64,000 nt of DNA from Podarcis muralis (lineage: Eukaryota), in the NCBI RefSeq assembly GCF_964188315.1, contig NC_135667.1, forward strand, positions 22,072,001-22,136,000, in the 5' to 3' direction. Within the stretch, counting starts at the first letter, position 1. Every line of letters starts with the position of its first letter. The position numbers and the translations under genes are program-made. The notes beneath the pieces are model-generated. The model was not told the DNA's origin and searched no databases. It saw only the letters and a list, made by a program, of their open reading frames with translations. Shown here piece after piece: positions 1-64,000 of this stretch.

Positions 1-3000
1 ATTGTGAAGTGAGTTCCATTTGGGCTGTTGTTATCCACACTATACTTTTGGGTAGCTTTGGTGGATATTCTGCAAAATATGGAATCCATCTTAAAAACAC
101 CATGGAATTCGATTCACCATAAAACACAACTACATTGGTTGTACTGCTCATTACTGCATTATGTATTTCTGACCCATCTTCTAGCATTTTGTTCAGTTTA
201 GAGACAGATCTTATCAAAGGGACTCTTTTTATGAAGTTAAAACAGACACCTCTCTGGGAAAACATTGGCAAAACAGTTTGTAACAATCTTTCACCACTAT
301 CATTATCTATTACAAGGATGCCAATCCATATCCATCTGAAATGAAGAAGCAAAGAGAGAATCCCTTTGTACTGAAGGGCTTCATGGGGTACCATCTGGTA
401 GAAAGAAAGTCCGAGGTTTCTATCGTTCATCAATGGGACAGAGCCATATATGAGCTGGAGAGAGATTGGGGGAGAAGAAAAAAGATAGTAAAAATAGAAT
501 GTATGGTGCATCTTAAAGGTTTCCAAACAATTAAGGTAGGTTAGAATCTAGTGTTGTTCCCCTTTTGGAATCTAGTACTGTTCCCTTTTTCTGTCAGCAA
601 AACGAGGAATCAATTTTGGCTATTTCCCTCCTCCCTCCCCCAAGCAACCACCACTCCTTAATTCTTTTTTGAGAGCATTGAGTAATGTTCCAGAGAAGGA
701 ATCTGTGGTGTGTGGGGGCAAGAGGAATAGCCAAAAATGGACCCTCCTCTTGCTACAGGGGGCAAGAGGAATAGCCAAAAATGGACCCTCTGCATGTTCC
801 ACTGATGTATGCTTTTTGTTAATACAGGGTGGTACAATTGGAACTCCTATAATCACATTAGCAAGCTTTACAAGTACAGTGGTACCTCAGGTTAAGTACT
901 TAATTCATTCTGGAGGTCCGTACTTAACCTGAAACTGTTCTTAACCTGAAGCACCGCTTTAGCTAATGGGGTCTCCTGTTGCTGCTGCTGCCGCGCCGCC
1001 GGAGCACGATTTCTGTTCTCATCCTGAAGCAAAGTTCTTAACCTGAAGCACTATTTCTGGGTTAGCGGAGTCTGTAACCTGAAGCGTATGTAACCTGAAG
1101 CGTATGTAACCCGAGGTACCACTGTAGAACGTAGGAGGACTTTTATTATTCTCATTCTCCAGATAGGGAGTGGTGACTGAAAGTGAATAGATTGAATTAA
1201 GGACATTGAGTGTACTAGGTACTTCATGTACAGTGATGCCTTGATTGTCAAACTTAACCCATTCCAGGAGTCCGTTCGACCCTGGAGCTGTTCAAAAACC
1301 AAGGCGTGGCTTCCGATTGGCTGCAGGAGCTTCCTGCGCTCAATCAGAAGCCACATTGGATGTTCGGCTTCCAAAAAGACGTTCGCAAGCCAGAAAACTT
1401 ACTTCTTGGTTTGCGGAATTCGGGAGCCAATTTGTTCGGGAGCCAAGCCATTCGAAAGCCAAGGTACCGCTGTACTGTTATTATTTTTCATTCTTCAATT
1501 GCTAAATCACACCTTTCTGAGAGCAAGGTTTTCAAAATAATTTGCAGTAATGACTTTGTATTTGGGAGCTAACTTCTGTCAAAGGTTTTGTACAGTCTAC
1601 ATGAGAAATCATAACTCCAGCTATTTTGGAATTTAAGTAGCTGCCTCATACCAACTCAGACCATCTGCCCATCTATCTCCAGGACAGCAGTGGCTCTGCA
1701 GAATTTCAGACAGTCCTACTAGGAAATGCTGGGGATTGAACTTGGAGTCTTCTTCATGCAAAGTGGATGCTCTACCACTCACCGACAGCAATTCTCTTGC
1801 CAAAAAAAAAAAAAAAATTCATAGAAGAGTTTGTAAAAAATAATCATAATCAGGACAGTGAAGGTTCTTGATGTTTTACTATAATTCCTATATTCTGTAT
1901 TTCTACATAACATGCTATAGGTGCACAAAAGAATTATCCCAGGTTTCAGGAGAGGCCAATCTTCCTCTTGCCCATATCTGGGTGTACACATGCAATATCC
2001 CCTTTATCCCATTTAAACTTTCCCTGTTGCTTGGATATCAGTTACCAAAGTTCAGAGCACTATAGCTTTGCTTCAAATTTTATTCAGCATTCACTTGGCA
2101 GCGTGGGGTCCCTTTTTATATAGGCTATTTTTATATAGTTCTGAACTGTATTTACACTTTTTCTGAATTATGAATGAATCATAAAGTTTATTTTCTTTTG
2201 TTTTTTCATCTCATCAGTTAACTCATCTTTAATTAAATATAATCCTACCAATAAAACAAAAGAAGCAGCAGTACGCAGAACATTAAAAAATGGCATGAAC
2301 AACAGCTGTCAGGGGCTCAGGGGCAGAGCCACAGGGGAAAGAGGAGTTGGAGAGCGAAGAGGAAGGATCTGAGGGGAGCTTAGGAGGGTATGACAGTGAC
2401 CCGAGAGATTCCATGAGTCTCTCCAGCGAATCAGAAGATTCCCAGAAAGAGGCGCCCAGGGTCAGGGCAAGGGGGGCCAGCGGTGAGTCCCCAAGCGGCA
2501 GCTGGAGATCAGGGCCAGCTTCCCCGCCAGAGCGTAGCGGGGGGGAAGAAGCCCACAGATCAGAACCAGAGTCTTCTCCAGCAGGGAGAGAGAGTGAGTC
2601 AGAACTGACCACGCCTCCGTCGGAGAGTGGAGGGGCGGAGCGGAGGTCAGTTGCAGCCAGCCCCCCCGAAGGGGGAAGCAGTGACAGGAGCAGTGTAGCC
2701 GTTAAGAGGAAAGTGGCCGGCTGGGCGCGCGCGCCAAGTTCAAATGTGCAGGCGCGCGGGTCAGTAGAAAATCTGGATTGGGAGCCAGGTCCCAAAGCCC
2801 GCCGGAGACAGGGGGAGGAGTCAGAGGAATCCGCCTCCGAAGAGTCCAGGAAGGGTGGGACCCCAGGCGGCAGGAGGACCCAGAAGAGAAAAGAGCAGAG
2901 GAAGAGGTGGAGCAAAGCTCGGGTGTTAAACTGGTGTAGGGGAGGGGAAGAGTCAGACGGAGCTTCGACGGTCTAGAGTTACAGACGTAGGGCTGCGCGC

Positions 3001-5583
3001 CACGGATGTAAAACCAACAATGAACTTCAATAAAGACTTTTGTATATAAAGAGACACTGGCATTGGTCCTTTGTGAGCTGGGACCTGAGGCACCCCTGAC
3101 AACAGCAGATTAGAATCTCATTTTTCCAGTTTGGAAGTGTGATTTCTAAAAATATGAAGCTTGATTCATTGCTTTCAAGGTGCCCAGTACAGTGGTACCT
3201 TGGTCTACAACCATAATCTGTTCTGGAGGTCCGTTTGTAAACCAAAACAGGCTGTAACCCAAGGCGCGCTTTTGCCAATGGGGCCTCCCAAAAAAATTTG
3301 TTCGTAATCCCCCCCAAAAGGTTTGTAATCCAAAAAAAGTTTGCAAACCGGGACACGCACTTCCGGGTTTGACATGTTTGTAATCCAAAATGTATGAAAA
3401 CCAGACTGTTTGCAAACCAAGGTAATGTCTTGGCACAATAGAATAGGAAAAATGGTGGGACTAAGAATATGAGTGTTAAATTCCCAACACACACACACAA
3501 GCAGGCAGAGCTGTCCTACCTGTGGAATTTTATAGATATTCAAGAGAGTTCCCACATTAATGGAAATTTGGACATCCAGTCCTCCAACAACTGCTATTAG
3601 ATTTTTCTGGCTGTCACATAGGTAGTTAGGGATGACTCTTTCCAATGATGATAGAAGTCGCATTGTGGCATCATAAGTCTTCCTTGCATTGTAATAGCTG
3701 TCATAGATGTGGAAGCCCAATGTGAGATTGGGTAAAATCTGAGGGTTTTCATTGATCTCTTTTACTGCAAATGCCAAAGCCAGGATATGCTGGTAATGCT
3801 TACTGACTGTGCTGGAATAAGAGTGAGATTCTGTATCAGAAGGGTATTCCAAACTTAGTTTAGTTATTGCTGCTGTGTTCTGGGTCTCCTTTATCAATAA
3901 TTAACCATTACAGTATTTATATATAATGTTTCTATGTTGGCCTACATAAATATAAAGGCTGAAGTATAGGAGTGGTCACATTTAGAAGATCACACACTCT
4001 ATAATATTTCATCATTAGCTTTTTCTTTTTTTGAAAACACAAAATACAACTAAAAGCATAGCCGAATAGAGGCAAGGGGTGAATATTCACCATGGGCTTA
4101 AGAAATCTGTGATAAACATGCTGGTGAACATAATGCTTCCTTTTCCCTTGAAATTTTATTTACTGGCTTTTCTTTGCAGGGTTGTTCTTTATAGGGTTTC
4201 AAGATGCCCATATTGAGCCACTTGAGCTTGAGCTGCCTGAACAGTTTAAATCTGAAACGTGGACATACTGGGGGCATGGCGGCATGGGACCACAGAGGGA
4301 GGGCATTAAACTGGATCATAAGCATGTTCTGCTTAGTCGCATTACCTGGCAACCTGGCATAGAATACCATTTTTAAATTCTTTGTTTTCCCTCTCCCAGG
4401 CTTAGGTAGGGCATTAGTAGCTGCTTTTCTGCTGCATTAGGTTTGGATCTGATGTAACTTTATGCTGCTTTAATTTATACCAGTTTGCTTTACACCAGCT
4501 TCTTGCACATAGGATTGCTCCATTAGTTTTGTATTAGCATGCAAGTCTCCTTAATAGGGACAAAAGAAGTTTTAAATAAAAAACCTATAGAGTAAAAAGG
4601 ACTAAACAAGCCTCAAGCAAACTTTTTGAGAAGTCCAGTTTTGTTAAGGAAGGAAGAAAATTGATTAAAAGAAGGAAAGCCAGCCATCTGAGGTAAGAGT
4701 GGAGATGAATAGGAAGACACAAGTAGAGAAGAGAGTAACTATGGAGGGAAATGTGCCTTATCTATCAATGGCAAATACAGATGTACAGTGGACCCTCTGG
4801 ATACAAACTTAATTTGTTCTGGGGGTCTGTTCGCACCCCAAAAATTACATAAATAGAGGTGCACTCTGCGCAAATGCGCAGTGTGATTGAACGCTTCTGC
4901 ACACACGGTAGAACCCAGAAGCATACACTTCCAGGTTTGCCGTGGCTGTAACCCGAAGATTACATATCCAAAGGAATATGTAAACAGAGGTATGACTGTA
5001 TATACATACACCAACACACATACTCATATATTGTAATACATCTGTAGGTATATATAATATACCCGCCCACTAACTCGGGGGTAGCCAATGTGCTGCCCTC
5101 CTCCAAATGCTTTTTGTACCACAACTCCCTAATACCTGCCCATTGGACATCCTGAACTTCTAGTTCAGTTCAACAACATCTCATGGGCACAATATTGCCT
5201 ACTGCTTCAGGAAGTGCAGTGATGTTTTCCCTACAGCCCAAGCCAAGCAGCCAGATTTCTAAGGCTGCAGCAATAGCACCCATTCACCCTGTGACAGTAG
5301 TTTGTTAAATAAAATAAGTGAATAAAATGCATAGGAGGAAAAGTAAACAGTCAGTCAGGCCATACACAAATTGTTCTCCCAGTTTTTGCCGGGGTTCTTC
5401 CATGAAGTGTATTTCACTGATGATGAATCCAGCGTGATAAGCAACCCCACCAATGATGACATCTCCTGGATGGTGAAATGTGTGAAGAGGAGGCTGTGGA
5501 TAATAGATATTACATTGAACAATATGTGCCTTGCATGTCATGCAAGGAAATAGGACTAGCAGGAAAATGATTAAAATCGCCAT
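1..5583 (-). CDS. V2R gene A (vomeronasal type-2 receptor, class C GPCR), partial: exons 1-3, continues past the left window edge
   Basis: Exon 1 5366-5583 (218 bp; MAILIIFLLVLFP signal peptide, GDVIIGG). Exon 2 3520-3811 (292 bp; [30 protein letters not shown]). Exon 3 <1-454 ([11 protein letters not shown]..., open to the edge). GT/AG boundaries seen and exon sizes match the other copies. Family assignment from known V2R/CaSR-like motifs. Confidence 0.9.
877..1124. mobile_element. Tc1/mariner (Tigger/pogo-like) MITE
   Basis: TIR CAGTGGTACCTC(A/G)GGTTA, TA TSD. Confidence 0.85.
1231..1472. mobile_element. Tc1/mariner-type MITE
   Basis: CAGTGATGCCTTG...CCAAGGTACCGCTG termini flanked by TA. 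Confidence 0.7.
2307..3101 (+). mobile_element. Solo LTR (795 bp, Gypsy-type) in intron 2 of gene A
   Basis: 9-bp terminal inverted repeats TGTCAGGGG...CCCCTGACA, 5-bp TSD ACAGC (2302-2306 and 3102-3106), AATAAA near 3029, GC-rich against an AT-rich intron. Confidence 0.88.
3190..3424. mobile_element. Tc1/mariner-type MITE, right TIR truncated
   Basis: TA|CAGTGGTACCTTGG start, ends at CCAAGGTA. Confidence 0.7.
4786..4998. mobile_element. Tc1/mariner-type MITE
   Basis: TA|CAGTGGACCCTCTG...CAGAGGTATGACTG|TA. Confidence 0.7.
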
Positions 5584-6473
5584 CCTCGGTACAAGTCCAA
5601 ATCTTCCCTCTCTGTATAAAAACCTATATTTTCTTCTACAGTAGAAGCATTAAACCTCTGCCATTAAAACTGCCCACGTTGAACATTTTGCATTTCCCTG
5701 AGAGGTCTGAAGCCTGGAATAAAGATCACCACTGTAGGCTTTTGCCTGTTCCCAATCCCTCTCTTTATCTCTGAATTGTACTGGGATATTTAGGATGACC
5801 TTCACAGTCTTTGCTCTTTGTTTTCCTAGTGGCAACTGAAACTCCACAGGGGTTTGGTTGAACATAGTAACTAATTACTGTCCTCCTGACTAGGTAATTG
5901 TGTAGTTAATTATTACATTAAAGGCAAATTTTAAGCGAAGGATTTGGAGTCCTTTTGGAATTAAGAAACATTTGCAGCACTTTTCTTCTTAGAAAAACAT
6001 GTGCCGGTAGCTCATAACCCATGAGTACCCCAAGGTACCCCAAGGAATGGTTGTTTGTTATATTCTAAAGAAAGGTTTTCTCTCACACTTTAGCTACATA
6101 TTAACATTCTCTGGAAAGTATAGAGGATTGTTTTTAACAACGTGACAAGCATTACACACCACCATCAAAAGTTTGGAGACAACATGATTCAGGACACTTT
6201 GAGAGTGAGATTGTTTTCAGCTGACTTCTTAACATTCAAAAAGCACCTTGCCGGGGGTGGGGCAGGCGGCAACAGCAAAAATTGCTGAAAAGCAAAAAAA
6301 GACAGTACAATGGAGGGATGGGATACAGGCACTATCCTTTCCCCTTACAAATCTTAATTCAGTTTCCCAAATTAAAATTTCATATTAGAAGAATGTGGAA
6401 GTCTGTTGGAAAATCTACATAGAGCAACTATAGAGTTAAAAACTAAAAAGTATGATGAAGAGATGCATATTCT

Positions 6474-9400
6474 TCAGGCCCTATTTCTTATTAGATGTTC
6501 CTTGTTGTTCAACTCAGGTCGCAACAAAATAATGTAGCATTTGGGAGCAAAGATGCAAGCCAGAAGACCAGCACCAGAGGCTAAGATAGAGAAGATCTCC
6601 ACAGCTACCATGTGTTTTCCCTTTGTGCTGAGGTAGGTTGGAACAAAAGATACCCAGACACTGCAAAAGACCAGCATACTGAAAGTGATGAATTTTGCTT
6701 CATTGAAACTGTCAGGTAACTTCCTGGCAAAGAACGCCACAGTGAAACTGACAAGAGCCAGGAAGCCCATGTAGCACAGAACACAGTAAAACATAGTCAC
6801 AGATCCCTCATTACACTCTAGAACAACTTCCTTAGCCATTGAGTGCATATCAACATCTGGGAAGGGGGGTGAGGATCCCAGCCACACAATACAGATGCCT
6901 GCTTGTATAAGAAAACAGGAAATAACAACGGAATTGGTCAGTCTCTTTCCCACCCACATCCTCATCCTGGATCCTGGTTTAGTAGCCATGAAAGCCAGAA
7001 CCACTGTGATGGTTTTTGCCAACACACAGGAAACAGCTACTGAGAAGATGATGCCAAAAGCAGTTTGTCGAAGGAGACAGGTCGTCTTGTCACGTCGGCC
7101 AATAAATAGCAATGCACAAAGAAAGCAGAGTAGGAGTGAGATGAGGAGAGTGTAGGTGAGGTCTCGGTTGTTGGCTTTGACAAGGGCTGTGTTGTGGTGC
7201 TTCATAAATGTTCCCAGAACCAGAGCAGTGATCAAAGAAAATGAAAGAGCAAAGCAAGCTAAGCTAATGCCCAAAGGTTCTTCATAAGACAAGAAGCTTA
7301 TATCCTTGGGAATACACATGTCCTGGTTCTTGTTTGGATATTCTTCATCTGAACATTTATTACAGTCATTCATGTCTATAAAAGAAAACATGTAGCCTTA
7401 GTCTCAGCAACATGCTGAAATTGCTCTTTCCTGACTGATAAGATTCTATGTTCATGTGCTGTAGCAATGTCAGTGTTTTTGTAGCTCTAAAGCTACGCTG
7501 AGCCTCTCTTGACACTTCATACCACATTGTGACATTTATTTCAGTTAATACCTGGTCACAATATGATCTAATCTTAGGTCATGACCATAAAATATGTAAG
7601 AACCATATATTTGGTAATTGATACATTTTGATTGGTTCTTGTATTCTGTTTATTTCCCCCTTCTTCCTTCATTAATTAATTTTTGAGCATTTACGGTTTC
7701 CAGCCACACTAACAAGTCAATGGTGGTTGTTCTTCATAGCCCTCTAGGGGTTACGAAAAAGTTCAGGCGTGGGAAAGAGAGGAGATGAGGTGGGGGAGAG
7801 AGGGAGAAGTAAATCAAATATATATACGGTAAATACACAGACAAACAGACATGTAGAAAATAAAATGATGAAAACGATGTGGTCCTGGATGATCACAGAG
7901 TGATCTCCTTATTTCACATTCATTGAAGGAAGTGAAATTCTTTGAAGGCAGGGCCCCTTAAGCTACATTACAAAAGTTAAGTGTCCATTTCACAAATGCA
8001 TGAACCAGAATAGCTAAGTTGGGGGGGGGGAGGGGAATCACAAACTTCAATTTTAAAAAAGCAAACAAACAGGTAATGTGTTTGAAACCTCAATATGTAG
8101 GTGATACTAAACACTACCTTTGAAAGTTTTCTTCTCTGCTATCACCAGAACTACCCATTATATAGATACACAGAAGGCACCGTCATTTTTATTGACTGGA
8201 TCTGTCTTTAATACCCTGATTCAAGTGATCTCATATATCAGATACTTACCCTCCTGCTCTGAAATCTTCCCTTCTGGACATGGGATGCAATCATAGCAGC
8301 AAAATGGCTTTCCCTCTTTCACTTTCTTCCTAAAACCTGGGTGGCACCTCTCAGTACATAATGAAAGAGGCTGGGACTAATCCATAAAAGAGAGAGCAGA
8401 AAAATAATGTTCAGAATGATGAGATTAGAATCCTTTGTGTGAACATTTCATTTGTTACTAAAGTCATACCTCTTTTCAAGAGACTCCATCTCTGAATGGA
8501 GTCAGAGGCAGCTCATCCTATTTTACCACCTGAGGCAAAACAGGAATTGCTGCCTCATGGCCCCTCCACCATGTCCTGGCTCTCACATAAATTGATGGGA
8601 ACCAGGGTGCTCCTCAAAGTGTTGCTGATCATTTTCCCTCTGGGAGAGCTCAATTGACAAAATTGTGTGCAGGAATAACCCGAGTCTCCCAGAATTCAGT
8701 GGGAGTTGGGGTGCACTTCAAAGTGTTGCTGTTCATTTAGCTTCCCTGTACAGGGGCTTGGAAGATGAGTGGCAATGCTACTCAAATGGCTAATAATTGG
8801 GGCCTACCTGGTTAAACCAGTCGTACCATGTAATAGCATTCACATTGATACTGAACACTTGGTTGGCATCTACACTCCCAACTTTCACTCTGTGAAATGA
8901 TTGGTTTGAAGAAACAATCCAGTTGATTATATCAAATCCAGCCACTAACTCCCCATTTTGGTCAAAAGAAATCTTGTCTCCTCCACTGTTGTTAAAGGAC
9001 ACACTTCTGAGAAAGTGATGGATCTAGTTTGAATAAGGAAAAGGCCAGAATTTAGAAGCGGACACAGCTGGGGCTTTCATAACAAAATTGAATGTTGGGT
9101 ACAACATTCTGAGTGAGAAAATATTCATGATAAATAGAATTCAGAGATAAATTATACAGTTGCAATGCTCTGTCACTTGAGCCTATTACCTGCCCAAACT
9201 GTTGATTCTGATACTTCTGGCCTCCTTTGCCTTCCTTTGCTCTGAATCTAAATGAAGACTTGTCATGTAAAGCATGGGCTACAGCATAGACAGCATTGTA
9301 GATGCTGTAGCTGTGGCCATTCATTCCCATCTCAAAGAATGGTGCTGGAAGGCTCTCCAGTTTCTCCTCCCCAGTGCAAATATCCCCTTCCACATCTTCC

Positions 9401-12400
9401 ACATCTGGATCTGAGAATACACAACTAAATGTCTGTTGCCAGAAGTCCTTGATAAAACCATCTTCTTTTGTAATGGAAGGATTTCGGCTCTCAAGAAATG
9501 GTTTGAAATTGGGGACGTAACTGGAATGAATTGTGAAGGACAGGACACCATGGAATATTTCTGTTTCCCAATTCTTTTGGTAACCCAAGGAAGTGAGCTC
9601 CATTTCAGCTGTTGATATCCACACTAAGCCCTTTGGTAGGCTTGGTGGAGTTCTCGAATAATAGGGAAGCCATCTCAAAAACACCATGGAATTAGATTCA
9701 CCATAAAACACAACTACATTGGTTGTACTTTTCATTATTATATTGTGTATCCTTGTCCCATCTTCTAACATTTCATCCAGTTCAGAGCCAGAAGTTAACA
9801 TAGGGACTCTTATTTTAAAGTCAAAGCAGACACCTCTCTGGTTAAATACTGGCAAAACAGCTTGCAAAAATCTTTCACCATTTTCATTATCCATTACAAG
9901 GACCCCAATCCATGTCCACCTGAAATGCAGAAGCAAAGAAAGAATCCCTTTGTACTGAAGGGCTTCATGGGGTACCATCTGGTAGAAAGAAAGTCCTAGG
10001 TTTCTATCATTCAACAATGGGACAGAGCCATATATGAGCTGAAGAGATGAAGAAGGCAATAATAATCAGATATATATAGTATATTGAAGGTTTTAAAACA
10101 TATCCATGTAGGTATATTGAAGGTTTTAAAACATATCCATGTAGGTTGTTCCCTTTTCAGATGAAAGCCATATGTCAACAAGATAGGGAATTACATTTTG
10201 TTGATTCCCGCTCACCTCAAGGGAAAGCACTGCTCCCTAAACCTAGAACAGTTATTTGTGAAGTATGGGGGCTAAAGGGGACAAGAGGATTTTTAAAAAA
10301 ACAAACCAAAAACAAAACTCAGCTCATCTGTAAGCTCCTTATGCAGCTACACTGGTTTCTAGGTGCCTCCCCCATTTCTTTCTTGTTGGAATCATCTGCA
10401 TTTGTGCCTTCCGTATTTCACCTTTAAGAAACTCCCATCCATCTTGGGCTCCCTTCTCTCTGAGTATTTCTGACCATGAGATCTCACCTAGTAGTTCTTT
10501 AAGCTTTTTTGAAATCAGCATTCTTACAATCCAGAGTGCATGTCCAACTACACATAGCTTTCCCTTGCCGCTAACTGTGTTTCCTCCTAATTGTGTCTAC
10601 CTGGATGTCCACATAAATAGTGAATGCTTATCTCCCTTGAACTCTCCTTGTTGCCTTGATATTAGTTACTCAAGTTCTGAGCACTTGATTTTCTTTAAAT
10701 TACATGCAGAGTTCACCTGGCAAGGTGTGGTTCTTCCATACATTGATGGTTTTTATGTAGTCCTATTTGCACTTAATTTTTTCTGCAATGGTGAATGTAC
10801 TATGAGGAATATTTTCTTCTACAGTTTAAGCCCTCTTTTAACCTCCTGAATTTAATACAATTGAAACAATAAAACAAAAGAAACAGCAGAACTGGCAGCA
10901 TCATAAAAACTCTATCAGCAACATCGGACTAAACTTCTTGTTTTTCAAGTTTGGCTCTGAGATGCATGGAAAAAATAAGTCTGTCTCTTTTTTTGCAAGG
11001 CACACATTAACGTCTTTGAATCATAGAATATGAAATGCAGTATGTCTAAGAATATATGTGTTAACTCCCCATGTTACACCCACTCACCTACAGACAGAGA
11101 GATTCCTACCTGTGGAACCTTATAGTTACTCAAGAGAGTTGCCACGTGAATGGAAATTTGGGCATCCAGTCCTCCAACAACTGCTATTAGATTTTTTTGC
11201 TTGTCACATAGGTAGTTAGGGATAAATCTCTCCAGTGCTGATAGAAGCAGCATTGTGGCATGATAAGTCCTCCTTGCGTTGTTATAACTGTCATAGATGT
11301 GGAAGCCCAGAGTGAGATTGGGTAAGATCAGAGAGTTTTCATTTATCTCCTTTACTGCAAAAGCCAAAGCCAGGATGTGTTGGTAATGCTTAGAGACTAC
11401 ACTGAAATGAAAGTGAGATTCTGTTTCAGAAAGTTATTCCACACTTAAAAAAAAAAAAAGCAATGTCACGGTCTTCTGTACCTACTTTTTTCAAAAAGCA
11501 AGTACCGTATTACAGCATTTATAAGGTATATATATTTATAAAAAGATAAACAACACCAGTGTTTACATTGAAATTTCAACAATGGACAATTAGCATATTT
11601 TGACCAATAGATGTATCATGGTGTACAGTATGCAAAGAGACTGGATAAAAGCACAAAAAAAACTTTTCAACATGTCAATGAGCACCATTACTATTTGAAT
11701 ACTCAGAAATTATACATTTTAAATTAGGAGGGTGGTGAGGATAATGACAACTTATCAAGAGTTATCATGGTTTGAAAATATTTTGTTTAATAACCCAAAG
11801 AAAGCAGTTTCCAAAATATACCGCCAGGCATTGCATTAGCAAAATTAGCCTATCATATTTGGAAAAATAAGCAGCAAATTTACTAAAAGAAAATCCTAGG
11901 AATGATTGTTTATGGGGGAAGCTCAGTAACTTTATTGTAGCTTCTCTACTGCAGGAAAATTGTTTAAAGGTGATAGATATGGTATCAACCCCTGGTGATA
12001 ATTTTAAATATGATGAGTGAGATTTTATCTATTGTACATGAATCTGTAAATCTGTTAATGGCTTTTGGAAACTAAGATAGCAAGTTATTAATGTTATCTT
12101 AGCAGAAAGACTGAGGCTAGAATATTTTTATTCAGAATTGTAAAAGGAAAACTGTTTAAAGATCAGGAGGATATTGCTCTTTATCTAAATGGAATTGGGG
12201 TGTTGTTGTTTTTTTTGTTTTTTTGTTATTCTATGCTTTCTTTATTTTTATGCTTTTATATTCTGTGTGTGCAATGACTGTAACTTATTTTATAAAGCTA
12301 CCTTTTCTCACCAGACCCTCAACCCTTGCCTTAAACACTTTAGCTTTTTCCTACAACTCAACTCAAGACGCCAATGTTTCAAGGCTGTAGTTATCCCAGT

Positions 12401-12661
12401 GTCTGAAAAAGACAAGAAAAGCAAACAGTTATTAAGACCTTACACAATTGGTTCCATCAGCACAGGCAAAGGTTCTTCTTCAAAAGGTAGTAAACTAGTG
12501 ACGATGCCAGCATGATAAGCCACACCACCGATGATGAGGTCTCCTGACTGATGATATGTGTGAAGTGGAGAGTGTGGATAAACCATACTGCACTGAACAG
12601 TGCGAGCCTTGCATACCATGTGAGGAAACAGGGCCAGCAGCAAGAGCACTAAAACTACCAT
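6474..12661 (-). CDS. V2R gene B, complete 6-exon, predicted 867 aa
   Basis: Exons 12444-12661, 11110-11401, 9190-10038, 8808-9023, 8250-8376, 6474-7375 total 2604 bp, in frame, with GT/AG boundaries. Venus-flytrap domain, cysteine-rich domain (CCYDC), 7TM_3 ([26 protein letters not shown]). Confidence 0.93.
10080..10145. repeat. Perfect 33-bp tandem duplication near the exon-3 acceptor of gene B
   Basis: TATATTGAAGGTTTTAAAACATATCCATGTAGG x2. Confidence 0.9.
10340..10521 (-). mobile_element. CR1 LINE ORF2 fragment
   Basis: Translation [35 protein letters not shown]...IP resembles the CR1 endonuclease-RT linker. Confidence 0.65.
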
Positions 12662-13274
12662 CCTCAATACAGTACAAATCTTTCCTCTGCACATAAAGTC
12701 CCCCCGCTTTTATAGCACAATAACTACAGCTTCTGTGGTTAAAACTTCATGATTTGAACGTTTTACATTTTCCTGATAAGCCTGAAGCGTGGAATAGCCA
12801 AGATCAGAGCTGTGAACCTCCCCCTGTTCCCAGTCCTTCTCCCCGGCTCTGAATTGTATTGGGTATATTTATGACATCCTTCACAGTCTTTGCTCTTTGT
12901 TTTGGTAATGGCCATGCAAATTCCACAGAGGTTTGGATGACTATCAGAACTAATTACTGTCCTTTAATTGAGAAGTCAGTTGTTAAATTAAATGTAATTG
13001 TTAGTTAAAATTGGAAAGTCCCTGTGCAAATGAACAAAGTTGTTTGTCTCATACTCTGGAAAGTTCTTTTTTGACACAGATTTTCTCTTTCAGTTAGGAA
13101 AGGAAGGGGCAAAAAAGTTTGAAATGAGAAAGACGACAACACTATTTTCAAAACAACCACCACAACCACAACCACAACCACAACAATGTCTCCTGTTGGC
13201 ATTAGCTCAGCCTCTCCTACATTGAAGTCATTATTCTCCCCCTCCCCACAATGGCTATTTTGTATTATATGATG

Positions 13275-13432
13275 CAGTGGAGTAGTGTGGGTTGTCAGCA
13301 CCCGGGGCAAGGCAAGTAATTTGCGCCCCCTAACCCGTGGATTTGCGCCCCCTAACCTGTGGATTTGCCCTAACCCCAGATGTTGCGCCCGGTGCGGCCG
13401 GCCCCCCCTGCACCCCCCACGCTACGCCACTG
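13275..13432. mobile_element. hAT-type MITE, 158 bp
   Basis: TIR CAGTGG(A/C)GTAG(T/C)GTGGG, 8-bp TSD ATATGATG, internal tandem GATTTGCGCCCCCTAACC. Confidence 0.8.
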
Positions 13433-14539
13433 ATATGATGTCCCCAATATGGCCATTTTGTGATATACCATGTCAGCCATTTTGTGAATGGTGGCCACAG
13501 AACGTTTTAAAAAAATTCCAATGTGTAAAATGGCTTCAAAAAAGTGGTGATGGCTGGAAAGGGAAAAGAAAAAATGTGGGGTCAGTAACCAGGCCCTGTA
13601 GCAACTATTAAGAGTCATGGTCAAGGAGGGCTCACATATTTCATAAAGTAAAAACCAGAACACCCCAAAATTGTTGAGCTTGCTGAAGATCCAGGACAGG
13701 CCTCTGCTTCCAGGAAATCCCCCCTGAATGTCATTTCCACCTTTGAAATTCCAGTAATGTCTAGGATTGTGGTCAGATTGCCCTCTGACCTCCCACCAGA
13801 ACATCCTGGGAAACTTCCAGTGCATCCCACATGATTGCTCCCAGCATTGTCAGCAAAACACTGAGACCTTGGGGTGGGAGGAAGGCTGCACTCACTACAA
13901 AGTAACTGGATTAATACTTCTCCTTTGAGTGTCTGGATCTTTACAGTGATTAAAACAAAAACTCAGGAGCCTGCTCTGACAAATTGGCAAGGCATATTGT
14001 GGGTAAAGCTGCTCTTATTCATACTGAACCACTCTTGATACAAGTCCTGTGTAGATATCCGGAGCAACATCTAATCATTTTGTGGGGGATCATTTTTCAG
14101 ATAATAAAGCCTCTGGATGTGGACACGGTGCTTTGGTAGAGAGGATTTGCCTGTTACCTACATGCTCAAACATTTCCGTTCTTAGTTATTAGAAAGTGTA
14201 ACCCTGTTGATTCTCCCAATTCACTCAAGAACTTTTGATACCACAGACCATGGCATCCAACTGAATTGACTCTAAGATGCAGGAGTCGGGGATATTGTGT
14301 TTCCATTCCTAGCCACAGGGTCTGCTCATGTTTGAACAGTTGATTTCAACTTGTATCCATTCTTTATAATATATGCATGAAGTAAGGGTATAACACAGGA
14401 TTCACAGGATTCACAAATGCCAGGCTGAATCAATGTGATTTGGAAAGATTAAACAGGATCCCACCCCCTCCTGAAATTCAACATGAGAGAAAGTTGCACC
14501 TTCCGATTATAGAGTGCAAAATGGTTGATACTGGGAAAG

Positions 14540-14720
14540 GCACACTTTTAAGTACTTAGATCCCAGGCCATTTAGGACTTCATATGCTAGTACTAACACC
14601 ATGAATTAAGCCCAATAGCTCATTGGCTGCCAATGCACTGCTTTCAGGACCAGTGACACATTATCCCATCGGGCTTCCCACTTACCAGCCTAGCAGATGC
14701 TGTCTGTAATAATTGAGGTC
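14540..14720 (-). mobile_element. Old L2-type LINE fragment
   Basis: Hand translation ...VSLVLKAVHWQPMSYWA*FMVLVLAYEVLNGLGSKYL resembles the L2 ORF2 C-terminus. Confidence 0.5.
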
Positions 14721-15575
14721 TCTGGACCATCCTCAAGGTAGGTCCCACATAAGGGATTTATTTCCATATATCTTGTACTGACTTAGTGTATTAAGAATTG
14801 CATGCCAAGGCCCCGTGACCCTGTCGCTCCCAAGACAGCAACTTATAATTTGGTTCAAATAGGCCGCAACTTTATTGATTACAGATGCGAATGGCTATAA
14901 TCCTCCCCACCTGTCCTCAGATTGGAACATGTGAACACTGCCTGACTGTTGAAGGTCTAACATTTGGATAGCTTTCATTCTCCTGTACACACTTATTTCA
15001 CAAATTATTTTGCAAAATGGTTGAATTTGAAAACACAGAAAATGAGTGAATCTTACTTTTATATATTTATTAAATTTATATACCTGCATCAGACTATCAC
15101 AGAATGGTTTACAGTAGAAAAATACACTTCTAACATCTGGTATTTGGGTAAGATCATATAAATATTATATTATAATTTGGTGTTCATCACAGCCTTTTTC
15201 TTCCTAAACATTTAATCCCCTTAACAGGGTAGTTTATACTAGTGATGTGGCTGCAGGTGATGTGGTGGTGATTTGCCTCGTATGATTAGGTTTTCCTTTT
15301 TGGCATTTCCAACCTACCACCAGGTTTGGTGGGCATAGTATGTAAGTGAATATAAGTTGACGTAATGTACTTTACTCAATACATGGTATCCATTCAGGAA
15401 GATTCCACTTTTCCATTGGAATTTTTTTAATTAGAGGAAATTGATGGAATTTGAGTGAATATTTGTCTAGGTCACATTTTAGAAAAAAAACCCCTTAGAA
15501 ATATTCTGCAGTGTAGACACAATGTATTAGAGGCACATACACATAGCAGCTTCTGTGCTATATTTAAATCTATAT

Positions 15576-18500
15576 TCAAATTATTCTGCCTTTCCTCTTC
15601 ATTAGATGTTCCTTGTTGTTCAGCTCAGGCCTCAAAAGAATAATGTAACATTTTGGAAAAAAGATGCAGCCTAGCAATCCAGCGCTGGAGGCTAAGATAG
15701 CGAAGATCTCCACAGCAACCATGTATTTTCCCTTAGAGCTCATATAAGCTGGAACAAAAGATACCCAAACACTGCAAAAGACCAACATGCTGAAAGTGAT
15801 GAACTTTGCTTCATTGAAACTGTCAGGTAGTTTCCTGGCAAAGAAAGCCACAGTGAAGCTGGCAATTGCCAGGAAGCCCATGTAGCTCAGCACACTGGAA
15901 AACATAGCCACAGACCCTTCATTACATTCCAATACAACTTCTTTACTCACTGAGTGCATGTCCACATCTGGGAAGGGGGGAGAGGTTGCCAACCACACAG
16001 CACAGATACCAGTTTGAATAACAGAGCAGAAAAGCACAATGGAGTTGGCTAGCCTCTTCCCTACCCATTTCCTCATCCTAGATCCAGGTTTGGTGGCTAA
16101 GAAAGCCAGGACCACTGTGGTAGTTTTGGCCAACACACAAGAAACAGCCACAGAGAAGATGATGCTAAAAGCAGTTTGTCGGAGGAGACACAACACTTTT
16201 TCAGGCTGTCCAATGAATAGCAGTGCAGAAAGGAAGCAGAACAGGAGAGAGATTAGGAGAGTATAGGTGAGGTTCTGGTTGTTGGCTTTGACGATGGGAG
16301 TGTGATGGTGTTTTATAAATATTCCTAGCATCAGAGCAGTGGTGAAAGAAAAGGCTAGAGCAAAACAGGTTAAGCCAAGTCCTAACAGTCCCCCATATGA
16401 CAAATAGGTTACAGACTTAGGAATACATAAATCCTGATTTTTGCTTGGATACTTTTCATCAGCACATTTAATGCAGTCATTCATGTCTGAAATAGAAATG
16501 CCAGATCTTGATTTTACAAATACACCATAACATTTCAACACGATGCATAAAAATGTTTCTTTCACGCAGTCAAAACTGTTTGTACAAATTTATATATGTT
16601 CAGTGCTGGTACTCTCAAATGTGGTTTAGAGCCTCAGTGATATTAAGCAGCATCGTTAGTACTAAAAACAATGATTTTTTAAGCAGCCTAAGATTACAGT
16701 GCCAACCTAAATGTGGCAGAAGACCCATGATCATTAAAGGGGGAACTTTTGTTCATCTCCTGCAGCATCTAAGTAGTGTTTAAAGAAAGACCGAAGTAAA
16801 AGCATGTTGCAGTGCCATTCACAAAACATGAATGATAGCTGCTAAAGCAAAATATAGCTGCAAATTTCTCTGTTTATGTACTTTTCCTTTTAAAAATAAA
16901 ACAAAACAAAAAACAGACGATTTGTAGTTTATAGCCAAGGAGCAACACTAATTTAAGAATCCCGATTTTGAGGTGTACCTCAATAACATCTTTGAATGGT
17001 GATTTCTTTGGTGAGATATCAGCAGAGCAACACTACTAATAATGCATTGCAATTTTAATTGAATTAATTTCTTTACAATCACCAGGTCAAAATGATACCA
17101 CATGGACCAGATTCTCCCTAAGCAGCAGCCTCTTCTTAGATCCAGCTCACCAAACCATTTAACAAAATCTATCACTCAAGGAACAAAAAAGTAACCTTGA
17201 AGCATTCACAGTTATAAGCATACTCCTCTGAATGACACCCATTCTTTTGATAAACCTAAATAATATATTTCATACCCTCCTGGTTGGAAATCTCTCCTTC
17301 TGGGCAAGGGATGCAATCATAGCAGCAAGATGCCTCCGACTCCCTCCCTTTCTTCCTAAAACCAGGATGGCAACTCTCTGTACAGACAGAAAGAGGCTGT
17401 GCCTAATGAGAATACATAGTATGAAATTATTAGAAGAGTTTGCATTTGATATCCCGCCTTTCACTCCCTTTAAATAATAATAATAATAATAAATAATAAT
17501 AAATCTTTATTGTCATTGCCCCCTCTCGGAGACAACGAAATTACTTGGCTGCTCCATCCACCCAGGTAGGGCACTCCACACAAAATCAAAACAACTATAA
17601 AAACACTAATTAAAACAATACAGTATAATACAGCAAGGAAGGCTCAAAGTGGCTAATATTCTCCTTTCCCTTCCTCCCCCACAACAAACACTCTGTGAGG
17701 TGAGTGGGGCTGAGAGACTTCAAAGAAGTGTGACTAGCCCAAGGTCACCCAGCAGCTGCATGTGGAGGAGCGGAGACGCGAACCCGGTTCCCCAGATTAT
17801 GAGACTACCGCTCTTAACCACTACACCACACTGGCACATATTTAGTCCCCGTCCCCCCACCCCAGGACTCTCTATAGCAAGAAGGCATTTCATTCATGTA
17901 TGAATGGGTTCAATCTTACAAGTTGCGATTCAAAGCTTGTATATTTTGTAGTATTATGCCTGTATTTATAACACATTATTTGTTTATTTTTGTTGCTGTT
18001 TATTTTTTCATGCCAAACTGTATAACAAAAGTAATATTGATTAAGGTATAAATGTAAACATAAGAATAAATTACTCCTGTCTGCCCATGAACAGTATTTC
18101 ATAATTCAAATTATATTTATTTAAAACACAATGTATTTTACAAATAGGATTAAGAACCTTCCGTTTAACATAATATTCAATATACTCCAATGCATCATAT
18201 TATTTTTTCCTTTACAAGTTCATTGTTTTGTATAACTTTTTTAAAAATAATAATAATAATAATTCTGTTATTTTTATCCACATTCACTTCTCGGATATTT
18301 GACAGATTTTGGAAAACTGATTGGGTGATACCCAATTTGCTTAAATTTATTGTGCAGTATAGAAGGCTGGTTTCTAACATAAGTGTTAAAAGAGAGCTCA
18401 CGATCGTTCACAGAAATTTGCTTTGCACTTCCACGCAGAGAGGCAGTACTATTCAAAAATGGGAAATCTCCAGAGCTGCCAACAGTCAGATCCTACCTGG

Positions 18501-21500
18501 TTAAACCACTTGTGCCATGTGATGGCATCTTCATTTATGGTCAGGACTCGGTCTGAAGGTCTGTCAGGATCCACAGTCGAAATTTTCACTCTGTGAAAGG
18601 TTTGATTTGAGGAAACTATCCAATTGATAACATCAAATTCTGCTAATAATTCCAAATTATGGTCAAAAGAAATCCTGTTCCCAGCACTGTTGTTAAATGA
18701 GACACTTCTCAAAAACTGATGGAGCTAGATTGGAAAAGAAAAGGCAAATATCTTAAATAGATATTTAAGAATGTCTAGAGATGGATTTTGCAAATTAAGG
18801 TCTAATTGTGGCATCAGAATGCTGCCATGGAATGGGATGGAGGAATCTCTATGTGAATCCACAAAATTACATGAATGTAGGCTGCTCATGCTGTAAGTTT
18901 AGAAACCACAAAGAGGAAAGACAGCCTGAAGATGGTTCATAAATTTCAGCTAGTGCAGAAATCAGTGGCCAGGTTGCTCAGTGGAGCAAGACGGTTTGAG
19001 CATATGGCTTGATTGCACTGGCTGCCAATTAGTTTCCAGATCCAATTCAAAGTGCATTTAATTTCTGAGGATCGCAATACCTCAACACTTCTCTCCATAG
19101 GTAAAAAGGTAAAAGTAAAGGACCCCTGGATGGTTAAGTCCAGTCAAAGGTGACTATGGGGTTGTGGCACTAATCTTGCTTTCAGGCCGAGGAAGCAGGT
19201 GTTTCTCCACAGACAGCTTTCCGGGTCATGTGGCCAGCACAACTAAGCCGCTTTTGGTGCAACAATGAAAGCAGAGCAGTGTACGGAAATGCCGTTTACC
19301 TTCCCACTGGAGCTGCAACTATTTATGTACTTGTACTTTTTGGCGTGCTTTCATACTGCTAGGTTGGCAGGAGCTGGGACAGAGCAATGGGAGCTCATTT
19401 CATCGCGGGGATTCAAACCACCAACCTTCTGATCGGCAAGCCCAAGAGGCTCAGTGCCTTAGACCACAGCAGCACCTGCGTCCCACATGAACCCTGAGAA
19501 CATCATCTGAGGCCCTTCTTTGTGTTCCTCCTCCACGCGAGGTCCAGAAGATGGCAACATGAGAATGGGCCTTTGCTGCAGTGGTTCCCTGTTTGTGGCA
19601 TGCTCTTGCCAGGGAGGTTTGGCTTATATACCTTTAGGTGCCCGGCAAAAACATTCCTCTTCAACCAGACCTTTGGCTGATTGACACCCGATACCTTTTT
19701 AAATGTTTTGTGTGGGAATGTATTTTGTGGGTTTTTTTATATTGTAATTCTATGTTGTGAACTGCCCTGAGATCTACAGGTACAGGAAAGTATACAAATT
19801 TAATAAATAATAAATTATAATAATTTGATAGCACCATCACCAATTATCTGAGAAAGTCATGTTATGGCATAAATTTTTACAGCTTTTTCTCACAGCTACA
19901 GAAAGGTTACTCCTAGCCTAGTTACAGAATGTCATTTGGATTGCCAAGCTCTGCAGCAAAGTTGCTATTCCATTTGCAGCTCCAAAAAACTCCCCAAGTA
20001 TTTGTGCTTGATAAATTGCACATCTTTATAAACGCCCTATACTTTTACTTTTCTATAGCTTTAATATGATTTGGAGAGAAAGAGTGATGATAATGTGAAC
20101 ACAGGAAGAATGTGAGGAATAGGTTTCTACACTGGAGGCCTTTTGTAAGACCTAAGATACCATGCAAAGTTATATGATGATGTTCATGCCCCTACCTGCC
20201 ACATCTGGAGATTCTGAAACTTCAAAACCCTTCCATCCACTATTGCACTGTGTTTCACTCTAGACAAGGCAATGGCATGCAAAGCATGGGCCACAGCATA
20301 GACAGCATTGTAGATGTTGTAACTGTGACCAGTCATGCTTACTTCAAAAAACGTTCCAGGAAGGTTCTGCAGTTTCTCATCGCCAGTACAAATATATCCA
20401 TCTCCCCTCTCCAAAACAGTATTTGGGAATACACAGCCAAAAGCCTGCTGCCAGAAGTCTCTGATAAAACTGTCTCCTTTTGTCCTGGAAGGACTGATGC
20501 TCTCAACAAATGGCTTGAACGCTGGTAGGTCAGTGGTGTGAATTGTGAAAGAGAGAGCACCAAAGATTATATCTGTATCCCAATTCTTTTGAAAGGCCAA
20601 TGAAGTGAGCTCCATCTGGGCTGTCAGTATCCACACTTTCCCTCTTGATATATTTGTCTCATGTTCCTCTTTTGACAGATATGGAAACCATCTCAGATAC
20701 ATCATAGCATTAGATTCTCCATAAAACACTATTACATTGGCTTTGCTATTCATGGCTTTAGCGTGTATTTTTGACCCATGTTCTAACTTATCATCAAATT
20801 CAGTGAAAGAAATTGAAAAGGGGAGCACTTCTATGAAGGCAAAACAAATACCATTCTGGGAGAACAGTGAAACTGCTATTTGCAGAAATCTCTCTCCATT
20901 GTCTGTGTCCATAACAATGACCCCAATCCATATCCAACTGAAATGCAGTAATAAAGAGAGCATCCCTGAATACTGAAGAGTTTCCTTAGGGGTCATCTGG
21001 AAGAAAGAAAGTCCTGGGGCTTTATCGTTCATCACTGGAGCAGAACCATACACGAGCTGAACAGAGGCAAAGATTTAAGGAGAGATAAGTATAGCAATTT
21101 TTAAGCCGTAGTTTCATGTGTAAAGATAAAGGTAAAGGGACCCCTGACCGTTAGGTCCAGTCGCGGACGACTCTGGGGTTGCAGTGCTCATCTCGCTTTA
21201 CTGGCTGAGGGAGCTGGCGTACAGCTTCCGGGTCATGTGGCCAGCATGACTAAGCTGCTTCTGGCGAACCAGAGCAGCACACGGAAATGCCATTTACCTT
21301 CCCACCAGAGTGGTACCTATTGATCTACTTGCCCTTTGACATGCTTTAGAACTGCTAGGTTGGTCGGAGCTGGGACCGAACAATGGGAGCTCACCCTGTC
21401 GCAGGGATTCGAACCACCGACCTTCTGATCGGCAAGCCCTAGACTCTGTGGTTTAGACCACAGCGCCACCCGCTGGTCTGGAAACTCAGGCCTAGGCACC

Positions 21501-24500
21501 AAAAGCAGCTTTCTAGGCCTCTTTATCTGTGTCTCAGAACTCTCCCCAGGCCACACCTGCCACTGGCCCTGCTTCTTACAATGAGTGTTTTTGCCTAGCT
21601 AGAGTGAGTCCTTAATCTATGATAATGCCTCTTTGTCTCGAAACTAGCCTACACTACAAAGTTAAACTTTACATTCATTGACCCACTGACTTCTTATTCT
21701 TTCCCAGCCCACCACCAGCATGTGGCCCTCAAAATTTTGCGTACAAGAAGATAAGGCCCTTTGGCTGAAAAAGGTTCTCCAGCCCTGACATTAAGACACA
21801 AAGTGTACGTCAACCTGATAAAGTCAGTGGTTATTTTCCCATGCTAAAGATACAGGGCTGACCAAGAGACAATAGGGTCTAAGCAAATTCCTTTTATGGT
21901 TGGGGAAAGAACTTAGTGTATTTCCTCAGAACTCATGCTCTTTCACAAGCAGTCAGAAACAAATATTTTTTAAAAGATATAAATATGTATGTGTACATTG
22001 GTGGTCCAACCCAGTGTTTATTGCAATGTATTATGGTGTGCAATGGCTACAAACAGGAGACCTTGCACAATTGTATCCACATATGTCTCATTGCCGAAAC
22101 AAATGTCTCATTTTATGAAAAATTGGTGTGTGGATTCTGTTGACTGTTCCAGGCAGCCAAAGACATTGGGCTTGAACCCCTAAATTCCCCCAACACTTGG
22201 GTAGTGGACCTCCCTTCTTGCTCTGTCCCTGATGTGCTTCCTTTGCACTTTGAAATCTTTTCTATTCCACAAAACATTTAAAAGCATGAAAAGCAAGGTT
22301 TTTGGTTCTATGATGAATTCTAATTCTAATTATTATTTATGTACATCCATAAAAATCCAAGCATTAACCATTACATACATATCTGAAATAAATAAATAAA
22401 TAAATAATAATAAATAATATTAATTATGCACTATTCCCACATACAAATGAGCATGTGTGCCTTACCTACCTGTGGAATCTTATAGATATCGAGGATATTT
22501 GCAATTGCAACAGAGATTTTGGAGTCTAGTCCTCCAATCACTGCAGTCAGCTTATTCTGGATGTCACATTTGTAGTTCGGAACAAATCTCTCCAATGTAG
22601 ATAAAAGTAGCATTGTAGAATAGTAGGTCTGCTTTGCCTTGAAATAGCTGTCATAGATGTTGAAGCCTAAGGTGATATTGGGCAGGATCAGAGGGTCTTC
22701 ATTTATCTCATTCACTGCAAATCCCAGGGCCAGAATGTGTTGGTAATTCTTTGGCACTGCACTAGAATGAAAGTTGCATTCTGTATCAAACTATTCCACA
22801 CCTAAATAATAATAATAATAATAATAAACCACTATGTTCTGAATCTTCTTCCTCATTATTATTATTTTATTACCATCTCGAGCCAAATTGTGAGATGACA
22901 AATTGTGATTTTGTGCCCAGCCTGCATATACAAAAGCAAGCTGTGGTTTGTTTCTGTTTCCCAGGAGCAGTGCTAGGTGCTGCCCATTGGGACTGCTAGG
23001 ACAGAAAGCAGAGAGCCTAACAATAGATGAAGCACTTTGTAAGTACAATTGGTTTAATTCACACTGAAAATGGGAATGCCTGTGAAATGGTGAAAGGGTT
23101 TAACTGGAAAATTCCACTGAAGGTTTAGAGAAACAAGAAGGACCGTCTCTGAGCTTTAACTAGTTGATAAGTAACTGATTGTTCTCCTAGCTAACATATG
23201 AGTCACTTCCCCTTACCTTGGGGGTAAGTAGCTTTGTCACTTCCCCTTGCCTGAGGAGGAAATAGGTAATCAAGCCTTTGTTCCTCCCCCCAGTCTACCT
23301 GAGAATTCAGCATGCAATGCCCTCTGAGATGGTTGCTCCAGCTCAGCCACACAGCTGTCACCAGCCATTTTCATGTTCTTATACCAATAATTTATAAACT
23401 TTGATCATTTGGTTATAAAGCCACATCTTACTCCCTGTGCAGCATTTCTGACTCATATATGCAACAGCACATTAATTTGACCTGTGGAGAGTTTGTTAAG
23501 TAAGCATTTTTTTTAAAAAAAAAAAAAACTTTCCACATGTGGTCTTTTCCTATGCTGGGGAAGAGGGAATCTTTGAAAGGAACTTTTATAAAGGGCAATT
23601 TTGGAACTCCCTTGGAAAGGTGTATCCTAAACAATTTAGAGCCTATATTTCCACTCTTTACTTTGCTGCCTATTTTGTGAATTAAAATCTCTTCTGAGGT
23701 TCTCTCACCAAATAGTACTTGCCTTAAACTTGGCTCTTGGCATCAAAGGAAATTCTCCCTCTTTGTACTTTTTTCCTTGAACCAACATTAAGTAGGCTCT
23801 CCTACCCTTCCCCTTTTTTTACACTTACACCTTCTGTTCATGAGACTAGTGTTATTGTTCACTTCCTCTGCCATGCTTCCATAAACACTTGCACTGCACA
23901 ATCATGTGCAGAATGATGTTTCTGAGCATTAAACACTAAGGGATACACTTTACAATAGGGTTTCTTGATAACATGAGTCTAATATGCCCTATGCTAAGAT
24001 AGCAGAACAAAAGTGTGAGAATAGAAAGAAGTGAGAGATATGATGGAACAAAGAAATCACAGCAGAATTTTGGTAACACAGCCAATGAAAGATATAGTGA
24101 AGAGAAATAAAATAGTTTCTGAAGGCTTAAATGTATCCTCCCGGGGGGGGGGGGGGGATTTCCACTTCAGCATTCTATTAATGTATTACCTTTTTATACA
24201 TCTAAGACAAGAAGCCACTGTTTATAGACTGTAGTTCTACCACTGCTCATTTCAGTGACAAAATACAAAGAGATTAAAACAAATAAAGAATAAGTGCTTA
24301 CAAGAAATCTTCAAGCAATGCTGGTGGAGGGTCTTCAGTGAAAGCTATTGAATTGTCGAAAAAGCTACCATGAGTTGCAATGCCACCAATGATGAGGTCT
24401 CCTGACTGATGGTACATGTGTTGTGGGTAACGTGGACCACAAATCCTACATTTCACAGCATGAGATTTCCATAACTTGTGAGGAAGCAGTGCCAGCAGGA

Positions 24501-24519
24501 AGACCACTAAAACCACCAT
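15576..24519 (-). CDS. V2R gene C, complete 6-exon, predicted 878 aa
   Basis: Exons 24302-24519, 22470-22761, 20196-21056, 18497-18724, 17276-17402, 15576-16486 total 2637 bp, in frame. Same V2R motifs. Confidence 0.93.
17431..17835 (-). mobile_element. tRNA-derived SINE (Squam3-like) with a nested LINE 3'-tail fragment ending in (TAT)n, intron 4 of gene C
   Basis: Head GCCAGTGTGGTGTAGTGGTTAAGAGC and tail GCGGGATATCAAAT..AAACTC, interrupted by about 160 bp carrying AATAAAG plus (TTA)n. Absent from gene D. Family name from recall. Confidence 0.6.
19099..19484 (-). mobile_element. Sauria-type SINE, intron 3 of gene C (uninterrupted paralog of the SINE split by the chromovirus)
   Basis: GGTAAA tail, CCGGGTCATGTGGCCAGC core, tRNA-like head. 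Confidence 0.85.
21128..21473 (-). mobile_element. Sauria-type SINE, intron 2 of gene C
   Basis: Same head and tail on the minus strand. Absent from gene D. Confidence 0.85.
23038..23466. mobile_element. Probable older solo LTR (ERV-like) in intron 1 of gene C, with a paralogous copy at about 42299-42731
   Basis: TGTAAG...GCAACA ends with an imperfect flanking repeat GCACTT/GCACAT. Present in both duplicated units, so it predates the duplication. Confidence 0.4.
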
Positions 24520-24708
24520 CCTCACTACAAGGATAATTTTATTTTTTACACGGAAATTCTGCTATTCTCTTTTACAACACTATATATAATGTCTTGATGA
24601 CTAACAGCCTTCTTTATTTGAGCCTTGGAGTGAATAATAGAAACTATTAGAGATCACACTGGAGGACTGTTTCTGTTACCAGTCCTTTCCCCTGCCCCAC
24701 ATGGTGCT

Positions 24709-24793
24709 GGGTATATTTATAACAGTCTTGGTTGCCTTTGCTTAACAGTGTTTGCTGTAAATCTTGTTTGTGGCTCATGAATCCCACAGGGAG
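24709..24793 (-). promoter_or_regulatory. Candidate V2R core promoter (TATA-like box plus conserved 24-bp block); homologues upstream of genes A, B, D and E
   Basis: (A/C)TAAATAT lies about 200 bp upstream of every ATG, and the plus-strand block GTGGC....AA.TCCACAG.G lies 40-55 bp further upstream, in all five genes whose exon 1 is in the window. Confidence 0.55.
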
Positions 24794-26059
24794 CTGGACA
24801 AGAAGAATGAATTACTAGGCATTTGATAGTAATTAAAGAGGGAGGTGGTCATGGGTTCCACTCTTGGGGTTCCCAATGAATAAATTGTTGAATAAATTAT
24901 GTTTGTCACATCTGACAATGTGTTTGGAATGGTATACAAGAAAAAAATGACACCAGAAATAATGCTGTTCTCTGGAGCTAGAGACAAAAGTAACTTCTTT
25001 CATGATAGGAGAAGCCTTCTTTTCAAAACTACAGGAATCGATGAGCCACATGGGTTGTTCCTAGCATGACCCAGTCATTGCTTTTCCATTGTAAGCTGCA
25101 AGCATAATTAAAATGGACTTTCCACAACACCAGGAGTTGGGGTAGTTTGGGATGCAGCCTGTACTCTCAGAGGGAATGGAGGCAACAGAACCCTGCCTTC
25201 CAAATTTCACTGCTGCCACCAGCTGGATGTTAGCTTGTTTTTACCCTTGCTGCCTCAATTGAACAGCTCTTTTATTGATATTTAACTTTATTAAGATACT
25301 CCTTATACTGTGTAGAATACTATGGCATTTAGGTATTAAGAAAATAGCAAGGCATCAGACAAATGCCTCCCAACCACCAACAGCCCATGCTTTTACTTAT
25401 GGTTTTAGTAAGGCCTCCAGTTAAACAATTTTTGAAAACATGAAAAAGAAGAGTTAAGAACATCTAGAATACAGGGAATCAAAAAGGGTTTCAAGAAATC
25501 AGCCTCCAGAAGAAGAAGCCTGCAGGAAGAAACCCTTCTTCCTATACACTTTGTTGTATAGAATGAACCGAAAGCGGTTTAAAAATACATATGTTAGCAA
25601 AAATAACAAAAGAAATTAGGGGATCCCCCCCCATGAGTATATTAGTAAAAACTGCATACAAAATGATGTTTATTAGAATAAATATTTAAATTAAGGTTTT
25701 TTTTTATGAGAAGACTTGCAAGTGCAGTTATCAGGACCTAGTGAACACGGTGTTAAATGGAGTTGAGTCAGTGTAATTGGCTATGGATCTGAATTCTGGG
25801 GAATGAAACTCTCATAGCTATCCCCCTTTTTGTTAAAGAAACAGCAGCCTATTAAACATTCTGAATCATAATAACTGAATTGAGAGTTGTTGTTTTTACA
25901 TTGTATCCTTTTCATTAAACATAACCATCCATTTTTAAATAATTGTTTTGTAAAATTGAAATAAATATTTGATTAATTCACTTTCAAAAAGAGGTGTCTA
26001 TGCTCTTTTGGAACCACACTTAAATTACCACAGGTACTGGTGGATTAAAAGATTTTTTT

Positions 26060-27278
26060 TTAGTATCAAGTACCGCCCTGTGCCCCAAATGCATCATTGC
26101 ACCTAGAGGCTAATCTTCCCTCGGTAGAATTACCGATCTGGCACAGGACACTTAACTGTTGGCTTTGCCTAAACTCAAATCCCTCCGGTCTAATATCCCT
26201 AGTGCTGCAAGATTGTCACAAGAGTGCCTGGTCTAAAATTGTATATCAAAAACTTCACTCTTGTGGCTTATCACCACAACAGCTACTCACTTTGGGTTTT
26301 AGTAAAGCAATCAGTCTAATTTGTCTGTGCCTAAATGATATCAGGGACGCGGGTGGCGCTGTGGGTAAAAGCCTCAGCGCCTAGGGCTTGCCGATCGAAA
26401 GGTTGGCGGTTCGAATCCCCGCGGCGGGGTGCGCTCCTGCTGCTCGGTCCCAGCGCTTGCCAACCTAGCAGTTTCAAAGCACCCCCGGGTGCAAGTAGAT
26501 AAATAGGGACCGCTTACCAGCGGGAAGGTAAACGGCGTTCCGTGTGCTGCGCTGGCTCGCCAGATGCAGCTTTGTCACGCTGGCCACATGACCCGGAAGT
26601 GTCTGCGGACAGCGCTGGCCCCCGGCCTCTTGAGTGACATGGGCGCACAACCCCAGAGTCTGTCAATACTGGCCCGTACGGGCAGGGGTACCTTTACCTT
26701 TAAATGATATCAAGCACTAGAACAACTTGGCCACAATAAGGAAATTTTGCCCATGGTATGACTATTTTCCACCTTCCCATTTGACTCTCTGGCACCCTAT
26801 CTGCATAACCTAGCAATTGTAAAACATAGATGCGCTTTTACTCTCACAAGATTGAATATATTGCCCTCGGCTGTACTTGAAGGACGATTCCAACAGTTTC
26901 CACACAAAAAATACTTATGTCCCTGTGGAGATGGCAGTACTGAATCAGTGACACATGTCCTTCTGGCTTGCACTCTTTATAAAGACTTGAGCAATGAGAT
27001 TATCACCCCTTTTTATTGTCCATTCCAGGTTGCCCAGCCACTGCCACACTATCCTTTCTCTTGGCAGATCAAGATGAGCAGGTGACACAAAAGGTTGCAA
27101 GGTTTTTAGCTGGGGCAATTAGAATAAGATCCACTACTTGACTATTGATTCAAAACCCTAAAATGTATTTTATATAATCAACTTTTTATTTGTATTTCTA
27201 TTCTCTGTATATTGTATTGTTGTTTTATTGCTACGGCTGATGGCTGAGGCAAATAAAGATTCATTCATTCATTCATTC
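26060..27278 (+). mobile_element. Non-LTR retrotransposon 3' remnant with a CCHC motif and (TTCA)n tail; paralog at about 50130-50985
   Basis: LCPCGDGSTESVTHVLLAC zinc knuckle, then AATAAAG plus ATTC repeats. Clade not determined and the 5' limit is approximate. Confidence 0.6.
26344..26700 (+). mobile_element. Young full-length Sauria-type SINE
   Basis: tRNA-like head (GGTGGCGCTGTGG...GGTTCGAATCCC), ACCTTT tail, 12-bp TSD TAAATGATATCA, CpG-rich. Empty site in the paralog near 50415. Confidence 0.9.
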
Positions 27279-27855
27279 AAGTTAAAATATATGGTGGCGG
27301 GGGGGCGGGTGGAAATGGGTTTCTATAGATTTGGTAGAACAGTGGTGGGGTGAAAAGGAACTTATATCCCACATTTACACATTGCAGTGTACTGCTTCGT
27401 TTTCTTTAGTGCTGTTTACTGAATTTACTGATATCTGACCGAACAGGGAAAAGATGCAGCAGAGCACCTCTAAATTCCTCCATGTTGCATGAAACCTGAT
27501 TGGGATTGGAACAATAAAAACTAGGGATATAGTGCTTTGAAACTAATTTACTCCAGCTTTCTTGTAGTGCAAATAAGAACCCTCACCAGCGATGAAGTTT
27601 TTATTAAAAAAATATAACTAATGAGTGAATAGAATCACAGAGATTGAGAAGAAATATTGCATTTGGAAAGAATCACATGGAACATATACATATGAATGGC
27701 TGTCCTTCAAAAAACGGGAAGGTTAAACAACTGGAAATGAAAGATTTGTCCATCTATGGTGAACACAGAATTCCAAACTCTACATAAGGGCTTCTGAATT
27801 TCAAGAAAAGCTGCTGAAAGCTCAATGGACACCACTTTCCCCTCCATCAGAATCT

Positions 27856-30105
27856 TCACAATTTTCTCCTTATTAAATGTTCCCTGTTGTTCAGCTCAGG
27901 CCTCAACACAATAAGATAACATTTTGGAAGATAGATGCAACCCAGAAGACCACCACTGGAGGCTAAGATAGCGAAGATCTCCACAGCAACCATGTATTTG
28001 CCCTTAGAGCTCATATAAGCTGGAATAAAGGATAACCAAACACTGCAAAACACCAACATGCTGAAAGTGATGAACTTGGCTTCATTGAAACTGTCAGGTA
28101 ACTTCCTGGCAAAAAAGGCCACAGTGAAGCTGGCAATTGCGAGGAAGCCCATGTAGCCCAGGACACTGTAAAACATAGCCACAGACCCTTCATTACATTC
28201 CAATACAACTTCTTTACTCACTGAGTACATGTCTACTTCTGGGAAGGGGGGAGAGGTTGCCAACCACACAGCACAGATACCAGTTTGAATAATAGAGCAG
28301 AAAAGCACAATGGAGTTGGCTAGCCTCTTCCCTACCCATTTCCTCATCCTAGATCCAGGTTTGGTGGCTAAGAAAGCCAGGACCACTGTGGTAGTTTTGG
28401 CCAACACACAAGAAACAGCCACAGAGAAGATGATGCTAAAAGCAGTTTGTCGGAGGAGACACATAATCTTCTGCGGTTTCCCAATGAATAGCAGTGCACA
28501 AAGGAAGCAGAGCAGGAGAGAGATTAGGAGAGTATAGGTGAGGTTCTGGTTGTTGGCTTTGACGATGGGAGTGTGATGGTGTTTTATAAATATTGCTAGC
28601 ACCAGAGCAGTGGTGAAAGAAAAGGCTAGAGCAAAACAGGTTAAGCCAAGTCCTAAGAGTCCCCCATATGACAAATAGGTTACAGATTTAGGAATACATA
28701 AATCCTGATTTTTGCTTGGATACTTTTCATCAGCACATTTAATGCAGTCATTCATGTCTGAAATAGAAAAGCCAAGATCTTTCTTTTACAAATACGCCAT
28801 AACATTTCAAGACGATGCATAAAAATGTTTCTTTCATGCAGTCAAATTCATATATGTTCAGTGCTGGTACTCTCAAATGTGGTTTAGAGCCTCAGTGATA
28901 TTAAGCAGCATTGTTAGTAGTAAAAACAATGATTTTTTTTAAGCAGTTTGAGATTACAGTGCCAACCTAAATGTGGCAGAAGACCCATGATCCTTAAAGG
29001 GGGAACTTTTGTTCATCCCCTGCAGAATCCAAGAACAGTTTAAAGGAAGACTGAAGTAAAAGCCTGTTGCAGTGCCATTCACAAAACATGAATGATAGCT
29101 GCTAAAGCAAAATATAGCTGCAAATTTCTCTGTTTATGGGCTTTTCTTTTTAAAAACAAAACATAACATAACAAAAAACAGGCAATTTGTAGTTTATAGC
29201 CAAGGAGCAACACTAATTTGAGAATCCCGATTTTGAGGTGTACCTCAATAACATCTTTGAATGGTGCTTTCTTTAGTTAGATATCGGCAGAGCAGCACTA
29301 GTAAAAATGCATTGCAATTTTAATTGAATTAATTTCTTTACAATCACCAGGTCAAAATGATACCACATGGACCAGATTCTCCCTAAGCAGCAGCCTCTTC
29401 TTAGATCCAATTCACCAAACCATTTAACAAAACCTATCACTCAAAGAACAAAAAAGTAACCTTGAAGCATTCACGGTTATAAGCATACTCCTCTGAATGA
29501 CACCCATTCTTTTGATAAACCTAAATAATATATTTCATACCTTCCTGATTGGAAATCTCTCCTTCTGGGCAAGGGATGCAATCATAGCAGCAAGATGCCT
29601 CTGACTCCCTCCCTTTCTTTCTAAAACCAGGATGGCAACTCTCTGTACAGACAGAAAGAGGCTGTGCCTAATGAGAATACATAGTTTGAAATTATTAACC
29701 ATATTTAGTCCCCGTCCCCCTACCCCAGGACTCTCTATAGCAAGAAGGCATTTCATTCATGTATGAATCGGTCTGATCTTACAAGTTGCAATTCAAAGCT
29801 TGTATATTTTGTAGTATTATGCCTATATTTATAACACATTATTTGTTTATTTTGTTGCTGTTTATTTTTCATGCCAAACTGTATAACAAAAGTAATATTG
29901 ATTAAGGTATACATGTAAACATAAGCATAAATTACCCCTCTCTGCCCCTTGAACAGTATTTCAGAATTCAAATTATATTTATTTAAAAGACAATGTATTT
30001 TACAAATAGGATTAACAACCTTTTGTTTAACATAATATTCAATATACTCCAATGCATCATATTATTTTTTCCTTTACAAGTTCATTGTTTTCTATAACAT
30101 TTAAT

Positions 30106-30143
<38 letters not shown>

Positions 30144-33100
30144 CTCTGTTATTTTTATCCACATTCACTTCTCGGATATTTGACAGATTTTGGAAAACTG
30201 ATTGGGTGATACCCAATTTGCTTAAATTTATTGTGCAGTACAGAAGGCTAGTTTCTAACATAATTGTTAAAAGAGAAATCACAATTGTTCACAGAAATTT
30301 GCTTTGCACTTCCACACAGAGAGGCAGTACTATTCAAAAATGGGAGATCTCCAAAGCTGCCAACAGTCAGATCCTACCTGATTAAACCACTTGTGCCATG
30401 TGATGGCATCTTCATTTATGGTCAGCACTCGGTCTGAAGGTCTGTCAGGATCCACAGTCCCAATTTTCACTCTGTGAAAAGTTTGATTTGAGGAAACTAT
30501 CCAATTGATAACATCAAATTCTGCTAATAATTCCAAATTATGGTCAAAAGAAATCCTGTTCCCAGCACTGTTGTTAAATGAGACACTTCTCAAAAATTGA
30601 TGGAGCTAGATTGGAAAAGAAAAGGCAACAATTTAATAATGTCTAGAGATGGATTTTGCAAATTAAGGTCTAATTGTGGCATCAGAATGCTGCCATGGAA
30701 TGGGGTGGGGGAATCGCTATGTGAATCCACAAAATTACATGAATGTAGGCTGCTCATGCTGTAAGTTTAGATACCACAAAGAAGAAAGACAGCCTGAAGA
30801 CGGTTCAGAAATTTCAGCTAGTGCAGAAATCAGTGGCCAGGTTGCTCAGTGGAGAAAGATGGTTTGAGCATATGGCCTGATTGCACAGGCTGCCAATTAG
30901 TTTCCAGTTCCGATTCAAAGTCTGTTTAATTGTTCAGGATCGCAATACCTCAACAACCACTTCTCTCTATAGGTAAAAAGGTAAAGGTAAAGGACCCCTG
31001 GATGGTTAAGTCCAGTCAAAGGTGACTATGATGTTGTGGCACTAATCTTGCTTTCAGGCCAAGGGAGCCGGTGTTTCTCCATAGACAGCGTTCTGGGTCA
31101 TGTGGCCAGCACGATGTCAGGGAACTGCCATCGCAGCCAGGAGTGGAGGAAAGGCTCCCAAGTGATGCCGGAGAAGGGCCCAGCAGGGAGAGAGGGGACT
31201 CATTGGTCGGGGAAGGAAATCAGCATTACACCAGGGAGAAAGGCGGGCAGAGGCGGGCTTCGGAGAGATGGCTCCAGGACTCTTCGCCAGAGACCAGCGG
31301 GGAGAGCACGGGTCCTCCGCTGCCCACACCCACCCTGCGCAGAAGACTTCCGTGCAGGGAGGCTAGGCGGAGACTATCCGTCAAGTAACTTTTATGTTGG
31401 AAGAAGTTCAGGAAATGCCCACTGACGGATTCTGCCAGTGACTGAGACAGCCGCAGCGTCAGGGCTGTCCAGCCAGGGAAAGGTTTATCCAGGCAACCTG
31501 GCCAAGAGTGGTGGCAACTTATGCACGAGCAACCCCCAATTCCCATTACAGCAATCCGTCAGTCCTTGACGTTGCTTGTGCACAACGACAAGACAGGCAG
31601 CACCATGAGTCAAACCGGTGGAGCAGGCGCCCAGGAGGTAGCAGCGGCAGTGCCAAATCTGGAGGAGAGAAACCGAGATTTGGAACGGCAGGTTGCTCTG
31701 TTGATGGCGCGGCTGGACGAAAGGCAGACTCAGGATGCCCAGGGGAGGCCCACCCCCATCGCAAGGAAGGTACCAGGACTGGTGCACAAGTTTGGGGGGA
31801 ACCCCCGAGACTATAATGCGTTCAGAACGGAGGTACAGTACACTTTGGAACTGCAGTATGATGACTTTGCTGACGATGGCGAGCGGGTGGCTTATGTTGT
31901 AGGGCATCTTCAAGATGCGGCCAGGGAATGGATCAGGCCCTTAATGGCAACGCAGAATGCTGCCTTAAAAGACCTTAGGAATTTTTTTGGCGCCATGGAT
32001 ACTATGTTTTCCAGTCAAGTGGAGCAAAGTGTGACTCGCCGGGAACTGATGGCTTGCAAGCAGGGGAGCCAATCAGTTAGAGAGTACTGGTCACGTTTTG
32101 CGATGATTATCCACAGACTTGGGTGGGATCTGGACTCGGAACCCGTGCAAATGTTGTTTGAGGAAGGATTAGCCCATCAGTGAAGGACGAGCTTTCCCGC
32201 GTGCCCCGCCCGCAACCGATGGATCAGCTGACCAAGGCTGTGCTTGCGATTGGTGTATGCCAAGAGGCGCGGGCTCAAGAGAAGCGGGAAGGGAGAGGAG
32301 AGCGTTGGCATGACAACCGCATTCCTGAAATACCGAGGCAGCCTTCCCAGCCAGTGGAGCCAATGGAAATCGATGGCGCACACGCGAGCGGGGTTTCAAA
32401 CTCCAGTGAAGTTCGCAAGAAGGAGGGAAGGGATGGGAAAACAGCCAAGAAGTGTTTCCTCTGCCAACAGCCAGGACATTTTGCCAGGGTCTGCCCTCAA
32501 AGAAAGGCTTGGCAAGGGATGGTGGGAGCAGCTGGCTGTGAGGAGGAGGGGGAAAAGGAGCAGGGGCAGGGAAATGCCAACGCTTGGCTGCCAATCATGG
32601 GGCACAGCAGCCAGGCCAGCAACCACTAAAAGTGCCCCAGCCAGACCCCCCCCAAAGCAGCTATAGCCATAGAGGTGGTACTAGAACTCCCAAACGGGCA
32701 CCCAGTTAAGGTGAAGGCGCTGCTGGATTCAGGCAGTTCTTGCAATTTTTTCAGCAAAGACTTCGCGCTAGAGCACCAGCTCCACCTACTGCCCCTAGAT
32801 TTTCCCTTGCAGGTGACCACTATTGATGGAAGAGAACTGCTGGGGGGGGGAGTGACGCACCAGACTCCACCCATGAGAATGAGGGTTTCCAGACACACAG
32901 AAACCATTGCCTTTCACGTAGCCACACTGGCAGGACCCCCAATCATATTAGGAATGAGCTGGCTGGCACTACATGATCCAGTAGTGGCATGGCATCAGCG
33001 GACAGTCACCTTTGGGTCAGCACACTGCTTGGAACACTGTCTGGGGGGGGGGGAACCCCGAGAATGGCCGTGGCCAGGGTGGCTGGGATGGCTGTGGAGC

Positions 33101-36100
33101 AGAAAGGGGAGGTACCACCACAATAAGCTGATCTGCAGGAGGTCTTCAGTGAGAAGGAAGCGGATAGACTACCCCCCATAGGCCCTTTGACTGCCAAATC
33201 AACTTGATCCCAGGGGCTCAGCTGCCAATGGGTAAGCTGTACGCCATGTCGGACCGGGAAATGCAGGAGTTAAGGAATTTTATTGATAAAAACCTGAAAA
33301 GAGGTTTCATAAGAGAATCAAAGGCGGTGGGGGGCAGCCCTGTGTTCTTTGTGGACAAGAAAGACACTAATCAGCCCAGGCTCGTTGTGGACTATAGGGC
33401 CGTCAATTTGGAGTCAGAACCCGTGACCTTCCCAATGCCCAGGATTGACGACATTTTAACACGAGTAAGGCAGGGAATTTTTTTTACGAAGCTGGACCTT
33501 CGGGGAGCATACAATTTGATTAGGATGAGGGAGGGGGATGAATGGAAGACCACCATGTTCACCCCTTTGGGGGCCTTTGAGTACTTAGTTATGCCTTTTG
33601 GATTACAGTCGGGCTCCGCCTGTTTTCAAGCTTTCATGCACCACGTGTTGGGGCCCCTGCTGTACAAGAACTGCGTGGCCTTTTAGGACGACGTGTTAAT
33701 CTATTCGCACGATGAGGAGCAACATGTCAGAGACGTCCGGGAAGTGCTAAAGAGACTACAGAAGCACCAGTTGTGGGTCAAGCTGGAGAAGTGCCAATTC
33801 CACGCCCGAGAGGTCGAGTTCCTGGGGTACAGGTTGTTGGACAAGGGCCTAGCTATGGACCCCGGCAAGATGCAGGCGGTTCTGGAATGGAAGACCCCCA
33901 AAACCTGGAAGGACGTGCAGAGGTTCCTAGGATTCAGCAACTTCTACCGGAAGTTCATTAAGAACTTTACCCACTTAACCGCGCCCATCACAGATTGTCT
34001 CAGTAGCAAAAGGAAATTCGTCTGGACAGAAGATGCACAGCAATCCTTTGAAAGGCTGAAGAAGGCGTTCGCTTCAGAAGAGCAGCTCCTGCACGTAGAT
34101 CTGCAGAAGCCAATGAGGCTGGAGACAGACGCGTCAAACTGAGCCGTCTCAGCGGTACTGCTACAGCCGGGACACCAGTCGAGCTGGAGACCGTGCGCCT
34201 TTTTCTCAAGGAAGCTGAGCAAGTCAGAGCAAAACTACACGGTGTATGACCGTGAACTGCTTGCGATTTATGCAGCATTTCGACGCTGGAGGCATTTGCT
34301 AATAGGGGCGCAGCACAAGATCCAGGTGTGTACGGACCATAAGAACCTGGAATACTGGAGGACTGTGTGGGTGCTCAACCAGAGACAGGTGCGATGGGCA
34401 CAGGAGTTCTCCAAGTTTTTCTTCGAGATTCGGTACGTGCCGGGAGAGGAAAACATAAGAGCAGATGCTCTCTCCCGGAAGCCGGAGTATATGGAAGGAG
34501 AAGGACCACCAGAAGTCAGACACGTGATCCCCGAGGGCTGATGGGTGTGTGGGGGAGTGTTGGTTGGGAGACAAGAACTAGCCGAACTTACGAGAGACGA
34601 CGAGTTCGCTCGAACCAAAATCAGGGAACTCAGGGACGCAGGGGAAAACCATGGCGGTTTTGAGGAGAAGGAAGGGGTACTGTATTACAAGGGAGCACTG
34701 TACGTACCGGGGGAGAACTTGAGGGGTAGGGTGCTCAAACAACTCCACGACAACCCGACGGCGGGGCATTTTGGTCAACACAAAACCATGTTGCTAGTCA
34801 CCAGGCAGTTCTGGTGGCCAAGAGTGAGGGAAGATGTACGGGAATATGTACAGGGTGCGACCGCTGCCAGCGGGCAAAGGGGGAGAGGGCTACACCCGCA
34901 GGGTTACTGGAACCCTTACCCACACCGGAAAGACCATGGGAGGTGGTGTCCATAGATTTCATGACCGATTTACCCAAGTCAAGGGGGAAAACGGCAGTCA
35001 TGGTGGTAGTCGATCTACTAACAAAAATGTGCCATTTCATCGCTTGCTTGCATGCGGTGACGGCAGAGGAAACAGCCAGGTTGTTTGTGGATCACATATT
35101 CAGGCTGTCGGGTTTTATCCGACCGCGGGAAACAATTTACTTCCCGGTTCTGGAAGAAGCTCATGAGCCTGCTGCAAGTCGAGGTGAGCTTCTCGACGGC
35201 GAGACACCCGGAGACCAACGGGCAAGCGGAAAGAGCAAGCAGTATACTCCAACAATACCTACGCTGTTACGTCAGCGAGAGGCAGAACGATTGGGTGGAG
35301 AAACTAGCGTTGGCCGAATTTGCATACAATAACGCTGAACATGTGTCCACGGGAATGAGCCCGTTTATGGCAAATTATGGGTGTCACCCCAGGGCATTCC
35401 CGGGGAGAGGGGAGGAAGGGTGGAGCGTACCGGCGGCAGAGCAGTTTGTGGAAGAAATGGAGGCCCTACACCTGCAACTTAAGATGAACTTGGAACGGGC
35501 CAAGGAAACTTACAAGAGGCAGGCAGACAAGCACCGTAGGGAAGGGGAAACCATACGGGTTGGGGATCGGGTGTGGTTGTCAACCCAAGGGTTACCTTTT
35601 AAGGGAGGGTGCAAGAAGTTGTGGCCAAAGCGACTAGGACCTTTTGAGGTAACACAGCAGGTGAACCCCGTGGCATTTAAGCTCAAGTTGCCGGCCAGCA
35701 TGAAATTACACCCGGTGTTCCATAGGTCTCTACTCTCACCATACAGGGAGGGATGGGAATTTCCAGGGCGAGAGGGAGAAGTCCCCATACACCCGCAGGT
35801 GGAGGAGAGGGAACTTCGCAGTCAAGCCACGGAAATACTCTATTCAAGATGGCGAGGGTGCCAGGTGGAGTACCTGGTGGCCTGGGAGGGCGAACCCGAG
35901 TCAGAAAACACGTGGGTTCCCGCGGAGGCCATCAGGGATGAGTATCTGAGGGAGGAGTTTCACAGCAGGTTTCCAAGGAAACCCAAACCACTAGCGAGAT
36001 TCTGGGAGGAGCAATTTGGAATCACAGAAGATGAAGAGGATTTTGTGGGTTTTTCGGCCTCCGAAGAGGAGGGAGGAGAGGTGTCAGAGGGAGAGGAATC

Positions 36101-39100
36101 GGATTGGGAAGGTTACCCCGCGGGAAGAGATAGGAGCAGGTGGGAAGCAGAGTTTGAATCATCAGAGGATGGGGGCAGTTCCTTCAGGGGATTCCCCGCA
36201 TCGTCGGCCAAGGAAAGGGACAAGATTGGGTCAAAGGAGCGGGCTGGAGGTGGAGGGGGTCCTGGGGGGGAGGTGGATGTCAGGGAACTGCCATCGCAGC
36301 CAGGAGTGGAGGAAAGGCTCCCAAGTGATGCCGGAGAAGGGCCCAGCAGGGAGAGAGGGGACTCATTGGTCGGGGAAGGAAATCAGCGTTACACCAGGGA
36401 GAAAGGCGGGCAGAGGCGGGCTTCAGAGAGATGGCTCCAGGACTCTTCGCCAGAGACCAGCGGGGAGAGCACGGGTCCTCCGCTGCCCACACCCACCCTG
36501 CGCAGAAGACTTCCGTGCAGGGAGGCTAGGCGGAGACTATCCGTCAAGGAACTTTTATGTTGGAAGAAGTTCAGGAAATGCCCACTGACGGATTCTGCCA
36601 GTGACTGAGACAGCCGCAGCGTCAGGGCTGTCCAGCCAGGGAAAGGTTTATCCAGGCAACCTGGCCAAGAGCGGCGGCAACTTACGCACGAGCAACCCCC
36701 AATTCCCATTACACACGACTAAGCCGCTTTTTGTGCAACGGAACACTGAAAGCAGAGCAGTGTACGGAAACGCCGTTTACCTTCCCACCGGAGCTGTAAC
36801 TATTTATGTACTTGCACTTTTTAGCGTGCTTTCAAACTGCTAGGTTGGCAGGAGCTAGGACCGAACAACAGGAGCTCACTCCATTGCGGGGATTCGAACC
36901 ACCGACCTTTTGACTGGCAAGCCCAAGAGGCTCAGTGGCTTAGAACACAGAACCACCTGCATCCAATATGAACCCTGAGAACATCATCTGAGGCCCTTCT
37001 TTGTGTTCCTCCTCCACGAGAGGTCCAGAAGATGGCAACATGAGAATAGGCCTTTGCTGCAGTGGTTCCCTGTTTGTGGAATGCGCTTGCCAGGGAGGTT
37101 TGACTGGTGCCTTCATTATATATCTTTAGGTGCCAGGCAAAAACATTCCTCTTCAACCAGACCTTTGGCTGATTGACACCCGATACCTTTTTAAATGTTT
37201 TGTGTGGGAATGTATTTTGTGGGTTTTTTTATATTGTAATTCTATGTTGTGAACTGCCCTGAGATCTACAGGTACAGGAAAGTATACAAATTTAATAAAT
37301 AATAAATTATAACAATTTGATAGCAGCCAACAACAACTATCTGAGAAAGTCATGTTATGCCATAAATTTTTACAGCTTTTTCTCACGGCTACAGAAAGGT
37401 TACTCCTAGCCTAGTTACAGAATGTCATTTGGATTGCCAAGCTCTGCAGCAAAGTTGCTATTCCATTTGCAGCTCCAAAAACCTCCCCAAGTATTTGTGC
37501 TTCATAAATTGCACATGTTTATAAACACCCTATACTTTTACTTTTCTATAGCTTTAATATGATTTGGATAGAAAGAGTGATGATAATGTGAGCACAGGAA
37601 GAATATGAGGAATAGGTTTCTACACTGTTTGGGGGCCTTTTGTAAGATCTAAGATACCATGCAAAGTTATATGATGATGTTCATGCCCCTACCTGCCACA
37701 TCTGGAGATTCTGAAATTTCAAAACCCTTCCATCCACTATTGCACGGTGTTTCACTCTAGACAAGGCCATGGCATGCAAAGCATGGGCCACAGCATAGAC
37801 AGCATTGTAGATGTTGTAACTGTGACCAGTCATGCTCACTTCAAAAAACGTTCCAGGAAGGTTCTGCAGTTTCTCATCACCAGTACAAATGTATCCATCT
37901 CCCCTCTCCAAAACAGAATTTGGGAATACACAGCCAAAAGCCTGCTGCCAGAAGTCTCTGATAAAACTGTCTCCTTTTGTCCTGGAAGGACTGATGCTCT
38001 CAACAAATGGCTTGAACGCTGGTAGGTCAGTGGTGTGAATTGTGAAAGAGAGAGCACCAAAGATTATATCTGTATCCCAATTCTTTTGAAAGGCCAATGA
38101 AGTGAGCTCCATCTGGGCTGTCAGTATCCACACTTTCCCTCTTGATATATTTGTCTCATGTTCCTCTTTTGACAGATATGGAAACCATCGCAGATACATC
38201 ATAGCATTAGATTCTCCATAAAACACTATTACATTGGCTTTGCTGTTCATGGCTTTAGCGTGTATTTTTGACCCGTGTTCCAAATTATCATCAAATTCAG
38301 TTAAAGAAGTTACAAAGGGGAGCTCTTCCATGAAGGCAAAACAAATACCTTTCTGGGAGAACAGTGGAACTGCAATTTGCAGAAATCTCTCTCCATTGTC
38401 TGTGTCTATAACAATGACCCCAATCCATATCCAACCAAAATGCAGTAATAAAGAGAGTATCCCTGAATACTGAAGGGTTTCCTTAGGGGTCATCTGGAAG
38501 AAATAAAGTCCCGGGGCTTTATCATTCATCACTGGAGCAGAACCATACACGAGCTGAACAGAGACAAAGATTTAAGAAGGAGAGATAAGTATAGTAATTT
38601 CTAAGCTGTAGTTTCATGTGTAGTGGTCAATTAAATCTGTGGTCTGGAACCTCAGGCCTAGAGATCAAATGCAGCTTTCTAGGCCTCTTTATCTGTTCCT
38701 CAGAACTCTCCCCAGGCCATACCAGTACAGGGCTGTCTTTACCCAGGGGTGCAAGGGGTACCCGGGCACCAAATTCTGGGGGGCGCCAAATATATATCTA
38801 CTATGTACCTGTCCCTCTCGATCGCTTGGCAGTTAAAAGCAATGAAACAAAAATCACCGCCCCCTGCCTCTGTCGCTCTGTTACTCCATAGTGTCAAATA
38901 TTCTTGACGAGTCAGGAAAGAAAAGCAGTTTTTCACCGCTGCATTGTTGTTACAGGTGAGCGAGTTCCTCCTTTACAAAAGTCAACAACTTTGGCTCCCC
39001 CCCCACCAAAAACTCCATAAAAGTTAGTATGGGGGCTCTGGGTGGATCTTTGCACCTCAGTGGCGCATATGCACCTGTCACTGGTCCTGCTTCTTACAAT

Positions 39101-42100
39101 GAGTGTTTTTGCCAAGCTAGAGTGAGTCCTTAATCCATGATTATGCCTCTTATCTTCCTGAATGGAGAACAGAGAAGGGTATGTGAGTTTGTCTCGAACC
39201 TAGCCTACAACACAAAGTTAAATTTTATATTCATTGCCCCACCGACTTCTTATTCTTTCCCAGCCCACCACCACCATGTGGCCCTCAGAATGTTGCCTAC
39301 AAGAAGATAAGGCCCTTTGGCTGAAAAAGGTTCTCCAGCCCTGACATTAAGACACAAAGTGTATGTCAACCTCATAAAGTTAGTGGTTATTATCCCATGC
39401 TAAAGATACAAGGCTGACCATGAGACAATATAGTCTAACCAAATTCCTTTTATGGTTGAGGAAAGAACTTCTTTCCTCAGAACTCATGCTCTTTCACAAG
39501 CAGTCAGAAACAAATATTTTAAAAAAGAAATAAATATGTATGTGTACATGGGTGGTCCAACCCAGAGTTTACTGCAATGTATTATGGTGTACAATGCCTA
39601 CAAACAGGAGACCTTGCACAATTGTATCCACATATGTCTCATTGCCTAAACAAATGTCCCATTTTATGAAAAATTGGTGTCTGGATTCTGTTGACTGTTC
39701 CAGGCAGCCAAAGGCATTGGCTTTGAACCCCAATATTTCCCCAACACTTGGGTAGTGGACCTCCCTTCTTGCTCTGTCACTGATGTGCTTCCTTTGCACA
39801 TTGAAATCTTTTCTAGTCCACAAAACATTCAAAAGCATGAAAAAGCAATGCTTTTGGTTCTATGATGAGTTCTAATTCTAATTATTATTTATGTACATCA
39901 ATTAAATATCCAAACATTAAGCATTATATACATATCTGGTATAGATAGATAGATGATAGTGTTACAATTCCTGCTCCATGATTGCAGTCATGGGATTGCT
40001 GTCTTTCACATGACGGTGTATGTTTTGACTCCACAGAGTGGGATGTGACGGAGGCAGGATGTTTGTGTTACTGTGTTCTGTGAAGTGGGACTATTGTCCT
40101 TTTTCCTTTTTGCTGTCTGATGCTAGAGAGGGAGCCATGTTGCAGTGCTCTCTGTGTGTTTATATATAAATAAAGTAGATTAGCCAAAATACTGAGTTGC
40201 TGAGGTCTGTCACGCAAGTTGCGCAAACTCTGCGGATCCCTAAGTCTGCCGGTGTTGGTTGGCATCGGTCGCTGTGGTGTTTGGGCTGAAGAAAGCTTTT
40301 GAAGCTCCCGAAAGAAATACCAGGAGGGAGGGAACATGCCAGTCGAGCATGTGTCTCTGCCAGAGTCCTACTCGAGTGTAGGCTGAACTCCTGACAGATA
40401 GATGATAGATAGATAGATAGATATTAATTCTGCACTATTCCCACATGCAAATGAGCATGTGTGCCTTACCTACTTGTGGAATCTTATAGATATCGAGGAT
40501 ATTTGCCATTGCAATAGAGATTTTGGAGTCTAGTCCTCCAATCACTGCAGTCAGCTTATTCTGGATGTCACATTTGTAGTTTGGAACAAATCTCTCCAAT
40601 GTAGATACAAGTAGCATTGTAGAATAGTAGGTCTGCTTTGCCTTGAAATAGCTGTCATAGATGTTGAAGCCTAAGGTGATATTGGGCAGGATCAGAGGGT
40701 CTTCATTTATTTCATTCACTGCAAATTCCAGGGCCAGAATGTGTTGGTAATTCTTTGGCACTGCACTAGAATGAAAGTTGCATTCTGTATCAAACTATTC
40801 CACATCTAAATAATAATAATAATAAACCCGCTATATTCTGCATCTTCCTCGGCATTATTATTATTTTGCTACTGTTTTGTGGTGGTTGGCAGATGGATGG
40901 CAGCTAACAGACTGAGGTTGAATCTTATCAAGACAGAAGTTCTGTTTTTGGAGGACAGGGGGAGGGTGGGTGTGGGGTGTCCTGAATGGGGTAACCAAGT
41001 GCACAGCCTTGGAGTCATTTTGGACTCACAGCTGTCCATGGAAGTGCAGGTCAATTCTATGTCCAGGTCAGCTGTCTACCAGCTCCATCTAGTACATAGG
41101 CTGAGCCTCTACCTGTCCGCAGACTCTCTCACCAGAGTGTTGCATGCCGTGGTTGTCTCCTGCTTGAACTACTGCAATGTGCTCTACATGGGACCACTTT
41201 TGAAGTTGACTCAGAAACTACAACTAATCCAGAATGTGACAGCTAGACTGGTGACTGGGAGTGGCCGCCGGGACCATATAACCAGTGGCGGAGCTTCATG
41301 CTCCGGCACTGGGGGCAGAGAGCAGGTGGGGGCAGGGCTGGTGCGCGCCTCGGGGGTGTGGTGCGCCGCCCAAAGGGATGGGGCATGCGTTCTGGCAGCG
41401 GGGCGCCCAGCGTGGGTGGGGGAGCAGACATGGTGGAACCCCACCAGGATCGCACTGCAGGAGGCGGTGCGCTCCCCCTGCCCCCCTCTTCCTCTGCTAG
41501 TGCATATAACACCAGTCCTAAAGGATCTTCACTGGCTCCTAGTACGTTTCTGCACACAATTCAAAGTGTTGTTGCTGCCCTTTAAAGCCCCAAATGGCAT
41601 CTTCACCCCCATCGTTCAGCGTGGACACTGGAGTCCTCCTCTGAGGGTCTTCTGCTGCTTCCCTCACTGCAATAAGTGAGGTTACAGGGAACCAGGCAGA
41701 GGGCTTTCTCGGTTTTGGCACCCGCCCTGTGGAACACCCTCCCTTCAGATGTCAAGAAAATAAACAACTATCGGACTGTTAGAAAACATCTGAAGGCAGC
41801 CCTGTATTGGAAGGTTTTTAATGCTTGATGTTTTTAGAAATGCTGTAAGCCATTGAATCAACAATTCAATTACAGCTATGGGAAAGAGAGAGAAAGATTC
41901 CTGATTCCACATAAGAAAATGGGGTGGTACTAGGGATCTGTCAGGAGTCCTGAATACAATGGAACAAACTCAAAATGAGTCAGTGTTTCAACAGCACAAG
42001 GGGTAGGACAGAGAGCCAAGAGAAGAGATAAAGGAAACAAAAGACAGAGAAAGACATGCTGAATTCCCGTTATTTCCCCATTTCAGAGAAGATGGAAGTT

Positions 42101-43792
42101 ATGAAGGTACAGGGTGCTTATGGTGATCCAAGAGTGCATCTTGTGGCTATAGAGAGATGACAAATTGTGATTTTGTGCCCAGGCTGCATATACAAAAGCA
42201 AGCTGTGGTTTACTTCTGTTCCCCAGGAGCAGTGGTAGCTGCTGCTCATTAGGACTGCTAGGACAGAAAGCAGAGAGCCTAACAATAGATGAAGCCCTTT
42301 TTAAGTAAAATTGGATTAATTAACACTGAAAATGGGAATGCCTGTGTAATGGTGAAAGGGTTTAACTGGAAGATTCCACGGAAACTTTAGAGAAGCAGGA
42401 AGAACCATCTCTGAACTTTAACTAGTTGATAAGTAACTGATTATTGTTCTCCTAGCTAACATGTGAGTCACTTCCCCTTACCTTGGGAGTAAGTAGCTTT
42501 GTCACTTCCCCTTGCCTGAGGAGGAAATAGGTAATCAAGCCTTTGTTCCTCCCCCAAGTCTACCTGAGAATTCAACATGCAAGGCCATCTGAGCTGCTTG
42601 CTCCAGCTCAGCCACACAGCTCTCACCAGCCATTTTCATGTTCTTATACCAATAATTTATGAACTTTGATCATTTGGTAATAAAGCCATGTTTTACTCCC
42701 TGTGCAGCATTTCTGACTCATATATGCAACAGCACATTAATTTGACCTGTGGAGAGATTGTTAAGTAAGCATTTTTTAAAAAATAAAAAAAAAAACCCAA
42801 AACCTTTCCACTTGTGGTCTTTTCCTATGCTGGGGAAGAGGGAATCTTTGGAAGGAACTTTTATAAAGGGCAATTTTGGAACTCCCTTGGAAAGGTGTAT
42901 CTTAAACAATTTAAAGCCTATATTTCCACTCTTTACTTTGCTGCCTATTTTGTGAATTAAAATCTCTTCTGAGGTTCTCTCACCAAATAGTATGTGCCTC
43001 AAACTTGGCTCTTGGCATCAAAGGAAATTCTCCCTCTTTGTACTTTTTTCCTTGAACCAACATTAAGTAGGCTCTCCTACCCTTCCCCTTTTTTTACACT
43101 TACACCTTCTGTTCATGAGACTAGTGTTATTGTTCACTTCCTCTGCCATGCTTCCATAAACCCTTGCACTGCACAATCATGTGCAGAATGATGTTTCTGA
43201 GCATCAAACACTAAGGGATACACTTCAAAGTAGGGTTTCTTGATAACATGAGTCTAATATGCCCTATGCTAAGATAGCAGAACAAAAGTGTGAGTATAGA
43301 AAGAAGTGAGAGATATGATGGAGCAAAGAAATCACAGCAGAATTTTGGTAACACAGCCAATGAAAGATATAGTGAAGAGAAATAAAATAGCTTCTGAAGG
43401 CTTAAATGTATCCTCCCGGGGGGGGGGGGGATTTCCAATTCAGCATTCTATTAATGTATTACCTTTTTATACATCTAAGACAAGAAGCCACTGTTTATAG
43501 ACTGTAGTTCTACCACTGCTCATTTCAGTGACAAAATACAAAGAGATTAAAACAAATAAAGAATAAGTGCTTACAAGAAATCTTCAAGCAATGCTGGTGG
43601 AGGCTCTTCAGTGAAAGCTATTGAACTGTCGAAAAAGCTACCATGAGTTGCAATGCCACCAATGATGAGGTCTCCTGACTGATGGTACATGTGTTGTGGG
43701 TAACGTGGACCACAAACCCTACATTTCACAGCATGAGATTTCCATAACTTGTGAGGAAGCAGTGCCAGCAGGGAGACCACTAAAACCACCAT
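27856..43792 (-). CDS. V2R gene D, complete 6-exon, predicted 875 aa; recent paralog of C with an E-like 3' end; full-length LTR element in intron 3
   Basis: Exons 43575-43792, 40474-40765, 37693-38553, 30378-30605, 29541-29667, 27856-28757 total 2628 bp, in frame. Introns align with those of gene C. Confidence 0.92.
30105..30143. repeat. (AAC)n microsatellite; the paralogous site near 18248 is a short (AAT)n
   Basis: Seen directly. Confidence 0.85.
30971..36964 (-). mobile_element. Sauria-type SINE split by the chromovirus (30971-31114 plus 36714-36964)
   Basis: The two halves rejoin at the CACGA TSD and align to 19099-19484. Confidence 0.85.
31115..36713 (+). mobile_element. Full-length decayed Ty3/Gypsy chromovirus (Tf1/sushi group) LTR retrotransposon
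   Basis: 436-bp LTRs at 31115-31550 and 36278-36713 (TG...CA, 6 differences). 5-bp TSD CACGA. PPT before the 3' LTR. Gag with CCHC ([14 protein letters not shown]), protease LLDSG, RT (F*DD), RNase H (ETDAS), integrase (HHCC, SDRG, GPF), chromodomain (VEYLVAWEG...NTWVP). Stops at 33124, 33684, 34140, 34539 and frameshifts near 32180, 32650, 33050, 34850, 35110. Confidence 0.95.
39960..40396 (+). mobile_element. Solo LTR (437 bp) inserted in a GATA microsatellite, intron 2 of gene D
   Basis: TG...CA ends, TSD GATAG, internal TATATAAATAAA. Absent from the paralogous intron of gene C. Confidence 0.75.
40870..41850 (+). mobile_element. L2-type LINE 3' remnant in intron 1 of gene D
   Basis: ORF remnant [35 protein letters not shown] is typical of the L2 ORF2 C-terminus. 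Absent from gene C. Confidence 0.75.
41283..41502. mobile_element. hAT-type MITE nested in the L2 remnant
   Basis: 8-bp TSD CATATAAC, degenerate CAGTGGCGG termini, GC-rich. Confidence 0.7.
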
Positions 43793-44736
43793 CCTCGCTG
43801 CAAGGCTTATTTTATTTTTTACACAGAAATTCTGCTATTTTCTTTTACCACACTATATATAGTGTCTTGATGACTAACAGCCTTCTTTATTTGAGCCTTG
43901 GAGTGAATAATAGAAACTATTAGCGATCTCACTGGAGGACTGTTTCTGCTCCCAGTCCCTTTCCCCTGCCCCACATAGTGCTGGGTATATTTAGAACAGT
44001 CTTGGTTGCCTTTGCTTAACAGTGTTTGCTGTTAATCTTGTTTGTGGCCCATGAATTCTACAGGGAGTTGGACATTTGATAGTAATTAAAGAGGGAGGTA
44101 ATAATGGGTTCCACTCTTGGGGTTCCTAATGGAATTGTTAAATAAATTATGTTTGTCTCACATCTGAAAATGTGTTTGGAATACTACCGGTATGCAAGGA
44201 AAAAAATGGCACCAGAAATAATGTTGTGCTCTGGAGCTAGAGACAAAATTAACTTCTTTCATGATAGGAGTAGTCTTCTTTTCAGAATTACATGGATTGA
44301 TGAGCCACATGGGTTGTTCCTAGCACTACCCAGTCATTGCTCTTCCATTGTAAGCTGCAAGCATAATTAAAATGGACTTTCCACAACACCAGGAGTTGGG
44401 GTAGTTTGGGATGCAGCCTGTACTCTCAGAGGGAATGGAGGCAACAGAACCCTGCCTTCCAAATTTCACTGTTGCCACCAGCTGGATGTTAGCTTGTTTT
44501 TACCCTTGCTGCCTCAATTGAGCAGCTCTTTTATTGATATTTAACTTTACTAAGTTACTCCTTATACTGTGTAGAATACTATGGCATTTAGGTATTAGGA
44601 AAATAGCAAGGCATCAGACAAATGCCTCCCAACCACCAAACAGCCCATGCTTTTACTTAAGGTTTTAGTAAGGCCTCCAGTTAAACAATTTTTGAAAACA
44701 TGAAAAAGAAGAGTTAAGAACATCTAGAATACAGGG

Positions 44737-47700
44737 TGAAATATACTCAGAGTCGCAAAGTGATTTCATGCTCTTTATTCAGCTCATAGTGGTGAGGAGG
44801 AATGAATGAAAGTCCCCTCAAAGTATCTGCTTTATATACATTATTTACACAATGGACTGCACATGATTGGCTAATTCCAGAATTCTACTGTAAGCCAATC
44901 AGGTTGTGGATTCACTTCTATCTGGAGCATGATTGGGTGGTTCCTGCCAACCAATCATACTGCTGCATTGTTCTAGGACCAATCAGACTGCAGCATTTTG
45001 GATCCTATTGTTCTAGGACCAATCAGACTGCTGCAGTTTGGATCCTATTCAACTCAGTACATAACACCCCTCCCCTCTAAGTTCCAGTCCTGCCCGGGAG
45101 GTCACATTCATAGTCCTCAAGGTACGCCGGCGGCCTACGTGTGTGTTGCGGCCTGGGGTGTTCCCTGGTCCGGGGTTCAGGTTCTGGGTCATGTTCCAAG
45201 GATGCTGGCTGTGATGGGGCTGTTTGGTCTGGCGCAAGCGGCTCGCTCATTCGTGGTTCTGGTTCCGGTGTCCTTTTGGCCTCGCGGGTCCTCTCTGTAT
45301 TTACTGATTCTGCCTCTCCTGCTGGCCCCTCCTGCTCGATGGGCCTCACTGTCCCACTGTTCCCTTGGGACTCCTCTAACCTGTCCTCCTCCTGGTTGTC
45401 TCCTGGGAATCGTCACCGTATCTGGTCGCAGTGGCGGTGCCAGCATTGCCCCCCACCTGTTAGCACCTCGTACGACACGGGGCCAGTGACCCTGGTGACT
45501 GTGGCAGGTACCCATGCTGGGCCTGCCCCAAAATTCTTTGCGTACACTGGGTCCTGGGCCTCGAAGGTCCAGGGGTTCCTGCCTTCCCCCACCACTACCT
45601 CATCCTGAGCTCTATCGGGGTGAAGGCGGTCCAATCTGATTGCAAGGCGCCGACCCATTAGTAGTTCAGCGGGGGCTCCGGCCAGTCGTTGAGCTGGGGG
45701 TGCTGTGCTAGAAGGAATGTGGCAAGGCAGTACTCCCAATCCCCTTGCGTCATGCGGTGAAGGGTGTCCTTGGTGGTCCGCACCATGCGTTCTGCTTGGC
45801 CATTGGTGGCAGGGTGGAATGGCGCCGAACGGACGTGGCGGATGGCGTTCTGCACTGTGAAGGTTTGGAATTCTCCTGACGTAAATGCAGTCCCGTTGTC
45901 TGAGATGAGAGTGTCAGGGAGCCCGTGGGTTGCAAACTGCCTGCGTAGTACCCAGATGGCTGCGGACATAGAAGTGGACGGTACCAGTGTGACTTCCAGC
46001 CATTTGGTGTAGGAGTCCACCACTATGAAGAATGTTTTCCCCTGAAAGGGGCCAGCGAAGTCCACATGCAGGCGTGACCATGGTGCTCGGGCGGACTCCC
46101 AGGACTGGACTGGGGCCCTTGGGGCATCTGGGCGGGATTCTTGGCAGGCCTGGCAGTGTTTGACCCAGGCCTCTATCTCTCCGTCGATCCCCGGCCACCA
46201 CACATAACTCCTGGCAAGGGCCTTCATTCTTACAACCCCTGGGTGTGTCTCGTGTAGGACTGTGAGGAGCCTTTTGCAGAGGGGCTGGGGAACAACAACC
46301 CTGCTTCCCCATAACAGGCACCCCTTGTGGGTCGACACTTCATGTTTGCGGGTTGTGTAGCCGGCGAATTCTGGGCCGGGGCTGCTGCTGGGCCATCCCC
46401 TCCACACCCAGTCCAGGACCCAGGAGATGACCCTATCTTTCTTGGAATGGTGTGCAACTTCTTGTGCCTGAATGGGGTGGTCGGGAAGCAGCTCCAGGCT
46501 CATAACCTCTTGTGCAGGTGCTGGGTCAGGGCCTGTTTCTGGTAGTGGTAGCCTGCTGAGGGCATCCGCATGGCCCATCACCTTCCCAGGGCGGTGAATC
46601 AGTGCATACTGGTAGCTGGCAAGGAAAATTGACCACCTGAGGACGCGAGGAGACAGCACTTGGGGGGTCTGCTTTTCGGGGGCAAACAAGCTAAGCAACG
46701 GCTTGTGGTCAGTCACCACGGTGAAGGGCCGCCCGTACAAGAAATCATGGATTTTTTTTACTCCCTTCACGATTGCCAGACCCTCCTTGTCGATTTGCGA
46801 GTAGTTCTGCTCGGTTGCGTTGAGTGTCTGGGAAAAGTATGCCACCGGTACCTCTCTTCCATCCAGGAGTTGGTGTCCCAGGACAGCGGCAATGCCATAG
46901 GGTGAGGCGTCGCATGCTAGCACCACCGGCAGCCTTTCGTCGAAGTGTGCCAAGACCGAGTTTGAGACAAGCAAGTCCTTGACTGCCTGGAATGCGGCCT
47001 CCTGGCGCTGGCCCCACACCCAAGAGGCCCGCTTGTCCAGGAGTCTGTGTAGGGGCTCCACTACCGCCGCCTTGTGGGGAAGGAAGGAATGGTAAAAGTT
47101 CAATAGTCCCAAGAAGGCCTGGAGTTCAGTCTTGCTCTTGGGCGCTGGGGCATCACAAATGGCCCGTACCTTGTCCCCAGTCGGGTGGACCCCTTCTGCA
47201 TCCACCGTAAATCCCAGAAAGTCCACCTGAGGCACTCCTAGTAGACATTTTTCCCGCTTCACCTTGAGACCCGCCGTCTGGAAACGGTGCAGAACGGTGT
47301 GGAGGCGGTCCTCAAACTCCTCTGGTGTGGGCCCGGCAATCAACACATCATCGAAGAAGGGGGTGACGCCAGGAACCCCTTTAAGGAGAGAGTCCATTAG
47401 GTTCTGGAATATACCTGGTGCCACACTGACACCAAATTGCAGCCGCTTTACCCTGAACGCTCCTCTGTGCGTCACAATCGTCTGTGCCTCTGCTGTGGCC
47501 TCATCTACTGGCAGCTGTTGATATGCTTGGGCCAAGTCCAGCTTGCCAAAATTTTTTGACCCAGCCAGGGTGGCAAGGACATGGCTGACCACTGGCACTG
47601 GGTATGCATGGGCCGTGAGGGCCTTGTTTATGGTACATTTGTAGTCTGCGCAGATGCGGACCGAACCATTAGGCTTGACGGGTGTGACGATTGGGGTTTC

Positions 47701-49556
47701 CCAGGGGGCATTAGGTACCGGCTCCAGCACTCCTTGCTCCACGAGCCGGTCCAATTCCTCGTCTATACGGGGTTTCAGGGCGAACGGGACCCGGCGGGCC
47801 TTGAGCCTGACCGGTCGTACTGCGGGGTCAAGCTGTAGAGCAATGGGGGGGGGCCGTAAACTGTCCCAATTTCCCATCAAAAACCCCTGGAAATTCCTTG
47901 CATATGGCGTCCACGTCCACTTGTAAGCTAGTGTGGTTCCCCCCGGTGACGGCTAGCCCCAGTGGTCCAAACCATGCCAATCCCAGTAAGCTAATGTAGG
48001 GGCCCTTGACCACAAGTAAGTCCAGTTGCCGCGTCCGCCCTCGGTATTGCACCCTGAAGGTCCCCACCCCCATTGTGGGGACCTTACGTTTCTGGAAGTC
48101 CCGGAGGGTGAATGGGGCCGGCCTGAGTTTGGGACCCCCAGTAGGACACAGTTTCCTTAAGGTCCTTGCCGAGATTATGGATAGAGTTGAACCCATGTCA
48201 AGCTCCATGCGGCATGGGCCCCCCTCTATCTGTACCTCTACATAAATTTTCTCTACGTTGGGGTGGGGCAACTGGTATACCTGGAAGTCCGTAAGCTCCG
48301 TCGAGTTGCCTTGGTGTGTTGGGCCCTGGGACCTGGGGCTCTTGGATTGGTCATCTGATGCCTGGCGTCGGGTGGGCCGAGCCTGACACACCCGGGCGAT
48401 GTGTCCCAATTTTCTGCACTGCCTGCACTCTGCATTGCGGAAATGGCAGGTTCTCCTCTCGTGACTCTCCCCACAGCTTGCGCAGTTCCCTCCTTCTTAT
48501 CGAGGCAGCTGTGGTCTGTGTGCTGCTTGAGTGCGCTGCTGTACTCAGTGCACCTCCTCCCTGTCAGATCCTGAGTTGTCGGTGAGGAATTCATGGTGGA
48601 CCCTTGGTTGGGATGGCAGGCTCGGCCGTGCCTCTTGTGTCAACTTCTCGGCAGCTTCTGTTGCCAGGGCCTCCTCCAGAGCGACCTGGAACGTTAGGTC
48701 CTTCTTAGCGTAGAGGCGTCGTTGCAGCTTCTCATCCTTCAGGCCACCGACGAGGCGGTCACGAAGCATGTTCTCCAGCTCTGAGAAGTTGCAGAACCGG
48801 GCGGCTTGGTGGAGAGAGGTTACAAACCCAGTTATAGTTTCCCCAGGGGTTTGCCACTTTGCGTAGAAGGCATTTCGACGAGCCACCACTGAGGGCTGCA
48901 GCGAAAAGTGCCCCTTCAGCTGTTCCATTATTGTTTTGTATGGAACAGTAGCGACGTCTTCAGGTGCAAGGAGAGCCCGGGCGATTTCAAACGTCTCCTC
49001 TCCGCAGACGCTGAAGAATATCGCCCTCTTCTTGGCGTCTTCTTCATCGGTGACCCCTTTGGCTTCTAGGAGGAAGGTGAAACGGGAGGCGTATGCTTCC
49101 CAGTCTCCAGATGCTGGGTTGAACGGCGAGAAGCTGCTGTCGGTAGCCATTCTGAGTTCCTTGTGTCCCGGAGCTGAAGCCTGGATACACAGTGTGAGGC
49201 AGCGGTGCGGCAGGTGGCGGTGCTGCGGTGCTGTGTGTGGCAGTCAGCTCAGCGAGATCCCACCTTCATCGCCAGTGAAATATACTCAGAGTCGCAAAGT
49301 GAATTCATACTCTTTATTCAGCTCATAGTGGTGAGGAGGAATGAATGAAAGTCCCCTCAAAGTATCTGCTTTATATACATTATTTACACAATGGGCTGCA
49401 CATGATTGGCTAATTCTGGAATTCTACTGTAAGCCAATCAGGTTGTGGATTCTGGAGCATGATTGGGTGGTTCCTGCCAACCAATCATACTGCTGCATTG
49501 TTCTAGGACCAATCAGACTGCTGCATTTTGAATCCTATTCAACTCAGTACATAACA
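44737..49556 (-). mobile_element. Full-length decayed Ty3/Gypsy LTR retrotransposon, Mag-like, single gag-pol frame
   Basis: 5' LTR 49276-49556 (281 bp), 3' LTR 44737-45066 (330 bp), TSD CAGGG. PPT AGAGGGGAGGGG. Gag MATDSS... from 49150 with two Zn knuckles (CASCGESHERRTC, CRQCRKLGHIARVC), protease (MELDMGS), RT FFDD, RNase H, integrase (HVDFAGPF, SDNG). Two in-frame stops near 48500-48545 and frameshifts near 47850 and 45680. Lineage is inferred from the motif pattern. Confidence 0.93.
49257..49274 (-). promoter_or_regulatory. tRNA primer-binding site of the Mag-like element, probably tRNA-Ser(GCU)
   Basis: TGGCGATGAAGGTGGGAT lies 1 nt inside the 5' LTR. It matches 16/18 to the complement of the vertebrate tRNA-Ser(GCU) 3' end (TGGCGACGAGGGTGGGAT, recalled rather than searched). 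Confidence 0.7.
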
Positions 49557-51537
49557 CAGGGAATCAAAAAGGGTTTCAAGAAATCAGCCTCCAGAAGAAG
49601 AAGCCTGCCGGCAGAAACCCTTCAGAAAACACTTTCTTGTATAGAATGAACCAAAAGCTGTTTAAAAATACATGTTAGCAAAAATACCAAAAAAAAATAG
49701 GGGATTCCCCTCCCCCATGAGTATATTAGTAAAAACTGCATACAAAATGATGTTTATTAGAATAAATATTTAAATTAAGTTTTTTTTTAATGAGAAGACT
49801 TGCAAGTGCAGTTATCAGGACCTAGTGAACACGGTGTTAAATGGAGTTGAGTCAGTGTAATTGGCTATGGATCTGAATTGTGGGGAATGAAACTATCATA
49901 GCTATCCCCCTTTTTGTTAAAGAAACAGCAGCCTATTAAACATTCTGAATTATAATAACTGAATTGAGAGCTGTTGTTTTTACATTGTATCCTTTTCATT
50001 AAACATAACCATCCATTTTTAAATAATTGTTTTGTAAAATTGAAATAAATATTTGATTAATTCACTTTCAAAAAGAGGTGTCTATGTTCTTTTGGAACCA
50101 CACTTAAATTACCACAGGTACTGGTGGATTAAAATAAGATTTTCAGTATCAAGTACCACCCTATGTCCCAAACGCATCATTACACCTAGAGGCTAATCTT
50201 CCCTCGGTAGAATTATGGATCTGGCACAGGACACTTAACTATTGGCTTTGCCTAAACTCAAATCCCTCTGGTCTAATATCCCTAGTGCTGCAAGATTGTC
50301 ACAAGTGTGCCTGGTCTAAAAATGTCTATCAAAAACTTCACTCTTGTGGCTTATCACCACAACAGCTACTCACTTCGGGTTTTAGTAAAGCAAACAGTCT
50401 AATTTGTCTGTGCCTAAATGATATCGAGCACCAGAAAAACTTGGCCACAATATGGAAATTTTGCCCATGGTATGACTATTTTCAACCTTCCCATTTGATT
50501 CTCTGGCACCCTATCTGCATAACCTAGCAACTGTAAAACATAGATGCGCTTTTACTCTCACAAGATTGAATGTATTGCCTGTGGCTGTACTTGGGGGACA
50601 ATTTCAACAGTTTCCACACGAAAAACGCTTATGTTCCTGTGGAGATGGCAGTACTGAATCAGTGACACATGTCCTTCTGGCTTGCACTCTTTATAAAGAC
50701 TTGAGGAATGAGGTTATCACCCCTCTTTATTGTCCATTCTGGGTTGCCCAGCCACTGCCACACTATCCTTTCTCTTGGCAGATCAAGATGAGCAGGTGAC
50801 AGAAAAGGTTGCAAGGTTTTTAACTGGGGCAATTAGAATAAGATCCGCTACTTGACTATTGATTCAAAACCCTAAAATGTATTTTATATAATCAACTTTC
50901 TATTTGTATTTCTATTCTTTGTATATCGTATTGTTGTTTTATTGTTATGGCTGATGGCTGACACAAATAAAGATTCATTCATTCAAGTTAAAATATATGG
51001 TGGTGGGGGCGGGTGGAAATGGGTTTCTATAGATTTGGTAGAACAGTGGTGGGGTGAAAAGGAACTTATATCCCACATTTACACATTGCAGTCTACTGCT
51101 TTGTTTTCTTCAGTGCTGTTTACTGAATTTATTGATACCTGACCAAAGAGGGGAAACATGCAGCAGAGCACCTCTAAATTCCTCCATGTTGCATGAAACC
51201 TGAGTGGGATTGGAGCAATAAAAACTAGGGATATAGTGCTTGGAAACTAATTTACTCCAGCTTTGTTGTAGTGCAAATAAGAACCCTCCCCAGCCATGAA
51301 GTTTCTATTTAAAAAATATAACTAATGAGTGAACATAATCACAGAGATTGAGAAAAAATATTGCATTTAGAAAGAATGACATGGAACATATATTTATGAA
51401 TGGCTGTCCTTCAAAAAACGGGAAGATTTGTCCATCTATGGTGAGCACAGAATTCCAAACTCTATATAAGGGCTTCTGAATTTCAAGAAAAGCTGCTAAA
51501 AGCTCAATGGACACCACTTTCCTCTTCATAAGAATCT

Positions 51538-64000: not shown

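Follow-up and report, generated by a model that had tools for sequence, protein, structure and literature searches.

A selected integrase tail running through the polypurine tract and U3 of a lizard chromovirus, with FxGF motifs resembling those of LEDGF/HRP2 binders

In a clade of chromoviruses of the lizard Podarcis muralis, the Pol frame does not end after the chromodomain but extends into a protein tail under selection, which passes through the polypurine tract (PPT) and the U3 region of the 3' LTR. Ahead of the PPT the tail bears two FxGF motifs, whose layout matches in sequence both the published TIM/IBM motifs and CDCA7L/CDCA7-like motifs of the host. On balance, we lean towards the view that the clade copied or converged on host CDCA7L-type FxGF motifs and hijacks LEDGF/HRP2 to tether integration, and that an additional module for chromatin binding is encoded inside the LTR promoter.

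Organization of the element and its open frame

The window, i.e. the whole stretch of 64,000 nucleotides that was analysed, contains such an element, all of whose features lie on the plus strand. It is flanked on both sides by a copy of the target-site duplication CACGA (31110..31114 and 36714..36718), and its two 436-bp LTRs (31115..31550 and 36278..36713) have TG..CA ends and differ by 6 mismatches. The primer-binding site (PBS; 31553..31563) is complementary to LTR nt 307-317, and its 11-nt match to the LTR from nt 307 (36584) points to a Tf1-type self-primer, a mechanism described earlier (PMC4600332); matches of 10-11 nt occur in 7 other full-length elements. Pfam-positive stop-to-stop frames for gag, protease, RT, RNase H and the N-terminal/core part of integrase span 31446..35105, and this gag/pol is broken by several stops and frameshifts. 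The domain order recovered by Pfam, gag-PR-RT-RH-IN with a C-terminal chromodomain, together with the LTR ends, PPT, 5-bp target-site duplication and self-priming PBS, assigns the element by sequence to the Tf1/sushi type. Its domain order, chromodomain, TG..CA LTRs, duplication length and self-priming PBS are those described for vertebrate chromoviruses of this type (PMC4600332, PMC3601003).

The open frame (35061..36608; 515 aa from stop to stop) encodes, according to ORF and Pfam analysis, the end of the integrase core (rve), an SH3_Tf2-1 (GPF) domain (35562..35747), a chromodomain (Chromo, aa 258-303; 35832..35969; omega 0.13-0.22) and a tail of 212 aa. In the window copy it is cut off from the upstream pol, and roughly 16 residues at its start do not line up in register with those of its relatives. 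A preliminary description of this DNA had reported a frame without a stop after the chromodomain, which crosses the PPT and enters the LTR at nt 2, and this was borne out: the frame reads through the PPT (36264..36277, directly before the 3' LTR), enters with GTC at 36279 and runs for 109 codons to a TGA at 36606..36608. The U3 (about 36278-36583) is coding and comprises a weakly constrained proximal linker (36279..36431; omega 0.67-0.69), followed by a conserved Arg-rich end (36492..36605; omega about 0.3) with an L-C-W motif and a helix predicted by AlphaFold at 36543-36575. A copy of the self-primer, recognized by its match to the PBS, is also coding (36584..36594), and transcription probably starts here. 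The TGA begins 22 nt after position 36584, in agreement with the distance of about 22 nt that had been given, and would thus lie inside R; AATAAA was found near the frame end in 0 of 60 frames. In the 5' LTR, the frame that stays open in the 3' LTR has a TAA at 31386.

Two further proposals of that description stand in part. It had placed an acidic/basic domain inside the LTR, and the basic end does lie in U3, but the acidic stretch sits before the PPT; U3 encodes only the basic end and, ahead of it, a linker that varies. Likewise, the proposed accessory C-terminal domain is indeed a selected C-terminal extension through U3, but it is the integrase's own tail and not a separate accessory ORF.

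Selection on the tail

Pairwise dN/dS was estimated from 324 of the 406 pairs among 29 copies, which had been selected by DNA similarity; private variants were masked. Omega was 0.24 (CI 0.15-0.35) from the chromodomain to the PPT, 0.44 (CI 0.28-0.67) in U3 and 0.24 in its distal half, compared with 0.97 after the stop and 0.93 and 0.83 in the two shifted plus frames of U3. Codon models were also run on 60 open frames, with GY for omega and MGK for likelihood-ratio tests against omega=1; because openness of the frame was the criterion for this set, and protein searches supplied part of it, its estimates lean to low dN. Omega was 0.22 in the chromodomain, 0.29 and 0.33 in motifs 1 and 2, 0.72 and 0.76 between the motifs and after them, 0.67 in the proximal and 0.31 in the distal U3, and the tests gave p values of 3e-11 (motif 1), 3e-12 (motif 2) and 1e-24 (distal U3). 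Codon constraint in U3, the absence of which had been named as grounds for rejecting a coding role, is thus present by both approaches. The expected indels of a multiple of 3 nt were also recovered: the sole sister-shared indel inside U3 removes 9 nt, and indels of 1-2 nt common to several copies fall after the stop. The stop itself keeps its codon position in 27 of 28 further 3' ends that were selected by DNA similarity. The tail is therefore a selected protein, although gag and pol of the window copy are broken.

Neutral read-through, or an accident of this copy, might be suggested by the state of the 28 DNA-selected copies, of which 12 have a fully open tail and 16 carry stops or frameshifts, 6 of them through slips in the G-run of the PPT. 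These six slips, however, lie on non-sister tips, and selection is evident from the position of the stop, from the in-frame indels and from omega, which refutes such an explanation. A more restricted proposal holds that only the part before the PPT matters, the U3 having been read through after loss of a stop, with conservation of promoter and self-primer DNA. The proximal U3 would agree with this (its CI reaches 1.16 in the DNA-selected set), as would the overlap of the last codons with the self-primer and with a TATA-like stretch rich in T, and the position of the stop, which varies across families from -37 to +36 nt around the self-primer. Nevertheless, this proposal is improbable in view of the distal U3, where an omega of 0.24-0.31 is accompanied by an excess of third-position changes (23 versus 16 and 11 shared-variant columns). 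It is further disfavored by the invariant tail residues, which are encoded by up to 5 synonymous codons, and by the basic x-C-W end, which is retained in families whose tails are otherwise unalignable.

FxGF motifs and their putative partner

Motif 1 (35994..36053) combines a predicted helix with an 8-aa acidic linker (5 D/E, 1 S/T) and E-D-F-V-G-F, and motif 2 (36141..36194) consists of W..F, a 9-aa Ser/acid linker (3 D/E, 4 S/T) and S-S-F-R-G-F. FxGF occurs twice in each of the 60 open tails, with F, G and F invariant, x variable and synonymous turnover in the codons; shuffling of the tail gave at least two FxGF by chance in 142 of 200000 trials. Position -2 is E in 49/60 tails for motif 1 (G in 10/60, R in 1/60) and S in 58/60 for motif 2. 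CK2 sites follow the pattern S/TxxD/E, and each linker contains one such site. Both motifs had been missed by the preliminary description, and they are judged here to be the most telling feature. The FxFG repeats of nucleoporins were rejected as their identity, since the order of residues differs.

A TIM is described as an obligate helix, an acidic linker of 8-16 aa and FxGF, the last being essential for LEDGF/HRP2 binders and regarded as the LEDGF/HRP2-selective part (PMC9987994), and the IBM consensus is given as S/E-x-F-x-G-F (PMC7337902). Both motifs of the window match this consensus with its acidic Ser/Thr linker of 8-16 aa. The tail thus resembles JPO2/CDCA7L, IWS1, KMT2A, PogZ, ASK and DPF3a, in which a helix is followed by an acidic Ser/Thr linker of 8-9 aa and (S/E)xFxGF, and the presence of two motifs in one disordered region is shared with two-TIM proteins (PMC9987994, PMC7337902), JPO2 being among these (PMC9987994). 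The known examples are host proteins, whereas the lizard version is on a retrotransposon integrase, a putative binder by its sequence. The P. muralis genome has two LEDGF-domain genes, and CDCA7L/CDCA7-like motifs occur in frames resembling exons that lie upstream of two zf-4CXXC_R1 genes: L-A-D-I-F+8+FIGF, L-R-E-I-F+10+FEGF and I-A-K-I-F+8+FCGF. Elements read W-E-E-Q-F+8+FVGF and, in the deepest branch, L-R-E-I-F+9+FFGF; the DNA alignment of the latter with the CDCA7L-like host motif is short and gapped.

Through the two helix-acidic-FxGF motifs, the integration complex probably docks on LEDGF/HRP2, at the TFIIS-N-terminal (integrase-binding) domain. The tail would remain attached to mature integrase, affinity would be raised when CK2 phosphorylates the acidic linkers, and LEDGF/HRP2 would carry the complex to transcribed chromatin marked by H3K36me2/3, acting alongside the chromodomain or in its place. 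With less confidence, the Arg-rich U3 end may be a nuclear-import or nucleosome/DNA-binding module, whose position would be comparable to that of the CR motif encoded in the LTR of plant CRM elements.

Several observations count against the tether: the motifs are short and lie within low-complexity acidic sequence, two families keep one FxGF only, and the AlphaFold helix before motif 2 has just 3 residues. That before motif 1 (residues 9-15) has a pLDDT of about 62; a second helix lies in the basic end and the remaining chain is of low confidence (mean pLDDT 53, pTM 0.15, from a 14-row alignment), and the tail is predicted to be disordered. Pfam found 0 families in the tail, PDB searches with the motifs (profile and single-sequence) gave 0 matches at E<=10, and the ESM Atlas gave no usable match. 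A complex prediction of 34 aa around motif 1 with the Podarcis LEDGF IBD (P0008 289-376), run with no alignments or controls and with a tool unproven on peptides and disordered chains, scored 0.23 against a mark of 0.34 and counts neither for nor against binding; since solved LEDGF-TIM fusions exist (6EMO, 5YI9, 6EMP, 6EMQ, 6EMR), even a pass would partly reflect likeness to these.

Alternatively, the tail may be under selection but with motifs that serve a different partner, for example another TND (such as TFIIS, ELOA, MED26 or PNUTS), or that form an acidic region of the activation or histone-chaperone kind, which could for instance transactivate the LTR after release by the protease. Acidic stretches with W/F are typical of activation domains, and motif 1 accepts L or M for its first F, reading L/M-E-G-F in a young dispersed subfamily and in three UniRef Podarcis proteins. 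TIMs, moreover, are reported to bind further TNDs (PMC9987994). This alternative is possible though rather unlikely: the invariant G-F and the helix-to-motif spacing of 8-10 aa go beyond the specificity required of an activation domain, the layout is near-identical with the host CDCA7L/CDCA7-like motifs, and it is the FxGF that is described as LEDGF/HRP2-selective (PMC9987994).

Distribution and transcription

All 15 rows of a clade with 100/99 support, in which integrase identity falls to 63%, have at least one FxGF; the sister family and 6 outgroups have none. Within this genome, the Pol frame of a distantly related family likewise runs into the 3' LTR. Of 61 Pol proteins with a chromodomain from outside Podarcis, 56 have at most 73 aa after that domain (median 22, versus 212 aa in the lizard tail), and the remaining 5 look chimeric. 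A profile search of 1.84 billion representatives, in which eukaryotic repeat proteins may be under-represented, gave 4 matches, all apparently pieces of the same clade. Of the best 40 DNA matches, 23 lie on a single 30-Mb contig (C20) that makes up 2% of the genome; this is a retention pattern, which neither shows nor simply fits gene-body targeting.

RNA reads cover the whole length of a sister subfamily, and in three bulk runs the strand bias is of the sense type in 30, 30 and 29 of 30 bins. Part of this signal is host read-through, as reads pass both LTR ends, and no poly(A) end was found in them. On the window copy, reads are of low depth and on both strands, with no discernible transcript start or end, and a search of sequencing runs gave no RNA run carrying the query among the matches listed.

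Comparison with known systems

HIV nef and MMTV sag are separate accessory ORFs that overlap U3. The lizard tail is similar in that coding overlaps U3, but differs in being in frame with pol; it is continuous with integrase, with no env between, and not a separate ORF downstream of env. The earlier analogy to nef and sag is not supported in that form: the frame is that of pol, and LTR-entering Pol frames are known in chromoviruses. In plant CRM group A and Galadriel elements (Bingo1-4/7), the gag-pol frame is described as crossing the PPT into the 3' LTR, and the LTR-encoded end is, as in the lizard element, a putative targeting part (PMC3059260, PMC3605345). In CRM a CR motif replaces the chromodomain and the PBS matches tRNA-Met (PMC3059260, PMC3605345), whereas the lizard element has no CR motif in that place, is self-priming and has, ahead of the PPT, both a true chromodomain and the FxGF motifs. 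Overlap of the LTR by Pol is thus not unique to the lizard element; the new part is the FxGF motifs. Literature searches on chromovirus Pol/LTR overlap, FxGF-LEDGF, TIM with retrotransposons (papers from 2021) and lizard gypsy elements did not find this feature, although Butler et al. 2001 may describe ORF ends, and those on retrotransposon integrase and LEDGF found no tether for a vertebrate Ty3/gypsy element.

The tethering of lentiviral integrase by LEDGF/HRP2 shares the proposed tether and the predicted outcome, namely insertion into transcribed genes (PMC9987994). Lentiviruses, however, belong to a different retroelement lineage from the lizard chromovirus. HIV-1 integrase binds LEDGF via a folded dimer of its catalytic domain, and not via a linear copy of a TIM.

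Significance

Few elements have a known integration tether; examples are LEDGF for lentiviruses, BET for MLV, Sir4 for Ty5 and AC40 for Ty1. A TIM in an integrase tail names a host partner that can be tested, and the same genome, which holds young families with and without FxGF, offers a built-in comparison for insertion bias. If the proposal is true, linear-motif mimicry would be a second route to the cofactor used by lentiviruses, and the LEDGF/HRP2 domain would be contested between a mobile element and transcription regulators of the host. Whole U3 promoters, moreover, could then be protein-coding in several families of vertebrate chromoviruses.

Element structure and the extended Pol frame

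In the preliminary description, the Pol frame was said to lack a stop after the chromodomain, to cross the PPT and to run 109 codons into the LTR, and all of this is borne out. The plus-strand frame 35061-36608 has no internal stop, and a domain search places in it the last part of the integrase core followed by SH3_Tf2-1 and the chromodomain. It continues as a tail of 212 codons, of which 103 run to the PPT (before 36278) and through it and 109 lie in the LTR. The whole element (31115-36713) has 436-bp LTRs with 6 differing sites and TG..CA ends, flanked by the TSD CACGA. Its PBS matches LTR nt 307 over 11 nt, which would mark self-priming of the Tf1 type, as outlined in PMC4600332; the stop begins 22 nt past this self-primer start. 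The window copy itself is dead: its gag and pol are interrupted by stops and frameshifts, and near 35105 its frame is no longer in register with the pol sequence upstream. The element lies antisense to a host gene (27859-38571, minus strand), between two ANF_receptor exons; this gene is a class C GPCR (vomeronasal type-2-like) from a tandem cluster. The insertion target is an abundant short repeat, presumably Sauria-SINE-like, and very deep RNA reads cover 36728-36900.

As in the lizard element, ORFs reach into the 3' LTR in plant CRM and Galadriel chromoviruses, according to PMC3059260 and PMC3605345. A second, very young chromovirus family in the same genome (L116, G000:C10:47981300-47988600, and L117; integrase identity 46-47%) has 100% identical LTR pairs and at least 151 matches. 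Its Pol frame extends into the 3' LTR by about 113-118 codons, stops some 36-37 nt ahead of the self-primer, is without FxGF and ends in R-R-S-A-R-L, which is taken here to be an HMGN-like nucleosome motif; several Pol tails from outside the lizards have R-R-S-x-R-like ends as well. Nine loci of the element's own clade were examined (4 without an LTR pair in range), and 5 further full-length elements have an LTR-entering frame. In L148, L163, L164 and L169 the stop is offset from the start of the self-primer by +24, +36, -5 and -5 nt, respectively, so that in each family the frame takes up almost the entire U3; in L167, likely a broken copy, it continues beyond the LTR end. Since plant elements, a distant young family and these 5 elements all show it, the LTR overlap is of a known kind and apparently common in this genome.

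Conservation, selection and expression of the tail

A DNA search of the same genome (40 of 2871 candidates scored) yielded 30 fetched loci, namely the window copy, its 5' LTR and 28 others. The stop falls at the same codon in 27 of the 28, the remaining one being deleted at that point; the tail is entirely open in 12 and carries stops or frameshifts in 16. A search for U3 indels in multiples of three had been proposed, and the sole U3 indel common to sister copies is indeed -9 nt, the 1-2 nt indels common to several copies being located past the stop. The PPT G-run (36264-36277) slips by +1 or +2 in 6 of the 28 copies, all on non-sister tips; translations suggest that it is interrupted in several older subfamilies. 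A protein search (147 of 8517 candidates scored) reached 62% identity, and the majority of these copies were stop-free. Public gene models P0129, P0130 and P0128, in which element pieces are fused into LINE, V2R and Gla-domain-like proteins, are probably annotation chimeras.

For the 29 copies selected by DNA similarity, omega was estimated from 324 of 406 pairs (divergence at least 8%, with private variants masked) and came to 0.07 at the integrase core end, 0.13 in the chromodomain and 0.24 from there to the PPT. A U3 lacking codon constraint had been named as one observation that would speak against a coding tail; constraint was found, with omega 0.44 (CI 0.28-0.67) in U3 versus 0.97 past the stop. 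Neutral read-through is thus hardly credible. The proximal U3 (36279-36431) gave 0.69, versus 0.24 in the distal U3. In U3 the shifted plus frames gave 0.93 and 0.83, and the antisense frame with common third positions gave 0.51. Constraint acting on U3 at the DNA level only is improbable. Codon models were run on 60 unique, naturally open tails from 99 loci (13 duplicates and 26 loci without an open tail dropped), a set biased to low dN by its selection, and gave omega 0.22 for the chromodomain, 0.29 and 0.33 for motifs 1 and 2, 0.72 between the motifs, 0.76 after motif 2, 0.67 for proximal U3, 0.31 for distal U3 and 0.15 for the last 8 codons. In likelihood-ratio tests on these tails, only the PPT and the linker preceding it fell short of significance. 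The coding tail is real and under selection, and its constraint is patchy: it comprises two pre-PPT motifs, linkers, and, within distal U3, an Arg-rich end (36492-36605).

No RNA run matched the window stretch in a sequencing-run search, and RNA reads on the window copy are sparse. For a sister subfamily, each of 4 RNA runs has reads in all 30 bins, and some reads extend into the flanks. In the three bulk runs most first mates map to the minus strand, a pattern that points to sense RNA provided the libraries were stranded as usual. The stop is placed inside R by inference, because no poly(A) end was seen in these reads and no AATAAA near the 60 frame ends.

FxGF motifs and a possible host partner

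Each pre-PPT motif (35994-36053 and 36141-36194) begins with a helical stretch ending in an aromatic residue, which is followed by an acidic Ser/Thr linker of 8-9 aa and then by FxGF. Two FxGF occur in 60 of 60 open tails, with F, G and F invariant and x free, and in 142 of 200000 tail shuffles. In the AlphaFold model of the tail, which is of low confidence, one helix precedes motif 1 and another lies in the basic end. The layout is that of TND-interacting motifs in PMC9987994, and the motifs fit the IBM consensus S/E-x-F-x-G-F in PMC7337902. Searches of the openly accessible literature found no account of TIM-like motifs in such elements.

In a tree of 23 hand-picked integrase-chromodomain rows, one just 16% filled, all 15 FxGF rows form a single clade (100/99) down to 63% identity, which includes single-motif families; FxGF is absent in the sister family and 6 outgroups. 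Among 95 Pol proteins surveyed, 65 had a chromodomain match, and only three of these, all from Podarcis, carry FxGF in an acidic tail context. Contig C20 (30.4 Mb), which may be a W-like, non-recombining chromosome, holds 23 of the best 40 DNA matches, together with numerous copies from other families.

Two LEDGF-domain genes are present in the genome; a LEDGF exon is 100% identical to a UniRef protein of Podarcis muralis, which identifies the host as a lacertid, this species or a close one. The genome also has a CDCA7L-like gene with two FxGF and a CDCA7-like gene with one (L174 and L175 on contig C12, L179 on C1), in putative exons that precede, in the same orientation, those encoding zf-4CXXC_R1. 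These upstream frames share the element's motif layout, with linkers of 8, 10 and 8 aa, and L-R-E-I-F is common to one of them and the deepest-branching element.

Counted against docking on LEDGF/HRP2 are a young subfamily whose motif 1 has L/M in place of its first F, the single-motif families, a PDB search in which the motifs found no match, and the concentration of older copies on C20. The motifs may instead bind another partner or act as an activation domain, a less likely reading. The boldest reading, hijacking of LEDGF/HRP2 by linear-motif mimicry, is slightly more probable than not. With less confidence, the basic end encoded in U3 can be read as a likely nuclear or chromatin-binding module, and binding, phosphorylation and targeting by the tail are presumptive. 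The most probable reading, at moderate confidence, is that integrase retains the tail, whose motifs would dock on the integrase-binding domain of LEDGF/HRP2; such docking would direct integration to H3K36-methylated transcribed chromatin.
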